Positions 1 to 64,000 of a DNA stretch of 64,000 nt are shown one piece after another. The notes beneath the pieces are model-generated. The model searched no databases. It saw nothing but the letters and a program-made list of their open reading frames with translations, and was not told where the DNA came from. The position numbers were made by a program, and so were the translations under genes. How positions within the stretch are numbered: position 1 is the stretch's first letter; each line of letters begins with the position of its first letter. The stretch spans positions 498,658-562,657 of the forward strand of contig CBDDBZ010000038.1 in assembly GCA_965225945.1 (NCBI GenBank), given 5' to 3'. Source of the DNA: Alphaproteobacteria bacterium. GTDB lineage: Bacteria; Pseudomonadota; Alphaproteobacteria; GCA-2731375.

Positions 1-122
1 CGCAGCTCGCCGAGCGCGATCGCCGGCGTCTCCGCGTGTGCCACCTTGGCACCCCGGCGCATGGCGATTTGGGTCGCCGCGACGACTTGGCCTTCCAACG
101 AGCCGATGATCAGTAAACGCAT
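1..122 (-). CDS. flbD: Sigma-54-dependent flagellar regulator FlbD, N-terminus (runs off window)
   Basis: Manual translation MRLLIIGSLEGQVVAATQIAMRRGAKVAHAET resembles the Caulobacter FlbD N-terminus; lies at the end of the fliF-fliG-fliH-fliN-motA run. Confidence 0.75.
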   Translation of the reverse strand, partial: MRLLIIGSLEGQVVAATQIAMRRGAKVAHAETPAIALGEL

Positions 123-142
123 TCCGTGAACTCCCGGATCTC

Positions 143-925
143 TTAGTCGTAGACGTGGAGCCGCTTCGTCGGCGGCAGCTGGGTATTGAGCAGGATCTCG
201 AGCCGGCGCGGGTTCTCCTGTCGGCCGATGGAGCCGGCGCCGAGCAGATAGAAGTTCTGCAACAGCGATTCCTCAGAGGAATTTCGCTCCAGCTTGGAGG
301 CGATCGGTCCGAACACCATGTTGGACAGAATGGCGCCATAGAAGGTTGTGAGTAGCGCCACGGCCATGGAGGGGCCGATGGTCGAGGGGTCGTCGAGGCT
401 GCCCAGCATCCGCACCAGGCCGATCAGGGTCCCGATCAGGCCCATCGCCGGCGCCACCTCGGCCGCCTTGCGGAAGACGCTGGCGCTCTTTTCGTGGCGG
501 GTCGTCATCGCCATCAGCTCGTGGCGCATGATACGATCGAGATCCTCGCCCGGCGTGCCGTCGACGACCAGGCTCAATGCCTTGTGAAGAAACGGTTCCG
601 CGCCGAGCTGTCGGAGTCTGGATTCCAACCCCAGCACGCCGTCGCGGCGCGCCAGCTCCGCCAGCTCGACCAACCGATAGGCGGTCTGGGCGGGGTCGGG
701 CAGGCGATGGAAGACGGTCTTCGCCATCACCATCTGGGCTCGGGCGATATCCTCCAGCGAAAAACACACCATGGTCACGGCGAAGGTCCCGCCGAGTACG
801 ATCAGCAGCGAGGAGAGGTCGAAGAAAGCCGCCGGCGCGCCGCCCAGAACCATGGCGGTGACTAAAAGCCCGAAACCCGACAGCAGGCCGAGCACGGTCG
901 CGAAATCGAAACCATTATGTCGCAT
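143..925 (-). CDS. motA: Flagellar stator protein MotA/PomA
   Basis: TM helices plus APAMGLIGTLIGLV..L..L.DPSTIGPSMAVALLTTFYG motif. Confidence 0.9.
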   Translation of the reverse strand: MRHNGFDFATVLGLLSGFGLLVTAMVLGGAPAAFFDLSSLLIVLGGTFAVTMVCFSLEDIARAQMVMAKTVFHRLPDPAQTAYRLVELAELARRDGVLGLESRLRQLGAEPFLHKALSLVVDGTPGEDLDRIMRHELMAMTTRHEKSASVFRKAAEVAPAMGLIGTLIGLVRMLGSLDDPSTIGPSMAVALLTTFYGAILSNMVFGPIASKLERNSSEESLLQNFYLLGAGSIGRQENPRRLEILLNTQLPPTKRLHVYD

Positions 926-958
926 GCGTTGGCCCTCCGCGTATCCGGCCCGCTGGCA

Positions 959-1387
959 TCAACCTTGGTCGCCCTTGATGATTTCGGTCATCGTCACCCC
1001 GAGCTGGTTCTCGACGATCACCACCTCGCCGCGGGCGACGAGGCGATCGTTGACGTAGATGTCGATCGCCTCGCCGACCTTCCGATCGAGTTCGATCACC
1101 GCGCCCCGACCGAGCTTCAGGAGCGAACTCACCTGCATCTTCGACTTGCCCAGCACCGCCGAGACATGGACCGGGATGTCGTAGACCGCCGCGAGATCGG
1201 CGGCGGTGCGAATCGTGTCCGTCTCCTCGATCGCCTCGAGCCCCGGCGTCGTGCCGTCGGCCTCGGGCGTCGCGCCGTCGGCCTCGGGCGCCGCGCCGTC
1301 GGCCTCGGGCTCCGCCCCGGCCGCCGCCGGCGCGGCGTCCGTGCTCAGATCCTCGAGGGTGAGACTGTCCTCGTCTTCGCTCATCAC
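959..1387 (-). CDS. fliN: Flagellar motor switch protein FliN
   Basis: C-terminal SpoA domain (VYDIPVHVSAVLG...VGEAIDIYVNDRLVARGEVV). Confidence 0.93.
   Translation of the reverse strand: MMSEDEDSLTLEDLSTDAAPAAAGAEPEADGAAPEADGATPEADGTTPGLEAIEETDTIRTAADLAAVYDIPVHVSAVLGKSKMQVSSLLKLGRGAVIELDRKVGEAIDIYVNDRLVARGEVVIVENQLGVTMTEIIKGDQG
1251..1313. repeat. Three 21-bp in-frame tandem repeats in the fliN linker (PEADGA/T)
   Basis: g(t/c)gccgtcggcctcgggc.. repeated three times. Confidence 0.8.
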
Positions 1388-2037
1388 CAGCTCCCATCAT
1401 TCGACGGCGCCGCATGCCCCGTCGGTCCCGCGTCCAGGTTCCACGAGCGACAATGATGCTCGATGATCTCCTCGATTTCGCCGGCCAAGGCTCGGGGGTC
1501 GCGCTCGGCGCCTCCGTCGGGCCACTCCACCCGGCACTCGCCCGGGCCGAGCATCGGATCGCCGAGCAGGATGACCGCGCCGGAGAAGCCGGCGCCGGTG
1601 GCGACCTCGTCGATCCGTGCCCTCGTCGCCTCGACCAACGACTCCTCGACCCTGAGCACGATCCTCGGCTCCGTCGGCATGCGGGTGAGGCACTCGCCCG
1701 CCAGCGCCAGAATCTCCTCGACCGGCGCGCGCCGGATCAGCACCGGCGCCAATTTACTGGCGATCAAATGGGCGAGGCGCGCGGCATCATCCCTGATCGT
1801 CTCGAGGCCGGCGCGGTGCGCGTCGTCCAGGGTCTCGAGGCCGGCGCAAATCGCCGTCATCGTCTCGGCGAGCGCGCGCTCGATCCCGTCGAGCGCTGCT
1901 TGTCGTCCCGCCGTCTCGCCTTCCGCGAACGCCTCCGCCCGGGCCTGATCCAAGACGTGGGCGCGCGGGTCGTCGACGTCGCCGGCGGCACTGAACACCG
2001 TGTCGAATTTGAAGCGGGTCGGGGATGGCGCGTTCAC
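1384..2037 (-). CDS. fliH: Flagellar assembly protein FliH
   Basis: KFDTVF N-terminus, GECRVEWPDGGAERD C-terminus; between fliG and fliN. Confidence 0.85.
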   Translation of the reverse strand: MNAPSPTRFKFDTVFSAAGDVDDPRAHVLDQARAEAFAEGETAGRQAALDGIERALAETMTAICAGLETLDDAHRAGLETIRDDAARLAHLIASKLAPVLIRRAPVEEILALAGECLTRMPTEPRIVLRVEESLVEATRARIDEVATGAGFSGAVILLGDPMLGPGECRVEWPDGGAERDPRALAGEIEEIIEHHCRSWNLDAGPTGHAAPSNDGSW

Positions 2038-2050
2038 CGTCGGTCCTCTT

Positions 2051-3070
2051 TCAATAAATCAGCTCGTCTTCGTCGCGATCTTCGGTCAGCATGATCTCGC
2101 CCCGGTCGGCGAGTTCCTTGGCGACCGTGACGACGTCCATCTGTGCCTCGTCGACGTCGCGCAGGCGGACCGGGCCCATCATCTCCATGTCCTCGCGCAG
2201 GATCTTCGCCGCGCGTTCCGACATGTTGGAGAAGAAGAGATCCCGGAGGGTGTCCGAGGCGCCCTTGAGACCGATCGCGAGCTTGGTGTTCTCGACCCCG
2301 CGGAGCAGGGTCTGCACGCCGCCGGGATCGAGGCGGATCAGATCCTCGAAAGTAAACATCAAGGCCTTGATCTTCTCCGCCGACTCGCGATTGCGCTCCT
2401 CCAAGGAAGTCATGAACCGGTTCTCGGTGGACCGGTCGAGATTGTTGAAAATCTCGGCCATCATTTCGTGACTGTCGCGCCGGCTGGTGCGGGCGAGATT
2501 GTTCATGAACTCGACGTGGAGCGTCCGCTCGACCTTATCGAGAATATCCTTCTGCACCGCTTCCATCCGCAGCATGCGCATCACCACCTCCATCGGGAAG
2601 TCCTCGGGCAGCGCGCCGAGAACGCGGGAGGCATGTTCCGCCTTCACCTTGGAGAGCACGACGGCGACGGTCTGCGGATATTCGTTCTTGAGGTAATTGG
2701 CGAGCACCGTCTCGTTCACGTTGCCGAGCTTGTCCCACATGGTGCGTCCGGCGGGTCCGCGGATCTCTTCCATGATCTGGCCGACCCGGTCGTCCGGCAG
2801 GATCTTGGTCAGCAGCCGCTCGGTGCTGTCGTAGGAGCCGACCAGCGCGCCGGTGTGGGACATATTATCGGCGAAGTCGACGAAGAGCTGCTCCACGGTG
2901 CCGGATTCGACCGCGCCGAGACTGGCCATCGCGGTGGACACCTCGCGGATTTCGTCGTCCTCCATCAGGATCCAGAGCTTCGCCCCTTGCTCCTCGCCGA
3001 GGGCGAGCATCAGCACGGCGGCCTTGTCCGGACCGCTCAGTCCCTGGCGCGTGGAGCGTGCCTTCGCCAT
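2051..3070 (-). CDS. fliG: Flagellar motor switch protein FliG
   Basis: [18 protein letters not shown] and [13 protein letters not shown] motifs. Confidence 0.95.
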
Positions 3071-3079
3071 CGTTGCTTC

Positions 3080-4838
3080 CTAGCTCTCCTGGTACAGCCA
3101 GGTGCGCAGGATCGAGAGCGCCTCATCCGGGTGCTGCTCGACCAACTCGCCGATCTTGCGCACCGAGGAAGCCCGCACTTGGCCCTCGATTCGCGATGTC
3201 GCCGGCCGGCCGAAGTGGACTCACCGGTCAGCAGGCGCGGGCGATGTCGATCATCACTTCGTTGTCCTCGCCGGCCGAAGTGGACTCACCGGTCAGCAGG
3301 CGCCTGGCTTCCTCGGGCCGCATCTCGCCGGCCTCGACGGCGGCGATGATTGCCTCGCGCTCGGCCGCCGGCATGCCGGACGCGGCGGGCGCCGGCAGCG
3401 CCGCCGCCGCTTCGGGCGCGGCGAGCGCGGGTTGTTTGGCGGGCGCGCCTCCCGTCGACGGGATCGCGGCGAGCAACGGGCGGGCGATGAACAGGAGCGT
3501 CAGCAAGGCAACCAAAACCAGCGCCACCATCTCCGCCGCCCGCATCACGTCGCCGATCTCGAAGCCCATGACCTCGAAGCCGACAACGGTGTCCTCCAAG
3601 GGCTCCTGAAAGCGCTGGAATCGCATGTTCACGACCTCGACCGTGTCGCCACGCCCCTGGTCGAAGCCGATCGTCGATTTCACCAGGGTCGCGATCTTGT
3701 CGAGCTCGTCCTGTTTGCGCGGCGCGTAGACCATGGCGCCGTCCTGCCCGGTGGTGTAGGCGCCGTCGACCAGCACGGCGACGGAAATTCGCTTGAGCCG
3801 CCCGGATTCGTGAATCTGGGTCTTCGTCGTCTTGGAAATTTCGTAGTTGACGGTCTCCTCGGTGCGCTGCGTTTGGCTTTCGTTGGAGGCGTCCTCGCCG
3901 GCCTCCGCTTCGGGCAGGTTGTTGGCTACCGTGATCGATGTGTCCGCCTCGCTCTCACTCGTCGCCGTCGTCTCCTCCAGCGTCTGGGTCGAGCGGGCGA
4001 CTTGGCTTTCCGGATCGTAGATTTCCTGTTTGGTGGTGATCCGGTCGAGATCCATGTCGACCGAGACCTCCGCTCTGACCCGTCCGACGCCGAGCGACTG
4101 CTCGACCAGGGATTCGATGGCGTCCTTCAGACGGCCTTCCTCGGCGGTCCGGGCATCCGCCAGGCCGCTGGCGCCGGCGCCGCCGTACTTGCCGGCGCGC
4201 GACAGCAACTGGCCTTGCTGGTCGACGATCGAGACCCGCTCCGGCTCCAGGTCCGGTACGGCGGAGGCGACCAGATGCTGCATCGCCCGGACTTGGCCGG
4301 CGTCGAGCCGGCTCGCGCCCCGCATGCGGATGGCGATCGAGGCGCTCGGCCGGCGGCGCTCGCGGGCGAAGACCTCGCGGCGCGGCAACACCAGATGGAC
4401 CCGCGCCGCCGCGATCCGATCGATGCTTCGGATGGTCCGGGATAGCTCGCCCTCGAGTGCCCTGAGGCGATTGATGTTCTGCACGAAGCTGGAGCTACCG
4501 AGGCTCTCGCCCTTGTCGAAGAGTTCGTAGCCGACCGAGCCACCGGCGGGCAGCCCCTCGCGCGCCATCGCCAGGCGAAGCCGAAGCGCCCGATCCCGAG
4601 GCACCATGATTCGGCGACCATTCGCCTCGAGCTCGAAGGGAACGCCCTGGGCCTCGAGTTGGACGACGATCTCGCTCGAATCCTCGACCGTGAGATCGCC
4701 GTAGAGGAGCGCCATCTTCGGCGCGCCCACCCGCTGGGCGAGGACGAAGAAGGCGGCCAGGAGCGCCGCGCCGAGGGTGCCGATCAAAAGCAGGCGGGTC
4801 GGTCCGAGACGACGCACGTTCTCGACAAAACCGTTCGT
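3080..4838 (-). pseudogene. fliF: Flagellar M-ring protein FliF, frameshifted near the C-terminus by a 46-nt insertion
   Basis: GYELFD, ALEGELSRTI and ARVHLVLP motifs. Removing 3192-3237 restores ...[42 protein letters not shown]. Start codon uncertain. Confidence 0.85.
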
Positions 4839-4914
4839 CGCCGACCTTCCTGGAAGCCAGGGCGCGGAACACCGCCCATCCGCCAAGCGCCGACGTCACG
4901 GGTCCGATCGGCGG

Positions 4915-4954
4915 CTCGGCAAATACTGCCCAAGCGGGATGAAGATGCAGTTAA
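4915..4954. promoter_or_regulatory. ftr-like (FlbD-binding) palindrome and CtrA half-site upstream of fliF
   Basis: CTCGGCAAATACTGCCC at 4915-4931; TTAA at 4951; similar to the Caulobacter fliF promoter layout. Confidence 0.4.
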
Positions 4955-5071
4955 CGGCGGAAAACCTTGCCTAGCGCGCTTCGGATTTGAAGCTATACGC
5001 CGGGGGAACGGGCGGCCTCGACCAATCTTGAAATGCCCTAGCGCGCTATCCTCCGGCGCGGCCAACAGCTC

Positions 5072-5419
5072 TCAGTCGCCGAGGCCGGGCGCGTATTCGC
5101 CGTGGCCGAGTTTGTCCTCGCGGATCCTATCCCAGGTCCGCTCGGCGTCCCGATAGGCCTGCAGTCGGGTGGTTCGCAGACCCGCTAGGCCATGACGCTC
5201 GATCGCCCGCTGCCAGGACAGGAACTCCTCGACCGACAGAACGTAACGTCGGCAGGCCTCGTCGAGGCTGATCAGGCCGCCGCGCACGGCGGAGACCACC
5301 TGCGCCTTGCGCCGAATCACCCAGCGGCTGGTGTTGGGCGGCGGTAGGTCGTCGAGCGTCAATGTCTCGCCGTCCGGTCCGATCACCCTGGGTTGCCGAC
5401 TGTCCGTACGATGTTCCAT
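5072..5419 (-). CDS. sciP: CtrA inhibitor SciP (DUF1153)
   Basis: VIGPDG..LTLDDLPPPNTSRWVIRRKAQVV.AVRGGLISLDEAC.RY.LSVEEFLSWQ signature. Confidence 0.92.
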   Translation of the reverse strand: MEHRTDSRQPRVIGPDGETLTLDDLPPPNTSRWVIRRKAQVVSAVRGGLISLDEACRRYVLSVEEFLSWQRAIERHGLAGLRTTRLQAYRDAERTWDRIREDKLGHGEYAPGLGD

Positions 5420-5475
5420 CGGTGCTTCTGTCTTGCCTGCGATTGTGTTCCGAGCGCCAAGCTAATCGCTTGAAT

Positions 5476-5514
5476 TTAAGGAAAATCTAAGCGGCAGAGT
5501 TAACGGCGTGGTAA
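5476..5514. promoter_or_regulatory. Two near-consensus CtrA boxes upstream of sciP
   Basis: TTAA-N7-CTAA (5476-5490) and TTAA-N7-GTAA (5500-5514). Confidence 0.65.
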
Positions 5515-5528
5515 CGATGTCACGGTGG

Positions 5529-6895
5529 CTATCTCAGCACGCGGACGAGCTCGTCGAGCATCTCGTCGGCGGTCGTGATTATCTTCGCACCGGCCGAGAA
5601 GGCGCGTTGCGTCACGATCATCGACGAGAACTCTTCGGCGAGTTCGACAGTCGAGGCCTCGAGGGCCGAAGGCGCCACGTTTCCGGACCCACCCTTGCCG
5701 GCTTCCTGCAACGTGAAGGCGCCGGAATCGAGGGTGCGATATAGGCGTTGCCGGTCCTGTTGCTGAGGCCGTTGACATTGGGGAAGTTGGCGAGCGGCAG
5801 CTTGAAGACATTGACCCGCTCGCCGTTGTCGAAAAGCGCGGTGACGATGCCGTCTTCGTTCACCGAGAGCCCGACCAGGCCGCCGAACACGGCGCCGTTG
5901 ACGTTGGTGTTGACCAGGATCGAGGCGGAATCGAACTGGGTCACGCCGTCGGCGTTGCCGTCGGTGCCGAGATCGACGGTGAGCGCCGCGGGATTGAGGC
6001 CGAGGACGGTGGCCCAGGTGATGTTCAAGGTCGTGGGCATCGTCGTTCCGGCCGCGTTGTAGGTGCCGTCGGGGTTGAACTTCAGAATGCCGCTGGAGAC
6101 CAGGCCGTTCGGGTGCGTGGGGAGGTCGACGTCCGCGGCGGGCTCGACATAGGCTTCCACGTAGCAGGCGTTGGGACCGGCGGCACCGGCCGGGTCGGCG
6201 CGGAGGAAGGAGAATGTGAGATCGCGGGTGCCGCCCTTGGAATCCACCACCTGCACGCTGCGTTCGAAGTCGGCGATGATCTGCAGCGGATCGGTGTCCG
6301 GGCGCGCCATGTCGCCGGCGGCGTAGGGCTGAGAGGTGACCAGCGGGTTGATCGGTTGCGAGGACCACAGGTTGGCCTGCATCGAGATCAGCGTCGTCGG
6401 CTCGGCGGTACCGACGAGGGACTGCACGTTGACGCTCTCCAGGATATTCAGATCGACGCGGTTGGCGGGGATGTTGCCGTTGGTGTCCATCGCCCAGCCC
6501 TGTAGGTAGAAACCGGCCGGATTGCGCAGGTAGCCGTCCGCATCGGCGCTAAAGGAGCCCGCGCGCGTGAACAAATAATTGCCGTTGCTGGGGGTCGGCT
6601 GGTTCGCGGTATGAACCACGAAGAAGCCGTTGCCGGAGATCGCCAGGTCGGTCGGCGAGGCGGACGCCTGGAGCAGCCCCTGACGGTTGACCAAGGCTTG
6701 CGGCGAGGAACGGACGCCGCCGGCGGAATAGGTGGTGGCGCTTCGGGTCTGGGTCACCAGGGTGGAGAACGCAGCCTTGGTGGACTTGTAGCCGATGGTG
6801 TTCACGTTGGAGATGTTGTCCGCGATCATCGCCATCGACTGGCTCTGTGCCGCGAGGGCGGAAACGCCTGAAAACAGTGCACTGTAGAGACTCAT
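5529..6895 (-). pseudogene. flgE: Flagellar hook protein FlgE with a 1-bp deletion frameshift near 5735
   Basis: N-terminal IADNISNVNTIGYK; C-terminal LEASTVELAEEFSSMIVTQRAFSAGAKIITTADEML lies in another frame. Confidence 0.88.
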
Positions 6896-6959
6896 GACTT
6901 CTTCCTCCGTTGCCGCCGACGCCCGCTCTTCGGGTGCGGCGTTACCTTGATTGGCAGCC

Positions 6960-7629
6960 TCAAGCGGCCGCCGCGTCGAGGCTCAGCCGCCGAACGTTGG
7001 AGAGCGGTATGGCGGCCTCGCCGATCATCAGCCGGGTCTCGCCGTCCGCGGTCTCGACCCCGTCGACCCGGCCGACGACGCCGATTCGGGTCGGCAGTTC
7101 CACGCCCTCGGCGCTACGCGCCGTGACGGTGAGCCGGTAGACGCCCTCCGGCGCCGCGTTGCCTGCGTTGTCGTTGCCGTCCCAGACGAAGCTTCGCTCG
7201 CCGAGTGTCGTATCGCCCCCCACCGTGCGGACCAGTCGACCGTTCGCGTCGGTGATCGTCAGCACGATCGCGTTGGCGGCGCCCTCGACCTCGTAGGTCC
7301 AGTCGGCGGCGCCGGCGGCGAGGTGCGTCGTGTTCCCATCCGCCTCGATCGTGCGGCCGAGATAGGAGGCGGCGGCGGCGGTCAACTGTGCCCGCGACAG
7401 GCTCAGTATGTTCTCCAGGTGCTTGTTGGTGGCGATATTCTGTTCGACGTTGGTGAACTGGACGAGCTGTTTCGGTGAATTCGGACGAACTGACCGGATC
7501 CAGCGGATCCTGGTTTTTCAGCTGCGTGGTCAGCAGGGTCAGGAAATTGTCGAAGGTTTCGGCGATGGAGGCACCGGCGCGCGCCGAACCACTCGTCGCC
7601 GTCGAACTCGCGAGGCCGGGGATTTCCAT
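6960..7629 (-). pseudogene. flgD: Hook capping protein FlgD with a 1-bp insertion frameshift near 7470
   Basis: FLTLLTTQLKNQDPLDP..S.EFT, continuing QLVQFTNVEQ and FVWDG..AP.G.Y in the next frame. Confidence 0.88.
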
Positions 7630-7649
7630 GACTGGCTCCTCTCTTCGGC

Positions 7650-9611
7650 TCAGACGTTGATGTCGAGTAGGCGATCCGTCGCCGTTCGACGAGCATCGCT
7701 CGCCGCGATCGTCGCCGCGCCACCGGTCTCGATGTCGCGGCCAGGCCGGCCACTCGGATCGTCTCCGGCGAAGCCATCGCCCTCGCGGCCTTCGGACTCC
7801 CCACGCAGGGAGAAACTCAGGCCGCCCGAGCCGGTATCCAGACCGGCATCCTGCAACGCCTTCTCCAACAGGCGGGCATCGCGCTGCAGCAGCTCAAGAG
7901 TGTCGATCCGGTCCGCCGTGATCACCGCCAGCACCCGGCCGTCGAAGCCGATGTCGAGCTTGATGTCGACGCGTCCGAGTTCCGCCGGATGCAGCCGGAC
8001 GTTGATCCGCCTGAGGCCATCCTCGACACCCTGGGTGATCCGCGCCGCGACTTGAACCGTCGGTGGCGGTGGCGGCGCGGCCGGGCGTGTCGTGGCCGCG
8101 CCGAGGCGGCTCGCCGAATCGCTCGACGTGGCTTCCTGGGCCGGCCCGCCAGCCCCTTCGAGGTCGACCGCGAAGCCGCCCTCGCTCGCCAGCACGAGGC
8201 CGGCCGGGCGCGGGGCGAGGTCGGCGGTCGTCGCGGGAGCGCTCGACGGTGGCGGCGTCACGGTTTCGGTGAGCGGGGCCGCCGTCGGGTTGCCGCCGAC
8301 GCGTGTCGCGAGCCCGAGGGCGACCGATCGCATCGAGCTTGCGCCGGCGATTTGCGACACCGTCGCGGTCCCGTCCAGCATGCCCCAGACACCGCCGACA
8401 TGCGGGCGGGCGGAAGCTTCGGGCGCCGTGGCGGCCGATTGGATCGTGAGCCGAGTCCGCGCCGCCGGATCACCTCCGCTCTCGGTGGCGATCTCCGGTT
8501 CGACGGACAGGCCGAGCCCGATGTTCGGCGTCGCGATAGCCCGAGGTGCTACGCCGCTCGCCCGTGGCGCCGTGGCGACAAGAGGGGTGGGCGATGCGAC
8601 ATTCGGGTTTGGCGTCGCGCCGGCGAGCAAGGCAATCGGCGACGCAGCGGTCGGGTTCGGCGTCGCCCTGGCGAGCAAGGCAATCGGCGAGGCGGTGGTC
8701 GGGTTCGGTGTCGCGGCGGGGGGGCTTGCCGGCGCGGCCACGGCCGCCGGCGTTGCAGTGGCGAGCAAGGCAATCGGCGAGGCGGTGGTCGGGTTCGGCG
8801 TCGCGGCGGGGGGGCTTGCCGGCGCGGCCACGGCCGCCGGCGTCGCACTGGCGAGCAAGGCAATCGGCGAGGCGGTGGTCGGGTTCGGCGTCGCGGCGGG
8901 GGGGCTTGCCGGCGCGGCCACGGCCGCCGGCGTCGCCCTGGCGAGCAAGGCAATCGGCGAGGCGGTGGTCGGGTTCGGTGTCGCGGCGGGGGGGCTTGCC
9001 GGCGCGGCCACGGCCGCCGGCGTTGCAGTGGCGAGCAAGGCAATCGGCGAGGCGGTGGTCGGGTTCGGTGTCGCGGTGGGGGGGCTTGCCGGCACGGCCA
9101 CGGGTCTCGCGACGACGGGCAATGTCGACGTTGGCGTCGTCGTGGCATCCCTGGTGCCGTCGGCCGTGGGAGGCGCGGCGACAGGCGCGAGCGACGCCAT
9201 CGGTCCGGCGTCGACCGGCGCGGGAACGGCGATCCGACCCACGTCCTGGATGAGAGCGGGCGCGACGACGTTGACGATTGACGCTGGCGTCGGCACGGCG
9301 ATGACGATGGGCGTGGAGGGCTCGGCGACTCTGGTGGGAAACAGTCGGGTATCGAATACCCTCGCGTCACCGGACGCCGGCGGGGCACCGCCGTTCTCGG
9401 CACCGTCGGTTCGTGTTGGCGATGAAGCCGGACCGGCCGCCGTCTCGGAGCCTTCGATCAAGGTCGCAAAGCTTTCCGTAGTCTCTCCGTCCGCGCCGGC
9501 ACCTGAGCTTTCGCTCGGGATCCGCTCCGGGCCGGGTCGCGCGATCGACCCGGTGGTCGCCGGCGTCGGTGCCGTCGGTGTCGTCTGGGGAAGGGGAAGG
9601 GGCGCTGGCAT
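7650..9611 (-). CDS. fliK: Flagellar hook-length control protein FliK
   Basis: C-terminal VRLHPAELGRVDIKL...LLQRDARLLEKALQDAGL...LSFSLR; Pro/Ala/Thr-rich middle; start uncertain (9611 or 9713). Confidence 0.88.
   Translation of the reverse strand: MPAPLPLPQTTPTAPTPATTGSIARPGPERIPSESSGAGADGETTESFATLIEGSETAAGPASSPTRTDGAENGGAPPASGDARVFDTRLFPTRVAEPSTPIVIAVPTPASIVNVVAPALIQDVGRIAVPAPVDAGPMASLAPVAAPPTADGTRDATTTPTSTLPVVARPVAVPASPPTATPNPTTASPIALLATATPAAVAAPASPPAATPNPTTASPIALLARATPAAVAAPASPPAATPNPTTASPIALLASATPAAVAAPASPPAATPNPTTASPIALLATATPAAVAAPASPPAATPNPTTASPIALLARATPNPTAASPIALLAGATPNPNVASPTPLVATAPRASGVAPRAIATPNIGLGLSVEPEIATESGGDPAARTRLTIQSAATAPEASARPHVGGVWGMLDGTATVSQIAGASSMRSVALGLATRVGGNPTAAPLTETVTPPPSSAPATTADLAPRPAGLVLASEGGFAVDLEGAGGPAQEATSSDSASRLGAATTRPAAPPPPPTVQVAARITQGVEDGLRRINVRLHPAELGRVDIKLDIGFDGRVLAVITADRIDTLELLQRDARLLEKALQDAGLDTGSGGLSFSLRGESEGREGDGFAGDDPSGRPGRDIETGGAATIAASDARRTATDRLLDINV
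8671..9102. repeat. About 4.8 copies of a 90-bp (30-aa) in-frame tandem repeat in fliK
   Basis: gcgagcaaggcaatcggcga recurs at 8671, 8761, 8851, 8941 and 9031. Confidence 0.95.
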
Positions 9612-9845
9612 GGAAAGGATCGTCGGGGTCCGCTTCGGTTTCACTGCTTCCGTTCCGTCGCTCGCCGGGACTCGGAGACGACGACGGTCGGACCATCGCA
9701 AGATCGGGGCCAAGGCGAGTCTCGAGATCGAAGCCGCGAAATTGTGCCATTCCCGGTCGGGGCACGGCGCCGAGACGGCTCACCGACGGCAAGTTCTGCA
9801 CCTCGTCCCGGTCGATGCTGCCGATCGCGCTCGGCGAATTCATCG

Positions 9846-9860
9846 TTAACCGAAGCTTAA
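9846..9860. promoter_or_regulatory. Perfect CtrA box between divergent fliK and the Sel1 gene
   Basis: TTAA-CCGAAGC-TTAA. Confidence 0.7.
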
Positions 9861-10310
9861 GGCCGCTCCGCGAGGATGGCGCATCGACGGGTCGCCGCGC
9901 GGTCCGTCCGCGACCATCGGGGATCTAGCGACATGATCACTTCGAACCTGGATACAGCCGCCGAACGCGAAGCCGCCGCCGCCGCTTTCGAGCGCGCCGA
10001 CTTCGAAACCGCGCGCGCGTGTTGGCTTCGCGGCGCCGAGGCGGGCGACGTCGAGGCGCTGGTCGAGCTGGGCCTGATGCACAGCAACGGACGCGGCGCC
10101 GAACGGGATCATGTGGCGGCCAAGCCCTACTTCGAACAGGCCGCGGAACGTGGCCACCCCGAGGCGGAATACTGTTTGGGCGTGCTGTTCAACGCCGGTC
10201 TCGGCGTCGAGGACGACGCAGCCGAAGCCGCCTACTGGTACACCCGGGCGGCCGAGAAGGGCCACGCGCTGGCGCAATGCAATCTGGCGATCCTCTACGA
10301 GAAGGGCTTA

Positions 10311-11481
10311 TACCAATCGGCATTAATCAGAACTCATGCGCCCATTTACGCCGCCCGATGGACGTGATGTTCCATGGTTGATCGATGAGCTTGTTCCAGG
10401 CTTCGCAGCAGGAGGTGATGATCTGCTCGTCGGATTGGAAGACCAAGTTGGACAGCCAGTTGTCGCGCATGAACTGCCAGATGTTTTCGGTCGGATTGAG
10501 CTCCGGCGAGCGTGGTGGCAGGGGCAGGAGGGTAACGTTGGCGGGGATCTTCAGCTTGTCCGTGGTGTGCCAACCCGCCTGATCGAGGAGCAGGAGGGCA
10601 TGCGCGCGCGCGCCTACCCGGGAGGAGATCTCCTCCAGATGCAGCTGCATGGCCTGGGTGTCGCAGTGGGGGAGCACGAGGGCGGCGCCGACGCCGCGTT
10701 CGGGACAGATGGCGCCGAAGATATAGGCTGATTTGGTGCGCTGGTCATGCGGTGCGCGGGGCCGGGTTCCGCGCCGCGCCCAGCGCCGAGTGATCTTGTT
10801 CTTCTGGCCGACACGGGCTTCGTCCTGCCACCAGATTTCTATCTCGGTGCCGGCGGGCAGGCGCCGGCGGGCTTGCGCCACCAGCTCGGGGAATTTTTTT
10901 TAAAATCCTCGATGACGCCCTCCTCCTGGGCATGGTGGCGCGGACGCGCCGTCATCTTCGTGAAGCCCATCGCCTTCAATTCCCGGCTCACCGTGGTCTC
11001 GTCGAGCGAGATCGCGAACATATCCCGGATCCAGCCCGCCAGATCCTTCAGCCGCCAGCGCACCACGCCGTCGACCGCCGGGTTCGGCCCCGCATCGACG
11101 CGTGCCCCCAGCGCCTGGCGTTGTGCATCGTCGAGCTTCGCCACCGCACCGGGCGCCTTGCGATCGATCAAGCCGTCCGGGCCCTCGGCGTTGAAATGCA
11201 ACACCCAATCTCGGATCACCTGAAGCCCCACGTGGCCGGTCCGTGCCGCATCCGTCCGCCGCCCACCGTCATAGATCACCGCGAGAGCCAAGAGCCGGCG
11301 GCTCTGGCCGGCATCCTTGGAAAGCTTCGCCAAGCGACGCAGCTCCGCCGCATCGAAATCCTCTCGTAACCCGATCGCCGCTCCCATGGTGAACCTCCTC
11401 AACTCCGAATCACCGGAATTGAGTCAGAAATCATCCACCATGGGAATCCTCAAAGTGAGTCTCCCTCAAGGCCAATTGGTA
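10311..11481 (-). mobile_element. IS630-family insertion sequence (about 1171 bp)
   Basis: Imperfect TIRs TACCAATCGGC / GCCAATTGGTA; flanked by TTA on both sides. Confidence 0.92.
10327..11402 (-). CDS. IS630 transposase (HTH ORF plus DDE ORF, probably joined by frameshifting)
   Basis: WWQDEARVGQ, DQAGWH and PPRSPELNPTENIW motifs; TTTT-A8 slippery run at about 10894-10905. Confidence 0.9.
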
Positions 11482-11991
11482 TTAGGCGTTACCCGCGACT
11501 TCTACAAGGCCGTCGACCTCTACGGCCGCTCGGCCGAGGGCGGCAATGTCGTCGCCGTCTTCAATCTGGGCGTCATGTGCGAAAATGGCATCGGTCTAGA
11601 GACGGACCGGGAACGCGCGGTGAAGCTCTATCGCGTCGCCGCCGAGTCGGGCCTCGCCGCCGCGCAGCACAATCTGGGCGTGATGTTGAGCGATGGCCGG
11701 GACGTCGAAGCCGACGACGAGGAGGCGCTGGCCTGGTTCGAGCGCGCCGCGGAGCAAGGCTACGAGCTTTCCGTCAAGAACCTGGCCGTGCTGCGGGCCG
11801 AGGCCGAATAGCGTCGGCGGGCGTTGAACTCGACCGCCCCATCCTAGACCAATGGACATGAACTTCACTCGAGGGCCCCACTTGCCCCGCCGACCACCCA
11901 GGACGGGTAGCCTCGCGGGTCGTTGGGAAGGGGCGTGGGGCGGCACGGGGAGTCGCCCGTCAAGGCTGTTGGTGTTGCGACGACTTCGGAG

Positions 11992-12007
11992 TGGCCCGAA
12001 CCTTGCA
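11992..12007 (+). promoter_or_regulatory. Sigma-54 -24/-12 promoter for flgKL
   Basis: TGGCCCGAACCTTGCA (GG-N10-GC); ftr-like CGGCAGGAATTGCCG downstream at 12135-12149. Confidence 0.65.
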
Positions 12008-12188
12008 GCTGCTTGATCGAACGGCCCCGGCGCGGGCGTATCGATCGAGGGACCGACGGATGAGCGGCACGGAAAGCCCCGAAAAGACCGACCTCGGCGG
12101 CGATTCGACCGAGACCGGGCGAGCATGCGGACGGCGGCAGGAATTGCCGGCGGGCAGGTCGTCTCGAGCGTGGGCGTGAGGATCGGTC

Positions 12189-14300
12189 ATGTCTATCACC
12201 CAGGTCATGCAGTCGGCGGTCAGCGCGCTCAACACCCAGGCGCGCGCCATCGACATCACCTCGAGCAACATCGCCAACGTCAACACCGAGGGCTATGCCC
12301 GTCGGCAGGTGCAGTTCGATCCGTTGGTCATCGACGGCAAGACCGCCGGGGTCGAGTTGGGCCAGGCCCTGCAAGTGATCGACCGCTTCCTCCAGACCGA
12401 ACTGATTGGTGTGTCGGCGGCCACGGGTTTCTACCAAGCCCAGGCGGACCTGCACAGCCGTTTGCAGGACTTCCTCGGCCGCCCGGATCTGGATATGAAC
12501 CTGTCCGCCCGACTCAACGAGGTCTTCGCGGCATTTTCGCAGCTCGCCGTGGAGCCGGACGAGCTCGCTCGCCGCTTTCAGACGTTGGAGGGCCTCATGA
12601 CCCTCGCGACCGAGATCAATCGCCTGAGCGAGCGATTGCACTACCTCAGGGCGGAAGCCGAGACCCGGATCTCCTCTAACATCACCCGGATCAACTCGGC
12701 GCTCGCGCGGATCCACGAGCTCAATCCGCAGATCGCCAACCTCAACCATATCGACGGTGACGCGTCGGCCCTGGTGGATCAGCGCCAGCGTGCATTGAAC
12801 GAGCTCTCCGAGCTGATCGATCTCCACGTGATCGAAAAGAGCGACGGTCAGATCGATATCTTTACCCGCTCCGGCCTGACGCTGTTGGACCGCAACCTCC
12901 GGATGCTGGAATACAATGCCGCCGGCATCGTCGATGCGGCCACCCCCTTCGATGCCATTCGCGTCTTCAGGCTGGATCTGGGCGGCAACAAAATCGGCAC
13001 GGGAGATCCGCTCTATCCGAAACTCCGCTCGGGCGCGCTCAAGGGCCTGATCGACATGCGCGATATCGAGCTTCCCGATCTCGCCGCCAGGATCGGCAAC
13101 ATCTCGTCGATGCTGATCGACCAGATCAATCGCGCCCACAACGCCAGCTCGGCGGTCCCCGCGCCGGCGAGCTTGGTCGGCATCGACACGGGCCTCGCCG
13201 CCGACGATGCGCACGGCTTTACAGGCATCGTCGATTTCGTGCAACTCGCCGCCGACGGCACCCTTCAGGCACAGGCGACGATCGACTTCGCTAATCCCGG
13301 GCTCGTCACTCTCGCCGACGTCGTCGCGGCGGTGAATGCGGCACTGCCGGGCGCCGGACTCGCCCTGGTGGGCGGCGTTCTCACCTTCTCGGCCACCGCG
13401 CCGGGCAGCGGCGTCGCCGTCGTCGACGATGCGACGACGGCGTCGGATCGCGGCGGTCGCGGCTTCGCCCACTTCTTCGGTCTGAACGACCTGATGAGGG
13501 CCGCCGCACCGAGCCATTTCGACACCGGCTTCACCACCGCGGACGCCCATGGCTTCGGCGCCGTCGGCACGGTCGACTTCAGGATCGACGGGCCGGGCGG
13601 CCAGACGATCAGCGCCTATACCCTCGACTTCGCCTCGGGCTTCGTTTCCTTTGGCGACGTCCTGGCCGATCTGAATACCGCGTTCGGCGGCTTCGCGACC
13701 TTCGCGCTCGACGCGAACGGCCGGCTCACGACGACCTTGGCGCCGGCATACGAGAGTTTTCATCTCTCGGTCGGCGCCGACACCACGACGCGCGGCACCA
13801 GCACCCAGACCTTCTCCGAGCTCTTCGGCCTCGGCCGCCGCTTCACCATGGAGACCGCACGCTCGGTCGCGGTGGTGGATCGGATCGCCGACGATCCCGG
13901 CCTCTTGGCCACGGCGGGCGTCGATCTCGCGGCCCCGGCCGGCCAGCCGGTGCTCGTTGTTGGCGACAACGCCGGCGCCATGGCGCTGAAGGCGATCGAA
14001 TCCACCATCCAGAATTTCGGCGCCGCGGGCGGACTGCCGGCCATGATGGCCGAATTGCCGCGCTACGCCGCCTTGATCCTGGGCGGGATCGGCCAGGAGG
14101 CGGCGCGCATCGCCAGCTTGGCGGAAGACCGGAACATCCTACTGGAGGAGATCGAGGCACGGCGCCAGTCCTTCTCCGGCGTCAATCTCGACGAGGAACT
14201 CTCCAACATGATCCTCTACCAGAACGCCTACAACGCGGCCGCGCGGATGATCAAGACGGCCAACGAAATGTTCGACGTCCTGTTGTCGATCGCCAACTAG
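12189..14300 (+). CDS. flgK: Hook-associated protein FlgK
   Basis: SNIANVNTEGYARR N-terminus; SGVNLDEELSNMILYQNAYNAAARMI C-terminus. Confidence 0.95.
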   Translation: MSITQVMQSAVSALNTQARAIDITSSNIANVNTEGYARRQVQFDPLVIDGKTAGVELGQALQVIDRFLQTELIGVSAATGFYQAQADLHSRLQDFLGRPDLDMNLSARLNEVFAAFSQLAVEPDELARRFQTLEGLMTLATEINRLSERLHYLRAEAETRISSNITRINSALARIHELNPQIANLNHIDGDASALVDQRQRALNELSELIDLHVIEKSDGQIDIFTRSGLTLLDRNLRMLEYNAAGIVDAATPFDAIRVFRLDLGGNKIGTGDPLYPKLRSGALKGLIDMRDIELPDLAARIGNISSMLIDQINRAHNASSAVPAPASLVGIDTGLAADDAHGFTGIVDFVQLAADGTLQAQATIDFANPGLVTLADVVAAVNAALPGAGLALVGGVLTFSATAPGSGVAVVDDATTASDRGGRGFAHFFGLNDLMRAAAPSHFDTGFTTADAHGFGAVGTVDFRIDGPGGQTISAYTLDFASGFVSFGDVLADLNTAFGGFATFALDANGRLTTTLAPAYESFHLSVGADTTTRGTSTQTFSELFGLGRRFTMETARSVAVVDRIADDPGLLATAGVDLAAPAGQPVLVVGDNAGAMALKAIESTIQNFGAAGGLPAMMAELPRYAALILGGIGQEAARIASLAEDRNILLEEIEARRQSFSGVNLDEELSNMILYQNAYNAAARMIKTANEMFDVLLSIAN

Positions 14301-14313
14301 GCGGGGTCCGGCG

Positions 14314-15311
14314 ATGACACGGGTCACCAACCTCGGACAGCACCAGGCCCTCCTCCAGAGCCTGATGCGGAATCAGGAAACGGTCTTCGACAGCAACCGC
14401 AAGATAGCCACCGGAAAGAAGGTGACCCGGTTCGACGGCTTGGGCAACGAGGCGCCGAGCCTTCTCGCCACCAAGGCGGTGAAGTCGCGGATCCTGGCCA
14501 CGATCGAGGCCAACCGGCTCGTCGACCAGCGTCTGGAGATGAACAACATCGCCCTCGGCTCGCTGGCGGAGATCGCCGACAGCTTGCGTCAGGTGGTGAT
14601 CACGGCGTCCGGCCAGAATTCGGGCATCGCGCTGATGGCCAACATACGCGGCCTCTTCGAGCGGGCGCTCGACGCGATCAACACCCGCTTCGACGGGCGC
14701 CACATCTTCGCCGGCACCCGCACCGATACGCCGCCCTTCAACGCCGGCAGCGAGGCCGAACTGCTGGCACTGGCGATGACCAGCGACGGCTTCGACAACA
14801 ACCAGAGCTGGCACTGGCGATGACCAGCGACGGCTTCGACAACAACCAGAAAGTGCTCTCGGCGGAAGTCGACGAGGGCCGGACGCTACGCTATGGCGTG
14901 CTGGCGAGCGATATCGCGGAAGGCCTCTTCGACGGCTTCCGCCGGCTGATGCAATTCGAGAACGGCATACTGCCACCCGCCGCGGCGGGCGGCGGCCCGG
15001 CCGGCTCCTTCGACACCGAACTGACGATCGCGCAGCGCGATTTCCTGCTGGGTGAATTGGGCACCATCGCAACCACGATCCAAACGCTGCGCAATGCGGA
15101 GGCGGCGAACGGTGTGCGGATGAACGAACTCGACAAGCTCACCGGCCGCCATGACGACGAGCTGGTCTTCCTCGAAACCTTCATCTCGGAAATCGAGAAC
15201 GTCGACATGGCCGAGGCGGTGTCCAAGTTGACCCAAGATCAAACGGCGCTCGAGGCCGCGATCCAGGTGATGGCGCGGCTGAGCCGAGTTTCGCTACTCG
15301 ATTTCATCTGA
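14314..15311 (+). pseudogene. flgL: Hook-associated protein FlgL, frameshifted by a 44-bp tandem duplication
   Basis: 14763-14806 is identical to 14807-14850; flagellin-like termini (IATGKK; LSRVSLLDFI); follows flgK. Confidence 0.88.
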
Positions 15312-15351
15312 CCGCTCGAGCGTCGGGCCATAAACGACGGAGGAGGCACGG

Positions 15352-16389
15352 TTGAGCGAACGCGACAACGGCCAGTATTGGCACGACTTCGACCTGGTGA
15401 GCGGTGGCGCGGGCTTCATCGGCTCGCACCTCGTGGACGGCCTCAGGGATCGCGGCCGACAGGTCAGGGTGATCGACAACTTCGCGACCGGCGGCCCCCA
15501 CAACCTCGCCCATCGGGCCGACGATCCGGGGCTGGAGCTGAGGCGCCTAGACGTCCGGGACCGGGACGTCCTACGCGAGGCGACGGCCGGCGCCCGGCGG
15601 GTCTTCCATCTGGCGGCGATGGCCGACATCGTGCCCTCGATCCAGCATCCGGCGCACTACTTCGATGCTAACGTCACCGGCACCTTCAACGTCCTGGAGG
15701 CGGCCCGTGCCGCCGGCGTCGAGCGCCTGATCTACGCCGCCTCGGGCTCCTGCTACGGCATCCCCGACCAGTTCCCGACGCCGGAGACGGCGCCGATCCG
15801 GCCGCAATATCCCTATGCGCTGACCAAATTTCTGGGTGAGCAGAGCGTGCTGCACTGGGGCGAGGTCTATGGGCTCGCAGTCACCTCGCTCCGCTTTTTC
15901 AACGTCTATGGGCCCAGGAGCCGAACTTCCGGCGCCTATGGCGCGATGTTCGGCGTCTTCTTGGCGCAACTGCTGGCGGACCAGCCGCTCACCATCGTCG
16001 GCGACGGCACCCAGAGTCGCGACTTCACCTGGGTTGGCGACGTGGTGGCGGCGATCCTGGCGGCGGGCGAGGGCGGGGCCGAGGGCCGGATCCTGAACGT
16101 CGGCTCGGGCCGCGACGTCAGCGTCAACCGGATCGTCGAGCTGCTGGGTGCGCGCCGCGCCGTCCACATCCCCAAGTGACCGGGCGAACCCGACCGTACC
16201 CTCGCCGCCATCGACGAGATCCGGGCCGTCCTGGACTGGGAACCGCGAACCGACATCGAGACCGGGGTCGAGGCCATGCTGGCGAACGTCGGCTACTGGC
16301 GCGACGCCCCTGTCTGGACCCCCGACGGCATCGCCGAGGCCACCCGCGACTGGTTCCGCTACCTCTCGCCCGGGGGGACGATGGGCTAA
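15352..16389 (+). pseudogene. NAD-dependent epimerase/dehydratase with an in-frame TGA at 16177
   Basis: GGAGFIG and YALTK motifs; expected K-R-PGEP reads K-stop-PGEP and the frame continues to 16389. Confidence 0.8.
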
Positions 16390-16455
16390 GTCGGCGCGGT
16401 ATCGGCGCGCGGCGGCGATGATCTGCTAGAATGGGCCGGTCCCGGAGCGCGGCCC

Positions 16456-17262
16456 ATGGCGGAGACGATCATCGATAACGAGCCGACGATCCGGCTCGGC
16501 TTTTTCCTCGGCGTCCTGGCGGTGATGGCAGCCTGGGAGCATCTGGCGCCCCGTCGCCGGCGCTTTCATTCCCGGCTCGCCCGGTGGCCCAGCAACCTCG
16601 GGATCGTCGTCGTCAATGCCGGCCTCGTGCGTCTGCTGTCGCCGCTGGCGGTGGTTGCCACGGCGGAACTGGCGACGGCGAGGGCGTGGGGGCTATTCAA
16701 TCTCGTCGACGTGCCCGGCTGGCTCGCCGGCCTGTCGGCTCTGGTGCTGCTCGATGTGGCGATCTACTGGCAGCATCGGTTGTTCCACGCGGTGCCGTCA
16801 CTGTGGCGTCTGCACCGAATGCATCACGCCGATCTCGACTTCGACGTCACGACGGGTATCCGCTTTCACCCGATCGAGATCCTGCTGTCCTTGGCCATCA
16901 AGCTGGCGGTCGTGGTGGCGATCGGCCCACCGGCCCTGGCGGTATTGATCTTCGAGGTGGGCTTGAACGCGAGCGCGATGTTCAATCACGCCAACGTCGC
17001 CATTCCCTTCGGGCTAGACCGCGTCCTCCGCCTCTTCATCGTCACGCCCGACATGCACCGCGTCCACCATTCGATCCGGCGCGAGGAGACCGACAGCAAC
17101 TTCGGTTTCAATGTCCCCTGGTGGGACCGGCTGTTCGCCACCTACCGAGCCCAGCCGGACGACGGGCACGAGCGAATGGTGATCGGGCTCGAGCGGTTCC
17201 GGACCGCCGCCGATCTCCGCCTCGACGCCATGCTGCTGCAACCCTTCCGGCGCGAGGCGTAG
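16456..17262 (+). CDS. Sterol desaturase/fatty acid hydroxylase family protein
   Basis: His boxes HRLFH, HRMHH, HRVHH. Confidence 0.9.
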   Translation: MAETIIDNEPTIRLGFFLGVLAVMAAWEHLAPRRRRFHSRLARWPSNLGIVVVNAGLVRLLSPLAVVATAELATARAWGLFNLVDVPGWLAGLSALVLLDVAIYWQHRLFHAVPSLWRLHRMHHADLDFDVTTGIRFHPIEILLSLAIKLAVVVAIGPPALAVLIFEVGLNASAMFNHANVAIPFGLDRVLRLFIVTPDMHRVHHSIRREETDSNFGFNVPWWDRLFATYRAQPDDGHERMVIGLERFRTAADLRLDAMLLQPFRREA

Positions 17263-17267
17263 AGGTC

Positions 17268-18077
17268 ATGGCGCGGCGCGCCAGCATGCCGATGTACGAC
17301 ATGGCGGAAATCGCCTCGGCGCTCGACGATCTCTGGGCCGGTTTTGCCTGCAATTTCGCGGCTGAGGGGCTTGCGGACGTTCCGGCGCGGCTCATTCACG
17401 GCCAGGCCTTGCGGACTTTGTGGGACGCTCCCGACGTCTGGTTCTCGCAGTGCTGCGGCCACGATTTGATCGCCCGCTATCGCGGCCGCCTCCAGCCCCT
17501 GGCGACGCCCCGGTTCGCCGTGCCGGAGTGCCGCGGGCGGGACTATGCCAGCGTGATTGTCGTCGCCGAGGATCGCGAAGCCGACGACATCCGCGATTTG
17601 CGCGGCACCCGATGCGTCGTCAACGGGCTGGAATCCCATTCCGGCGCGAACGCGCTCCGCGCCCTGGTGGCGCCGCTCGGTCGCGACGGTCGCTTCTTCA
17701 CCTCGGTGGTGGAAAGCGGCACGCACGCGGCCAGCATCGAGGCGGTCGCCCGCGGCGAGGCGGACGTGGCGGCGATCGACTGTGTCACCCATGCGTTGCT
17801 CGGCCGCTACCGCCCCGAGGCACTCGACGGCACGCGCAAGCTCGGCGTCACCGAGTGGGCGCCGGGCGTTCCCTATGTCACGCCGGCGAGCGAGGACGCG
17901 GAGGTCGTCGCGCGGATGCGCGCGGCGATCCTGCGAACCTTCGACGGGCCGGACTTGGCATCGACGCGGGAGGCCTTGCGACTCGACGGGGTCGAGGCGA
18001 CGGAGGTCGAGAACTATCGCCAAATCGCCGAATTTCGCGATTCGGCGGCGCGCGAGGGCTATCCGGAGCTTCGCTGA
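17268..18077 (+). CDS. PhnD/SsuA/transferrin-like substrate-binding protein
   Basis: ASMPMYD, FSQCCG, NGLESHSG and ADVAAIDCVT motifs. Confidence 0.8.
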   Translation: MARRASMPMYDMAEIASALDDLWAGFACNFAAEGLADVPARLIHGQALRTLWDAPDVWFSQCCGHDLIARYRGRLQPLATPRFAVPECRGRDYASVIVVAEDREADDIRDLRGTRCVVNGLESHSGANALRALVAPLGRDGRFFTSVVESGTHAASIEAVARGEADVAAIDCVTHALLGRYRPEALDGTRKLGVTEWAPGVPYVTPASEDAEVVARMRAAILRTFDGPDLASTREALRLDGVEATEVENYRQIAEFRDSAAREGYPELR

Positions 18078-18176
18078 GTATCCGGCCGAGGCCGGGCCGC
18101 GCGCGGGCGATTGACGGCGCGGCCCGCCCGGCTGATTGTGGCCGTCGCGAAAAACCGACGTACCCGAGGCTCCCGC

Positions 18177-19217
18177 ATGCCCGAACGGCACCTCGCCCCC
18201 TTCGACCATCCCGCCGCCTGGAAGGCGAGCGATTTCGGCGCCAAGGACGATTTCGCCGTCGACCTGGAGGATCGCCATCTTCGCGCGCTGGCGGCGGAGG
18301 TCGATCGCCTCGGCGATGCTCTCCCCGGGCACGACGCGATCGATCGGAAAAGCTTTCCGCTGGCCGCGATCCAGGACGATATTCGGGCCTGGCGGGAGGA
18401 GGTATGGCAAGGACGCGGTCTTCTGCTGCTGCGCGGCTTTCCGGTGGCGGATATCCCGCTCGACCGTCTGCGGCTGATGTATCTCGGTCTCGGCGTCCAC
18501 TTCGGCCGCCCGGTCTCACAGAGCGCCATGGGCGATTTGGTGGGTGACGTGGTCGACGTCGGCGGCAAGGACGAGCGCGAGCGGGCCTATCGCGGCAGCC
18601 GGGCGCTCAATCTCCACACCGATCGCTGCGATCACGTCGCCATGCTCTGCATCCGTACAGCGCTCGCGGGCGGCATCACCGGCCATGCCAGCGCGCTCGC
18701 CATTCACAACACGATCCTGGCGGAACGGCCGGAGCTGTTGGCGCCACTCTACCGGGGCTATTTCCACCATCGCTTCGGCGAGCAGCCGCCGGGCGAGCCG
18801 CCGGTGACGGCCGAGCGTATTCCGATCTTCTCGGTGACCGGCGACTTGCCGAGCGTGATCTACATCCGGGGCTACATCAACCTCGCCGTCGCCGAGGGCC
18901 ACGTCGCCTTGAGCGAACGGGAACTCGAAGCGCTGGATTTCCTGGACCAGGTCGCCAATCGGCCCGAGCTCCGGCTCGACTTCCGCCTCGAGCCGGGCGA
19001 AATGAGCTTTACCAACAACTGCCTTCTGCTGCACACCCGCACCGCCTTCGAGGACTCAGGCGAGCCGGCGTTGAAACGCCACCTGCTGCGCCTCTGGCTG
19101 CGCGAGGACGACCGCCCCATGGCGCCGGGCGTGGTGCTGCACAAGGGCCGGGCCGGCATCGAGGCCCGCCGAGGCAAGGGCACCTACTATACGCCCACGG
19201 GTACGGCTGCCGGCTGA
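18177..19217 (+). CDS. TauD/TfdA family Fe(II)/2-oxoglutarate dioxygenase
   Basis: LHTD and NN..LLHTRTAF..RHLLRLWL motifs. Confidence 0.88.
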   Translation: MPERHLAPFDHPAAWKASDFGAKDDFAVDLEDRHLRALAAEVDRLGDALPGHDAIDRKSFPLAAIQDDIRAWREEVWQGRGLLLLRGFPVADIPLDRLRLMYLGLGVHFGRPVSQSAMGDLVGDVVDVGGKDERERAYRGSRALNLHTDRCDHVAMLCIRTALAGGITGHASALAIHNTILAERPELLAPLYRGYFHHRFGEQPPGEPPVTAERIPIFSVTGDLPSVIYIRGYINLAVAEGHVALSERELEALDFLDQVANRPELRLDFRLEPGEMSFTNNCLLLHTRTAFEDSGEPALKRHLLRLWLREDDRPMAPGVVLHKGRAGIEARRGKGTYYTPTGTAAG

Positions 19218-19241
19218 GCGGCGATCGGCCCTCGAACCTCC

Positions 19242-19814
19242 CTACCGGCACATGAATTCGGGCCAACAGGCGAATGCGCCGTCGGTGATCAGGTTCGAGA
19301 CCTGCAGGTAGATGGCGTAGAACCAACCGAGGAAATAGCCGAGAAAGCCGAACAGGGCCAAGCCGGAGAAAAGGCAAATACGCCAAAGCGGTATCGTGGT
19401 TTTGCGGCCGGGCCGAAAGCGCGACGTCAGGCGGTCGGAGGTCACCGCGGAAATGCAGATTTCGCCCGGACCGGCGCGCCCGCGGAGTCGGTCCGCAAAG
19501 GCGATGTCGCGTTCACTTTCGGTGCCGCTAAGAGCGCCGAGGTTGATGCCGATCGCAAGCGGTGCTTGATCGCTCGATTGCCCACCCTCTTGCACCGCCC
19601 TGGCGAACGCCGTCGCTGCGTCCAGCCGCCCGAAGGTGGCAAGGAGCCTTTCCGGAGAGCTTTCGACGATCACGCCACCGTGGCGCGTCACCATCGAATT
19701 CATTACCACGAAAGGCACTTCGCCCGCGCCGTCGGCCGCGGCCCCGAGCGAGACGATCGCCACCAGGCGCATCGAGAAATCGTCCGGCGAGACGCCGTTT
19801 TGCCGCGTCGCCAT
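19242..19814 (-). CDS. Degenerate class III nucleotide cyclase-like membrane protein
   Basis: HGGVIV, IGINLG and A.RL...A.PGEICIS remnants, followed by a TM segment. Confidence 0.5.
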   Translation of the reverse strand: MATRQNGVSPDDFSMRLVAIVSLGAAADGAGEVPFVVMNSMVTRHGGVIVESSPERLLATFGRLDAATAFARAVQEGGQSSDQAPLAIGINLGALSGTESERDIAFADRLRGRAGPGEICISAVTSDRLTSRFRPGRKTTIPLWRICLFSGLALFGFLGYFLGWFYAIYLQVSNLITDGAFACWPEFMCR

Positions 19815-19828
19815 GTCCTCGGTCCGCG

Positions 19829-21100
19829 TCAAAATTCGAACACCAGGCCCGGCAACCAAACCGCGATCACCGGCAGGGCCAGGAGCAGGGCGATGCCGAC
19901 GAGCTGGGCCCCCACGATCGGCACGATACCCCGATAGATATCGCCGAGCGTGATTCCCGGCGGCGCCGCGCCCTTGAGGAAGAACCGGCGGCGCCGCGCC
20001 CTTGAGGAAGAAGAGGGCAAAGCCGAAGGGCGGCGTCAGGAACGAAGTCTGCAACGTCAGTGCCACCAGCGTGGCCATCCAGAGCATCTGAACCTTGCCT
20101 TCGCCCTTATGGCCTGAGAAATCGAGGCCGGCCAGCACCGGCGCGAACAACGGCAGGGTGATCACCGTGATCTCGATCCAATCGATGAAGAAGCCGAGCA
20201 CGAAAATGAACGAGACGACGAGCACGAGCGTGCCCCAGGCACCGATGTCGAGCCCGGCCAGTGCATTCGCGATCACCTCGTCGCCCCCGAAATAGCGGAA
20301 GGGGTAGGAGAACACCACGGCGGCAATGATGATGAAGAACACCATCGCCACCATCAGCACCGTGGTCTCCACCACCTCGAGTAACAGCCGCCGGGAGAAG
20401 CGACGGTTCACCACCATGAGCAACAGGCCGCCCGCCGCCCCGATGGCGCCCGACTGCGGCGGCGTCGCCCAGCCGAAGATGATGGAGCCCAGGACCAGGC
20501 TGACCAGGCCCACCGGCAGCACCAGGCCCCGGGTCAGGAAGCCGAGCCATTGGCCGAGCGACTCCGGCCTTGCTTCCGCCTCGACCCCGCGCCGCGGCGG
20601 ATCCAGCACGCCGGTGGCGACGTAGTAGACCAGATAGAGGCCTACAAGCACGGCGCCGGGGAGCAACGTCGCCAGGAACATATGGCCGATCGAGACGCCG
20701 AACTGCCCGGCCAGAAAGAACAGCATCACCGCTGGCGGCAGGATGATGCCGACGGTGCCGGCGGCGAGGCTCGGCCGATAGCCCTGGGCCAGCATGGTCG
20801 GGAGCGCAATGAGCGCGAGCGTCACCACCGAGGCGCCGACCAGCCCCGCCGCAGGCGGTCGCGAAGGATGTCCACCCGGACATGGGCGTTGCGGACATAG
20901 GCGAAGCCGAGCGAGAGCACTACCAAGAGGGTGAAGGCTTCCCACTCGATGAATTGCAGGAAGGTCGACGGCGCGTTGAAAATCTTGCGCATCACGATTT
21001 CGTATCAACGCACGCCGATCAGCAGCGGCAACAGCACCACCGCCGAGGCGATGCCGACGAACGCCACCATTCGCTCCAATGCGTTCAAGAGCCTCGACAT
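19829..21100 (-). pseudogene. TRAP transporter small (DctQ) and large (DctM) permeases fused by deletion
   Basis: DctQ start (..NAHVRVDIL) with internal TGA at about 21005; joins DctM (GASVV, LGFFIDWIEI, QTSFLTPPFGFALF) at about 20853; 28-bp duplication at 19957-20012. Confidence 0.8.
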
Positions 21101-21316
21101 GCGTCGTTCGACCTCCTTGCCACGCCATCATCCCGGACGGAGAGTCATCGAGACAAGGGTCGGAGCGCGCGCCACCTCGCTCGCTCGCTCCCTACGCGAC
21201 CGCTTGAAATGCAGATCTGATAAGGGATTGTCCGATCGCGCCGCCGAGGGGGTCGCCGAATCGACGTCGGCCGGCGAACAAGGCGCGACGATTGACGCGA
21301 GGGAGGAGAACGAATT

Positions 21317-23326
21317 ATGTCGCGCGAGATCATGCGCCTGATGGCCGCGGCGACCAACAAGGGCCAAGCCTACGACCTGTCGGAGGAAATTCCGACCAAC
21401 CAGTCCGACGCCGCGACGCTGGGCGACGTCATCCACCGGCGTTACCGCCGCCGCACGGTGCTCAAGGGGGCGCTGGCGGTCTCGGCGATCGCGGCGGTGG
21501 CGGGATCGGGCGTCCTCAGCGCGGCACGGGAGGCACGCGCCGCCTCGGGACGTTTCTCCTTCACGGAGATCGAACACGGGGCCGACGGAACCCATCACGT
21601 GGCGCCCGGCTACGATGCCGATATTCTGATTCGTTGGGGCGATCCGGTGACCGCCGACGCGCCCGCCTTCGATCCCCACAAGCAGACGCCGGAGGCCCAG
21701 GAGCGGCAGTTCGGCTACAACAACGACTATATCGGCTATCTGCCGCTGCCGGCCGGTTCCGACAACTCCGAGCACGGCCTGCTCTTCGTCAATCACGAAT
21801 ACACCAACGAGGAACTGATGTTTCCCGGCCTCGGCAAGCAGGATCGCAAGGCGAAGTTCTCCGGCATGACGCGGCCGTTGATCGACATCGAGATGTCGGC
21901 GCACGGCGGCTCGGTCATCGAGGTGAAGAAGGAAAACGGAAAGTGGCGGGTGGTCGCGGGCAGCCGCCATGCGCGGCGGATCACCACGCGGACCACGCCG
22001 ATGGTGCTCTCCGGCCCCGCCGCCGGCGACGAGGCGATGAAGGCCTCGGCCGATTCGACCGGCACCAAGGTCGTCGGCATGCTCAACAATTGCGCTGGCG
22101 GAACCACTCCGTGGGGCACGGTGCTGACCGGCGAGGAGAACATTCGCGGCTACTTCTGGACCGACGGCGATCGCAAGAAGGTCGCCAAGCGTTACAAACG
22201 CTATGGTGTTCCCGGCAAGTGGTACGCCTGGGGCAAGTTCCACGATCGCTTCAACATCGACAAGGAACCGAACGAATCCAACCGCTTCGGCTATATCGTC
22301 GAGATCGATCCCTATGATGCGGACTCGGTGCCGATAAAGCGCACCGCGCTCGGTCGGATGGCGCACGAGGGGGCCAACGTCATCGTCAACGGCGACGGTC
22401 GCGTCGTCGCCTACACCGGAGACGACGCGCGCTTCGAATACCTCTACAAGTTCGTTTCCGTCGGCCGCTTCGATGCCGACGATCGCGCCGCGAACCGCGA
22501 CCTGCTGGACGACGGCACGCTCTACGTCGCCCGGTTCGACGCCGACGGGTCCATCGCTTGGCTGCCGCTCGTGCACGGCCGGGGGCCGTTGACCACGGCG
22601 AAGGGTTTCGCCTCGCAGGCGGACATCTGCATTCGCACGCGCCAAGCGGCCGACGCGGTGGGCGCGACGCCGATGGACCGACCCGAGGATGTCGAGCCGA
22701 ACCTGAAGACCGGCAAGGTCTACGTCATGCTCACCAACAATTCGAAGCGCAAGCCCGACCAGGTGGACGCGGCAAATCCCAGGGCGAAGAACAGTTTCGG
22801 CCACATTGTCGAGATCACGCCCGCCGAGGGCGATCACGCGGCGACGACGGCCAAGTGGGAAATCCTGATCAAGGCGGGCGATCCCAGGGTCGCGAAGGTC
22901 GGCGCGATGTATCACCCGGCGACGTCCGAGAACGGCTGGTTCGCCTCACCCGACAACTGCGCCGTCGACAACCAGGGCCGGCTTAGGGTGACTACGGATC
23001 AGGGTCGCAATTGGGGCAAGACGCAGACCGCCGACGGCGTCTACGCGGTGGAGACAGAAGGCGAGATGCGCGGCCATTCCAAGATGTTCTTCCGCACGCC
23101 GATCGGCGCCGAGATGTGCGGCCCCGTATTCACCCCGGACGACCGCACGCTGTTCCTGGCGGTGCAGCATCCGGCCGCCGACGGCACCAAGGACTACAAG
23201 GACTTCGAGCGCGCCTCGACGTTCGAGGATCCGGCCACCCGTTGGCCCGACTTCGACGACGGGATGCCGGTCAGGCCGAGCGTGGTCGTGGTCACCAAGA
23301 AGGACGGCGGCGTGATCGGCGGGTGA
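21317..23326 (+). CDS. phoX: PhoX-family alkaline phosphatase, Tat-exported
   Basis: RRTVLKG Tat motif; NNCAGGTTPWGT.LTGEEN, HEGA, MDRPED, SPDN and VQHP motifs. Confidence 0.93.
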   Translation: MSREIMRLMAAATNKGQAYDLSEEIPTNQSDAATLGDVIHRRYRRRTVLKGALAVSAIAAVAGSGVLSAAREARAASGRFSFTEIEHGADGTHHVAPGYDADILIRWGDPVTADAPAFDPHKQTPEAQERQFGYNNDYIGYLPLPAGSDNSEHGLLFVNHEYTNEELMFPGLGKQDRKAKFSGMTRPLIDIEMSAHGGSVIEVKKENGKWRVVAGSRHARRITTRTTPMVLSGPAAGDEAMKASADSTGTKVVGMLNNCAGGTTPWGTVLTGEENIRGYFWTDGDRKKVAKRYKRYGVPGKWYAWGKFHDRFNIDKEPNESNRFGYIVEIDPYDADSVPIKRTALGRMAHEGANVIVNGDGRVVAYTGDDARFEYLYKFVSVGRFDADDRAANRDLLDDGTLYVARFDADGSIAWLPLVHGRGPLTTAKGFASQADICIRTRQAADAVGATPMDRPEDVEPNLKTGKVYVMLTNNSKRKPDQVDAANPRAKNSFGHIVEITPAEGDHAATTAKWEILIKAGDPRVAKVGAMYHPATSENGWFASPDNCAVDNQGRLRVTTDQGRNWGKTQTADGVYAVETEGEMRGHSKMFFRTPIGAEMCGPVFTPDDRTLFLAVQHPAADGTKDYKDFERASTFEDPATRWPDFDDGMPVRPSVVVVTKKDGGVIGG

Positions 23327-23347
23327 GCGGGCGGCGACCTTGAGCCT

Positions 23348-24397
23348 TTACGCCGCCGCTTGCGCCCGGAAGTGGGGGGCGACCTCGGCCATGAAGCGGC
23401 GGAGGCTCGCCATCGCATCCTCGTGCGCCATGGGGCCGAGGCGGAAGCTCAAGATCAGGCCGCCGACGCCGGTCGCGGCCAATTCGGCGATTCGCTCGCG
23501 AACCGTGGCCGGCGCGCCCATGATCAGCGCGTCTTCCGGCCGGTTGCGGGCGATTTCGCCGCCTTCGTGGTGCAGGCGGAGGCCCTGTTCCCGGTAGACC
23601 CGCTCGCGCATCGCCGCGCGGTGCGCCGCCTGTTCGCGGAACGCCGGCAGCGCGATGCGCTCCGCCTCGCCGTCGCTTGCCGCCACGAAGACGTTGCGCC
23701 AGGCCCAGCTCTCGGCGAGGCAACGCCGAATCGTCGCCGGGTCGTGGCCGGCCTCGGCCATCGCTTCGCGATAGAGGGCGAGGCGGTGGGCGACGGTCGC
23801 GCTCGACTGCACGTTCATCATGAACGGGCGGCCGGTCCGCGCCATCTCCAGCATCGAGACTTCGCCGCTGGCGGCGCGGATGATCCGGGGGTGCGGCCGG
23901 GTATAGGGGCGCGGGCGCAGCAACGGCAGGCGGAGAGTCCAAAACCTTCCCCGATGCTCGAAATTCTCCGTCGTCCAGGCCCCGAGCAGGATCTCCTCCG
24001 CCTCGATCAGCCGCGCCTGGGCTTCGTCGGGGTCGATCCCATAGCCGATGTATTCGTAAATGTTGTGCGCCGTGCCCCGGCCGAGGCCGATGATCAGCCG
24101 GCCGTGGGAGATGTTGTCCAAGAGCGCCATCTGCTCGGCGAGACGGATCGGGTGGTGCAGCGAGACCTGGGCCACGGCGAAGCCGATCTGGATCCGCCGG
24201 GTCGAGGCGGCGATGGCGCCGGCGAAGCTCACGGAATCGACATAGGCGCAGTTGCCGTCGAAGTGATGCTCGGCGAGCCACAGCACTTCCATGCCCAGTT
24301 CGTCGGAGAGGCGCGCCTCGGCAAGCGTCTCGTCGATCACCTGGCCGTCGCGCTCGGGCACCCGGCTTTCGGGGAACAAAAAGTTACCGAACCGCAT
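23348..24397 (-). CDS. LLM-class (luciferase-like) flavin-dependent oxidoreductase
   Basis: WLAEHHF and HPIRLAEQ.ALLDNIS.GRL..GLGRG motifs. Confidence 0.9.
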   Translation of the reverse strand: MRFGNFLFPESRVPERDGQVIDETLAEARLSDELGMEVLWLAEHHFDGNCAYVDSVSFAGAIAASTRRIQIGFAVAQVSLHHPIRLAEQMALLDNISHGRLIIGLGRGTAHNIYEYIGYGIDPDEAQARLIEAEEILLGAWTTENFEHRGRFWTLRLPLLRPRPYTRPHPRIIRAASGEVSMLEMARTGRPFMMNVQSSATVAHRLALYREAMAEAGHDPATIRRCLAESWAWRNVFVAASDGEAERIALPAFREQAAHRAAMRERVYREQGLRLHHEGGEIARNRPEDALIMGAPATVRERIAELAATGVGGLILSFRLGPMAHEDAMASLRRFMAEVAPHFRAQAAA

Positions 24398-24405
24398 GGC
24401 GACTG

Positions 24406-25017
24406 CTAGCCGGCGCGGCCGGACTCGAGGGCGCTTTGCATCACCTCCAGGCGATCGTTGCCGAAATACATGTCGTCGTCGTCGATGAAGAAGGTGGGGG
24501 TGCCGAAACCGCCCCGGGCGATGATCTCGTCTGTGCTGGCGAAGAGCCGCTGTTTGATCGCGTCCTCGCCGATTTGGGCGAGAAATTCGGTCGGATCGAA
24601 CCCGGCCGAGGCGGCGACATCGGCCAACACCGCCGGGTCCGAGATATCCCGGTCGTGGCACCAATAGGCCTCGAAGCAGGCCCGGGAATAGGCCGAAACC
24701 CGCCCCTCGTCGATGGCGAGGAGGGCGCCCCGGAGCGCTCTGACGCTGTTCAACGGGAAGACGCTGGGACGTTTCACCGCCAGACCCAGGTGGCGGGCCC
24801 AGTCGACCATGTCCTTGCGGTAATAGTCGTCCTTCGGCGGTACCGGATTCTCGCGGCGGTGATAGACCGAGGGGTTCACCTTGTTGAAGACGGCGCCGAC
24901 CAGAAACGGCTTCCAGACCAGTTCGGCACCGTTGTCGGCGCAAAAGCCCTCGATCCTCTCGAAGGCGAAATAGGTCCAGGGGCTCGAATAGTCGAAGAAG
25001 AATTCGATGGTCGCCAT
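24406..25017 (-). CDS. 2-hydroxychromene-2-carboxylate isomerase/DsbA-like protein
   Basis: FFFDYSSPWTY and GGFGTPTF...YFGNDRL motifs. Confidence 0.88.
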   Translation of the reverse strand: MATIEFFFDYSSPWTYFAFERIEGFCADNGAELVWKPFLVGAVFNKVNPSVYHRRENPVPPKDDYYRKDMVDWARHLGLAVKRPSVFPLNSVRALRGALLAIDEGRVSAYSRACFEAYWCHDRDISDPAVLADVAASAGFDPTEFLAQIGEDAIKQRLFASTDEIIARGGFGTPTFFIDDDDMYFGNDRLEVMQSALESGRAG

Positions 25018-25208
25018 GCTCCGGCCTCCCCCCCCGCGCGGTCCCACCGCCGCGCCCGCCGGCCACTCTGACGGATCGGCGAGATTCCGCAACCCGGCGG
25101 CGATCGTCTCGGCTGGGGTAACCGGCCTTGGGTGTGGTAATGTCGCGGACCGCTCGAGTTTCGGACGGCAGCGGCGATCACTTTTTTCATCGATAGGGGG
25201 CGGCGACC

Positions 25209-25955
25209 ATGGCCTACGAAGGCATGATTGCGGAGAGCATTTCGATCAACGGCGACGAGAACGAGCCGATCTCGGCCTATGTTGCGCGGCCGCTGGGTCC
25301 AGGGCCTTTCCCTGGCATCGTGCTGATTCATCATGTCCCCGGCTGGGACGAATGGTACCGCGAGGCGACCCGCAAGTTCGCCCATCACGGCTATGCGGCG
25401 ATCAGCCATAACCTCTATCACCGCGCCGGCGAAGGCAAAGCCGACGATGTCGCCGCCAAGGTGCGCGCCGAGGGCGGCGTCGGGGATGCCCAGGTCATCG
25501 GCGATACCGAAGGCGCGGTGGCATGGCTGCGCGCTCAGCCCTGGCTCAATGGCAAGGTCGGCGTGCTGGGCACCTGTTCGGGCGGGCGCCATACCTTCCT
25601 GTTCGCCTGCCATACCGGGAGCATCGACGCCGCGGTCGAACTTTGGGGCGGCCGGGTGGTGATGAGCGAGGAGGAGCTGACGGAGAAGCAGCCGAGGGCG
25701 CCGATCGAATTTACGAAGGACCTTTCCTGCCCTCTGCTCGGTCTCTTCGGCAATGACGACCGCGCGCCGACCCCGGAGCAGGTGGACCAGCACGAGGCCG
25801 AGCTCGAAAAGCACGGTAAGGATTTCGAGTTTCACCGCTACGACGGTGCTGGGCACGGCTTCTTCTACTACGACCGGCCCATGTACCGCATCGAGCAGGC
25901 GGTGGACGGCTGGCAAAAGGTGTTCGCGTTCTTGGCCGAACACTTGGCCGCATAG
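25209..25955 (+). CDS. Dienelactone hydrolase family protein
   Basis: GTCSGG nucleophile motif and YDGAGHGF. Confidence 0.9.
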   Translation: MAYEGMIAESISINGDENEPISAYVARPLGPGPFPGIVLIHHVPGWDEWYREATRKFAHHGYAAISHNLYHRAGEGKADDVAAKVRAEGGVGDAQVIGDTEGAVAWLRAQPWLNGKVGVLGTCSGGRHTFLFACHTGSIDAAVELWGGRVVMSEEELTEKQPRAPIEFTKDLSCPLLGLFGNDDRAPTPEQVDQHEAELEKHGKDFEFHRYDGAGHGFFYYDRPMYRIEQAVDGWQKVFAFLAEHLAA

Positions 25956-25963
25956 TCGCGGGC

Positions 25964-26242
25964 ATGTGTACCTCGATCGTCGAGATCGCCGCCGCGGACG
26001 GCGCCGGCAAGGGCGAGGGGGGGTGGTTCGCGCTCACCCACGCGGTGGTGTCCTACGACCACCCGCACCATGCTCTGCTGGAAGAGGCCATTACCATCGA
26101 CTTCGTGAACGCCGCGCTCGGGCCCGGCGCGCGCGCCGCGGTCGAGCTCACGCTCGGCTCGGCCAAGGAGCTGAGCGGCGCGCTCGCCAGGGCGATCGCG
26201 GCGGCCGAGGTCGAGGAAAGCGCGCGTTCACGCAGGGTGTGA
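25964..26242 (+). CDS. Small conserved protein (DUF6295-like)
   Basis: MCTSI..., YDHPHH, IDFVN, GP.ARAAVEL; RBS context is weak. Confidence 0.65.
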   Translation: MCTSIVEIAAADGAGKGEGGWFALTHAVVSYDHPHHALLEEAITIDFVNAALGPGARAAVELTLGSAKELSGALARAIAAAEVEESARSRRV

Positions 26243-26268
26243 AGCCGGTCTTGCATTTGAAAAGGGGG

Positions 26269-26364
26269 AAAGGGGTCATTCTACTTTTCCGCCTCCGCTG
26301 GCGCTGGCGACAGGAGCCACGAAGAGGCTTGCCGCAGCGACCGATAAAGTAGAATGACCCCTTT
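26269..26364. repeat. 96-bp REP-doublet/MITE-like element, copy 1
   Basis: 19-bp perfect terminal inverted repeats AAAGGGGTCATTCTACTTT / AAAGTAGAATGACCCCTTT. Confidence 0.85.
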
Positions 26365-26528
26365 TCCATTTGCCTCACGCCGGCAATAGTTGGGTAATCT
26401 TCGAGCCAATGGTCACGGTCTTCTTGGCGTGAACACATCTGCAGTTGCAATTTGAGCACTAACTTTGCCGTGTCACCGTCGGGGCGAGTTTGTTCGACAG
26501 CTAACCAGAATGGCCCTACATAGACGCC

Positions 26529-27740
26529 ATGGAACGGTTTCGCGAATTTCGCGACGGTGGCTGGCGGCGGCCCGAGGTTTTGATCCTGGCGATGGCCGGC
26601 GCCGTGCCTTTCAGTTTTGCCACCTGGAGCGCGCTGCTGAACAATTTCGTCATCGAACGCGCCGCCTTCACCGGCGCCGAAATCGGCATCCTGCAAAGCC
26701 TGCGCGAAGTGCCGGGCTTCTTGGCCTTCGGGGTGGTGTTCGTTCTAATCCTGATGCGAGAGCAGACCCTAGCGCTGGCGTCTCTTCTGCTGCTCGGAAT
26801 CGGTACGGCGATGGCTGGCTGGTTCCCCACGGTGGTCGGCCTCTATTGCACGACGGTGCTGATGTCGCTCGGCTATCACTATTACCAGACCATGCAGCAA
26901 TCTCTCACCCTGCAATGGATCGTGCCAGAGAAGACGCCCGAAATGTTGGGCCGCATCCTCGCCGTGGGGTCGGCGACCTCGATCGTCACCTTTGGCATAA
27001 TCTGGCTGGCGTACGACTTCGCCGCCCTCGAATTTCACTGGGTCTATATGATCGGCGGCGGCGTGACGGCGGCCGCGGCGCTGGCCTGCTGGACCGCCTA
27101 TCCACGGTATACCGGCGCCGTGGAGCAGCATCGCCATCTGGTGATCAGGCGGCGATATTGGCTGTTCTATCTATTGACCTTCATGGGCGGCGCCCGGCGG
27201 CAGATTTTTGTCGTCTTCGCCGGCTTTTTGATGGTCGAAAAGTTCGGCTTCGGAGTCGACGACATCACCCTTTTGTTCTTGTTGAACGCGGCCATCAACA
27301 TGTGGCTGGCGCCACGCGTCGGACGGCTTGTTGCGCGCTGGGGAGAACGCCGCGTCCTGATCTTCGAATATAGCGGTCTGATCGGCGTGTTCGTCGGCTA
27401 CGCCCTGGTCGAGAACGCCGCCCTGGCCGCCGGCCTCTATGTGGTTGATCATCTGTTTTTCGCCCTTGCCCTGGCGATCAATACCTACTTTCAAAAGATT
27501 GCCGACACCGCCGACATTGCCTCGACGGCGGGGGTCGGCTTTTCCATCGACCATACGGCGGCGGTGACCATCCCCGTGGTTTTGGGTTTTCTATGGCTGA
27601 CCTCGCCGGCCATGGTATTTCTGACCGGCGGCGCCATGGCGGCCTTCTCCCTGCTGCTTGCCTGCAACGTGCCGACGCGGCCGTCACCCGGCAAGGAAAC
27701 GCTGTTCAGCTTCGGCAGAAAACCAACCCTGGAGAGTTAG
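26529..27740 (+). CDS. MFS transporter
   Basis: About 12 hydrophobic segments; LQSLREVPGFLAF and GARRQIFVVFA motifs. Confidence 0.88.
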   Translation: MERFREFRDGGWRRPEVLILAMAGAVPFSFATWSALLNNFVIERAAFTGAEIGILQSLREVPGFLAFGVVFVLILMREQTLALASLLLLGIGTAMAGWFPTVVGLYCTTVLMSLGYHYYQTMQQSLTLQWIVPEKTPEMLGRILAVGSATSIVTFGIIWLAYDFAALEFHWVYMIGGGVTAAAALACWTAYPRYTGAVEQHRHLVIRRRYWLFYLLTFMGGARRQIFVVFAGFLMVEKFGFGVDDITLLFLLNAAINMWLAPRVGRLVARWGERRVLIFEYSGLIGVFVGYALVENAALAAGLYVVDHLFFALALAINTYFQKIADTADIASTAGVGFSIDHTAAVTIPVVLGFLWLTSPAMVFLTGGAMAAFSLLLACNVPTRPSPGKETLFSFGRKPTLES

Positions 27741-27981
27741 CATCCCCGGGATCGATGTTGACCGGCAAGCAGTACAAAGCCCGGCCCCACAGTCGCGCCC
27801 ACGTTCGAAGGGCAGAAAGCGCGTCCTGCCATTGGCAACCTCGCACGAACTTTGGTGGTCAGCCGAGCAAGTTACACACTTAGAAGAGACAAAGGGGTCA
27901 TTCTACTTTTCCGCCTCGGTTGGCGCTGGCGACACGAGCCACGAAGAGGCCCGCCGCAGCGACCGATTAAGTAGAATCTAA

Positions 27982-28929
27982 TTACGCATCAACCTCAGCC
28001 AATTTGAGGAGCCGATATGGCATGGGGGGCGTGCGCAGGGCGTCGCGTCCGAGGGCCTCGATCATGTCGGCGAGCCGGTAGCGGCGGTTATATCGGTATT
28101 GGAACGCCGCCAGGTAGCGCGGAACGTGTTTGGGCCGGATCGCATGGTAGGTGCCACGCAGGGTGTTCTTGAGATTGCCGAGGGTGGTGTTGACCCATTT
28201 GAAGGCCGGCACGGCGACGGCCCCTGGTCCGGAGCCGGTGGGTATCGGATGGTGGGCGCAGCCTTGCGCGGTGACCGCGGTGAAGCAGTTGAGCCCGTCG
28301 CTGAAGACGCTCGTCCCGGGGCTCAGGTCGCGCTTGGCCATCTTGGCGATTTCGGCCTTGCGGAAGCCCTTGACGCGGCGCAGCTTGATGCGCACGGGCT
28401 GGCCCTCCGCCGTGGTCTGGACGGCGGCGACGAACGGCGTCTTGCCCGGCGCGCCCCGGCCGCGCTTGGCCCCGGAACGGCGGCCGCCGAGGTAGGCGTC
28501 GTCCATCTCCACCCGCCCGGTGAGCGGCAATTTGGCGTCGCGCTCGAGCATGGATTGCATCAGTTTCTGCTTGATCTTCCAGGCCGTGGTCTGGGTGACG
28601 CCGAGCCGGCGGCCGAGTTCGATGGAGGAGATCCCCTTCTTCGATTGGGTCATGTGATAGATCGCCGAAAACCACAGGGTCAGCGCCAGCTTGGTCGCGT
28701 GGAAGAGCGTGCCGGCGGTCAGCGAGACTTGATGACGGCAGGCGGCGCATTGGTAGAGCTTGCGGCCGGCGATCTCGCAATGGCGCGTGGCGCCGCATCG
28801 GGGGCAGGAGAAGCCCTCCGGCCAGCGCCAGCGGAACAGGGCCTCGCGACACTGCTGCTCGGTACCGTACAACTCACGAAAACGCGGCTCGCTGAGCCCC
28901 TTCTGGAACTGAACCTTGTTGCGTGGCAT
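27982..28929 (-). CDS. IS1595-family transposase
   Basis: Zn ribbon CPRC..CAAC; VEMDDAY, SDG and YRYNRR motifs. Confidence 0.93.
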   Translation of the reverse strand: MPRNKVQFQKGLSEPRFRELYGTEQQCREALFRWRWPEGFSCPRCGATRHCEIAGRKLYQCAACRHQVSLTAGTLFHATKLALTLWFSAIYHMTQSKKGISSIELGRRLGVTQTTAWKIKQKLMQSMLERDAKLPLTGRVEMDDAYLGGRRSGAKRGRGAPGKTPFVAAVQTTAEGQPVRIKLRRVKGFRKAEIAKMAKRDLSPGTSVFSDGLNCFTAVTAQGCAHHPIPTGSGPGAVAVPAFKWVNTTLGNLKNTLRGTYHAIRPKHVPRYLAAFQYRYNRRYRLADMIEALGRDALRTPPMPYRLLKLAEVDA

Positions 28930-29040
28930 CGTGAACCCCCTGAAAAACCGCCAAATGTTGTAACTACCCAGGTCTGATTGGCCCGAGCGTTTGTATGTGA
29001 GGGATCGTGGGGGTCCGGGCTGGTAGCGGTGCCGGTGTTC

Positions 29041-30579
29041 TCAGAGGCGCAGTTGGGGGATTAGTTGCATCGGATCGGGATGCACCAGGGTCTGGAGGAC
29101 GTTCCAGCCTTGCTTTCGGGCGGTGGCGATGACGGCACGCATTCTGGCGAAGTTGTAGGCACCCCTCTCGGAGCGGAAGCCACCGGAGATCTTCTGGCGC
29201 AGCTTGGCCATTCGGAGGTCACGTTCGGCCTCATTGTTCGTAAACGGCGTGCGCGGGTCGGTGAGGAATCGCAGGCATCCCTCCTTGTGCTTGCGGAGGC
29301 GGAGCGCGAGGTTATGACCGATGCGGCGTTTCTTTCGTCCGCGCTTGCCGGTCCGGAGCGGCGGCTGCGCCTCGTGGAAGGCGATGGCGTGGTCGAGGAT
29401 GCGGGCCCAGGCCCGCGAGATCCGGGCCACCAGGGAGGCGGGCACGTCGCGGCCGTTCTCACGGGAGAAGCGGGTAGCCCTGTGTGCGCGCTCAAGGAGG
29501 CGGTGCATGCTCTTTGCCCAGTCTTCCTTCTCGATGTCGATCAGGGCCTGGAGTTCGCGCAGGTGATGGGCGTTGCAGGCGCCGTGGCGCACGCCCTTGA
29601 GGGTGAAGTAGGCGGCGTAATCGTCATGGATGAGGATGCCTTCGAGGTCCTTTTCGACATCGCCGCGTCCCGCGCCGATGCGCAGGACGGTCAGGAATGG
29701 GGTGCACAGCACGTGGAGCCAGCGGGTACGGGCGGCGATCCGCAGGCCGGTTTCGTCGAGGTGCTTGACCGGGACCGCTGTGCGGATCACGTCTGCGACA
29801 TGGGCGAGGAAGGGCTCGAAGCGCCTGGCGATTCGCCGGCCCATGGCGGTGATCGTGGCTGTGGAGATGGACACTGCGAAGAGGTCGCTCATGAGTTCGG
29901 CCAAGCGCTTCTCGGGAACGAACTGGGCGTACAGCAGGTAGCTCACCCAGGCGGTGATGCGTGGCCCGTACTGGACCGGGGCGGTCACGCCGTCCGGGAA
30001 GACGGCTCCTGTCACGGTGGCGCAGGCGCCGCAGAGGCAGCGATGGGCGCGGTGTTCGGTGACCTCCAGGGGGCGTGGCTCGGGCACATCGAAGACCTGT
30101 CGACAGACGGGCGCGCGGTGACGGTCGGCGTCCGACAGCGGTGCGCCGCAGCCCGAACAGGCGGAGGGGTCATGATCCACAACATGGTCCGGGCTCTCGG
30201 TCCGCGCCAGCGTCGTTCCCTTGTGGCCCGGCTGGCCGCCGCTTGGCCTGCCGGACTTGCCGCGCTGGCTTCGGGTGCGCCTCTGGGTTCCGCTCTTCTT
30301 GCGCAGGCCGTCGCTGGCGGGCGGCTTGCTGCTGGTGGTGCTGTCAAGCGCCGCGCTCCGCTCGAGCTCGGCGATGCGGTCCCGCAGGGTCGCGTTCTCC
30401 CGCTCGAGCGCGGCATTCTCCCGGACGAGCGCCGTGGCCAGGCGCAACAGCCCCTGGCCCCATTCCCGGAAGGCCTTGACGACTGTGATTGCGAAGGATG
30501 AGGGGTCAAGAAGATCTTGCAGGCACGCGAAGGCCTCGTCATGGGCGGCGAGGTCCTCGTGCCAGCGCGACAGCGTCAC
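29041..30579 (-). CDS. IS66-family transposase (single-transposase, ISBst12-like type)
   Basis: SSKPPASD, GGQPGHKG, CSGC..C, DETG, CNAHHLREL and TNNEAERDLR motifs. Confidence 0.93.
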   Translation of the reverse strand: MTLSRWHEDLAAHDEAFACLQDLLDPSSFAITVVKAFREWGQGLLRLATALVRENAALERENATLRDRIAELERSAALDSTTSSKPPASDGLRKKSGTQRRTRSQRGKSGRPSGGQPGHKGTTLARTESPDHVVDHDPSACSGCGAPLSDADRHRAPVCRQVFDVPEPRPLEVTEHRAHRCLCGACATVTGAVFPDGVTAPVQYGPRITAWVSYLLYAQFVPEKRLAELMSDLFAVSISTATITAMGRRIARRFEPFLAHVADVIRTAVPVKHLDETGLRIAARTRWLHVLCTPFLTVLRIGAGRGDVEKDLEGILIHDDYAAYFTLKGVRHGACNAHHLRELQALIDIEKEDWAKSMHRLLERAHRATRFSRENGRDVPASLVARISRAWARILDHAIAFHEAQPPLRTGKRGRKKRRIGHNLALRLRKHKEGCLRFLTDPRTPFTNNEAERDLRMAKLRQKISGGFRSERGAYNFARMRAVIATARKQGWNVLQTLVHPDPMQLIPQLRL

Positions 30580-31241
30580 GGGTCCTCGGCATCGACGGCC
30601 ATCATGGCGGCCAGCACCGCGAGGCGTTCGCCCGCCGGCAAGGCCTTGTAACGCCGGCCCCAGTTGGCCGCCTTACGCTTGATGCGCTGGCGGTCGGTGA
30701 AGTTCCGGCCTGCGTAGCTCGCCCAATGCACCCGGTCGGGCGCGAAGTTGAACCACACGACCTCGGTCCGCACCTGGGCCTGGGTCGTCACCTGCAGCGC
30801 CAGACTGCGCCAGCCCGCCAGCATCTCGTCATAGAGCGCCGAGGGATGGCCCGAGACCATCACCTGGCAGGGCAGATCCTTGAGCAGGTCCAGGAGCGCG
30901 ACATGGTCGACCTCCTCGTAGTCGAAGCGATAGCGCCGTGCCGAACGGCGGGTCGCGTGCAGATAGGGGGGATCGCTGTAGACCAGCTCCGGGCCCAGAA
31001 ACGGGAACGAGGCCAAAAAGGCATGGGCACAGCCATGCACCAACTCGACCGGGTAGTCACAGGCAAAGGCCTCGAGCGCCTGCGCATCGCGGTCGATGCC
31101 GATCGAGCGCACGCCCGTTGGCTTGCGCTTCATCAGCGCACCGCCCCCCAGGTGGCTCTCGATGTAAACGCTGTGCGGCGGCATCAGCGCAATCAGCGCC
31201 TGGCACAGACCGCTCGTCGCCTTCGACCCAAAATATTCCAC
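30576..31241 (-). CDS. DNA adenine methyltransferase (D12/Dam-like)
   Basis: YFGSK, YIESHLGGGA (motif I) and VYSDPPY (motif IV); GTGA overlap with the transposase start. Confidence 0.82.
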   Translation of the reverse strand: MEYFGSKATSGLCQALIALMPPHSVYIESHLGGGALMKRKPTGVRSIGIDRDAQALEAFACDYPVELVHGCAHAFLASFPFLGPELVYSDPPYLHATRRSARRYRFDYEEVDHVALLDLLKDLPCQVMVSGHPSALYDEMLAGWRSLALQVTTQAQVRTEVVWFNFAPDRVHWASYAGRNFTDRQRIKRKAANWGRRYKALPAGERLAVLAAMMAVDAEDP

Positions 31242-31644
31242 GCGCCGCTCCCGTCACACGAGAGCGCAACCCATAGACGCCCGATTCTATGGAGTCAAGA
31301 GACGATCAACGACGCGGCGGCGGAAACCCGGCCCCGGCGACCACCTACATCATCCTCTCGCGGTCAAGAGCGGGGTACCTGGGTAGTTACCAAATGTTTA
31401 TGATTTGTACTAAATCGATCCGGCTGAGTAAAGTGCGTAATCAGGAAGTAGAATGACCCCTTTTTGCGGAGTCGTCGAGAGACGCCGCCGACGGCCGGCG
31501 CCACTTCCGCCGTGCCGTCACGGGAGCGGGGTCGTCATGCGCGCGGTCGATCGTCTGGTCGATGGCAAGGGCGGCGGCTGATCGCGCCCGCGTTTCCGCG
31601 CTATGCTCCCCGCCGGCACGGTAGTCGGAGGGGAGGACGAGACG

Positions 31645-32514
31645 ATGAGCGGGCTTCGCGAACGCTTGGGCGAGGCGGCGCCGGTGCTGGCGCCCCTGGT
31701 GCTCAACCCGTTGATGGCGCGGCTCGCCGAGGCCCAGGGCTTCGAGGCGCTCTATCTCGGCGGCGGCGCCACCGGCTACACCAAGGTCTTCCTCGAGGCC
31801 AACCTCACGGTGACCGAGTTGGCACAGGCCGGCGTCGAAATCCGCGCCGCCTCGGCCCTGCCGCTGATCCTGGATGCCGCCGGCGGCTGGGGCGATCCGA
31901 TGCACATGCACCGAACCGTCACCACCGCCGAGGCCGCCGGCTTCGCGGCGATAGAAATCGAGGACCAGCACCTGCCGAAGCGGGCCCACCATCACATCGG
32001 CGTCGAGCACATGATCCCGGCCGAGCTGATGGCGGCCAAGGTGCGCGAGGCGCTGGCGGTCCGCCGCTCTTCGGAATTCCTCGTCGTCGCGCGTACCAAC
32101 GCGGTCCGCGTTGCCTCGCCGGAGGAGGCAGTGCGGCGCCTCCTGCTCTATCACGAGGCGGGCGCCGACCTGCTGCTGCCCTCGCCCCGGACTCAGGAGG
32201 AGGCGCGATTTCTCGCCGACCGGCTGCCGGCCCCGCTGATGTTCCTCGCCGCGCGCGGGGGGCCGGCGGCGCTCGACATGACGGCGGACGACTTGGGCAG
32301 GCTCGGCTTCAAGCTCCTGGTCGACGCGCAGACGCCGCTTCTGGCGGCCTTCCGCGTCTGGCGGGACTGTTACCGGGCGCTGGCCGACGGCCTGGTCGAC
32401 CCGGCATACGGCCCCGAGGAATGCGCCCGCCTGCAGGACGAGCTGCACGAGGCGATCGACCTCGAGCGCCTGCTGGCGGTGGAACGCGCCACGGTCGAGG
32501 GAGCGGAGGGATGA
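31645..32514 (+). CDS. Isocitrate lyase/PEP mutase family protein
   Basis: ALYLGG, IEIEDQHLPKR and VVART motifs. Confidence 0.85.
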   Translation: MSGLRERLGEAAPVLAPLVLNPLMARLAEAQGFEALYLGGGATGYTKVFLEANLTVTELAQAGVEIRAASALPLILDAAGGWGDPMHMHRTVTTAEAAGFAAIEIEDQHLPKRAHHHIGVEHMIPAELMAAKVREALAVRRSSEFLVVARTNAVRVASPEEAVRRLLLYHEAGADLLLPSPRTQEEARFLADRLPAPLMFLAARGGPAALDMTADDLGRLGFKLLVDAQTPLLAAFRVWRDCYRALADGLVDPAYGPEECARLQDELHEAIDLERLLAVERATVEGAEG

Positions 32515-33410
32515 CCTTGGCGAAGCGGCTCGCCGCCCTGGCGATGGCCTGTCTGCTCAGCCCCGGGTCCGTGGCGGCGGCGGAGAAGGTGGATCTGGAG
32601 CTGGTGCTGTTGGCCGACGCCTCGCGCTCGATCGACGACGAGGAGATCCGCCTGCAGCGGGAGGGCTATGCCGCCGCGCTCTCCCACGCGCAGGTGTTGG
32701 GCACGATCACCAGCGGCCTGCATCGGCGGATCGCCGTCACCTACGTCGAATGGGGAAGCGCCGAATCGCAGGACATCGTGGTGCCCTGGACGATCATCGA
32801 GGGGCCGAGGAGTGCTGCCGCCTTCATCGCCGCGCTCAGGTCGCGCCCACGCATCGCCAACGGGCCGAACGCGATCGGCAGCGCCATCGCCACCGGCCAT
32901 GCCCTGATCGAAGCCAACGATCTCCAGGGCACGCGGCGGATCATCGATTTCTCGGGCGACAGCGCCTACAGCTTCGGCGGCATTCCCGTCGATCAGGCCC
33001 GGGTGCTGGCGCTCGGCGACGACATCACCATCAACGGCTTGGCGATCCTCTGCCGCACCCCGGGGTGCAGCGGCCGGCCGGTCGGCTACGACCTGGAGGA
33101 GGCCTATCGCCGTTACATCATCGGCGGCCCAGGCGCCTTCGTCGTCACCGCCGACGGCAATCGCAGCTTCGCCGAGGCGGTGCTGCGCAAGCTCTTGCTC
33201 GAAGTCGCGGGCGTGCCGGCGCCGGGCCGCGTCGCCGGCAGCGAGGGGTTGGAGATGGCGGCCTCGCCGCCTCAATCCTCCTCGCCCGAGGCCGCCGCCT
33301 CGATCGCGTTCCAGCGCGAGAGGCCCATCAGCTCGCTCAACGGCTCGAGGCCCATCAACGCTTCGCCGCTCGCCGCGCCCAGAGCGCCGTTGGCCAGCAG
33401 ATCCCCGTAG
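32511..33410 (+). CDS. DUF1194 (vWA-like) exported protein
   Basis: VDLELVLLADASRSID..E..LQREGYA and IIGGPGAFV motifs; 3' end overlaps the convergent gene. Confidence 0.82.
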   Translation: MTLAKRLAALAMACLLSPGSVAAAEKVDLELVLLADASRSIDDEEIRLQREGYAAALSHAQVLGTITSGLHRRIAVTYVEWGSAESQDIVVPWTIIEGPRSAAAFIAALRSRPRIANGPNAIGSAIATGHALIEANDLQGTRRIIDFSGDSAYSFGGIPVDQARVLALGDDITINGLAILCRTPGCSGRPVGYDLEEAYRRYIIGGPGAFVVTADGNRSFAEAVLRKLLLEVAGVPAPGRVAGSEGLEMAASPPQSSSPEAAASIAFQRERPISSLNGSRPINASPLAAPRAPLASRSP

Positions 33411-34156
33411 ACCGCCATCTGCGCCTTGAGCGCGGCGCCGAGCCCGGTCACGGCGTAGAGCGCGAGCTTCACCCCGAGCTCGGCGAGCCCATCCTTCGAC
33501 AGCATCGATTCCGGCCATTCCGGCACGCCGCCGACGATGGTCACCGGTCCCTTCACCTCGGCGCAGAGACGGCGCAATTCGTCGATCTCGAAGCTCTCGG
33601 CGATCATCGCCAGATCGGCGCCGGCGTCGAGATAGGCGTTGAGCCGCTCGATCACGCCGCCGAGGCCGAATTCGCCCTTGGCGTCGCTGCGGGCGATGAT
33701 CACGAAGTCTGGATCACGCCGTGCCGCCAGCGCCGCGCGCAGCCGCGCCAGCATTTCCTCGCATGGCACGACGCGACGGCCGGCCAAGCCGCCGCAACGC
33801 TTCGGCAGGGCCTGATCCTCGATGTGGACGCCGGCTATCCCGGCGCGCTCGAATTCCTGGATGGTGCGGTGAACGTTGACCAGGCCGCCATAGCCGGTGT
33901 CGGCGTCGGAGAGCACCGGTATCGAGACCGCGGCCGCGATCCGGCCCGCATGCGCCACCACCTCTGCTTGGCTGGCGAGGCCGATGTCCGGCATGCCGAG
34001 CATCGAGGCCTCCATGCCGAAGCCGGAGAGATAGACTACTCGATGGCCCACCGCTTCCACCACCCGCGCGCTGGCGCCGTCATAGGCGCCGGGCACCAGC
34101 AGCGGGCCGTCCGCCGCCAACAATTCCCTGAGCCTCGCGCTCGCCGTCATCGCCAT
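33272..34156 (-). CDS. Isocitrate lyase/PEP mutase family protein (methylisocitrate lyase-like)
   Basis: PGAYD, DADTGYGG and HIEDQ..PKRCG motifs. Confidence 0.9.
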   Translation of the reverse strand: MAMTASARLRELLAADGPLLVPGAYDGASARVVEAVGHRVVYLSGFGMEASMLGMPDIGLASQAEVVAHAGRIAAAVSIPVLSDADTGYGGLVNVHRTIQEFERAGIAGVHIEDQALPKRCGGLAGRRVVPCEEMLARLRAALAARRDPDFVIIARSDAKGEFGLGGVIERLNAYLDAGADLAMIAESFEIDELRRLCAEVKGPVTIVGGVPEWPESMLSKDGLAELGVKLALYAVTGLGAALKAQMAVYGDLLANGALGAASGEALMGLEPLSELMGLSRWNAIEAAASGEED

Positions 34157-34326
34157 TGCGTACCTCCCGCCCGGGCCTCGGTTGAGCTGCCTTCGTAGCT
34201 TTGCATGGCTCTCTCTCCGCGACCTGGGACGCCCGCGTCAGGATAGCCGATAATCGCTGCCGGCTCGTCGGTATAAGCGGCGAACGGCAGGCCACGCCCG
34301 CTCACCACGGCCGAGGGAAACGAGCC

Positions 34327-35388
34327 ATGACGACGCGATTCGGTATCGTCGGAGCCGGCATGATCGCCGCCATTCACCTGGAGGCCTTGCGCGGCCTGCC
34401 CGACGTCGAGGTCACCGCCATCATGGACGGCGGCAGCGGCAAGGCCCGCAGGCTGGCGCCGGCGCTCGATCTCGCCGGTAGCCACGACATCGCCGCCTTC
34501 GCAGCCCGCGACGACATCGACATCCTGACCGTCGCCTCGCCGAGCGGCGCGCACCTCGACGCCGCGCTGGCCGCCGCGGCCTGCGGCAAGCACTGCATCG
34601 TCGAGAAGCCGCTGGAGATCACGCTGGCCCGCGTCGACGAGATGATCCGGGCCCATGGCGCCGCCGGCACCCGGCTCGGCGGGATCTTGAACACCCGGCA
34701 CACGCCGGCGGCTCGAATGATGAAACAGGCGGTCGAGGCCGGCCGCTTCGGCCGCCTCACCTTCGCCTCCGCCATCGGCCCCTGGTGGCGCGACCAGGCC
34801 TATTACGACCAGAGCGCGTGGAAAGGGACCTGGCGGCTCGACGGCGGCGGCGCCTTGATGAACCAGGGCATCCACGCCATCGACCTCTTGCAATGGCTGG
34901 TGGCCTCGCCCGTCGCCAGCGTCTCCGGGCTGATCGCCACGCTCGCGCACGCCGGTATCGAGGTGGAGGACACAGGGGCGGCGGTGCTGGAATTCGAGAA
35001 CGGCGCGCTGGGCCAGATCGCCTGCGCGACGGCCATGTGGCCGGGTCACTTCCGCACGCTGACCATCGCCGGCGAGAACGGCACCGCCAGCCTCGCCGAC
35101 GGCGGCCTGCTGTTCTGGCGCTTCCGCGAGGAGGACGCGCGCGACGACGAGATCCGGCGCCGACACCTGGCCTTGCCGGGCGCCGGCGTCGGCGCCGCCG
35201 ACCCCTCGGCCGGGGTCGACGCGGAGGGGCACCGGGCGATCTTCCGCGATTTCCTGGCGGCGGTCGAAGCGGGCGGGCCGCTGGCGATCGACGGGGCCGA
35301 GTGCCGCAAGGCGGTGGCCATCATCCGCGCGGTCTACGAGTCGTCCAAACGCGGCGGCGCGCCCGTCAGCCTTGACGAGGTCGATTGA
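34327..35388 (+). CDS. Gfo/Idh/MocA family oxidoreductase
   Basis: GIVGAGMIA, VEKP and GGGALMNQGIH motifs. Confidence 0.9.
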   Translation: MTTRFGIVGAGMIAAIHLEALRGLPDVEVTAIMDGGSGKARRLAPALDLAGSHDIAAFAARDDIDILTVASPSGAHLDAALAAAACGKHCIVEKPLEITLARVDEMIRAHGAAGTRLGGILNTRHTPAARMMKQAVEAGRFGRLTFASAIGPWWRDQAYYDQSAWKGTWRLDGGGALMNQGIHAIDLLQWLVASPVASVSGLIATLAHAGIEVEDTGAAVLEFENGALGQIACATAMWPGHFRTLTIAGENGTASLADGGLLFWRFREEDARDDEIRRRHLALPGAGVGAADPSAGVDAEGHRAIFRDFLAAVEAGGPLAIDGAECRKAVAIIRAVYESSKRGGAPVSLDEVD

Positions 35389-35409
35389 GATGGCCCGCCG
35401 GCGCCGCCT

Positions 35410-37233
35410 ATGATGGCGTCGCCGCAACGACCGGGTAATGCCATGACCAGCGCCGCCGCCACCGACGAGAGCCGCTTTCCGCCCTACCTCATGTCCGTGC
35501 TCGCCAGTCGCTTCGAGGCGATCATCCGCGAGATGACCAACACGGTGATGAAGGCCAGCCGCTCCGCCGTGATCAAGAACGCCCGCGACATGTCCTGCGG
35601 CATCCTGACCTATGACCACCGCCTGCTGAGCGTGGAGGAAGGCATTCCGATCCACATCACCGCGCTGGACTTGACGACCCGCCCGATCACCGAATTTTTC
35701 GACGATATCGCGGAAGGCGACGCCTTCCTCAACAACTGTCCCTATACCGGGGCGACGCACCACGCCGACCTCACCGTCTGCGTGCCGGTCTATCACCAAG
35801 GCGAGCCGCTGTTCTGGGTCCTTGCCCGCTCGCATCACGCCGATATCGGCGCGCCGATCCCGACGACCTACCTGCCCTATGCCCGCACCGTCTACGAGGA
35901 AGGCCTGCACTTCCCCTGCGTCCGCGTGCGGCGGAACCACCGCGATCTCGACGACATCATCCGCATGTGCCGGATGAAGATCCGCGTGCCCGACCTCTGG
36001 TATGGCGACTATCGCGCCCAGGTCGGCGCCTGCCGGATCGGCGAGCGGCGGCTGGGGGAGTTGGTCACCCACCACGGGCTTCCCACCATCCGGGCCTTCA
36101 TCGAGGAATGGATGGCCTATGGCGCGCGGCGCGCGATCGCCGCCATAGCCGAATTGCCCAAGGGCACCTGGAGCTACGAGACCCGGCACGACCCCGTGCC
36201 CACCGTGGCCGACGAGGGCGTGCCGGTCCGGGTCACGGTCACCGTCGATCCGGACGAAGGCAGAATCACCGTCGATGCCCGCGACAACATCGACTGCGTG
36301 CCGGGCGGCATCAACCTGACCGAGGCGACGGCCACCGGAAGCTGCCGGATCGGGGTGTTCTACAACCTCGACCCCACGATCCCCCACAACGAGGGCAGCG
36401 CCAGCCGCATCGAGGTGCTGCTCCGCGACGGCTGCGTCGTCGGCCGGCCCGCTTATCCGGTCGGCACCTCCGTCGCCACCACCAACGTCAACGAGCGGCT
36501 GGTGATCGCCGTCGCCGCCTGCTTCGCCCAGATGGGGCCGCCCCACGGCATGGCCGAGGGCGGCCATATGCAGGCGGCCGGCATGGCGGTCATCTCCGGC
36601 CGCGACAGCCGCAAGGACGACCAGCCCTACGTCAACCAGATGTTCATCGGCTATGCCAGCGGCCCCGGCATCCACGGTCACGACGGCTGGATCACCTATC
36701 TCGCTTCGGAGAACGGCGGGATGATCGTGCTCGACTCGATCGAGATCGACGAGAGCATGTATCCGATCGTGGTCGAGGGCCGCTGGCTGGAGCCGGACAC
36801 CCTCGGCCCCGGCGAGTTCGACGGCGCGCCGGGCGTGAAGCTGGTCTACCGGCCGATCGCCGACGAGATGACGGTGATCTACGCCAGTGATGGCGAGATC
36901 AATCCGGCGCTCGGCGTCGGCGGCGGCGGCGCCGGCGCGCCTGCGGCCAACTACAAGCGCCGGGCCGACGGTACGCTCTTGCGCCTGCCGGCCTTCCACC
37001 AGGAGGTCTTCCGGCCGGGCGAGGCGGTGGTCTGCCAGGCCGGCGCCGGCGGCGGCTACGGCGATCCCCGGAGGCGGGAAGCGGCCCGCGTGGCGGCGAC
37101 GGCGAACCGCGGCTGGCTCACGCCGGCGAAGGCGGAAGCGGTCTACGGCGTGGCGTTGGAATGGGCCGAGAACGGCATCGACTACGTGGTCGACGCGGCG
37201 CGCACCCGGGCGCTCCGCGCCGAGGACGGCTGA
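35410..37233 (+). CDS. Hydantoinase B/oxoprolinase family protein
   Basis: NCPYTGATHHAD, HHADIG and GGGYGDP motifs; start may be 35443. Confidence 0.9.
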   Translation: MMASPQRPGNAMTSAAATDESRFPPYLMSVLASRFEAIIREMTNTVMKASRSAVIKNARDMSCGILTYDHRLLSVEEGIPIHITALDLTTRPITEFFDDIAEGDAFLNNCPYTGATHHADLTVCVPVYHQGEPLFWVLARSHHADIGAPIPTTYLPYARTVYEEGLHFPCVRVRRNHRDLDDIIRMCRMKIRVPDLWYGDYRAQVGACRIGERRLGELVTHHGLPTIRAFIEEWMAYGARRAIAAIAELPKGTWSYETRHDPVPTVADEGVPVRVTVTVDPDEGRITVDARDNIDCVPGGINLTEATATGSCRIGVFYNLDPTIPHNEGSASRIEVLLRDGCVVGRPAYPVGTSVATTNVNERLVIAVAACFAQMGPPHGMAEGGHMQAAGMAVISGRDSRKDDQPYVNQMFIGYASGPGIHGHDGWITYLASENGGMIVLDSIEIDESMYPIVVEGRWLEPDTLGPGEFDGAPGVKLVYRPIADEMTVIYASDGEINPALGVGGGGAGAPAANYKRRADGTLLRLPAFHQEVFRPGEAVVCQAGAGGGYGDPRRREAARVAATANRGWLTPAKAEAVYGVALEWAENGIDYVVDAARTRALRAEDG

Positions 37234-37244
37234 GCGGGCGCGCC

Positions 37245-39305
37245 ATGGGGTTCGAGATCTCGATCGACATCGGCGGCACCTTCACCGACTGCGTCGTCGC
37301 CGACGAGGCGGGCGAGGTGCGGATCTTCAAGGCCCGCTCGACGCCGGAAGCCTTCGAGAAGGGCTTCCTCGACGTGTTGGGGCTCGCGGCGGGCGAATAC
37401 GGCACCGACCTTCCCGGCCTGCTCGCCCTGACGGGCCGAATCGTCCACGGCACCACGGTCTCCACCAACGCGCTGATCGAGGGCAAGGTGGCCCGCGTCG
37501 GCTTCATCACCAACGAGGGCTTCCCCGACATCCTGACGCTCAGGGAAGGGCCGAGGAAGCGGGCGTTCGAATGGCGGCTCGACTTTCCGCCCCCCTTCGT
37601 GCCGCGCAACCTGACGGCCACCGTGGCTGGGCGGATCGACGCGCTGGGGGCGGAACTGGAGCCCTTGGACGAGGACGCCGTGGTTCGGGCGATGGAGCGC
37701 TTCCGCCGCCTGGAGGTGGAAGCGGTGGGGGTCTGCCTGCTCTGGTCGATCGTCAACGGCGCGCACGAGCGCAGAATTGCCGAGATCATCGCCGCCGAAT
37801 GGCCAGGCCTGCCGGTGACGCTGAGCCACCTGCTGAACCCGATACCGAGGGAATACCGCCGCGCCGTCTCGACCGTGATCGACGCCAGCTTGCGGACCAT
37901 CGTCGGCGCCTATATGGCTGCGCTGACGGGAGTGCTGGCCGAGAACGGCTATCGCCGCGAGCTGCTGGTCGCCAACTCCGTCGGCGGCATGATGCCGCCG
38001 GAGGAGATCGTGGCCAAGCCGATCTATTCGGTGATGTCGGGGCCGACCTTGGCGCCGATCGCCGCCGGTCATCTGACCGAGGAATTGGACGTCATCGTCG
38101 TCGACATGGGCGGCACCACCTTCGACGTCTCCGCGATCCGGGGCGGCAACCTGATTGTCACGGCCGAGGCGATGATCGGCCACGACATGCTGGGCATCCC
38201 CAAGGTCGACGTCCGCTCGATCGGCGCCGGCGGCGGCAGCATCGCCCGGGTCGATGTCGGCGGCCTGTTGCGGGTCGGGCCTTCGAGCGCGGGCGCGGTG
38301 CCGGGGCCCGCCTGCTACGGCGCCGGCGGCGAGGCGGCGACGGTGACCGACGCCAACGTCGTCCTCGGCATCATCGATCCCGACTATTTCCTGGGCGGGC
38401 GCATCCGGCTCGACGCCAGCGCGGCGGAGGCCGCGGTGGGCGCGGTCGCGGCCGCCTTGGGCCTCGGCCCCGTGGACGCCGCCTACGCCATCCACACCAC
38501 CAGCAACCACAACATGATCACCGCGATCGAGGACATCACCGTGCGCGAGGGCATCAACCCGAGGGAGAGCTATCTGGTTTCGGGCGGCGGCGCCACGGCC
38601 TGCCACATCGGCGAGATGGCCGAGATCATCGGCATCGACCGCTTCATGATCCCGCGCTTCGCGGCCGGCTTGAGCGCCTTCGGCGGCCTGATCTCGGAGC
38701 TTCGCTGGGCCGAGACGGCGACGTTGCCGACCGACGGCCGGCACTTCGACCTCGATGGCGTCAACGCGGCTTTGGCCGACCTCAAGCGCCGGGGCGAGGC
38801 CTTCCTGGAGCGCGCCGGCGTGGCCCCGCAGGACCGCCGCTTCGAATACGCCTACCAGGGCCGCTACGAGTTCCAGTCCTGGGATATCGAGGTGCCGTTC
38901 ACGCCCGCGGGCGAGCTGCTGGCGGCGGCGGACGTGGCCGAACTGGTCGAGGCCTTCCATCGGACGCACGAGCGGATCTACACGATTTTTGACCGCAACG
39001 ACGTGGTCGAGATGACGAGCTGGCGGGTCCGCGCCGTCGGCCGCAACCATCTGGCTGGGCGGCTGGCGGGCGGCGAGGGAACTGCGGCGGCACCGAGCCC
39101 GAGCCCGAAGTCGCGCCGCCCGGTCTACCTCCACGCCCGGGGCGGAATGGTCGAGCTCGAGGTTTACGAGGCCGACGCCATCGCCCCCGGGGCCCGTATC
39201 GCGGGCCCGGCGTTGATCGAGTCTGCGACCTTCACCACCTTCCTCCTCCCCGGCCACGTGGCCCGCGTCGACGCGGGCGGAAACTACCTGGTGACGATCG
39301 GGTAG
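37245..39305 (+). CDS. Hydantoinase A/oxoprolinase family protein
   Basis: IDIGGTFTD, HGTTVSTN, DMGGTTFD and SIGAGGGS motifs. Confidence 0.92.
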   Translation: MGFEISIDIGGTFTDCVVADEAGEVRIFKARSTPEAFEKGFLDVLGLAAGEYGTDLPGLLALTGRIVHGTTVSTNALIEGKVARVGFITNEGFPDILTLREGPRKRAFEWRLDFPPPFVPRNLTATVAGRIDALGAELEPLDEDAVVRAMERFRRLEVEAVGVCLLWSIVNGAHERRIAEIIAAEWPGLPVTLSHLLNPIPREYRRAVSTVIDASLRTIVGAYMAALTGVLAENGYRRELLVANSVGGMMPPEEIVAKPIYSVMSGPTLAPIAAGHLTEELDVIVVDMGGTTFDVSAIRGGNLIVTAEAMIGHDMLGIPKVDVRSIGAGGGSIARVDVGGLLRVGPSSAGAVPGPACYGAGGEAATVTDANVVLGIIDPDYFLGGRIRLDASAAEAAVGAVAAALGLGPVDAAYAIHTTSNHNMITAIEDITVREGINPRESYLVSGGGATACHIGEMAEIIGIDRFMIPRFAAGLSAFGGLISELRWAETATLPTDGRHFDLDGVNAALADLKRRGEAFLERAGVAPQDRRFEYAYQGRYEFQSWDIEVPFTPAGELLAAADVAELVEAFHRTHERIYTIFDRNDVVEMTSWRVRAVGRNHLAGRLAGGEGTAAAPSPSPKSRRPVYLHARGGMVELEVYEADAIAPGARIAGPALIESATFTTFLLPGHVARVDAGGNYLVTIG

Positions 39306-39724
39306 CGGTCATCTTTCAGGGTTGCGGCACTCGAGACGCCATCTGCCGAAGAGGCTTGTTCGTGGCGCGCTCGGGTTCACCAGGGAAAATGGCCCGCCTG
39401 CCCCCCTCCGTCACCCTCGCTCGCCGGAACGGGCGAGCGAGCGACGCCGGCTTCGGGGAAAAGGCTCGGGGACCGGCCTGTGTTTCGTGGTAGGGAAAAG
39501 GGAAAGTTACGGCGAAATTGTAGCGCTCGAAGCCCACCACTCCAGGCCATGGCGTCGCAAGGCGAGTTCTCGGCGGCAGGCGGAAAATCCGTTTCGCAAA
39601 AATGGGGTTTCTGTCGGTGATTACGAAAAGTTAGGGCAACTTACAATTTCTGCTTGAAGTTTTAAGATAAATTTCAAATATTAAGACACCAATTGCCGAA
39701 GGCGGTCGCTCGTGTCGCGCTCGG

Positions 39725-39850
39725 GATCCGGTCGGCGACGAGGCGGTGGTTGATCGAATCCTCGAGCGGCGGGATCAGCTCGCCGGAGGCGGTCCGGTCG
39801 ACGACCTCGTCGTGGGTGCACCAGGCGGCGGCGATCTCCTCGCCGTCGAC
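39725..39850 (-). pseudogene. Diverged duplicate of the nudC 3' end
   Basis: Encodes VDGEEIAAAWCTHDEVVDRTASGELIPPLEDSINHRLVADRI, compared with VDGEEIVAAAWYTRDEIAEQTASGELILPPEDSISHRLVADWI at 42598-42726. Confidence 0.85.
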
Positions 39851-39928
39851 AACGCCTCGGCGTCCTGCGGAGGTCGCGGGTGCCGGCCTCGGCCAGGCGG
39901 AATTGTGGCGCGTTCCCTTTGCCCGATT

Positions 39929-40651
39929 TCAAGCCCACTCGCGGATATCGAATAATTCTCCGAGTGCGCGCCTTCCCCTCGGCGTGACGGTGAGCGCCCG
40001 GGTGCCGCGTAACCGTTTGACGAAGCCATGGTCGAAGAAATGCATGCAAATCGCGGCCCCGAGCCTTCCGGCCAGATGCGGCCTGCGTTCGCTCCAATCG
40101 AGGCACGGCCGACAAAGCGGTCGCGATGACGTCGATGAGCGCTCGGGCATCGCGATGCCGGCCTCGGTCAGCAGGGCGAGACCGGACTCGGTGATCATGC
40201 CGGCGCCGTCGTCGAATTCGATCGCCCCACGATCGAGCAAGCCATCCGCGATCGCGACGCCGAGCCCTCCGGCCAAGTGATCGTAACAGGTTCGAGCCGC
40301 GCGCATGGCCGCGTCTCGCGGTCCGAAATGCAGCCGGCGATGCGCTGGCGGCCGGGAGACGGCGGCGATCCGCGTGATGGTTTCGAGCAACCCCGCCACC
40401 TCCGCAGAGGCGAGCCGGTGATAGCGATGGCGGCCCTGCGAAACCACTTTCAAGAGGCCCGCCGAGGCGAGTTTGGCGAGATGACCGCTTGCCGTCTGGG
40501 CTGAGATTCCGGCAACACGGGCCAACTCGCCGGCGGTCAGGGCGCGGCCGTCCATCAGCGCCACGAGCATCGCCGTGCGCGCCGGTTCTCCGACCATCAG
40601 CCCGATCTCCGCAATCTGGTTGGTGTTGGCCACTGCTAAATCCTCCGGCAA
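39929..40651 (-). CDS. ArsR/SmtB family transcriptional regulator
   Basis: GEPARTAML.ALMDGRALTAGELA, ARTCYDHLAG and CLDWSERRPHLAG motifs; start may be GTG at 40633. Confidence 0.88.
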   Translation of the reverse strand: MPEDLAVANTNQIAEIGLMVGEPARTAMLVALMDGRALTAGELARVAGISAQTASGHLAKLASAGLLKVVSQGRHRYHRLASAEVAGLLETITRIAAVSRPPAHRRLHFGPRDAAMRAARTCYDHLAGGLGVAIADGLLDRGAIEFDDGAGMITESGLALLTEAGIAMPERSSTSSRPLCRPCLDWSERRPHLAGRLGAAICMHFFDHGFVKRLRGTRALTVTPRGRRALGELFDIREWA

Positions 40652-40751
40652 ATCAGACTACTCGATTCTCCCGGTGGACACTTCGGCCGTGACCGAAGCA
40701 TCGCTGGCCCAGGGTATGGGAAAAACGGTCGCCAGAAAATCGGAGATAACG

Positions 40752-40863
40752 ATGATCACCTGCTTTATCCGCTACAGATTCGACCCGGCGAGAAGGGCGG
40801 ACTTCGTGGAATATGCGAAAACTGGGGACAGGCGATTCCCAGATGCGGCGCCGACCTGATCGA
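40752..40863 (+). pseudogene. NIPSNAP family protein remnant
   Basis: MITCFIRYRFDP...FVEYA, then a frameshift to QAIPRCGADLI, then truncation. Confidence 0.65.
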
Positions 40864-40934
40864 AATGTGGGGGCAGTCTATTTTTACCGTCTCCAAGGCC
40901 CTCGTATTTCCTGTCGAGCCGAACCCGACTCGGA

Positions 40935-41837
40935 TCAATCCGTCGCCATATGCTCCGCCATCCAGGCGACGGACATGTCGAAGATTTTCTTCCAAAGCGC
41001 GTCTCGGTAGATGTCATAGTGGACGGCGCCCGGAATAACCCATAGCTTCTTCGGCTCCCCGGCGCGGTCATGCATATCCACCACATCGTCGGCCGGCGTC
41101 ACCGCGTCCAGCTCGGCGGCGATGAACATGATGGCCCTCGGCGATATCTGCTCCACCACCTCCACCGGCTTGAACTCCAAGAGCTTTTCGGCGCTCGCCA
41201 GGGAATAATCGGTGCTTATAGCGTTTTCCATTCCCGCGATGTTCCTGGTGACCTCCTCCCTGACCCGGGCGGCCGCCGGGTCCCCGACCAAAATCCCGCC
41301 GAATTGCCCCATGAGCTCGGACGTGCCCGTCGTGACACGCGCCTTGCGGTCGGCCTCGATGCGCCGCAGCAGATCGAGCCACTCGCCCTGGCGTCGGATG
41401 CCGCGCATCCAACGCCGGCCGTCTCCAAAGCCCGCCACGGCGACCGCGCATTTCACCCGCGCGTCCACGCCCGCGACGTAAGGCACCATGCCGGCGCCGA
41501 AGCTGTAACCCAACAGGGCCAAGCGGTCGGGATCGACCAGCGGATTGGTCTCGAGAAACGTCAGTCCATTTCTGATGTCGTTCGACTGCTCCAATGGATA
41601 GAGCCGTCCCGGCTCGCCTTCGCTTTCGCCCACCCCACGGTAGTCCCAAATCAATGCCACATAGCCCAGTTCGGCCAGGCGCCGGGCAATGGTGGGGAAC
41701 CAGAAATACTCCTTCACCCCGATCATGCCCTGGCACAGAACCACGCCCGGACAAGAGCCCTCGCCCGCCGCTTCGGGCTCGAAGAGAACCCCGGCGATTT
41801 GAACGCCGTCGCTGTTGAACCTGACTGCTCGCTCCAC
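40935..41837 (-). CDS. Alpha/beta hydrolase
   Basis: DYRGVGESEG, GYSFG and PGAVHY motifs. Confidence 0.88.
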   Translation of the reverse strand: MERAVRFNSDGVQIAGVLFEPEAAGEGSCPGVVLCQGMIGVKEYFWFPTIARRLAELGYVALIWDYRGVGESEGEPGRLYPLEQSNDIRNGLTFLETNPLVDPDRLALLGYSFGAGMVPYVAGVDARVKCAVAVAGFGDGRRWMRGIRRQGEWLDLLRRIEADRKARVTTGTSELMGQFGGILVGDPAAARVREEVTRNIAGMENAISTDYSLASAEKLLEFKPVEVVEQISPRAIMFIAAELDAVTPADDVVDMHDRAGEPKKLWVIPGAVHYDIYRDALWKKIFDMSVAWMAEHMATD

Positions 41838-41900
41838 GTCATCACCTCCCGCTGCATGGCCAACGACGATTTCAGGGTACGGTGCTCCGATGTTTCGGCG

Positions 41901-42154
41901 TCACTTGCGCGCCGTCACGGCCCGTTCCAGAGCCTCACGGATAAACCGCTGGTAAGGAATTCCACGCCGCCTTGCGTGCTCTTTCAGCGCATCTAGCAGG
42001 GGCTGCGGTAGGCGCATATTGACCCGTGCATTCTTTTCTCGAACTCGAAGCGTACCGGCTCCACGCCGGCAAGGTCGTAGTCGGAAAGGTCGGCGGTATC
42101 GACGAAGCGCTCGGCTTCCCGGTCGGTCTCAAAGGCCGGGATTTTCTTCTTCAT
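41901..42154 (-). pseudogene. BrnA/CopG-family antitoxin with a 1-bp deletion
   Basis: MKKKIPAFETDREAERFVDTADLSDYD..FEFEK, shifting to NARVNMRLPQPLLDALK..GIPYQRFIREALE*. Confidence 0.8.
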
Positions 42155-42365
42155 AGCTGTCGATCTCCTTCTGATGCATGTAGCGGCCCACATCGGTTCT
42201 TCCGATTGCCCGCAAGCGTTCCTCGGTGTTCGAGTGGTCCGTGTCGGGCAAGATCAGGATGGGCCGCGCAAACAACCCCTCGATCTCGTCGACGGAAATG
42301 CCGTGCTTCTGGCATTTGGCCCGGTTCCCGCTATCCCAATCAAAACCTGAAACAAATGTACTCAT
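42129..42365 (-). pseudogene. BrnT-family toxin with a probable internal in-frame deletion
   Basis: FDWDSGNRAKCQKHGIS..EIE..F and HS..EER..AIG motifs; GRY joined directly to MHQKE, lacking the usual beta-strand/RPISA segment. Confidence 0.7.
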
Positions 42366-42372
42366 TCAACTT

Positions 42373-42392
42373 GTACATACTTTTGTATATAC
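42373..42392. promoter_or_regulatory. Palindromic operator upstream of brnTA
   Basis: GTACATAC-TTTT-GTATATAC imperfect inverted repeat. Confidence 0.55.
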
Positions 42393-42582
42393 GTTTGTCA
42401 ACGGTTCTCTTTGCGATGCTGGCTTGTTTGCCAGCTTCGAATGGATCGCCCTCGCCCCTACCCGACATCCGTTCCGATGTCCGAGCCTTTCCCCCTGATA
42501 AACCCGAGCGAACTCCGGGCATGCCGCCATTCGCGACACCGCCCACAGCTCGAATTCCCGCCTGAAACGCCGCCTCCCGTCG

Positions 42583-43479
42583 CTATTCCCCACGCTCGAT
42601 CCAGTCGGCGACGAGGCGGTGGCTGATCGAATCCTCGGGCGGTAGGATCAGCTCGCCGGAGGCCGTCTGCTCGGCGATCTCGTCGCGGGTGTACCATGCG
42701 GCGGCGACGATCTCCTCGCCGTCGACCCGGATCTCGGTGCTGCTCGCGGCCGCGGTGAAGCCCACCATCAACGAGCAGGGGAAGGGCCAGGGCTGCGAGG
42801 AGTGGTAGCGCACCTCGTCGACTTCGATCCCCACCTCCTCCAGAGTCTCGCGGCGGACCGCGTCCTCCAGCATCTCGCCGATCTCGACGAAGCCGGCGAT
42901 GGTCGAGCGCCGGTTGACCGGCCAGACCCCGCGCCGCGCCAGTAGGCATCTGGGCCCGTCGGTCACCAGCGTGATCACCGCCGGATCGGTCCGGGGGAAG
43001 TGCATCCGCCCGCAGTCTTCGCTTCCGCAGCGGCGTATGTGGCCCGCCCGCTCCGAGCGTGTGGCCGAGCCGCAGGCGCCGCAGAAGCCGTGCGTGCCAT
43101 GCCAATGCACCAGGCCGCGGGCATAGGCCAGCACGGCGGCGTCGCGCCGGGACATGGAGAGAGCCACATCGCGAAGGTCGTGGAATTCGTGCTCCGCCAG
43201 CCCGAGACCGGTGGGATCGTCGAGCGGCAAGGCGAAGCGGGCCACGCCACCGTCGATGCCGAGCAGGATCAGTTGCTCCACCTCGATGTCGCCGAGCCGC
43301 GCCAGCGCCACCGTGCCCGGTCGCGACGGCTCGTCCGCCGCCACCAGGCAGCGTCCGCGCCATACCGGGTGGATCCGGGTTTCCGGCTCGCTCAGCCGCG
43401 TCGCCAGCCACGCGACGTCGATCCGCCGCGCGTCGGCCCGATCGAAGTTGCCGTCGGCGTAATAGTTCTCGATCGCCAT
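42583..43479 (-). CDS. nudC: NAD(H) diphosphatase NudC
   Basis: FCGACG Zn ribbon, FPRTDPAVI, Nudix box AGFVE.GE.LEDAVRRETLEEVG and SQPWPFP. Confidence 0.93.
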   Translation of the reverse strand: MAIENYYADGNFDRADARRIDVAWLATRLSEPETRIHPVWRGRCLVAADEPSRPGTVALARLGDIEVEQLILLGIDGGVARFALPLDDPTGLGLAEHEFHDLRDVALSMSRRDAAVLAYARGLVHWHGTHGFCGACGSATRSERAGHIRRCGSEDCGRMHFPRTDPAVITLVTDGPRCLLARRGVWPVNRRSTIAGFVEIGEMLEDAVRRETLEEVGIEVDEVRYHSSQPWPFPCSLMVGFTAAASSTEIRVDGEEIVAAAWYTRDEIAEQTASGELILPPEDSISHRLVADWIERGE

Positions 43480-43486
43480 CCGTGCC

Positions 43487-44905
43487 TCACGCCGCGGTTT
43501 GGGCGAGGGGGGCCACGAGGTCGCCGGCGCGGTGGTCCTCGAGCCTCGATATCGCCACCTCCAGCGCGTCGATCGCGGCGGCCGGCAGCAGCTCCGCCAA
43601 CAGCCCTCGCGCCTTGGCGCGGAGCGCCGTCGCACGCTCCGGATTGGTGGCGGCGCCGGAGGGGTCGTGGACATGGATCCGCCTCGGCCCCCCGGCCGCC
43701 TCGATCTCGACCCAGCCGCAGAAGTTTGCCGGATAGACCTCGTCGAGCGCTGCATCGTGCACCAGGCGCATCGCCCGGGCGCGGCGCAGCAGGTCCGGGT
43801 CGGCCAGCTTCTCGGGCGTGAACTGCGGCGGCAGGACCTGGCCGTCGGCGAGCGCGGCGGCGATGCAGTAGCGCGCGCTCATCTGGGCGTTGAGCTCGGT
43901 GCCGGGCGTGTAGTCGTAGCCACATTGCACTTCGACCACCTTGGCGAGACCGGCGGTGACGGCGAGCTCGGCCGCGGGCGGGCCGCCCAACTCACGCCTG
44001 AGTTGGAGCGCCGCGTCGATATAGGCGTGCAGGCTGCCGCAGCAGGAATAGGGCTTGAAGGCGGTATCGTCCAAGCGCCAGGCCCACCCCAGGCCGGCGG
44101 TCAGCGCGTCTGCGTGGGTGACGTCGGAGAAGGCGGCGAGGAAGCCGCCGTCCGCCGCCTCGTAGAGTTGCGTCGGGCCGCTGACGCCCCTGGCCGCGAG
44201 CTGAACGGCGGTCACGCCGGCGCGGGCCGCGAAGCCGGGGTGCAGCCGCTTGCTCATCGTGCCGTCGGCGTTGAAGGCGAAGAGGCCGGCGCCCTGGGTG
44301 CCCGCGAGGCCGAGCGCCCAGGCGCACCGCTCGCCATCCAGGCCGAGCAGCACCGCGCCCGCCGCCGCCGCGCCCAAGGGGCCGCAGACGCCGGTCAGGT
44401 GCCAGCCCCTGAGGCGCGCCACCGAGGGGTCGAGGGCGAGGCCGGTGCGGATCATGACCTCGTAGCCGGCGGCGATCGCCGTCTCGAGCAAGGCGCCCGG
44501 CGCGTCGTGGGCTTCCGCGAGCGCCAAGGCCGCCGGGATCACCACCGCGCCCGGGTGCAGCTTGGCGTTGTGGAAATCGTCGAGCTCGAAGGCGTGCGCG
44601 GCGACGGCGTTGGCCATGGCGGCGTCGGCCGGGCGCCGGTCACGCCTCGCCTCGCCCCAGAGCGTGGCCAGGCGGTGCGTGCCGGGCGCCGGCGGATAGT
44701 CGTCGAGCCAGTCGCGGACGGCGCCCGACCAGGCCCGCTCGCGCCCGTGGCGCCCGGCGGCCAGCGTGTCGAACAGCGCTAGGCGGATCGCCTCGCGGCT
44801 TCGCGCCGGCAGATGCTCCGGCCGCAATCCGGCGAGCCACGCGGCGATTCGGCGGGTCGGCGCCTCATCGGTGGCGGGTATGGCGGCGATCTCGGACGTG
44901 CTCAT
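43487..44905 (-). CDS. MmgE/PrpD family protein
   Basis: AHAFELDDFH..HPG and FKPYSCC motifs. Confidence 0.9.
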   Translation of the reverse strand: MSTSEIAAIPATDEAPTRRIAAWLAGLRPEHLPARSREAIRLALFDTLAAGRHGRERAWSGAVRDWLDDYPPAPGTHRLATLWGEARRDRRPADAAMANAVAAHAFELDDFHNAKLHPGAVVIPAALALAEAHDAPGALLETAIAAGYEVMIRTGLALDPSVARLRGWHLTGVCGPLGAAAAGAVLLGLDGERCAWALGLAGTQGAGLFAFNADGTMSKRLHPGFAARAGVTAVQLAARGVSGPTQLYEAADGGFLAAFSDVTHADALTAGLGWAWRLDDTAFKPYSCCGSLHAYIDAALQLRRELGGPPAAELAVTAGLAKVVEVQCGYDYTPGTELNAQMSARYCIAAALADGQVLPPQFTPEKLADPDLLRRARAMRLVHDAALDEVYPANFCGWVEIEAAGGPRRIHVHDPSGAATNPERATALRAKARGLLAELLPAAAIDALEVAISRLEDHRAGDLVAPLAQTAA

Positions 44906-46209
44906 GGCCTATCATCTCGCGTGGCCGCGGCGCGGAAGTCGCGCCAGCGATAGGGAATCAGCGCCAGCCGGGCCAGCGGCACCGCCAGATCATGGAACGG
45001 CAGGCTCTTCGGCCGGTCGCGCGGTATCGGCATCTCGTCGTCCGCCAAGCCATGGACGCGGGCCGCCAGCAGCTTACCCATCGCGGTCGCGAGGGCGATT
45101 CCGCGCCCATTGTAGCCCAGTCCGGCGAAAAGGCCGGGGGCCGGCTCGAAATAGCGCGGCAGGCGGTCCATGGTCATCGCCACCTTGCCGTCCCAGACAT
45201 ATTCGATTTCGACGTCGCCGGCCTGCGGAAAGGTCCGCCGGATCCGCGCCGCCACCGCGCGGGCCGCCCGCTCGCGGGAGAAGGCGGGGATCACGTGGTC
45301 GCCGCCGGTGATCAGCCGGCCCTCGCGGTCGTAGCGGAACGGCCAGAGCACGGCGCGGCTGTCGGAGAGGCTCTGGCGGCCGGGCAGGATGGTCCGGCGG
45401 AGGTTGTCGCCGAGCGGGCGGGTGGCGCCCAGGAACAGGCGGAAGGGCACCACGTTCTTCTCCAGGCCGGGATAGAGCCGGCCGCTATAGGCATTGGTCG
45501 CCAGGATCACCGCGTCGGCCTCGACCACGCCCCGGGGCGTCTCCACCCGCCAGCCGCCGCCCCGCCGCGCGAGGCGGGTCGCGGGGGAGGCACCGTGGAC
45601 TCGGGCGCCGGCCGCGATTACCGCCCGGGCCAGCCCCCGGGCATAGCTCAAGGGTTGGATGTTGCCGCCCCGCTCGTGCAGCCAGGCACCGTAATAGACC
45701 TCGCTTCCCACCATCTCTCGGGTGGCGTCGCGGTCGAGCATGCGGACCTTGGCGCCGCGGGCCGCCCATTGATCGTGGCGGCCGCGCACCAGGGCCTCGC
45801 GGGCGGGCGAGTCGATCGGCATCAGCCAGCCGACTTGCAGCCCGTCGCAGTCGATCTCGTGTTCGCGGATCAGCTCGAACACCAGTTCGGCGGAGCCGGC
45901 GATCCAGGCGTTCATCCGCTCGCCCCGCTCTGGCCCCAGGCGGGCCACCAGATCGTCCGGGCCGTGCGCGCCGAGCGCCGGGATCACCTGGCCGTGGTTG
46001 CGGCCGGAGGCGCCGAAGCCCGGTTGCTCGGCTTCCAGGACGACGACGTCGCTGCCCGCCAGAGCCAGATGCAGGGCCGCGGAAAGGCCGGTATAGCCGG
46101 CGCCGACGACGACGACGTCGGCGCGGCGTTCGCCGGCGAGCGGCGGGGTCTCGGGCGCCGGGCTCGCCGTTGCCGCCCAGAGGCTCGATCTAATCGCCGA
46201 TGTAGCCAC
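44902..46209 (-). CDS. FAD-dependent oxidoreductase (DAO/PuuB-like)
   Basis: VVGAGYTGLS, GASGRNHG and GYNGRG motifs. Confidence 0.9.
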   Translation of the reverse strand: MATSAIRSSLWAATASPAPETPPLAGERRADVVVVGAGYTGLSAALHLALAGSDVVVLEAEQPGFGASGRNHGQVIPALGAHGPDDLVARLGPERGERMNAWIAGSAELVFELIREHEIDCDGLQVGWLMPIDSPAREALVRGRHDQWAARGAKVRMLDRDATREMVGSEVYYGAWLHERGGNIQPLSYARGLARAVIAAGARVHGASPATRLARRGGGWRVETPRGVVEADAVILATNAYSGRLYPGLEKNVVPFRLFLGATRPLGDNLRRTILPGRQSLSDSRAVLWPFRYDREGRLITGGDHVIPAFSRERAARAVAARIRRTFPQAGDVEIEYVWDGKVAMTMDRLPRYFEPAPGLFAGLGYNGRGIALATAMGKLLAARVHGLADDEMPIPRDRPKSLPFHDLAVPLARLALIPYRWRDFRAAATRDDRP

Positions 46210-46257
46210 GTTGCCTCCCCCGGGCCGCCTCCCCCCGCCGCGCCGACCGTGGCGCAA

Positions 46258-46525
46258 TTAGAGCACTTTTCGACCAGGTTGAAACGTTTGACCGGGATGA
46301 TTTTGGGTCGTGGCGGCGTTCCGCTCGCGACGACGATGCGGGGTATCGGTAGCTGAGCGGAACGCCGCCACGGCGCGAAAGAACCCGGCCGTCGGTGGGC
46401 CAAATCGGCCCCTGGGGTGCGCCCGGCCGCTTGCCCGATGAACCCACATCGCGCGGCGCGGCGCGCCTGCCCCAGGGGCCGATTTGGCCCATCAAACGAT
46501 TCAACCTGATCGGAAAGTGCTCTAA
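46258..46525. mobile_element. 268-bp MITE/RIME-like intergenic element
   Basis: About 34-bp imperfect TIRs TTAGAGCACTTTTCGACCAGGTTGAA / TTCAACCTGATCGGAAAGTGCTCTAA; internal perfect inverted repeat 46396-46416 / 46471-46491. Confidence 0.75.
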
Positions 46526-46662
46526 GCCGGCTTATCGAAGGCCTGTCCAGTATCGAGGCGAGGCCGCCCCGATCTCGCCTGCTATACTCGGTGTCTGAGC
46601 AAAACGTCGCCAGCGGTGACTTTCGAGTCCGAGGTCGGAGAACCAAAGATAACGGAGACGGA

Positions 46663-48312
46663 ATGATCGATTTTCGCACCAGCCCGGATCGCTGGCGCCA
46701 TTGGAGGCTGGAGGTCGACGGCGCCGTCGCGCGCCTGGCGCTGGATGTGGCGGAGGACGGTGGCCTCGCCGAGGGCTACGACTTGAAGCTCAATACCTAC
46801 GACCTGGGCGTCGACATCGAGTTGCACGACGCGGTGCAGCGCCTTCGCTTCGAGCATCCGGAAGTCAAGGTCGTCGTCATCGCCTCGGGCAAGGAGCGGG
46901 TGTTCTCGGCCGGCGCCAACATCCGCATGCTGGCCGCGAGCGACCATGCGCACAAGGTCAACTTCTGCAAGTTCACCAACGAGACGCGGAATGCAATCGA
47001 GCAGGCGAGCGCGGCCTCGGGTCAGACCTATATCTGCGAGATCGCCGGTTCGGCGATGGGCGGCGGCTACGAGCTGGCGCTCGCCTGCGACGAAATCGTC
47101 ATGGTCGACGACGGCGCCACCTCCGTGGCGCTGCCGGAAGTGGCGTTGCTGGGCGTGTTGCCGGGCACCGGCGGGCTGACCCGGCTGGTCGACAAGCGCA
47201 AGGTCCGGCGCGACCGGGCGGATTTCTTCTGCACGCTGGAGGAGGGGATCCGGGGCGAGCGCGCGGCCGAGTGGCGCCTGGTCGATGCGGTCGCGCCCCG
47301 CAGCCGCCTGGAGGAGGTGATGGCGGCGCGTATCGCCCGGGCGGCTACGCGCTCCGACCGGCCCGACGCGGGCCAGGGCATCGCGCTCCGCCCGCTCGCG
47401 CGCCGAGAAAACGGCGGCGATCTGGAATACGCCCACCTCGGCGTCCGGGTCGATGCCGAGGCACGGACGGCGGAATTCCGCGTCATGGGCCCCGAGACGG
47501 CAGCGCCGGAGAGCACCGAGGCGATGGAAAAGGCGGGGGTCGACTTCTGGCCCCTGGCGCTCGCGCGCGAAATGGACGACGCGATCCTGCACCTCCGCCT
47601 CAATCGCCCGGAGATCGGCCTCTGGCTGATCAGATGCGAGGGCGAGGGGGATCTGGTGGCGGCCCATGACGCCTTCCTCGCCGAGCATGGCACGCATTGG
47701 CTCGCCCGCGAGATCACCCTCTTCTGGGGCCGGGTGCTGAAGCGGCTCGACGTCTCGGCCCGCTCGCTCTTCGCCCTGGTGGAGCCGGGGAGTTGCTTCA
47801 CAGGGATGCTGCTCGAATTGGTGCTGGCCGCGGACCGGAGCTACATGCTCGACGGCGGCTTCGAGGGCGATAACCGGCCGCCCGCGACGCTCCGCCTCGG
47901 GGCCGCGAACTTCGGCGCCTATCCCGGCGTCAACGGCCTCTCCCGGCTCGAAACCCGCTTTCTCGACGACGCCGAGGCGCTCGCCGCCGCGCGCGCGGGC
48001 GTAGGCCGCGAGCTCGAGGCGGCGGCGGCGGACGCCCTCGGCCTCGTCACCTTCGCCCCCGACGATATCGACTGGGAGGACGAGGTCAGGGTAGCCGTCG
48101 AGGAACGCGCCGCCTTCTCGCCCGATGCGCTGACGGGGATGGAGGCGAGCCTGCGCTTTCCCGGCCCGGAAACCATGGAATCGAAGATATTCGCCCGCCT
48201 GTCGGCCTGGCAGAACTGGATCTTCCAGCGGCCGAACGCGGTCGGCGAGGCGGGCGCGCTCTCGCTCTACGGCACCGGCCGGCGCGCCGAGTTCGATATG
48301 AAGAGGACCTGA
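46663..48312 (+). CDS. boxC: 2,3-epoxybenzoyl-CoA dihydrolase BoxC
   Basis: LKLNTYDLGVDIELHDAVQRLRFEHP, HAHKVNFCKFTNETR and RLSAWQNWIFQRPNA motifs. Confidence 0.93.
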   Translation: MIDFRTSPDRWRHWRLEVDGAVARLALDVAEDGGLAEGYDLKLNTYDLGVDIELHDAVQRLRFEHPEVKVVVIASGKERVFSAGANIRMLAASDHAHKVNFCKFTNETRNAIEQASAASGQTYICEIAGSAMGGGYELALACDEIVMVDDGATSVALPEVALLGVLPGTGGLTRLVDKRKVRRDRADFFCTLEEGIRGERAAEWRLVDAVAPRSRLEEVMAARIARAATRSDRPDAGQGIALRPLARRENGGDLEYAHLGVRVDAEARTAEFRVMGPETAAPESTEAMEKAGVDFWPLALAREMDDAILHLRLNRPEIGLWLIRCEGEGDLVAAHDAFLAEHGTHWLAREITLFWGRVLKRLDVSARSLFALVEPGSCFTGMLLELVLAADRSYMLDGGFEGDNRPPATLRLGAANFGAYPGVNGLSRLETRFLDDAEALAAARAGVGRELEAAAADALGLVTFAPDDIDWEDEVRVAVEERAAFSPDALTGMEASLRFPGPETMESKIFARLSAWQNWIFQRPNAVGEAGALSLYGTGRRAEFDMKRT

Positions 48313-48316
48313 CGAC

Positions 48317-49729
48317 ATGGGTATCGATTACCAGGAGCGGATCCCCAACAACGTCGATCTCTCGGAAAATCGCCGACTGCAACGGGCGCTCGAGGCCTGG
48401 CAGCCCGGCTTCCAGTCCTGGTGGCGCGAGATGGGGCCGGAGCAGTTCCAGGACAAGGAGATTTACCTGCGCACCGCGATCAGCGTGGAGAGCGACGGTT
48501 GGGCGAATTTTGGTCATGTCCTGATGCCGGACTATCGCTGGGGGATTTTTCTTAGCCCGGCGGAGGAGGATCGGAGGGTGAATTTCGGCGGCGACATCGG
48601 CAAGCCCGCCTGGCATGAGGTTCCGGGGGAGCTGCGCGCAACGCTCCGCCGCCTGATCGTCACCCAGGGCGATACCGAGCCCGCGTCGGTCGAGCAGCAG
48701 CGCCACCTCGGCCATACCTGCCCCTCGCTCTACGATCTCAGGAACCTGTTTCAGGTCAACGTGGAGGAGGGCCGCCACCTCTGGGCGATGGTCTATCTGC
48801 TGCACGCCCACTTCGGTCGCGACGGCCGGGAGGAAGCCGACGCGATGTTGCAGCGCCGCTCCGGCGATCCCGACCATCCGCGCATCCTGGGGGCCTTCAA
48901 CGAGAAGACGCCGGACTGGCTCTCCTTCTTCATGTTCACCTATTTTACCGATCGCGACGGCAAGTATCAGCTCGCCAGCCTGGCGGAGAGCGGCTTCGAT
49001 CCGCTGTCGCGGACCTGCCGCTTCATGCTGACCGAGGAAGCCCACCACATGTTCGTCGGCGAGACCGGCGTCGGCCGGGTGGTGCGGCGGACCGCCGAGC
49101 TGATGCGCGAGCACGACACCGACGACGTCCGTCCCTTCGGCGCGATCGATCTGGCGACGTTGCAGCGTAGCCTCAACTTCCACTTCTCGATCTCGGTCGA
49201 CCTGTTCGGCTCGGAGCTGTCGAGCAACGCGGCGAACTACTACACCATGGGCATCAAGGGCCGCTATCGGGAGACCCGGATCGCGGACGACCATCGGCTA
49301 CGCGACGACCGCTACCCGGTGATCGTCCAGGAGGGCGAGCGGCTGGTGACGCGCGAGGAAGGCGCGCTCGCCGCCATCAACGAGCGGCTGCGCGACGACT
49401 ACGTCAAGGATTGCGACCGCGGCGTGCAGCGTTGGAACAAGGTGCTGCGCGAGCATGGCATCGAGGTCGAGTTGAAGCTGCCGCACCGCGCCTTCAACCG
49501 CAAGATCGGCGCCTTCGCCGATCTCCACGTCACGCCCGAGGGCGACATCGTCTCGGAAGAGGCGTGGCGGGCCGGCGCGCGGGACTGGCTGCCGACGGCG
49601 GAGGACGAGGCCTTCGTCGTCTCGCTGATGCACGGGGTCTGGGAGCCCGGCAAGTTCGCCAACTGGATCGCCCCGCCGCCCCGCGGAATCAACGGTCAAC
49701 CAATCGAATTCGACTACGTTAGATTGTAA
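48317..49729 (+). CDS. boxB: Benzoyl-CoA 2,3-epoxidase subunit BoxB
   Basis: IPNNVDL, TQGDTEPASVEQQ, EEGRH and EEAHH diiron motifs. Confidence 0.95.
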   Translation: MGIDYQERIPNNVDLSENRRLQRALEAWQPGFQSWWREMGPEQFQDKEIYLRTAISVESDGWANFGHVLMPDYRWGIFLSPAEEDRRVNFGGDIGKPAWHEVPGELRATLRRLIVTQGDTEPASVEQQRHLGHTCPSLYDLRNLFQVNVEEGRHLWAMVYLLHAHFGRDGREEADAMLQRRSGDPDHPRILGAFNEKTPDWLSFFMFTYFTDRDGKYQLASLAESGFDPLSRTCRFMLTEEAHHMFVGETGVGRVVRRTAELMREHDTDDVRPFGAIDLATLQRSLNFHFSISVDLFGSELSSNAANYYTMGIKGRYRETRIADDHRLRDDRYPVIVQEGERLVTREEGALAAINERLRDDYVKDCDRGVQRWNKVLREHGIEVELKLPHRAFNRKIGAFADLHVTPEGDIVSEEAWRAGARDWLPTAEDEAFVVSLMHGVWEPGKFANWIAPPPRGINGQPIEFDYVRL

Positions 49730-49777
49730 GATACTTTGCCGCTACCCGCCGGCGGCGAGGCAATGGAGAGGTGCGCG

Positions 49778-51010
49778 ATGTCATCGCTTTGGGATCGCGC
49801 GCGCGGCGACGGCGCGCGCGGGCGCGTACCGGTCACCATCCGTCGGAGGGTACACTGGGGAGACACGGACAGCGCCCAGATCGGCTACACCAGCGCCCTG
49901 GTCGATTTCGCCATCGAGGCGGCGCAGTACTGGTGGGAGGCGGTGCTCGACCAGAACTGGTATCGCCTCGGCGTCGAGCACGGCCTGGGTTCACCCATGG
50001 TCGCCATGAAGTTCGACTTCACCTCGCCGGTGCGCGCGGGCGAGCGGGTTGATCTCGTGGTCCGGCTGGAGAAGCTGGGGCGCGCCTCGCTCACGCTCCG
50101 GGTCGAGGCGCGCCATGTCGAGCGGGACGAGCCCGTGTTCACCGCCCGGCTCACCTCTTCGCTGGTCGACCGCGCGGGCCATCGCGCCGAACCCTTCCCC
50201 GAGGCCTGGCGGGCACGGATCGAGGGCCATGCGCGGGAATGCGAGCTCAGCCAGCGCGGCGTCAAGAGCATCGACGAGGTGCATGATTTTTGGTTCGGTT
50301 TGCCCGACGCGCCGGACTGGGGCGAGCCCAGGTTGCGCTGGTTCGGGCGCGACAAAAACCTCGATCCGGCGGATTTCGACCGCGAGATCGCCGAGAGCTT
50401 CACGGCGACCCACGCGGCGCTGATGGCCGGCGAGTTGGACCATTGGGTGGAGACGCCGAGCGGCGCGCTCGCCGCCGTGCTGGTGCTCGACCAGTTCTCC
50501 CGGCACATCTTCCGCGACACGGCCCAGGCCTATGCCAGCGACGAGAAGGCGCGCGGGATCGCGAAGAAGGCGCTCGACGCCGGCTTCGAGGAGGGCCTTC
50601 CGCCGCCGGTTCGAGCTTTCTTCTATCTCCCGCTGGAGCACAGCGAAGCGCTCTGCGATCAGCAGCGCTCCCTCACGCTGTTCGGAACCTTTCGCGGCAC
50701 CGAGCGGGGCGACAGGCAGTACCAGACCGCCCTCCGCCACCAGGGCGCGCGCGGGCTGAAATCATCGAACGTTTCGGCCGCTTTCCCCACCGCAACGCCG
50801 TCCTCGGCCGCGAAAGCACGGCCGAGGAATTGGCCTTCCTGGAGACGCCGAACTCGAGCTTCGGAAGCCCCGCGCGCCCTTGAAGAAATCATCGAACGTT
50901 TCGGCCGCTTTCCCCACCGCAACGCCGTCCTCGGCCGCGAAAGCACGGCCGAGGAATTGGCCTTCCTGGAGACGCCGAACTCGAGCTTCGGAAGCCCCGC
51001 GCGCCCTTGA
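49778..51010 (+). CDS. Acyl-CoA thioesterase (4HBT-like)-DUF924 fusion carrying a 141-nt in-frame insertion
   Basis: VHWGDTDSAQI thioesterase motif; LDQFSR.IFR, FFYLPLEHSE and IIERFGRFPHRN DUF924 motifs; 127-bp tandem duplication. Confidence 0.75.
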   Translation: MSSLWDRARGDGARGRVPVTIRRRVHWGDTDSAQIGYTSALVDFAIEAAQYWWEAVLDQNWYRLGVEHGLGSPMVAMKFDFTSPVRAGERVDLVVRLEKLGRASLTLRVEARHVERDEPVFTARLTSSLVDRAGHRAEPFPEAWRARIEGHARECELSQRGVKSIDEVHDFWFGLPDAPDWGEPRLRWFGRDKNLDPADFDREIAESFTATHAALMAGELDHWVETPSGALAAVLVLDQFSRHIFRDTAQAYASDEKARGIAKKALDAGFEEGLPPPVRAFFYLPLEHSEALCDQQRSLTLFGTFRGTERGDRQYQTALRHQGARGLKSSNVSAAFPTATPSSAAKARPRNWPSWRRRTRASEAPRALEEIIERFGRFPHRNAVLGRESTAEELAFLETPNSSFGSPARP

Positions 51011-51028
51011 AGCTCGATCCCGAACCTC

Positions 51029-51063
51029 GCCTCAATCCGCCTCAATCCGCCTCAATCCGCCTC
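51029..51063. repeat. 10-bp tandem repeat GCCTCAATCC x3.5
   Basis: Directly visible; spans the stop codon of the P1 peptidase gene. Confidence 0.85.
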
Positions 51064-52053
51064 GAAGGCGTGCCGGTGGAGCTCGCGGTAGGCGGGGATG
51101 CCGGCGATCGGGCTTGCCTCGAAGACACCCCGGGCGACGGCGCGGGCGGCACAGTCGGCGCCGTGCGCGCCGATCGTCGCCAAGGCCTCGGGCGAGACGG
51201 CGGCACCCTCGCCCGTCGATAGCGCGAAGACGATGTCGCCGTCGAAGCCGGTATGCGCCGGGCGCACCGCCCGGGCCAGGCCGTCGTGCGCCATCATCGC
51301 CACGCGGCTGGCGCCGGCCTTGTCGAGGGGGGCGTTGGTGGCGACCACGATCAGCGTCGTGTTGGCGCCGAGGCGGCTCTCGGCCAGCGGGCCCGCGTCG
51401 GGCTCGGGTGGGCTCTCGGGCGGGCGCTGGCGGCCCAATTCGCCGGCCCGCTCCAGATCCCAGGCCCGGAGCCGGCCGCTCTCGCCCAGCACCGGAGAGC
51501 CTACGGGATTGGCGACGGCCAGCGCGCCGACGATCAGGCCGTCCCCGGTCCGAATCGAGGCGGCGCCGAGCCCGCCCTTGAGCCGGCCGGCGGTGGCGCC
51601 CATGCCGGCGCCGGCGTTGCCGAGGGCAAATGTCTCCCCCGCCGCCGCGCAGGCCCGTTTCGCCAAATCGCGCCACAGCATCGCCCCGTGCCCCTCGAAA
51701 CCCTGGCGCCAATCGAAGATGATCGCGCCCGGCACGATCGGCATCCGCCAGGGCCCGACGGGGAAGCCGCGGCCCTGTGCCGCCAGCCACTCGACGACGC
51801 CGTCGCCCGCTTGCAGACCGAAGACCGAGCCGCCGGCGAGCGCCAGCGCGTCGATCCGCTCGACCCGGCAGTCGGGGCGCAGGAGGTCGGTCTCCCGCGT
51901 GCCGGGCCCGCCGCCCCTGACGTCGACCCCGGCGACCGCGGCCTGCTCGCACAACACCACGGTGACGCCGGTCAGCAGATCCGCGTCCTCCGCGTTGCCG
52001 ACGGCGAGGCCCGCCACGTCGGTCAGCAGGTTCAAGCGGCCGGTTGTTATCAT
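51052..52053 (-). CDS. P1 family (DmpA-like) peptidase
   Basis: LTDVAGLAVG, DVRGGGPGTRET, NTTLIVVAT and PAHT.FDGD motifs. Confidence 0.9.
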   Translation of the reverse strand: MITTGRLNLLTDVAGLAVGNAEDADLLTGVTVVLCEQAAVAGVDVRGGGPGTRETDLLRPDCRVERIDALALAGGSVFGLQAGDGVVEWLAAQGRGFPVGPWRMPIVPGAIIFDWRQGFEGHGAMLWRDLAKRACAAAGETFALGNAGAGMGATAGRLKGGLGAASIRTGDGLIVGALAVANPVGSPVLGESGRLRAWDLERAGELGRQRPPESPPEPDAGPLAESRLGANTTLIVVATNAPLDKAGASRVAMMAHDGLARAVRPAHTGFDGDIVFALSTGEGAAVSPEALATIGAHGADCAARAVARGVFEASPIAGIPAYRELHRHAFEAD

Positions 52054-52078
52054 CGGGCTCCCCTTCGCTGCTCGCGGC

Positions 52079-52810
52079 TCAGGTGGCGCTGATCTCGATT
52101 GCCGCGCCGAGCGCGAGTCCCAATTCGACGTCGGCGCGGCCTCGATTGACGGCAATCTCGACCAGGTCGTTGGCGTTGACGTACCAGAACGCCGCGCCCG
52201 GCGCGACGTCCGAGAAGGTCCGTGCCCGGGCGAGCGCGTGCGCGCCGACCCGGAGCCGCGCGCCGTCGCCGAGCGCCGAGGCGCGCAAGCCCGTCATTGC
52301 GTTGCCGAAATGGTCGATATAGACGATTTGCCCCAGGTCGTCGGGCCAGTCCGCCCGGTCGAGCCGCTGGACCGCCACCTCGGGGCCGAGCGCATGGTCC
52401 CCCCGGGCCAGGCGGGCCGCCGCCGGCGCGAAGAGGTCGCGGCCGTGAAAGCTCGGCGAGAGGGCCCGGCCGTCCGGCGCGATGATTTGACAACGCGCCT
52501 CGCCGGCCCGCCGCGTCGCCAGCGCGAGGAGGCCGTTGTCGGGTCCGACGTACCAGCGCCCGTCAGCCTCCAGCGCGACGACGTCCCGCTTGCCCCCGAC
52601 GCCCGGATCGACCACCGCGAGGAAGATCGTGCCGGGCGGAAACCAGGCCGCATGGGCGGCCAGCAAGTAGGCGCCGAATTTCGGAGCCCCGCTGGGCGCG
52701 TCGGCGAAGAGGTCGATCACCGCCACCCCCGGCGCTTCTTGCGCCAGCACCGCCTTCACCTGGCCGACGTAGGGCCCCTCCAATCCGAAATCGGTAAATA
52801 GCGCGATCAC
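52079..52810 (-). CDS. SAM hydroxide adenosyltransferase/chlorinase-fluorinase family (DUF62)
   Basis: LFTDFG, VVDPGVG, GPDNG, FHGRDLFAP and IDHFGN motifs. Confidence 0.9.
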   Translation of the reverse strand: MIALFTDFGLEGPYVGQVKAVLAQEAPGVAVIDLFADAPSGAPKFGAYLLAAHAAWFPPGTIFLAVVDPGVGGKRDVVALEADGRWYVGPDNGLLALATRRAGEARCQIIAPDGRALSPSFHGRDLFAPAAARLARGDHALGPEVAVQRLDRADWPDDLGQIVYIDHFGNAMTGLRASALGDGARLRVGAHALARARTFSDVAPGAAFWYVNANDLVEIAVNRGRADVELGLALGAAIEISAT

Positions 52811-52826
52811 CCGGCCCCGTTCCCTC

Positions 52827-53594
52827 TCAAGCCCGCCGCGCGACGATGAAGAGCCGGCGGAAGGGGAAGAGCGTGCGTCCGTCCCCCTCCGGCGGATAGG
52901 CCGCCAGGATGCGGCGCGCGTAATCCGCCTCGAAAGCCTCGCGTTCGGCGCCCTCGAGCGCCGCCAGAAACGGTCTGAGCGCGCTGCCCTTGGTCCATTC
53001 CTTGACCGGATTTTCCCCCTCCAACACCTGCAGGTAGACCGCCTCCCAGATATCGAGCCGCGCCGCGTCGCCCGCCAGCAGGCGATAATAGGTCTCCGGC
53101 GCCGCCACCGGGGCCTCGCGGATCAGCGGGCGCAGGCGATCGGCCCAGGCCCCGCCCTCCACCGTCTCGATCATCGCCTGGTGCGAGGCCTCTGCGTGGT
53201 TGCGCGGCATCTGCGCCGCGAGGTGGCCGCCCGGCGCCAGATGGCCGAACAGCCGGGGCAAGAGCGCGTCGTGATCGTCGAGCCAATGCAACGCCGCGTT
53301 GGAAAAGATCACCTCTGGCGGGAACTCGGGCGACCATTCGGCGATGCTCGCCTCGACGAAGCGGGCCTCCGGCAGGCCTGCGCGCGCCCGGGCCAGCATC
53401 TCCGGCGAGCTGTCGACGCCGACCAATTCGGCGCTCGGCCAGCGCCGGGCGAGGACGCCGGTGACGTTTCCCGGCCCGCAGCCGAGATCGACGACCGGGC
53501 CCGCGACCTCGCCCGGTATCCGCGCCAGGAGGTCGAGCGCCGGCCGCGACCTGAAATCGTCGAAGGCTAGATACTGTTCCGGGTCCCACCGCAT
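52827..53594 (-). CDS. tam: Trans-aconitate 2-methyltransferase
   Basis: WDP.QYL.F...R.RP..DLL, DLGCGPGN, NAALHWL and FRRLF motifs. Confidence 0.88.
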   Translation of the reverse strand: MRWDPEQYLAFDDFRSRPALDLLARIPGEVAGPVVDLGCGPGNVTGVLARRWPSAELVGVDSSPEMLARARAGLPEARFVEASIAEWSPEFPPEVIFSNAALHWLDDHDALLPRLFGHLAPGGHLAAQMPRNHAEASHQAMIETVEGGAWADRLRPLIREAPVAAPETYYRLLAGDAARLDIWEAVYLQVLEGENPVKEWTKGSALRPFLAALEGAEREAFEADYARRILAAYPPEGDGRTLFPFRRLFIVARRA

Positions 53595-53625
53595 GGCTTT
53601 TTTCTCTTCTGTCCGTGCCGCTGGT

Positions 53626-55050
53626 TCAGGCGGCGGGTCGTTCGCCCTGGCCCGCCATGGTCACCGGCAGCGATACCAGGAAGGTCGTGCCCGCCGCGTC
53701 GCTCTTGGCCAGCTCCAACGTGCCACCCTGCGCGCGTACCAGCTCCAGCGCGTTGGCGAGACCGAGGCCGGTGCCGCCCCGCCGCGCCGATCCGGCGAAG
53801 GGCTGGAACAGGTTATCGCGCGCCCGTTGAGCCAAGCCGGGGCCGTCGTCGGCGAGCTCGACGCAGTTCCAGTCGCCGTCACGCCAGGCGGTGGTGGTGA
53901 AGCCGCCGTCGTAATCCATCGCCTCCATGGCGTTACGGGCGATGTTCTGGAACACCCGGAACAACTGCTCCCGGTCGCCCGTGATCTCGAAATCCGGCGC
54001 CACGTCGTTGAGCCAGGCGACGCGGCTGTCGTTCTCGAGCCCGACATGGGCCATCAGCTCGTCGAACAGCGGGCGCAGGCGGAAGCATTCCGGTCGGGGC
54101 GCGCGCTCCTCCCCCTTGCCGAAATCGAGTGTCGCCGAGCAGAGCGTGATGGCGCGGCCGAGCGCGTCGAGCAGCGTCGGCGTCGCCCGGCGAACCTCGG
54201 GGTCGTCGCTGGCCGCCAGCCGGTCCGAGACCAAGTGCGCCGTCGCCAGCATGTTGCGGAGGTCGTGGTTGATCTTGCCAACGGCGGCCCCCAACGCGGC
54301 GAGATGGGTCTTCTGGCTGAGCGCGGCGCGAATTTCGTCTTGCATCCGCGCCAGCTCACGCCGGGCGGCACCGATCTCGTCCCGTCGCGCGCTCGGCCCG
54401 ACGACGTTGCCGGCATCCTCCGGCGCCTCGCGGAAGCGAATCATCGAGGCGGTGATATCGCGCATCGGGCGGACGAAGAGGACGTGCAGCGAGAGGAAGA
54501 CGAGGCTGGCGGTGAGTAGCGAAATGACGATCGAGAGCTGCAAGATGTTGGTCGAATAGGCGAGCATCGCGTCGCGCAGCGCGCGCTCCTCCAGGATGAT
54601 CTCGAGGAAGCCCTCGCTGCCGTCGGGAAAGGCGCCGATGACGTGCAGCGTCCGCTCGCCTCGCGCCAGGGCCTCGAAGGCATCCATGATCAGCGCCATC
54701 ACCGTGGGCGCGCGCATGTCGTAGGTGACGTCGACCTCTGGCGGCATGTCGAGCACCAGCAGCAGGCTCCGCGTCTCCTTGCGTTTCAGCGCCACCATGA
54801 TCAGGTCGGCCGCGTCCAGCAGATCTCGCGCCAATTCGACGCTCACCTCGTTGTCGGGCCTCGCCTCCAGCGCCACCGCCGCCAGGTTGGCGTCGGCGAG
54901 CCGCGCCTCCAGATAGTTGTGGCGGAAGTTGGCGATCGAGGGAACGTAGATCAGCACCTCGCTCAACATCACGAAGAAGACGGTGAGGACGAGGAGGCGG
55001 GCCGAGAGACCGCGCACGATGCCACCGAGGCCGGGACCGGGGGGTTGCAT
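53626..55050 (-). CDS. HAMP-domain sensor histidine kinase
   Basis: Two TM segments, RRDEIG, KINHDLRN, DDGPG and GTGLGL motifs. Confidence 0.92.
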   Translation of the reverse strand: MQPPGPGLGGIVRGLSARLLVLTVFFVMLSEVLIYVPSIANFRHNYLEARLADANLAAVALEARPDNEVSVELARDLLDAADLIMVALKRKETRSLLLVLDMPPEVDVTYDMRAPTVMALIMDAFEALARGERTLHVIGAFPDGSEGFLEIILEERALRDAMLAYSTNILQLSIVISLLTASLVFLSLHVLFVRPMRDITASMIRFREAPEDAGNVVGPSARRDEIGAARRELARMQDEIRAALSQKTHLAALGAAVGKINHDLRNMLATAHLVSDRLAASDDPEVRRATPTLLDALGRAITLCSATLDFGKGEERAPRPECFRLRPLFDELMAHVGLENDSRVAWLNDVAPDFEITGDREQLFRVFQNIARNAMEAMDYDGGFTTTAWRDGDWNCVELADDGPGLAQRARDNLFQPFAGSARRGGTGLGLANALELVRAQGGTLELAKSDAAGTTFLVSLPVTMAGQGERPAA

Positions 55051-55064
55051 CGCCCGTCCCCGAC

Positions 55065-56519
55065 TCAGCCGAACGCGGCGAGCAGGCGGACCAGCCGCCG
55101 CGTCCGGGGCCCGAAGAGGGTCGGCGCGAAGAAGCTTCCGGCGACGCGCTTGTTGACCTCACCGAGCGTCGGATAGGGCGCCATGACGGCCGCCATCTTG
55201 GCGATCTTGAGACCGTTGCTCATGGCCAGGATCCAGGGCTGCAGCAGCTCGCCGGCCCGGAGGCCGAGCAGAGTGGCGCCCAGGATGCGGCCCCGCTTGT
55301 CCACCACCACCTTGACCAGCCCGTCCGTCGCCCGTTCGGTCTGGGCCCGGTCGTTTTCGGCGAAGGACCAGCGCAGTACCCAGACCTCGCGCGCGGCGGT
55401 CCGAGCCTCCGCCTCGCTCCAGCCGACGTGGGCGAGTTCGGGGTCGGTGAAGGTGACGCGCGGCACCAGGCGATGGTCGACCTTGGCCGGCAGGCGGAAG
55501 AGCGCGTTGCGGAGCACGATACCCGCGTGATAGCCGGCGACATGGGTGAATTGTGGCCCGCCCGCCGCGTCGCCGACGGCATAGACCCGCTTGTTGCTGG
55601 TCCTGAGGCGACGATCGAGTGCAATGGCGCCGGCGTGGGCCTCGATGCCCGCCGCCGCCAGGTCCAGGGCGTCGAGATGCGGCCGGCGACCGGCGGCGAT
55701 CAGAAGGTGGCTGCCGTCGAGTTCGAGCACCTCCTCGCCCCGCGCGAGGCGGACCGAGATCGCGCCGGGACCGCCGGAGGCCGCCTCGACCCGCCAGCCC
55801 TCCAGCAGCCGGATGCCCGCACCCCCGAGCAGGCCGCGCAGCACCTCGACCACCTCCGGGTCCTCGCGCGACAGGATCGTGAGCATCTCGACGACCGTCA
55901 CCTCGGCGCCCAGCCGGCGATAGGCCTGGGCCATCTCCAGGCCGATCGGTCCGCCGCCGACGACGATCAGATGGCCGGGTCGCTCGGTGTTCTCGAACAG
56001 GGTCTCGTTGGTGAAATAGGGCACCGAATCGAGGCCGGGGATCGGTGGGACCAGGGGCGCGGAACCGGTGGCGACGACGAAGCGCCGGGCGCGGATCCGC
56101 TCCTCGCCGGCGCTCACGGTCAGGGCATCGGTGAAACGGGCCTCGGCCCGGATCACGCGGATGCCGAGGCCCCGCAACCGGGCCTCGGAATCCTGCGGCG
56201 CGATCGCCCCGATGACGCCCCGGACGTGATCGCGCAACCCCGCCATGTCGCCCGAGGCGAGCGCCGCCCGGTCGAGCCCGAAGCGGTCGGCGCGGTCGGC
56301 CTGGGAACACGCCTGCGCGGCGGCGATCAACGCCTTGGAGGGCACGCAGCCGTAATTGAGACAGTCGCCACCCATGGCGCCCCGCTCGATCAGCACCACC
56401 GAGGCGCCCATCCGCGCCGCGCCCACGGCGACCGAGAGGCCGCCCGCCCCGGCGCCGATCACGCAGATGTCGACCTTGTCGCGCTTCGCCACCAGCTTCC
56501 TCCCGGCCTCGCCCGGCAC
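55065..56519 (-). CDS. Pyridine nucleotide-disulfide oxidoreductase (Lpd/MerA-like)
   Basis: GGDCLNYGCVPSK, GGGPIG and PYPT motifs; adjacent to TVP38; start may be about 56492. Confidence 0.9.
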   Translation of the reverse strand: MPGEAGRKLVAKRDKVDICVIGAGAGGLSVAVGAARMGASVVLIERGAMGGDCLNYGCVPSKALIAAAQACSQADRADRFGLDRAALASGDMAGLRDHVRGVIGAIAPQDSEARLRGLGIRVIRAEARFTDALTVSAGEERIRARRFVVATGSAPLVPPIPGLDSVPYFTNETLFENTERPGHLIVVGGGPIGLEMAQAYRRLGAEVTVVEMLTILSREDPEVVEVLRGLLGGAGIRLLEGWRVEAASGGPGAISVRLARGEEVLELDGSHLLIAAGRRPHLDALDLAAAGIEAHAGAIALDRRLRTSNKRVYAVGDAAGGPQFTHVAGYHAGIVLRNALFRLPAKVDHRLVPRVTFTDPELAHVGWSEAEARTAAREVWVLRWSFAENDRAQTERATDGLVKVVVDKRGRILGATLLGLRAGELLQPWILAMSNGLKIAKMAAVMAPYPTLGEVNKRVAGSFFAPTLFGPRTRRLVRLLAAFG

Positions 56520-56535
56520 GCCTGCCGCGCCCGGC

Positions 56536-57270
56536 TCAGGCCGGCGGGCCGCGTCGCTTCAGCCGCTTATAGAGGATCGGCACGCTGGACAGCAGCGCCA
56601 GCGCGACGAGAGGGCCGAAGACTTCCGGATTATAGACGATGCCCCAGTCGGGCTCGCCCCCCTGTTCGAAGATCCGACCGAAGCCGTTGCCGAGGCTGGC
56701 GTAGACGAAGGTTCCGGGGATGATCCCGAAGAAGGTCGCGATCGCGTACGTCGACAGCCTGATGCCCAGCAAGGCGGGCACCAGGTTGACGAGGAAGAAG
56801 GGGAAGAGCGGCACCAGCCGGAGGATCAACAGATAGCTCATGGCGTTCTCCGCGAAGCCGGCCTCCATCCGCTGGAGGGCCGGTCCCGCCCTGCGCCTGA
56901 GCAGGTCGGCGAAGGCGTGGCGCGCCGCCAGGAACAGCAGGCAAGCGCCCAGCGTCGCGGCGAAGACGACGACGCCGCCGCCGAGCCAGGTGCCGAAGAG
57001 AAAGCCGCCAACGGTGGTCAATAGCGAGCCGCCGGGCACCGAACAGGCGATGACGACGACATAAGTCAGGAAGAACAGCGCGACGGCGAGAACGCTCTGC
57101 GCGGCGACCCAGTCCTGCAAGACTTGGCGATGGGCGCGGAGCGTGTCGAAGTTGACGTAGCGGTGTCCACCGGCGGCGAAAAAGACCACGAGGCCCAGGA
57201 CGATCAGCGCGATCGGCAGGTATCGCTTGGCGGCGCCCACGCGGGCATCGCCGGACTCGGGAGTTGCCAT
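56536..57270 (-). CDS. TVP38/TMEM64 (SNARE-associated) membrane protein
   Basis: GGFLFG, LRLVPLFPFFLVN and GIIPGT motifs; likely start MATPES at 57270. Confidence 0.88.
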   Translation of the reverse strand: MATPESGDARVGAAKRYLPIALIVLGLVVFFAAGGHRYVNFDTLRAHRQVLQDWVAAQSVLAVALFFLTYVVVIACSVPGGSLLTTVGGFLFGTWLGGGVVVFAATLGACLLFLAARHAFADLLRRRAGPALQRMEAGFAENAMSYLLILRLVPLFPFFLVNLVPALLGIRLSTYAIATFFGIIPGTFVYASLGNGFGRIFEQGGEPDWGIVYNPEVFGPLVALALLSSVPILYKRLKRRGPPA

Positions 57271-57333
57271 CGTCGCGCCCTGCTCCCCCAATCTCCCCCC
57301 ACTATCGCCATGATGGGACGAGGGGCAAGGAAT

Positions 57334-57485
57334 GTTACGGTAGGAATGCGCATTGCTGCGCACCCCCCGCGGTTACGGTAGGAATGCGCATTGCTGCGCA
57401 CCCCCCGCGGTTACGGTAGGAATGCGCATTGCTGCGCACCCCCCGCGGTTACGGTAGGAATGCGCATTGCTGCGCACCCCCCGCG
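57334..57485 (-). repeat. Four exact 38-bp tandem repeats, each a group II intron domain VI/3' end
   Basis: Minus-strand unit CGCGGGGGGTGCGCAGCAATGCGCATTCCTACCGTAAC forms a hairpin with a GCAA loop, bulged A and terminal AC; units start at 57334, 57372, 57410 and 57448. Confidence 0.93.
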
Positions 57486-59366
57486 CAGATCCGGACGTGG
57501 TCGTTGAACCATCCGGCTCCTACCTCGGGTGCTTGACGGCAAACCGCTGGTCCGGCCATGGGTGGCGGATGGAGGCGCGTGGCCACAGGATTTCGGTCAT
57601 GCGCTCCAGTCGCTTCCAACTAAATCGGGCTCGCTGGGACCGGCGGCGTAGCGCCCGCATCCACCGGCGTTGCAGCCTGCGGAGGAACGCACGGATGAAC
57701 CGGCCTGACCCTGGGACGGCAAAGTAGTTGAGCCAGCCATTGCAGACTCGCCCCAGCCACCTACCAACTTCCCAGATGTCGTGGTGCCAGCGCTTGCGGA
57801 GCACCTCGTCGATGCGCGCCAGGGTCCTGTTGACCCGTTTGGCGACCGGTTTGCGACCAAGCCGAAAGCGTCCTCTCAGGGTCGTCGTGCAATAGTGCGT
57901 GAGGCCCAGAAAGTCGAAAGTCTCCGGCTTGCCCACCCCGCGCTGGCGCCGGTTCAAATCCGCGAACCGGCCAAACTCCACGAGGCGGGTCTTGTCCTGG
58001 TGGAGGCTGAGACCGAACCGGGCCAGCCTCTCCCGAACGTCGCGGAGGTACCGCTCCGCATCCCGCTTGTGTTGGAACCCGACAACGATATCGTCAGCGT
58101 AACGGACGATGATCGCTTCGCCATCCGGGACGTTCGGGCGCCATTTCTTGTGGAACCACAAGTCGAGCACGTAATGCAGGAACACGTTCGCCAAGACGGG
58201 GGAGACTATTGCCCCCTGCGGCGTGCCCATACCCGTATCTGCCCATGACCCACTCTCTATGACGCCGGCGTTCAGCCATTTCCAGATCAGACGGATGACC
58301 CGCCTGTCTCCGATGCGGTGCTCTAGGAACGTGATCAACCAATCCCGCGGGATCGTGTCGAAGTACGCCCGGAGGTCTGCATCGACTATCCAGCTGACCT
58401 TGCGCCGTTTTATCCCGAAGGCCAGGGCATCGAGCGCATCGTGCGCCCCCCGCCCCGGTCGGAACCCGTAGCTGAAGCCAAGAAACACCACCTCGTAGAT
58501 CGGTGTCAGGATCACATCCACAACCGCCTTCTGGACGACCTTGTCCTCCAGCGCCGCGATCCCGAGCGGTCGTGTCCCCCCGTCCGGCTTGGGTATCTCT
58601 ACCCGCCGAACCGGCGGCGCCCGGTACGCTCCCCCTCTGTGCAGGCGCCGGTGCAGGTCGAGCAGGCGCTCATCCAGACCCTCGCCGTACATGTCCCACG
58701 TAACGCCGTCGACACCGGCTGCTGCGTCCTTCTTCAATGCGAAGTAGGCCGCACCGAGCGCGTCCGGCGTAATGTGGTGGAAGAGCGCAGTGAGACGTTC
58801 CTTCGGGTTTCTCTCTGCAGCTTTCCGTATCCGGGCCGCCGCCTGTGGCACGCTTACCCGACACTGTGTTCGGCGCGTGCTTTGGCAATCCGGATTCCCC
58901 TTGGTTGAGGCCCTTTCCTCCGGCGACTCCGCAGAAGCTCGCGCTCCCTTGTTCGCCGCCCTCACAGGTCGTACGGCCTCATCCGACTTCTTCAAACCGT
59001 TCATCATAGGCTTCGGTTTTCTCCATTCCCTACGCGGCCCCTTTACGACAACCGGGGCAGTTTGAAGACCTCCCAGGGTCCCAACAGAAGGCGTGCGAAC
59101 GTGCATGGGTTCTCTGACACCGCGGGGCTCGCCGACATCTCACCAAAACGACGCCTGCGATATTGCCTTCGACCGATCTGAAAGCCTCGGCACCCCGGAC
59201 CATCGCTTTTACGGTGCTCAATAGCCCTGCCCATCCATGCCGCTACCGACGCTTCGCCTGCCCCCTCACGGGAGCCAACGCACGGCTCGCGGAGAAACGT
59301 GGTTCGGTTACTCCTTCGTTCCGGGGGACTTGCACCCCCTACCTTCTGCCAGTTCGCCTGGCGCAC
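57448..59366 (-). mobile_element. Group II intron, innermost intact copy (1919 nt)
   Basis: 5' GTGCG at 59366; D5 GAGCCGGATGGTTCAACGACCACGTCCGGATC at 57519-57488; D6 ending in AC at 57448. Confidence 0.93.
57520..59007 (-). CDS. ltrA: Group II intron reverse transcriptase/maturase, no endonuclease domain (copy 1)
   Basis: AAGVDG, IPKPDG..RPLGI, SYGFRPGR, GTPQG, RYADD and FDFLG motifs; likely start MMNGLKKSD at 59007. Confidence 0.95.
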   Translation of the reverse strand: MMNGLKKSDEAVRPVRAANKGARASAESPEERASTKGNPDCQSTRRTQCRVSVPQAAARIRKAAERNPKERLTALFHHITPDALGAAYFALKKDAAAGVDGVTWDMYGEGLDERLLDLHRRLHRGGAYRAPPVRRVEIPKPDGGTRPLGIAALEDKVVQKAVVDVILTPIYEVVFLGFSYGFRPGRGAHDALDALAFGIKRRKVSWIVDADLRAYFDTIPRDWLITFLEHRIGDRRVIRLIWKWLNAGVIESGSWADTGMGTPQGAIVSPVLANVFLHYVLDLWFHKKWRPNVPDGEAIIVRYADDIVVGFQHKRDAERYLRDVRERLARFGLSLHQDKTRLVEFGRFADLNRRQRGVGKPETFDFLGLTHYCTTTLRGRFRLGRKPVAKRVNRTLARIDEVLRKRWHHDIWEVGRWLGRVCNGWLNYFAVPGSGRFIRAFLRRLQRRWMRALRRRSQRARFSWKRLERMTEILWPRASIRHPWPDQRFAVKHPR

Positions 59367-61247
59367 CAGATCCGGACGTGGTCGTTGAACCATCCGGCTC
59401 CTACCTCGGGTGCTTGACGGCAAACCGCTGGTCCGGCCATGGGTGGCGGATGGAGGCGCGTGGCCACAGGATTTCGGTCATGCGCTCCAGTCGCTTCCAA
59501 CTAAATCGGGCTCGCTGGGACCGGCGGCGTAGCGCCCGCATCCACCGGCGTTGCAGCCTGCGGAGGAACGCACGGATGAACCGGCCTGACCCTGGGACGG
59601 CAAAGTAGTTGAGCCAGCCATTGCAGACTCGCCCCAGCCACCTACCAACTTCCCAGATGTCGTGGTGCCAGCGCTTGCGGAGCACCTCGTCGATGCGCGC
59701 CAGGGTCCTGTTGACCCGTTTGGCGACCGGTTTGCGACCAAGCCGAAAGCGTCCTCTCAGGGTCGTCGTGCAATAGTGCGTGAGGCCCAGAAAGTCGAAA
59801 GTCTCCGGCTTGCCCACCCCGCGCTGGCGCCGGTTCAAATCCGCGAACCGGCCAAACTCCACGAGGCGGGTCTTGTCCTGGTGGAGGCTGAGACCGAACC
59901 GGGCCAGCCTCTCCCGAACGTCGCGGAGGTACCGCTCCGCATCCCGCTTGTGTTGGAACCCGACAACGATATCGTCAGCGTAACGGACGATGATCGCTTC
60001 GCCATCCGGGACGTTCGGGCGCCATTTCTTGTGGAACCACAAGTCGAGCACGTAATGCAGGAACACGTTCGCCAAGACGGGGGAGACTATTGCCCCCTGC
60101 GGCGTGCCCATACCCGTATCTGCCCATGACCCACTCTCTATGACGCCGGCGTTCAGCCATTTCCAGATCAGACGGATGACCCGCCTGTCTCCGATGCGGT
60201 GCTCTAGGAACGTGATCAACCAATCCCGCGGGATCGTGTCGAAGTACGCCCGGAGGTCTGCATCGACTATCCAGCTGACCTTGCGCCGTTTTATCCCGAA
60301 GGCCAGGGCATCGAGCGCATCGTGCGCCCCCCGCCCCGGTCGGAACCCGTAGCTGAAGCCAAGAAACACCACCTCGTAGATCGGTGTCAGGATCACATCC
60401 ACAACCGCCTTCTGGACGACCTTGTCCTCCAGCGCCGCGATCCCGAGCGGTCGTGTCCCCCCGTCCGGCTTGGGTATCTCTACCCGCCGAACCGGCGGCG
60501 CCCGGTACGCTCCCCCTCTGTGCAGGCGCCGGTGCAGGTCGAGCAGGCGCTCATCCAGACCCTCGCCGTACATGTCCCACGTAACGCCGTCGACACCGGC
60601 TGCTGCGTCCTTCTTCAATGCGAAGTAGGCCGCACCGAGCGCGTCCGGCGTAATGTGGTGGAAGAGCGCAGTGAGACGTTCCTTCGGGTTTCTCTCTGCA
60701 GCTTTCCGTATCCGGGCCGCCGCCTGTGGCACGCTTACCCGACACTGTGTTCGGCGCGTGCTTTGGCAATCCGGATTCCCCTTGGTTGAGGCCCTTTCCT
60801 CCGGCGACTCCGCAGAAGCTCGCGCTCCCTTGTTCGCCGCCCTCACAGGTCGTACGGCCTCATCCGACTTCTTCAAACCGTTCATCATAGGCTTCGGTTT
60901 TCTCCATTCCCTACGCGGCCCCTTTACGACAACCGGGGCAGTTTGAAGACCTCCCAGGGTCCCAACAGAAGGCGTGCGAACGTGCATGGGTTCTCTGACA
61001 CCGCGGGGCTCGCCGACATCTCACCAAAACGACGCCTGCGATATTGCCTTCGACCGATCTGAAAGCCTCGGCACCCCGGACCATCGCTTTTACGGTGCTC
61101 AATAGCCCTGCCCATCCATGCCGCTACCGACGCTTCGCCTGCCCCCTCACGGGAGCCAACGCACGGCTCGCGGAGAAACGTGGTTCGGTTACTCCTTCGT
61201 TCCGGGGGACTTGCACCCCCTACCTTCTGCCAGTTCGCCTGGCGCAC
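59367..61247 (-). mobile_element. Group II intron, 5' end to D5 (copy 2, interrupted by copy 1)
   Basis: 1881-bp repeat; D5 end GGATCTG joined directly to GTGCG of the next copy. Confidence 0.92.
59401..60888 (-). CDS. ltrA: Group II intron RT/maturase (copy 2)
   Basis: Translation identical to copy 1. Confidence 0.95.
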   Translation of the reverse strand: MMNGLKKSDEAVRPVRAANKGARASAESPEERASTKGNPDCQSTRRTQCRVSVPQAAARIRKAAERNPKERLTALFHHITPDALGAAYFALKKDAAAGVDGVTWDMYGEGLDERLLDLHRRLHRGGAYRAPPVRRVEIPKPDGGTRPLGIAALEDKVVQKAVVDVILTPIYEVVFLGFSYGFRPGRGAHDALDALAFGIKRRKVSWIVDADLRAYFDTIPRDWLITFLEHRIGDRRVIRLIWKWLNAGVIESGSWADTGMGTPQGAIVSPVLANVFLHYVLDLWFHKKWRPNVPDGEAIIVRYADDIVVGFQHKRDAERYLRDVRERLARFGLSLHQDKTRLVEFGRFADLNRRQRGVGKPETFDFLGLTHYCTTTLRGRFRLGRKPVAKRVNRTLARIDEVLRKRWHHDIWEVGRWLGRVCNGWLNYFAVPGSGRFIRAFLRRLQRRWMRALRRRSQRARFSWKRLERMTEILWPRASIRHPWPDQRFAVKHPR

Positions 61248-63128
61248 CAGATCCGGACGTGGTCGTTGAACCATCCGGCTCCTACCTCGGGTGCTTGACG
61301 GCAAACCGCTGGTCCGGCCATGGGTGGCGGATGGAGGCGCGTGGCCACAGGATTTCGGTCATGCGCTCCAGTCGCTTCCAACTAAATCGGGCTCGCTGGG
61401 ACCGGCGGCGTAGCGCCCGCATCCACCGGCGTTGCAGCCTGCGGAGGAACGCACGGATGAACCGGCCTGACCCTGGGACGGCAAAGTAGTTGAGCCAGCC
61501 ATTGCAGACTCGCCCCAGCCACCTACCAACTTCCCAGATGTCGTGGTGCCAGCGCTTGCGGAGCACCTCGTCGATGCGCGCCAGGGTCCTGTTGACCCGT
61601 TTGGCGACCGGTTTGCGACCAAGCCGAAAGCGTCCTCTCAGGGTCGTCGTGCAATAGTGCGTGAGGCCCAGAAAGTCGAAAGTCTCCGGCTTGCCCACCC
61701 CGCGCTGGCGCCGGTTCAAATCCGCGAACCGGCCAAACTCCACGAGGCGGGTCTTGTCCTGGTGGAGGCTGAGACCGAACCGGGCCAGCCTCTCCCGAAC
61801 GTCGCGGAGGTACCGCTCCGCATCCCGCTTGTGTTGGAACCCGACAACGATATCGTCAGCGTAACGGACGATGATCGCTTCGCCATCCGGGACGTTCGGG
61901 CGCCATTTCTTGTGGAACCACAAGTCGAGCACGTAATGCAGGAACACGTTCGCCAAGACGGGGGAGACTATTGCCCCCTGCGGCGTGCCCATACCCGTAT
62001 CTGCCCATGACCCACTCTCTATGACGCCGGCGTTCAGCCATTTCCAGATCAGACGGATGACCCGCCTGTCTCCGATGCGGTGCTCTAGGAACGTGATCAA
62101 CCAATCCCGCGGGATCGTGTCGAAGTACGCCCGGAGGTCTGCATCGACTATCCAGCTGACCTTGCGCCGTTTTATCCCGAAGGCCAGGGCATCGAGCGCA
62201 TCGTGCGCCCCCCGCCCCGGTCGGAACCCGTAGCTGAAGCCAAGAAACACCACCTCGTAGATCGGTGTCAGGATCACATCCACAACCGCCTTCTGGACGA
62301 CCTTGTCCTCCAGCGCCGCGATCCCGAGCGGTCGTGTCCCCCCGTCCGGCTTGGGTATCTCTACCCGCCGAACCGGCGGCGCCCGGTACGCTCCCCCTCT
62401 GTGCAGGCGCCGGTGCAGGTCGAGCAGGCGCTCATCCAGACCCTCGCCGTACATGTCCCACGTAACGCCGTCGACACCGGCTGCTGCGTCCTTCTTCAAT
62501 GCGAAGTAGGCCGCACCGAGCGCGTCCGGCGTAATGTGGTGGAAGAGCGCAGTGAGACGTTCCTTCGGGTTTCTCTCTGCAGCTTTCCGTATCCGGGCCG
62601 CCGCCTGTGGCACGCTTACCCGACACTGTGTTCGGCGCGTGCTTTGGCAATCCGGATTCCCCTTGGTTGAGGCCCTTTCCTCCGGCGACTCCGCAGAAGC
62701 TCGCGCTCCCTTGTTCGCCGCCCTCACAGGTCGTACGGCCTCATCCGACTTCTTCAAACCGTTCATCATAGGCTTCGGTTTTCTCCATTCCCTACGCGGC
62801 CCCTTTACGACAACCGGGGCAGTTTGAAGACCTCCCAGGGTCCCAACAGAAGGCGTGCGAACGTGCATGGGTTCTCTGACACCGCGGGGCTCGCCGACAT
62901 CTCACCAAAACGACGCCTGCGATATTGCCTTCGACCGATCTGAAAGCCTCGGCACCCCGGACCATCGCTTTTACGGTGCTCAATAGCCCTGCCCATCCAT
63001 GCCGCTACCGACGCTTCGCCTGCCCCCTCACGGGAGCCAACGCACGGCTCGCGGAGAAACGTGGTTCGGTTACTCCTTCGTTCCGGGGGACTTGCACCCC
63101 CTACCTTCTGCCAGTTCGCCTGGCGCAC
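61248..63128 (-). mobile_element. Group II intron, 5' end to D5 (copy 3)
   Basis: 1881-bp repeat with the same junctions. Confidence 0.92.
61282..62769 (-). CDS. ltrA: Group II intron RT/maturase (copy 3)
   Basis: Translation identical to copy 1. Confidence 0.95.
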   Translation of the reverse strand: MMNGLKKSDEAVRPVRAANKGARASAESPEERASTKGNPDCQSTRRTQCRVSVPQAAARIRKAAERNPKERLTALFHHITPDALGAAYFALKKDAAAGVDGVTWDMYGEGLDERLLDLHRRLHRGGAYRAPPVRRVEIPKPDGGTRPLGIAALEDKVVQKAVVDVILTPIYEVVFLGFSYGFRPGRGAHDALDALAFGIKRRKVSWIVDADLRAYFDTIPRDWLITFLEHRIGDRRVIRLIWKWLNAGVIESGSWADTGMGTPQGAIVSPVLANVFLHYVLDLWFHKKWRPNVPDGEAIIVRYADDIVVGFQHKRDAERYLRDVRERLARFGLSLHQDKTRLVEFGRFADLNRRQRGVGKPETFDFLGLTHYCTTTLRGRFRLGRKPVAKRVNRTLARIDEVLRKRWHHDIWEVGRWLGRVCNGWLNYFAVPGSGRFIRAFLRRLQRRWMRALRRRSQRARFSWKRLERMTEILWPRASIRHPWPDQRFAVKHPR

Positions 63129-64000
63129 CAGATCCGGACGTGGTCGTTGAACCATCCGGCTCCTACCTCGGGTGCTTGACGGCAAACCGCTGGTCCGGCC
63201 ATGGGTGGCGGATGGAGGCGCGTGGCCACAGGATTTCGGTCATGCGCTCCAGTCGCTTCCAACTAAATCGGGCTCGCTGGGACCGGCGGCGTAGCGCCCG
63301 CATCCACCGGCGTTGCAGCCTGCGGAGGAACGCACGGATGAACCGGCCTGACCCTGGGACGGCAAAGTAGTTGAGCCAGCCATTGCAGACTCGCCCCAGC
63401 CACCTACCAACTTCCCAGATGTCGTGGTGCCAGCGCTTGCGGAGCACCTCGTCGATGCGCGCCAGGGTCCTGTTGACCCGTTTGGCGACCGGTTTGCGAC
63501 CAAGCCGAAAGCGTCCTCTCAGGGTCGTCGTGCAATAGTGCGTGAGGCCCAGAAAGTCGAAAGTCTCCGGCTTGCCCACCCCGCGCTGGCGCCGGTTCAA
63601 ATCCGCGAACCGGCCAAACTCCACGAGGCGGGTCTTGTCCTGGTGGAGGCTGAGACCGAACCGGGCCAGCCTCTCCCGAACGTCGCGGAGGTACCGCTCC
63701 GCATCCCGCTTGTGTTGGAACCCGACAACGATATCGTCAGCGTAACGGACGATGATCGCTTCGCCATCCGGGACGTTCGGGCGCCATTTCTTGTGGAACC
63801 ACAAGTCGAGCACGTAATGCAGGAACACGTTCGCCAAGACGGGGGAGACTATTGCCCCCTGCGGCGTGCCCATACCCGTATCTGCCCATGACCCACTCTC
63901 TATGACGCCGGCGTTCAGCCATTTCCAGATCAGACGGATGACCCGCCTGTCTCCGATGCGGTGCTCTAGGAACGTGATCAACCAATCCCGCGGGATCGTG
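63129..64000 (-). mobile_element. Group II intron copy 4 (partial; RT ORF 3' half from 63163 to the window edge)
   Basis: Same sequence continues to the window edge. Confidence 0.9.

Follow-up and report, generated by a model that had tools for sequence, protein, structure and literature searches.

Architecture of the Intron Array

The window, i.e., the whole stretch of 64,000 nucleotides analyzed here (G000:C38:498658-562657), derives from a sponge-associated bacterium, and its last position, 64000, is the point at which contig C38 stops (562657). In the following description, A denotes the 1881-nt intron body, running from GTGCG to D5 plus TG, and B denotes the 38-nt D6 unit. On the minus strand, three complete and identical bodies and 872 nt of a fourth (A') are followed by exactly four D6 units, in the order A A A A' B B B B. 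The features are as follows:

56536..57311, minus strand, VTT/DedA-family membrane protein gene, downstream of the array on the same strand (VTT_dom, E = 1.1e-20)
57334..57485, minus strand, four tandem 38-nt D6 units (B), defined by their 38-nt spacing and 100% identity
57334-57371, 57372-57409 and 57410-57447, minus strand, D6 units assigned to the outer copies (displaced)
57448-57485, minus strand, D6 unit of the innermost intron
57486..59366, minus strand, body A copy 1 (innermost): GTGCG, D1-D4 with the protein ORF, D5, and the TG of J5/6
59367..61247, minus strand, body A copy 2, 100% identical to copy 1
61248..63128, minus strand, body A copy 3, 100% identical
63129..64000, minus strand, partial body A copy 4 (intron nt 1010-1881, 872 nt), cut at C38:562657

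The 1881-nt period gives four starts, at 57486, 59367, 61248, and 63129, with 100% identity. Every body ends in ...CCGGATCTG, with GTGCGCC directly following, so that, for instance, the D5 and TG of copy 2 abut the GTGCG of copy 1, and the D6 sequence (CGCGGGGGG...) follows a single body, the one adjoining the D6 units. Copy 1 together with 57448-57485 constitutes one intact 1919-nt intron, and the same A+B occurs as a solitary element elsewhere. Because the contig ends within the fourth body, the number of bodies can be given only as at least 3.46, against a D6 count of 4. An earlier sequence-only reading had described 1881-nt units with GTGCG directly after the D5 end and exactly four D6 units placed after the last body only, and both descriptions are borne out, the latter at 57334-57485; its four identical copies are present as three complete ones plus the 872 nt, a total of four not being confirmed at the contig end. 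The array does not show the (AB)n pattern of a simple tandem duplication, D6 appearing after the last body only.

The array stops upstream of the likely ATG of the VTT/DedA gene, at a distance of at most about 65 nt, and is therefore intergenic. The homologue of this gene in the related genomes G002 and G001 has an upstream region without the intron.

Ribozyme and Intron-Encoded Protein

Judged by its sequence, A+B is a 1919-nt mobile bacterial group II intron with a D1D4-6-type ribozyme and an endonuclease-less reverse transcriptase/maturase, an assignment made at the level of the Rfam subfamily D1D4-6 and the endonuclease-less protein, the class scheme being A-F, CL, and ML. The elements on which it is based are the following:

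59108-59332, 60989-61213 and 62870-63094, minus strand, RF02005 (group-II-D1D4-6) matches
57520..59106, minus strand, ORF of the intron-encoded protein, 528 aa, taken as the longest ORF
59401-60987 and 61282-62868, minus strand, identical 528-aa ORFs
57488..57519, minus strand, D5 (GAGCCGGAUGGUUCAACGACCACGUCCGGAUC), from the RF00029 alignment and the predicted fold
57486-57487, minus strand, linker UG

The GUGYG 5' end is present, since GTGCGCC opens every body, and RF02005 gives three full D1-D4 matches in the window, each of 163.7 bits (gathering score 49). In both the alignment and the predicted fold, D5 is a hairpin with an AGC triad and a 2-nt bulge (GAGCCGGAU..AC..GUCCGGAUC). The RF00029 model aligns D5-UG-D6 at 57448-57521 with 35.4 bits, under its gathering score of 40; run genome-wide, it returned only two weak, unrelated matches and gave no help in counting D5 and D6. 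D6 carries a bulged branch-point A near its 3' AY end (..CCUACCGUAAC, at the intron boundary), where the RF00029 alignment leaves UA unpaired and the predicted fold is a hairpin with a bulge in CCUACC and a 3' end AAC.

The TAG stop codon of the ORF abuts D5, and the true start of the protein probably lies later than the longest-ORF start. An RVT_1 domain is recognized at residues 171-403 (E = 1.1e-36), together with a GIIM match of 21.6 bits, just below the cut-off of 23; the domain search found no domain past residue 498. The protein stops 30 aa after GIIM, which indicates that an endonuclease domain is absent. The intron may be self-splicing and retromobile; the indirect signs are near-identical copies at differing sites and one empty site in relatives.

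Self-Target and Insertion Sites

The exon-binding sequences of the intron are assigned in copy 1 as follows:

59175..59180, minus strand, EBS1 (CAGAUC, intron nt 187-192), in the loop UUCAGAUC of a D1 hairpin (structure line of the RF02005 alignment)
59201-59206, minus strand, candidate EBS2, GCG(AUG), nt 161-166, in a single-stranded stretch, proposed from the site flanks

EBS1 is complementary to GAUCUG, the IBS1 formed by the final bases of the intron's own D5 and the linker, and this complementarity explains the self-targeting. A candidate IBS2, CGU, lies at positions -12 to -10 in the D5 3' strand; EBS2 (GCG) is likewise probably complementary to the motif of D5 3' strand plus linker, ..CGY..GRUCUG followed by the insertion point. 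Counted by eye, GRTYTG ends the 5' flank in 18 of 18 site-occurrences from four genomes, a count that leaves out L014, where only an 86-nt 5' fragment exists, and the G002 place L031, which shows no motif within the 161 nt examined.

At seven of these 18 sites, the intron lies in the D5/D6 linker of a group II intron, so that, where readable, it separates the D5-TG of the host from the host's D6. The hosts are the intron itself, X, and Y in G000, U and Y in G002, a Y-like intron in G037, and Z in L020; those other than self comprise four different introns across four genomes. When the inner A+B (1919 nt) is taken out of A A B B, the remaining A B matches the solitary intron exactly, and hosts Y and Z are restored in the same way. 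A different D1D4-6 intron occupies the identical D5/D6 linker position in L016, a complete Sorangium genome. The EBS1/GAUCUG pairing and the recurrence of the same position in hosts X, Y, U, Z, and Y-like support homing into the linker.

Arrays in the Source Genome and in Other Genomes

The source genome G000 contains 11 loci of the intron, with eight body-to-body (A/A) junctions and 17 exact B/B junction matches. These junctions are spread over about eight of the 11 loci, which carry at least one self-insertion each, so that the event is frequent. The solitary 1919-nt intron is present at C24, C34b, and C20, as well as in G002 and G037. The sequence-only reading had required the body count to equal the D6 count. 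This fails at C34a, which is A1B3 and clean on both sides, and at C37, which is A2B1; C34a and C39 each carry exactly A B B B, and five loci have D6 counts of 3-6. The core of that reading, retrohoming into the intron's own D5/D6 linker 2 nt after D5 to give A..A B..B, stands, and the equality of counts is not general. The unequal counts, as at the A1B3 locus, indicate that the arrays are also subject to recombination or shortcut integration; later loss or such a shortcut accounts for them better than a refutation of the reading would.

In the arrays at C31, C37, C38a, and C33, adjacent bodies differ by several SNPs or indels. Such differing haplotypes point to separate insertions from different donors rather than to assembler loops or fresh duplications, and they lend linker homing further support, as does the empty site in a relative. 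Variants occur among the D6 units as well: C33 has a 2-nt deletion, and in C38a one unit starts with T. In G002 and G001, the sequence flanking C31 on its 5' side (at a contig end) runs directly into that flanking C38a on the 3' side, and the empty site (GGGTCTG/T) sits within an alpha-2-macroglobulin gene. C31 and C38a, taken as this one locus, hold at least five bodies and six D6 units.

The 5' exon of the window array was not found through synteny or through joins of contig ends in G000. A join of the C31 end to the fourth body of the window was rejected because synteny does not support it: C31 ends in a body at nt 1623, the fourth body of the window starts at nt 1010, and the two overlap without mismatch, but the C31 5' flank pairs with the C38a 3' flank in G002 and G001. 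Upstream synteny of the window's 3' flank lies at G000 C31:185562-194235, internal to the contig.

The intron is also present in genomes G002 and G037, where its EBS1, candidate EBS2, D5, and linker do not differ from those in G000, yet these genomes contain 0 A/A and 0 B/B junctions. An EBS1/IBS1 match does not, therefore, lead to self-homing automatically. Over the RF02005-matched region (nt 35-259), the G002 intron differs from that of G000 only at nt 241, where a stem G-C pair becomes G-U; the remaining differences are at nt 511 and in the ORF. Comparison of the G002 and G037 intron copies with G000 revealed no sequence cause for the lack of nesting. The strict D5/GTGCG pattern was present in one of the 401 genomes of the class sample, G000 itself. 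A scan of the genome contigs for the 20-nt A/A junction gave eight matches, five of which are chance occurrences within unrelated sequence, and neither the A/A nor the B/B junction was found in the JGI metagenome contigs.

Origin of the Arrays

These arrangements are probably the product of serial homing of the intron into its own D5/D6 linker, giving AnBn arrays that were later decayed by recombination or shortcuts. What the sequence itself demonstrates is the anatomy, the exact junctions, the EBS1/IBS1 match, the reuse of this site in other host introns, and the haplotype differences of adjacent copies. The RNA-mediated steps that we infer, with the order of splicing and the routes of decay, would proceed as follows. 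Related introns and the intron itself would each offer a homing site between D5 and D6. The excised intron RNP would reverse-splice into the DNA linker and then be copied into cDNA, splitting the host copy into a body A (up to D5 plus UG) and a displaced D6 (B). As the new inner copy would possess the sole intact A/B junction, the next insertion is proposed to go there, and repeated insertion at this inner junction would yield AnBn; the window array would thus represent at least three rounds. Since each inner splicing event would restore the next intron, transcripts are proposed to be spliced from the inside out. Decay may follow from homologous recombination between the 1.9-kb bodies, by which the 38-nt D6 units would be lost more slowly than the bodies. 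The cDNA may instead be resolved against the identical upstream body, adding only a D6, and arrays may also be broken by IS insertions and by recombination between arrays. Template switching or lariat read-through was considered as a source of the A/A junction and rejected by reasoning, since either would join the 5' end to the intron 3' end or to the branch point and not to J5/6.

An unlikely alternative is that one or a few self-insertions made A A B B and that unequal crossing-over or replication slippage, acting separately in the bodies and in the D6 units, set the copy numbers now seen in the window. The 100% identity of all bodies and of all D6 units in the window speaks for such a process; with three identical bodies, serial homing and amplification by unequal recombination are indistinguishable for the window array. 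The uncoupled counts at C34a (1 vs 3) and C37 (2 vs 1) point the same way, and Methanosarcina arrays are described as losing copies by recombination (PMC4424553). However, the differing neighbor haplotypes in four other arrays show that repeated independent insertions do occur, five loci with 3-6 D6 units look more like a one-way tally than like the outcome of symmetric slippage, and about eight loci with at least one self-insertion make the event a frequent one.

A still smaller chance attaches to an assembly artifact behind the tandem bodies or their number, in which the assembler looped through a repeat at the contig end and the real locus holds one intron. The window array does lie at a contig end, C31 and C35 also end inside the intron, the genome is a 39-contig bin with an estimated contamination of 5.58%, and the evidence from public runs consists of assembled Logan contigs rather than raw reads. 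In DNA runs X1 and X8, the contigs break at the A/A junction, as is expected of k=31 graphs. On the other hand, an 864-nt contig from an RNA library of another, independent study crosses the A/A junction exactly and unspliced, joining 59366 to 57486 and reaching 212 nt to one side and 652 nt to the other; its source could be DNA carry-over. Arrays internal to contigs (C37, C38a, and C33) show adjacent copies with distinct SNPs, and the D6 variants of C38a and C33 likewise speak against the artifact. Furthermore, about 40 near-identical 1.4-kb IS copies are resolved inside the G000 contigs, which indicates that the assembly copes with repeats of such size, and loop errors would not give an A..A B..B order with exact intron ends. 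The SNP differences and the RNA-library contig thus argue both against an artifact and against a simple tandem duplication.

It is hardly credible that a composite moves whole, as an unspliced twintron (A A B B) or as an intron whose 3' end is set by a distal D6 (A B B B), and that arrays at new loci are inherited instead of being assembled there: exactly A B B B does occur at both C34a and C39, and the intron-in-Y arrangement, recurring in G000, G002, and G037, could reflect the movement or transfer of a composite, but an outer intron with D5 and D6 1.9 kb apart would, given the established role of the short J5/6 linker, be unlikely to fold, tandem D6 units are predicted to pair with one another, and outer and inner copies differ in haplotype.

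Beyond serial homing itself, we tentatively raise the possibility, which we would not put at even odds, that this lineage is a specialized parasite of group II introns, with EBSs tuned to the D5 3' strand plus the J5/6 linker and with the D6 array as a tally of invasions. If this were the case, related introns, and above all the intron's own copies, would be its preferred and harmless home, and the D5 3' strand plus J5/6 would be targeted as the most conserved piece of any group II intron. Increments of D6 only would then represent shortcut retrohoming, adding 38 nt instead of 1919 nt, in which homology with the identical body upstream serves to resolve the nascent cDNA.

Significance

Spliceosomal introns and non-LTR retroelements are presumed to descend from group II introns, for which a central question is how they multiply without killing their host. 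An intron that targets the linker of its own catalytic core would possess a self-contained "safe harbor": each insertion would be harmless to host genes, would keep the outer copy silent as long as the inner one remains unspliced, and would recreate the target. The AnBm arrays may accordingly serve as a readable record of insertion versus recombinational loss, and as a natural substrate for studies of ordered multistep splicing. D5, the most conserved element, can evidently serve as a homing site common to intron families. For genome annotation, it is relevant that such arrays break assemblies and intron-finding pipelines.

Comparison with Known Systems

The nested introns of Methanosarcina reportedly, as the title of the original description has it, target the ORFs of related introns. 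Here, insertion is into the 3 nt that link the catalytic D5 to the branch-point D6; furthermore, invader and host are the same intron, and behind the bodies the 38-nt D6 units form a tandem array of their own. Arrays of nested group II introns have been described for Methanosarcina acetivorans (Dai & Zimmerly 2003, as reported in PMC4424553 and PMC2882425). Like the present ones, those arrays are presented in PMC4424553 as having no host gene at stake, as offering a "perpetual homing site", and as losing copies through homologous recombination.

Self-invasion is also described for the lycopod mitochondrial intron cox1i1149g2, which "jumped into itself" (Zumkeller, Gerke & Knoop 2020, PMC7049729) and, like the present intron, holds its own copy. 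As described there, this is a single organellar event at internal position 652, with no array, and the inner copy is degenerate, its splicing not having been seen. In contrast, the intron described here shows several rounds of insertion into the D5/D6 linker, at many loci and with intact copies. The self-nesting noted in the sequence-only reading is consequently not new in every respect, nested arrays and a single self-invasion having been published (PMC4424553 and PMC7049729); the serial homing into the D5/D6 linker is, as far as found, undescribed. The literature search returned no account of D5/D6 insertion or of serial self-homing; subscription papers and supplements fell outside it, so that absence is unproven.

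Proliferation into related introns, with identical inner copies within diverged outer copies, is also a feature of the Thermosynechococcus elongatus twintrons (Mohr, Ghanem & Lambowitz 2010, PMC2882425). According to that source, the insertion there lies between the first two ATGs of the D4 protein ORF, at one nesting level, and the inner introns are ORF-less and come from another family. The Trichodesmium erythraeum intron is likewise a bacterial twintron, for which sequential splicing is reported to have been demonstrated experimentally (Pfreundt & Hess 2015, PMC4649490). There, the inner intron interrupts domain 1 of another, different intron, within a gene that regains its reading frame.

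Finally, C.te.I1 of Clostridium tetani resembles the present loci in having several tandem 3' domains after one body (PMC4424553). As presented there, C.te.I1 has four DV/DVI repeats, each of which specifies its own alternative 3' splice site, with a distinct ORF fused behind it. The repeats of the present intron, in contrast, consist of D6 only, are identical and directly abutting, and have no ORF between or after the units.

Architecture of the intron array

The minus-strand array consists of two repeated units: a 1881-nt body (A), which runs from GTGCG through domain 5 (D5) plus TG, and a 38-nt domain 6 (D6) unit (B). Every A starts with GTGCGCC and ends with the D5 hairpin followed by TG, and the four A copies are 100% identical to one another.

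Features of the window array
57334-57485, minus strand: four identical 38-nt B units, downstream of the first A; sequence CGCGGGGGGTGCGCAGCAATGCGCATTCCTACCGTAAC
From 57486, 59367 and 61248, minus strand: three full A bodies
From 63129, minus strand: A body cut by the contig end (872 nt, intron nt 1010-1881)

The window covers 498658-562657 of contig C38, and its right edge coincides with that of the contig, which is 562657 nt long. Read along the minus strand, the array runs A' A A A B B B B and then passes into unique DNA that reaches a VTT/DedA-family gene within at most ~65 nt. All A|A junctions read ...CCGGATCTG|GTGCGCC, and the sole A|B junction in the window reads ...CCGGATCTG|CGCGGGG. 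The layout shows at least three rounds of self-nesting. The sequence-only reading, which proposed four identical copies, each inserted at the D5/D6 junction of the previous one, described the unit order and the junctions correctly; its count of four becomes three full bodies and part of another, at which the contig stops. Folding of the tandem D6 units (57372-57519, minus strand) predicts that they pair with each other rather than form separate hairpins, and such pairing could hinder the use of the outer units in splicing.

Together, A and B make up a 1919-nt group II intron. Each body scores 163.7 bits with the Rfam D1-D4 model (RF02005), whose gathering score is 49. With the D5-D6 model (RF00029), 57448-57521 scores 35.4 bits, short of the gathering score of 40; the alignment comprises D5, a UG(C) linker and D6 with UA unpaired in CCUACC, and both hairpins are also recovered by folding. 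The D4 ORF encodes a reverse transcriptase domain (RVT_1, E=1.1e-36); its match to the maturase domain is weak (GIIM, 21.6 bits vs a cut-off of 23). Because this ORF stops 30 residues past the GIIM match, directly abutting D5, the intron protein has no endonuclease domain.

Target recognition

In the RF02005 alignment, the D1 hairpin loop is UUCAGAUC; its CAGAUC is complementary to GAUCUG, which is made up of the final four D5 bases and the linker UG. The 5' flanks were compared at 18 site-occurrences of intron copies that are 94-100% identical: six in the genome of the window (G000), nine in the congeneric G002, two in G037, which belongs to the same class but to another family, and one in L020, an alphaproteobacterial MAG chromosome. 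The flank ends in GRTYTG in 18/18 (counted by eye), and 12 of the 18 carry CGY at -12 to -10, with which a single-stranded GCG of D1 (nt 161-163), the candidate EBS2, would pair. Within D5, CGY falls in the conserved region of the bulge (..CACGU..). The element that group II introns conserve best thus provides both intron-binding sites. The intron is an endonuclease-less group II intron that nests in itself and in related introns because its exon-binding sites match its own D5 and linker.

In 7 of the 18 site-occurrences the target is a group II intron, entered at its D5/D6 linker.

Linker hosts of the intron
G000: the intron itself, introns X and Y
G002: introns U and Y
G037: a Y-like intron
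L020: intron Z

Host D5-TG lies directly 5' of the inserted intron at all seven linker sites, and three of them, in Y of G000, in Z and in the Y-like intron of G037, were also readable on the 3' side, where host D6 follows directly. A D1D4-6 intron distinct from this one is found at the equivalent linker position in Sorangium sp. So ce1014 (L016; complete genome). Linker insertion into other introns is found in four further genomes, and the D5/D6 linker is a genuine homing site beyond one locus. Among eight hits of a scan with the 20-nt A|A junction, five were chance matches, and another (L014) was only a fragment. At C24:80986-82946 of G000, the intron in host X is followed by six X-D6 bases (tgcggg) and, after them, the 5' end of a further copy of X; introns of a second family thus seem to home into the D5/D6 region 6 nt deeper.

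An almost identical intron is present in G002 (98% identity) and in G037 and L020 (94% identity), suggesting that it has recently spread horizontally, perhaps between organisms of a common habitat. EBS1, the candidate EBS2, D5 and the linker are identical in G000, G002 and G037; no A|A or B|B junctions were found in the latter two. The strict D5|GTGCG pattern occurs in 1 of 401 sampled genomes of the class, namely G000 itself, and two metagenome scans gave no match to A|A or B|B junctions. Self-nesting was found only in the G000 organism and in one contig of a public sequencing run (X13).

Self-nested arrays across the genome

BLAST over the 39 contigs of G000 locates 11 A+B loci, with 8 A|A junctions and 17 exact matches to the B|B pattern, one of them within an odd fragment on C33.

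A+B loci in G000
Window locus: A at least 3.46, B4
C38a: IS-cut body, then A, then B6
C33: body cut by an IS-like repeat also seen at C38a, then A, then B5
C34a: A1 B3, between D5 and D6 of intron Y
C39: A without its first 30 nt, B3
C35: contig end, partial body, B2
C31: A A A, contig end
C37: A2 B1, behind D5 of intron X
C24, C34b, C20: solitary copies

The C33 fragment (304600-304670, just 3' of B5) is a 32-nt B|B-spanning piece in place of 10 nt in the 5' region of intron X, and could stem from gene conversion, rearrangement or local misassembly. A high-copy repeat of ~1048 nt (C38:146453-147500 and C33:307776-308820) adjoins the truncated bodies at intron nt 821 (C38a) and 845 (C33), the 5' parts of which are absent from the assembly. 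Other high-copy repeats measure ~1472 nt and at least 2.3 kb, and the 1472-nt one breaks the X ORF near residue 280 at C24, C29 and C37. Overall, G000 carries an unusually large load of mobile elements.

Copies produced by an assembler loop or by recent duplication would be identical. Neighboring bodies differ at several positions in the C31, C37, C38a and C33 arrays, which argues against both: the outer copy at C31 carries 1T, 500C, 570G, 1083C and 1429A, and the next one 219G, 611T and 1111C. The D6 arrays also contain variants (a T-start unit in C38a and, in C33, one that has lost 2 nt). Furthermore, a 1418-nt IS3-like element is present inside contigs in ~40 full-length copies of at least 99.5% identity (e.g., C38:144739-146156), so the assembly resolves repeats of such size, and we infer that it was built from long reads. 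This element is bounded by terminal inverted repeats and contains two overlapping ORFs and, judged by eye, an rve-type DDE motif; one copy sits within an outer intron body.

Among assembled contigs of public runs, the window stretch is present in 20 runs from 8 studies, labelled sponge or sponge metagenome. Contigs of DNA runs X1 and X8 end at the A|A junction, and an 864-nt contig of X13, an RNA library of a different study, crosses it exactly, with 212 and 652 nt on either side; DNA carry-over may be its source. Since the window bodies are identical, their number is taken from the assembly alone. The self-nested arrays are real and multi-locus.

An interrupted alpha-2-macroglobulin gene

The 5' flank at the C31 end (L038, C31:258400-260174) encodes a bacterial alpha-2-macroglobulin (bMG5, bMG6, A2M_BRD and A2M domains). 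In the relatives G002 and G001, this flank runs straight into the equivalent of the C38a 3' flank (C38:140483-141848), which begins just 5' of the CTEQ thioester motif. The C31 end and C38a therefore mark the two sides of a single insertion site, ..CCGGGTCTG|, which is intact in the intron-free genes of G002 and G001. In G000 it holds at least five distinct bodies (three in C31 and two in C38a, with differing SNPs) and six D6 units, nearly as expected for A^n B^n, in an array hit by IS elements and split in the assembly. The G000 gene is probably dead, because the outermost intron copy has G1 replaced by T at the 5' splice site. The window 3' flank also lacks the intron in G002 and G001; a synteny search for the window 5' exon did not find it, upstream synteny leading to internal C31, beside other repeats.

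Unequal body and D6 counts

At C34a, which is complete on both sides, a single body goes with three D6 units. C37 combines two bodies with one D6, and its 3' flank is not host D6; this mismatch suggests deletion. Three non-exclusive routes could produce unequal counts. RecA-type deletion would be far easier between 1.9-kb bodies than between 38-nt units; slippage could occur within the D6 array; and nascent cDNA extending past D6 might pair with the upstream body, to which it is identical, and thereby add a D6 alone.

Comparison with known nested introns

Going by its title, the original Methanosarcina paper of Dai and Zimmerly (2003) reportedly has intron ORFs as targets. A literature search over the main text of accessible papers returned no account of D5/D6 insertion or of serial self-homing yielding a D6 array. 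Twintrons of T. elongatus form at the start of a protein ORF (PMC2882425), the inner intron of the Trichodesmium twintron lies in D1 (PMC4649490), and a lycopod mitochondrial intron holds one degenerate self-copy at position 652 (PMC7049729). C.te.I1 of C. tetani has four D5/D6 repeats that serve alternative splicing, and Methanosarcina acetivorans has nested arrays of up to five introns arising by repeated homing into other introns, as set out in the review PMC4424553. The same review describes recombinational loss as balancing homing, with the array as a perpetual homing site; body deletion by recombination, its reported route, is one of the three proposed for the unequal counts here. Nested intron arrays are thus already known as a kind, of which the G000 arrays are a variant, and the self-nesting arrays are of solid interest for specialists.

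What the first reader, a model, noticed from the sequence alone, without database searches (positions are those of the whole stretch)
59161..59195. Candidate EBS1 is complementary to the intron's own D5 3' end, a mechanism for self-homing
Seen: domain I reads GUGCC-GA-GGCU-UUCAGAUC-GGUC-GAA-GGCAAU, a stem-loop whose loop contains CAGAUC (plus strand 59175-59180). The six nucleotides immediately 5' of each nested insertion point are GAUCUG, the exact complement. Known: EBS1 in the Id3 loop pairs with IBS1 just upstream of the insertion site. Inference: self-targeting is encoded in EBS1. The D5 hairpin next to the site may also help, as terminator hairpins do for class C introns. The 32-nt D5, missing endonuclease domain and HPWP C-terminus suggest bacterial class E, tentatively. 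I found no convincing EBS2. The +1 base differs between the nested site (C) and the outer site (A).
Basis: partly seen in the sequence, partly recalled or inferred. Interest (0 to 1): 0.72.

Follow-up and report, generated by a model that had tools for sequence, protein, structure and literature searches.

The report
Group II intron that homes into introns
A mobile group II intron carries a six-base guide sequence that matches the end of the catalytic hairpin of its own kind of intron, so it inserts into other introns and repeatedly into itself, building Russian-doll arrays.

Summary
On the minus strand the window carries an En-less group II intron of 1919 nt (Rfam RF02005-type domain I). It is nested at least four deep into its own D5-D6 linker. 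The loop CAGAUC (59175-59180) is the true EBS1. In relatives with other loop sequences, the same loop register is complementary to the last six bases of the 5' exon (16 of 29 distinct EBS1 hexamers perfect; shuffled mean 0.7). Eighteen independent 5' exons of this lineage in three genomes end G(A/G)UCUG.

New findings:
- GAUCUG followed by U is the consensus D5 end and J5/6 of the whole intron class (32 of 44 distinct relatives).
- Intron position 252 (A) covaries with exon base +1 and is EBS3. So EBS1 and EBS3 both match the class consensus.
- The lineage sits in the J5/6 of three other intron types in four genomes. A second CAGAUC lineage does the same in two metagenome contigs.
- The self-site has the off-consensus C at +1.

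Caveats: near-identical copies in two other genomes are not self-nested; the contig ends inside the array; read-level confirmation failed. A role for the D5 hairpin and class E membership remain unshown.

The parts
57334..64000 (-). Nested intron array, read 5'->3' on the minus strand: A(cut) A A A B B B B. It is cut by the contig end at 64000.
   Evidence: Perfect 1881-nt period from 57486 to the window end. Four perfect 38-nt units. The contig ends at the window end.
57486..59366 (-). Unit A, innermost copy: 5' splice site GUGCG at 59366, domains I-IV with the IEP gene, D5, and the first two J5/6 bases (UG). Further copies lie at 59367-61247 and 61248-63128. The copy at 63129-64000 holds intron positions 1010-1881 only.
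57334..57485 (-). Four B units of 38 nt: 57448-57485 innermost, then 57410-57447, 57372-57409 and 57334-57371. Each holds the last J5/6 base (C), D6 with a GCAA loop and a bulged A (57455 in the innermost), and the 3' end ...GUAAC.
   Evidence: RF00029 alignment 57448-57521, 35.4 bits, below the gathering score of 40. Fold z -4.08. The branch point is inferred from the alignment.
59161..59195 (-). EBS1 hairpin of domain I. Repeated at +1881 and +3762.
   Evidence: RF02005 alignment. Fold.
59175..59180 (-). EBS1, CAGAUC. Also at 61056-61061 and 62937-62942.
   Evidence: Covariation with 5' exons in relatives. 18 independent exons end G(A/G)UCUG.
59367..59372 (-). Self IBS1, GAUCUG: the last 4 nt of D5 plus UG of J5/6 of the host copy. 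The same motif lies at 57486-57491, 61248-61253 and 63129-63134.
57488..57519 (-). D5, 32 nt. It has the AGC triad, a G.A pair where the Rfam consensus has G.U, a 2-nt bulge and a CAAC loop.
   Evidence: alignment. G.A is the norm in relatives.
59115..59115 (-). EBS3 candidate: intron position 252, an A that pairs with exon base +1 (U preferred).
   Evidence: This column is complementary to +1 in 39 of 43 distinct relatives, with all four bases seen; the next best column scores 28 of 43. +1 is T in 15 of 20 independent sites.
59199..59211 (-). Internal loop UAAAAGCGAUGGU, the likely EBS2 position of the class. It has no partner at the self-site.
   Evidence: 5-10 bp complementarity to exon -7..-17 in several relatives, such as L122, L111, L107, L136 and L098. 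ATCGC occurs upstream in 4 of 18 sites against a 2.8% background.
57520..59106 (-). Intron-encoded protein gene (RT plus maturase X, no endonuclease domain). The stop codon abuts D5. The true start codon is not determined; a later ATG lies at 59007.
   Evidence: RVT_1 at 1.1e-36 and GIIM at 2.1e-4. TIGR04416 at 344 bits against a cut-off of 300.
59108..59332 (-). Domain I match to Rfam RF02005 (group-II-D1D4-6). Also at 60989-61213 and 62870-63094.
   Evidence: 163.7 bits against a gathering score of 49.
56536..57333 (-). Outer 3' exon: 63 nt of spacer, then a VTT-domain (DedA-like) membrane protein gene (ATG at 57270) in the same orientation.

Best explanation
The element is an active, endonuclease-less group II intron with an RF02005-type, IIE/IIF-like ribozyme. 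Its exon-binding sites are EBS1 = CAGAUC and EBS3 = A252.

Together they read GAUCUG|U. That is the consensus sequence of the 3' strand of catalytic domain 5 plus the D5-D6 linker in its own intron class. The intron RNP therefore reverse-splices into genomic G(A/G)UCUG|U sites. It does so with strong preference into the D5-D6 linker of resident introns of this class, its own copies included.

Each insertion into the A|B junction of a resident copy recreates one intact A|B junction. Repeated retrohoming therefore builds A^n B^n 'Russian-doll' arrays. The window holds at least 3.46 A units and 4 B units. Homologous recombination between the 1.9-kb A repeats later removes A units, while the 38-nt B units stay as a record of the number of insertions.

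A transcript of such an array should be spliced from the inside out, each round regenerating a complete intron.

Shown: the anatomy, the EBS1 and EBS3 assignments, target-site usage, and the junction pattern. Inferred: retrohoming as the process, priming at replication forks, sequential splicing, and recombinational loss.
For: EBS1:
- The RF02005 alignment places the loop in a conserved hairpin.
- Four other loop sequences in this genome and its congener match their own 5' exons: UCUGCU/AGCAGA, GGGUC/GACCC (twice) and UCCAUA/UAUGGA.
- Of 64 hits among the 79 related loci, 4 had no hairpin by my pattern. That left 51 distinct exon/loop pairs: 29 pair 6 of 6, 10 pair 5 of 6, and 12 pair worse.
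- Taking one pair per EBS1 hexamer, 16 of 29 are perfect. Shuffled pairings give a mean of 0.7 and a maximum of 5 in 2000 trials.

Native targets: 18 independent 5' exons and 20 independent 3' exons from three genomes give -7 G in 14 of 18 (p=6e-6), -6 to -1 G(A13/G5)UCUG, and +1 T in 15 of 20 against a 9% background (p=2e-12).

EBS3: position 252 is complementary to +1 in 39 of 43 relatives.

Class consensus: 32 of 44 distinct D5-J5/6 sequences carry GATCTG, and 24 of those also have T at +1.

Intron-in-intron cases:
- Host type 2 (C24, C37) and host type 3, a 5'-truncated remnant, at C34.
- The same host 3 in G028 (L071) and in L077.
- A 70%-related host in G028 (L063).
- A GAACC-type host in L082-L085.
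- A more distant RF02005-type lineage, also with loop CAGAUC, sits between D5-UG and U-D6 of a host in metagenome contigs L182 and L219.

Preference: of 8685 G[GA]TCTG sites in the genome, 14 are occupied. Eleven of those 14 are J5/6 sites, although J5/6 sites make up only 23 of the 8685.

Nested rather than tandem: junction counts are A|A 8, A|B 10, B|B 16 and B|A 0.

Mechanistic background: En-less introns use replication-fork primers (Zimmerly and Semper 2015, passages).
Against: - Self-nesting is seen only in this genome. The congener G028 has 6 full-length copies whose ribozyme part differs at one base. A third genome (L072-L076) has 5 copies. None of these is self-nested. So complementarity is not sufficient.
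- The self-site carries C at +1, which occurs in 0 of 20 independent sites.
- A and B counts disagree in several arrays: 1 A with 3 B at C34 and C39, and 2 A with 1 B at C37. This needs later recombination or assembly collapse.
- Three contigs end inside arrays, and the outer 5' exon of the window's array is unknown.
- Read-level support could not be obtained, because only short contigs of public runs were available.
- The 35-nt A|A junction has no exact match in the metagenome contig collection.
- No RNA or mobility data exist.
Confidence: 0.82

Rival explanations
1. Incidental self-match. The lineage's real homing sites are ordinary genomic GGAUCUG|U sites and other introns' linkers. The arrays in this genome are a local by-product, for example of a burst of activity or of RNPs acting next to their donor copy, and not a specialised self-homing design.
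For: The self-site has the disfavoured C at +1 (0 of 20 other sites). Near-identical introns in two other genomes have 11 copies without self-nesting. 14 non-intron sites exist in three genomes (one search list).
Against: 16 B|B junctions in 5 contigs record at least 16 self-insertions, against 3 occupied non-intron 5' junctions in the same genome. The mechanism (EBS1 pairing) is the same, so this is a difference of emphasis and not of process.
Confidence: 0.3
2. Assembly artefact, or plain tandem amplification. The A and B runs would arise from mis-assembly of a high-copy repeat, or from unequal crossing-over unrelated to retrohoming.
For: All copies in the window are 100% identical. Contigs C31, C35 and C38 end inside arrays. 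One locus (C33) has a chimeric-looking stretch and a 36-nt B unit. A and B counts differ. The genome is a 39-contig draft with 5.58% contamination.
Against: The A^n then B^m order with no B|A junction, at 6 loci, is what nesting predicts and not what duplication of a whole element predicts. Every junction lies exactly at the EBS1-complementary hexamer. Insertions at the same linker position in other introns are seen in a 5-contig genome (G028), in other genome records and in two metagenome contigs. Unequal crossing-over can change the counts but needs a first nested event.
Confidence: 0.08
3. RNA-level origin. The lariat reverse-splices into another intron RNA, which is abundant and single-stranded at J5/6. 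The chimeric RNA is then reverse-transcribed and enters the genome by recombination with a resident copy.
For: It would explain the strong excess of intron targets over the 8659 other hexamer sites, and the tolerance of a mismatched +1.
Against: There is no direct evidence. It needs an extra recombination step. Insertion into a 5'-truncated, probably untranscribed remnant (host 3) and into non-intron DNA sites shows that DNA targeting works.
Confidence: 0.05

Closest known systems
Nested group II introns of Methanosarcina acetivorans (Dai and Zimmerly 2003, known to me only through passages of Zimmerly and Semper 2015, PMC4424553, and Mohr 2010)
   Same: Up to five introns are nested by repeated site-specific homing into other group II introns. 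Insertions are balanced by recombinational deletion, with no host gene cost: a 'perpetual homing site'.
   Different: By the title of that paper, homing there is into related intron ORFs (domain IV). Here the site is the D5-D6 linker, the matched sequence is a conserved ribozyme motif, and the copies nested in each other are identical.
Thermosynechococcus elongatus twintrons (Mohr et al. 2010, PMC2882425, passages)
   Same: [quoted passage not shown] EBS/IBS pairing guides insertion.
   Different: The site lies between the first two ATGs of the IEP ORF in DIV. The inner introns are ORF-less and differ from the outer ones. There is one level of nesting only.
cox1i1149g2 of Lycopodiaceae mitochondria, an intron 'jumped into itself' (Zumkeller et al. 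2020, PMC7049729, passages)
   Same: An intron copy lies inside its own kind.
   Different: It is a single old event at position 652, with weak EBS-IBS pairing and an inner copy that does not splice. Here the self-insertions are iterated and recent (100% identical copies), with a 6 of 6 EBS1-IBS1 match.
Group IIE / IIF ribozymes (Nagy et al. 2013, PMC3753933, introduction and one results section)
   Same: Small IIB-like ribozymes with En-less IEPs. EBS1-IBS1 is essential and EBS2-IBS2 dispensable for splicing. This fits a target defined by EBS1 and EBS3 with little EBS2 contribution.
   Different: Membership is not established here. Those introns were not reported, in what I read, to reside in other introns.
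Class C (IIC) introns that insert after terminator stem-loops (search listing and abstract of PMC1702495; passage)
   Same: En-less. The target lies next to a hairpin. Several insertions at one kind of structure.
   Different: The EBS1 here is a full 6 nt by covariation and the ribozyme matches RF02005. Non-intron targets show no hairpin excess. The IBS1 overlaps the hairpin's 3' strand instead of following it.

Membership tests
Mobile group II intron | Domain I ribozyme structure | tested here: met
   RF02005 at 163.7 bits against a gathering score of 49, full length 1-225, three copies.
Mobile group II intron | 5' GUGYG; D5 with AGC triad and 2-nt bulge; D6 with a bulged A 7-8 nt from the 3' end | tested here: met
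   GUGCG at 59366-59362. The D5-D6 alignment to RF00029 gives E=1.1e-4 but 35.4 bits, below the gathering score of 40. The bulged A lies 8 nt from the end by that alignment.
Mobile group II intron | Intron-encoded reverse transcriptase/maturase in domain IV | tested here: met
   RVT_1 and GIIM. TIGR04416 at 344.3 bits against a cut-off of 300.
Mobile group II intron | EBS1-IBS1 pairing with the 5' exon | tested here: met
   Covariation: 16 of 29 distinct hexamers are perfect against a shuffled mean of 0.7. All 18 independent exons of this lineage fit.
Bacterial class E (or former class F) introns | IEP without D/En domain | tested here: met
   Only RVT_1 and GIIM match, and the ORF stops directly before D5.
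Bacterial class E (or former class F) introns | alpha' in the terminal loop of a hairpin in Id3 (Nagy 2013) | tested here: inconclusive
   By eye, the loop CGUUUUGGUGAG after the EBS1 hairpin can pair (UUUGGU) with ACCGAA in the 5' hairpin loop. One change relative to the Rfam consensus is compensatory (alignment). No formal covariation count was made.
Bacterial class E (or former class F) introns | 5-nt loop in D5 instead of a GNRA tetraloop (Nagy 2013) | tested here: inconclusive
   The intron's own D5 has a non-GNRA CAAC loop (or a 6-nt loop) in a 32-nt D5. Many relatives have UUAGC- or UUAAC-like 5-nt loops.
Bacterial class E (or former class F) introns | IEP falls in the class E clade in an RT/X phylogeny with reference introns | not testable with these tools
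   No reference sequences were at hand. The supplements of Toro and Martinez-Abarca 2013 (PMC3552965), which list them, are closed. That paper also questions class F.
Twintron / nested intron array | A complete intron interrupts another intron at a site compatible with its EBS, and removal restores the host intron | tested here: met
   A|A and B|B junctions are exact, and deleting the inner A+B restores A|B. A host D5-UG | intron | U-D6 arrangement is seen at C34 and in L219.
Class C (IIC) hairpin-guided introns | Short EBS1, no EBS2, insertion just after a stem-loop at all sites | tested here: not met
   The EBS1 is 6 nt. 14 non-intron sites have mean MFE -6.0 against -5.2 for 400 control sites, p=0.15. 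The Rfam match is to RF02005.

The most novel reading that the evidence does not exclude
A guild of RF02005-type introns is hyperparasitic. Their EBS1 and EBS3 have been tuned to the nearly invariant catalytic D5 end and linker (GAUCUG|U) of their own class. Other introns, and they themselves, thus become dedicated safe-haven homing sites that can never mutate away without losing catalysis.

Deviations in the invader's own linker would then act as partial self-immunity: C at +1 in this lineage, and GGUUCUG in the L182/L219 lineage. Nested arrays would also multiply RNP output per transcript.
Probability: 0.4. Interest if true: 0.75.

Novelty: new variant of a known kind. Interest (0 to 1): 0.6.

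Why it matters
Group II introns usually limit harm by homing to intergenic sites or to other mobile elements. Here the homing site is the most conserved catalytic part of the intron class itself.

- This gives a target that is present wherever relatives are present, and that is costless to the host.
- It produces readable 'counters' of past insertions, the runs of D6 units.
- It explains how introns can pile up into kilobase arrays in bacterial genomes.
- It offers a natural system for studying sequential splicing of multiply nested introns.
- It supplies a covariation-based map of EBS1, EBS3 and probably EBS2 for a ribozyme class that has been little studied. That map is useful for retargeting experiments.

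Tried and rejected
- **Hairpin help.** I folded the 40 nt upstream of 14 non-intron sites against 400 control GG[GA]TCTG sites, using DNA parameters. There was no significant difference. One of the 14 (C31) was taken one base out of register.
- **Strand bias relative to replication.** GC skew around 11 loci is weak and of mixed sign. No conclusion.
- **Read support.** The runs offered are kept as short contigs only.
  - No contig bridging an A|A junction was listed and no joints were reported, so the array is neither confirmed nor refuted.
  - Intron depth is about 35 to 470 times the flank depth, but that sums all organisms in a run.
  - Two contigs (runs X16 and X19) stop matching exactly at 57333, which may be an empty site. 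Their sequence could not be seen.
- **Empty site in the congener.** The flank matches G028 only from 88 nt away from the junction, at 77% identity. No empty site was found.
- **Exact 35-nt A|A junction in metagenome contigs.** No match.
- **Shorter 18-nt junction.** More than 119 stretches matched and 80 loci were returned. 78 of these are chance occurrences with no group II D5 before the junction, many in what look like conserved protein-coding genes. Only L182 and L219 are introns in introns.
- **EBS2 for the self-site.** No pairing in register.
- **A ribozyme difference that might explain why only this genome self-nests.** Only position 241 differs from G028 in the RNA part. The other differences lie in the ORF. 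Unexplained.
- **Class assignment.** Not possible. Supplements of PMC3552965 that may hold reference lists could not be seen.
- **Literature.** Six searches found no report of homing into the D5-D6 linker. This covers the held library only. The 2002 class E paper and the 2003 archaeal paper were not read.
Full report
**Observation.** The stretch 59161-59195, read on the minus strand, is a small hairpin with the loop UUCAGAUC. The window from 57486 to its end is a perfect repeat of period 1881. It is preceded at 57334-57485 by four perfect 38-nt units.

On the minus strand each 1881-nt unit (A) starts with GUGCG and ends with GAUCUG. Each 38-nt unit (B) starts with C and ends GUAAC.

The boundaries cannot be shifted, because the first and last bases of A and B differ. 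Contig C38 ends at window base 64000, so the outer 5' exon cannot be read.

**What the element is.**
- A carries a full match to Rfam RF02005, group-II-D1D4-6 (163.7 bits, gathering score 49).
- It has an ORF with RVT_1 and GIIM, over the NCBIfam cut-off for group II RT/maturase and with no endonuclease domain.
- It has a 32-nt D5. B is the last linker base plus D6 and the 3' end (RF00029 at 35.4 bits, below its gathering score of 40, E=1.1e-4; fold z -4.08).
- One intron is A+B = 1919 nt.
- The order A A A A B B B B is what results if the intron inserts between A and B of a resident copy, again and again.

**Is CAGAUC the EBS1?** Yes.
- The covariance model aligns the loop to a conserved hairpin of domain I.
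- Other RF02005-type introns in this genome and in a congener (G028) have other loop sequences. Each matches its own 5' exon in the same register: UCUGCU with AGCAGA, GGGUC with GACCC at two sites, UCCAUA with UAUGGA.
- A scan of genome contigs with the IEP gave 79 loci, 99 to 50% identical.
- In a fixed register (GCCGA, four stem bases, two bases, then six), 64 domain-I hits were considered. My pattern found no hairpin in 4. That left 51 distinct exon/loop pairs: 29 pair at all six positions (8 of them with one G.U), 10 pair at five, and 12 are worse. Several of the worse ones have ill-defined 5' ends.
- With one pair per distinct EBS1 hexamer, 16 of 29 are perfect. Shuffled exon-intron pairings give a mean of 0.7 and a maximum of 5 in 2000 trials.

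**Native exons.**
- The genome holds about eleven loci of this intron. G028 holds the same intron at 98% identity, and a third genome (L072-L076) at 99% IEP identity.
- I pooled 18 independent 5' exons and 20 independent 3' exons, leaving out self-nested junctions.
- The resulting target is G at -7 (14 of 18; background 26%), G(A13/G5)UCUG at -6 to -1 with two single exceptions, and T at +1 (15 of 20; background 9%; C 0 of 20).
- One site lies in an IS3-type transposase orfA.
- The window's array lies 63 nt upstream of a VTT-domain membrane protein gene.

**EBS3 and EBS2.**
- Across 43 distinct relatives, the column at intron position 252 is Watson-Crick complementary to exon base +1 in 39, with all four bases occurring. 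The next best column reaches 28.
- In this lineage position 252 is A (59115), which fits the T preference.
- The internal loop at 59199-59211 shows 5-10 bp complementarity to exon positions -7 to -17 in several relatives. It is probably the class's EBS2.
- In this lineage only 4 of 18 sites have the matching ATCGC upstream (background 2.8%, p=0.0014). The self-site has none in register.
- This agrees with the report that EBS2-IBS2 is dispensable for splicing of IIE and IIF introns (PMC3753933, section read).

**The matched sequence is a class consensus.**
- Among 44 distinct D5-linker sequences of the relatives, 32 read GATCTG at the same place and 33 have T next; 24 have both.
- The G.A pair in D5 that looked odd against the Rfam consensus is the norm in this class.
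- So EBS1 and EBS3 of this lineage together read the class consensus GAUCUG|U. The lineage's own linker differs only at +1 (C).

**Insertion into other introns.** The lineage is found in the linker of three other intron types:
- a 67%-related intron (C24, C37);
- a 5'-truncated remnant with only the X domain, D5 and D6 (C34 in this genome, L071 in G028, L077 in a third genome);
- a 70%-related intron in G028 (L063). An 82%-related branch sits in a GAACC-type D5 in a fourth genome (L082-L085).

Two metagenome contigs (L182, L219) carry a more distant RF02005-type intron (109 and 118 bits). Its homologous loop is again CAGAUC, and it is inserted after D5-UG of a host intron. In L219 the host's U-D6 follows the inserted intron's 3' end.

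**Preference and geometry.**
- The genome has 8685 G[GA]TCTG sites. Fourteen are followed by this intron's 5' end.
- Eleven of those fourteen are D5-linker sites (8 self, 2 host type 2, 1 host type 3), although such sites number only 23 in all.
- These junctions are not all independent events.
- Junction counts are A|A 8, A|B 10, B|B 16 and B|A 0. The absence of head-to-tail junctions fits nesting at the A|B junction only.
- Runs of B are 1, 1, 1, 1, at least 2, 3, 3, 4, 5 and 6. Runs of A are often shorter.
- I read that as loss of A units by recombination between 1.9-kb direct repeats, as described for the archaeal nested introns. Assembly collapse cannot be excluded.
- In another genome (L082, L085), head-to-tail arrays with a 730-nt deleted derivative occur at one host site. 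So re-insertion at an occupied site also happens in the wider family.

**Caveats.**
- The same intron in G028 (6 full-length copies; the ribozyme part differs at one base) and in L072-L076 (5 copies) is never self-nested.
- The self-site has the disfavoured +1 base.
- Read-level confirmation failed for lack of raw reads.
- The exact A|A junction is absent from the metagenome contig collection.
- Non-intron targets have no excess of upstream hairpins, so a role for the D5 hairpin is not shown.
- The excess of linker sites among occupied sites still needs a cause beyond the hexamer. Candidates are G at -7, U at +1, the D6 sequence, the hairpin, and proximity of the RNP to its donor copy. None was tested.

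**Mechanism (inferred).** The lariat-IEP particle pairs EBS1 with GAUCUG and A252 with +1, then reverse-splices into DNA. Having no endonuclease, it relies on replication-fork primers. Insertion into a resident copy splits D5 from D6. The outer copy can then splice only after the inner one has been removed, and each removal recreates a complete intron.

**Class.** The En-less IEP, the small IIB-like ribozyme, a probable alpha' in a terminal loop and non-GNRA D5 loops resemble IIE/IIF as described in PMC3753933. I could not place the IEP in a reference phylogeny. The class F concept is itself disputed (PMC3552965).

**Comparison and novelty.** The following are already known:
- nested homing into other introns (M. 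acetivorans, through);
- one-level twintrons at a conserved ORF site (T. elongatus);
- a single degenerate self-insertion (plant mitochondria).

What I did not find in six searches of the held library is homing into the D5-D6 linker, an EBS1/EBS3 pair matched to the class-wide catalytic consensus, or iterated nesting of identical copies. I rate it a new variant of a known kind.

Noticed in passing
G000:C24, minus strand, directly after the 3' end of the CAGAUC intron (locus L034/L154); also C33 near 304400-304650: A further RF02005-type intron (168.9 bits) starts six bases downstream, after UGCGGG of the host's D6. Its EBS1-register hexamer is CCCGUU, which pairs with 5 of those 6 bases. So a second lineage may target the conserved start of D6.
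   Followed up: partly
L082 and L085 (a chromosome-level MAG record), D1 hits at about 2143, 4061 and 4791: Head-to-tail (B|A) arrays of an 82%-related intron sit at one host D5 site. They include a 730-nt derivative lacking the ORF. EBS1 variants CAGAUC and CCGAUC, and linker variants GAUCUG and GAUCGG, occur in the same genome.
   Followed up: partly
G000:C38:144739-146156 and beyond 146452 (locus L020); the same flank occurs at C33:307776: Intron copies are themselves interrupted by an IS3-family element (rve domains) and adjoin an IS256-family transposase gene (Transposase_mut). One IS end abuts the intron ORF at positions 821 and 845 in two different arrays.
   Followed up: partly
G000:C31:260175: The outermost copy of this array starts UUGCG instead of GUGCG. 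This change at the 5' splice site should block its splicing, unless it is a sequencing error.
   Followed up: no
G000:C34 host remnant, L071, L077; L082-L085 hosts: Host D5 hairpins begin GAACC instead of GAGCC. In host type 3 the third pair is A.G where this intron has G.A, a swapped purine-purine pair.
   Followed up: no
L144 and L146: A different lineage (EBS1 CAGACU) has 5' exons that form hairpins. The 3' arm of each hairpin is the IBS1 (GGUCUG) and the 5' arm mimics the EBS1.
   Followed up: no
window 57150-59450 in public runs X1, X15, X16, X19: Summed contig depth over the intron is about 35 to 470 times that of the flanking gene. Contigs of 7.5 and 8.7 kb in X16 and X19 stop matching exactly at the intron/exon border 57333, which may be an intron-free allele.
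   Followed up: partly
L156-L235 (metagenome contigs): The 18-base junction string GUCCGGAUCUG+GUGCGCC also occurs by chance in many unrelated contigs. Several of these share upstream sequence, as a conserved coding gene would. It is therefore not a specific marker of nesting.
   Followed up: partly
window 50745-50998, 8568-9197 and 51028-51063: Other repeats in the window: a 127-nt tandem duplication (96-100% identical), six copies of a 90-nt period repeat, and a 10-nt x3.6 repeat.
   Followed up: no
G000:C37:368924-374326: The 67%-related host intron's RT gene is split by about 5.4 kb of inserted DNA. The locus is a pile-up of mobile elements.
   Followed up: no
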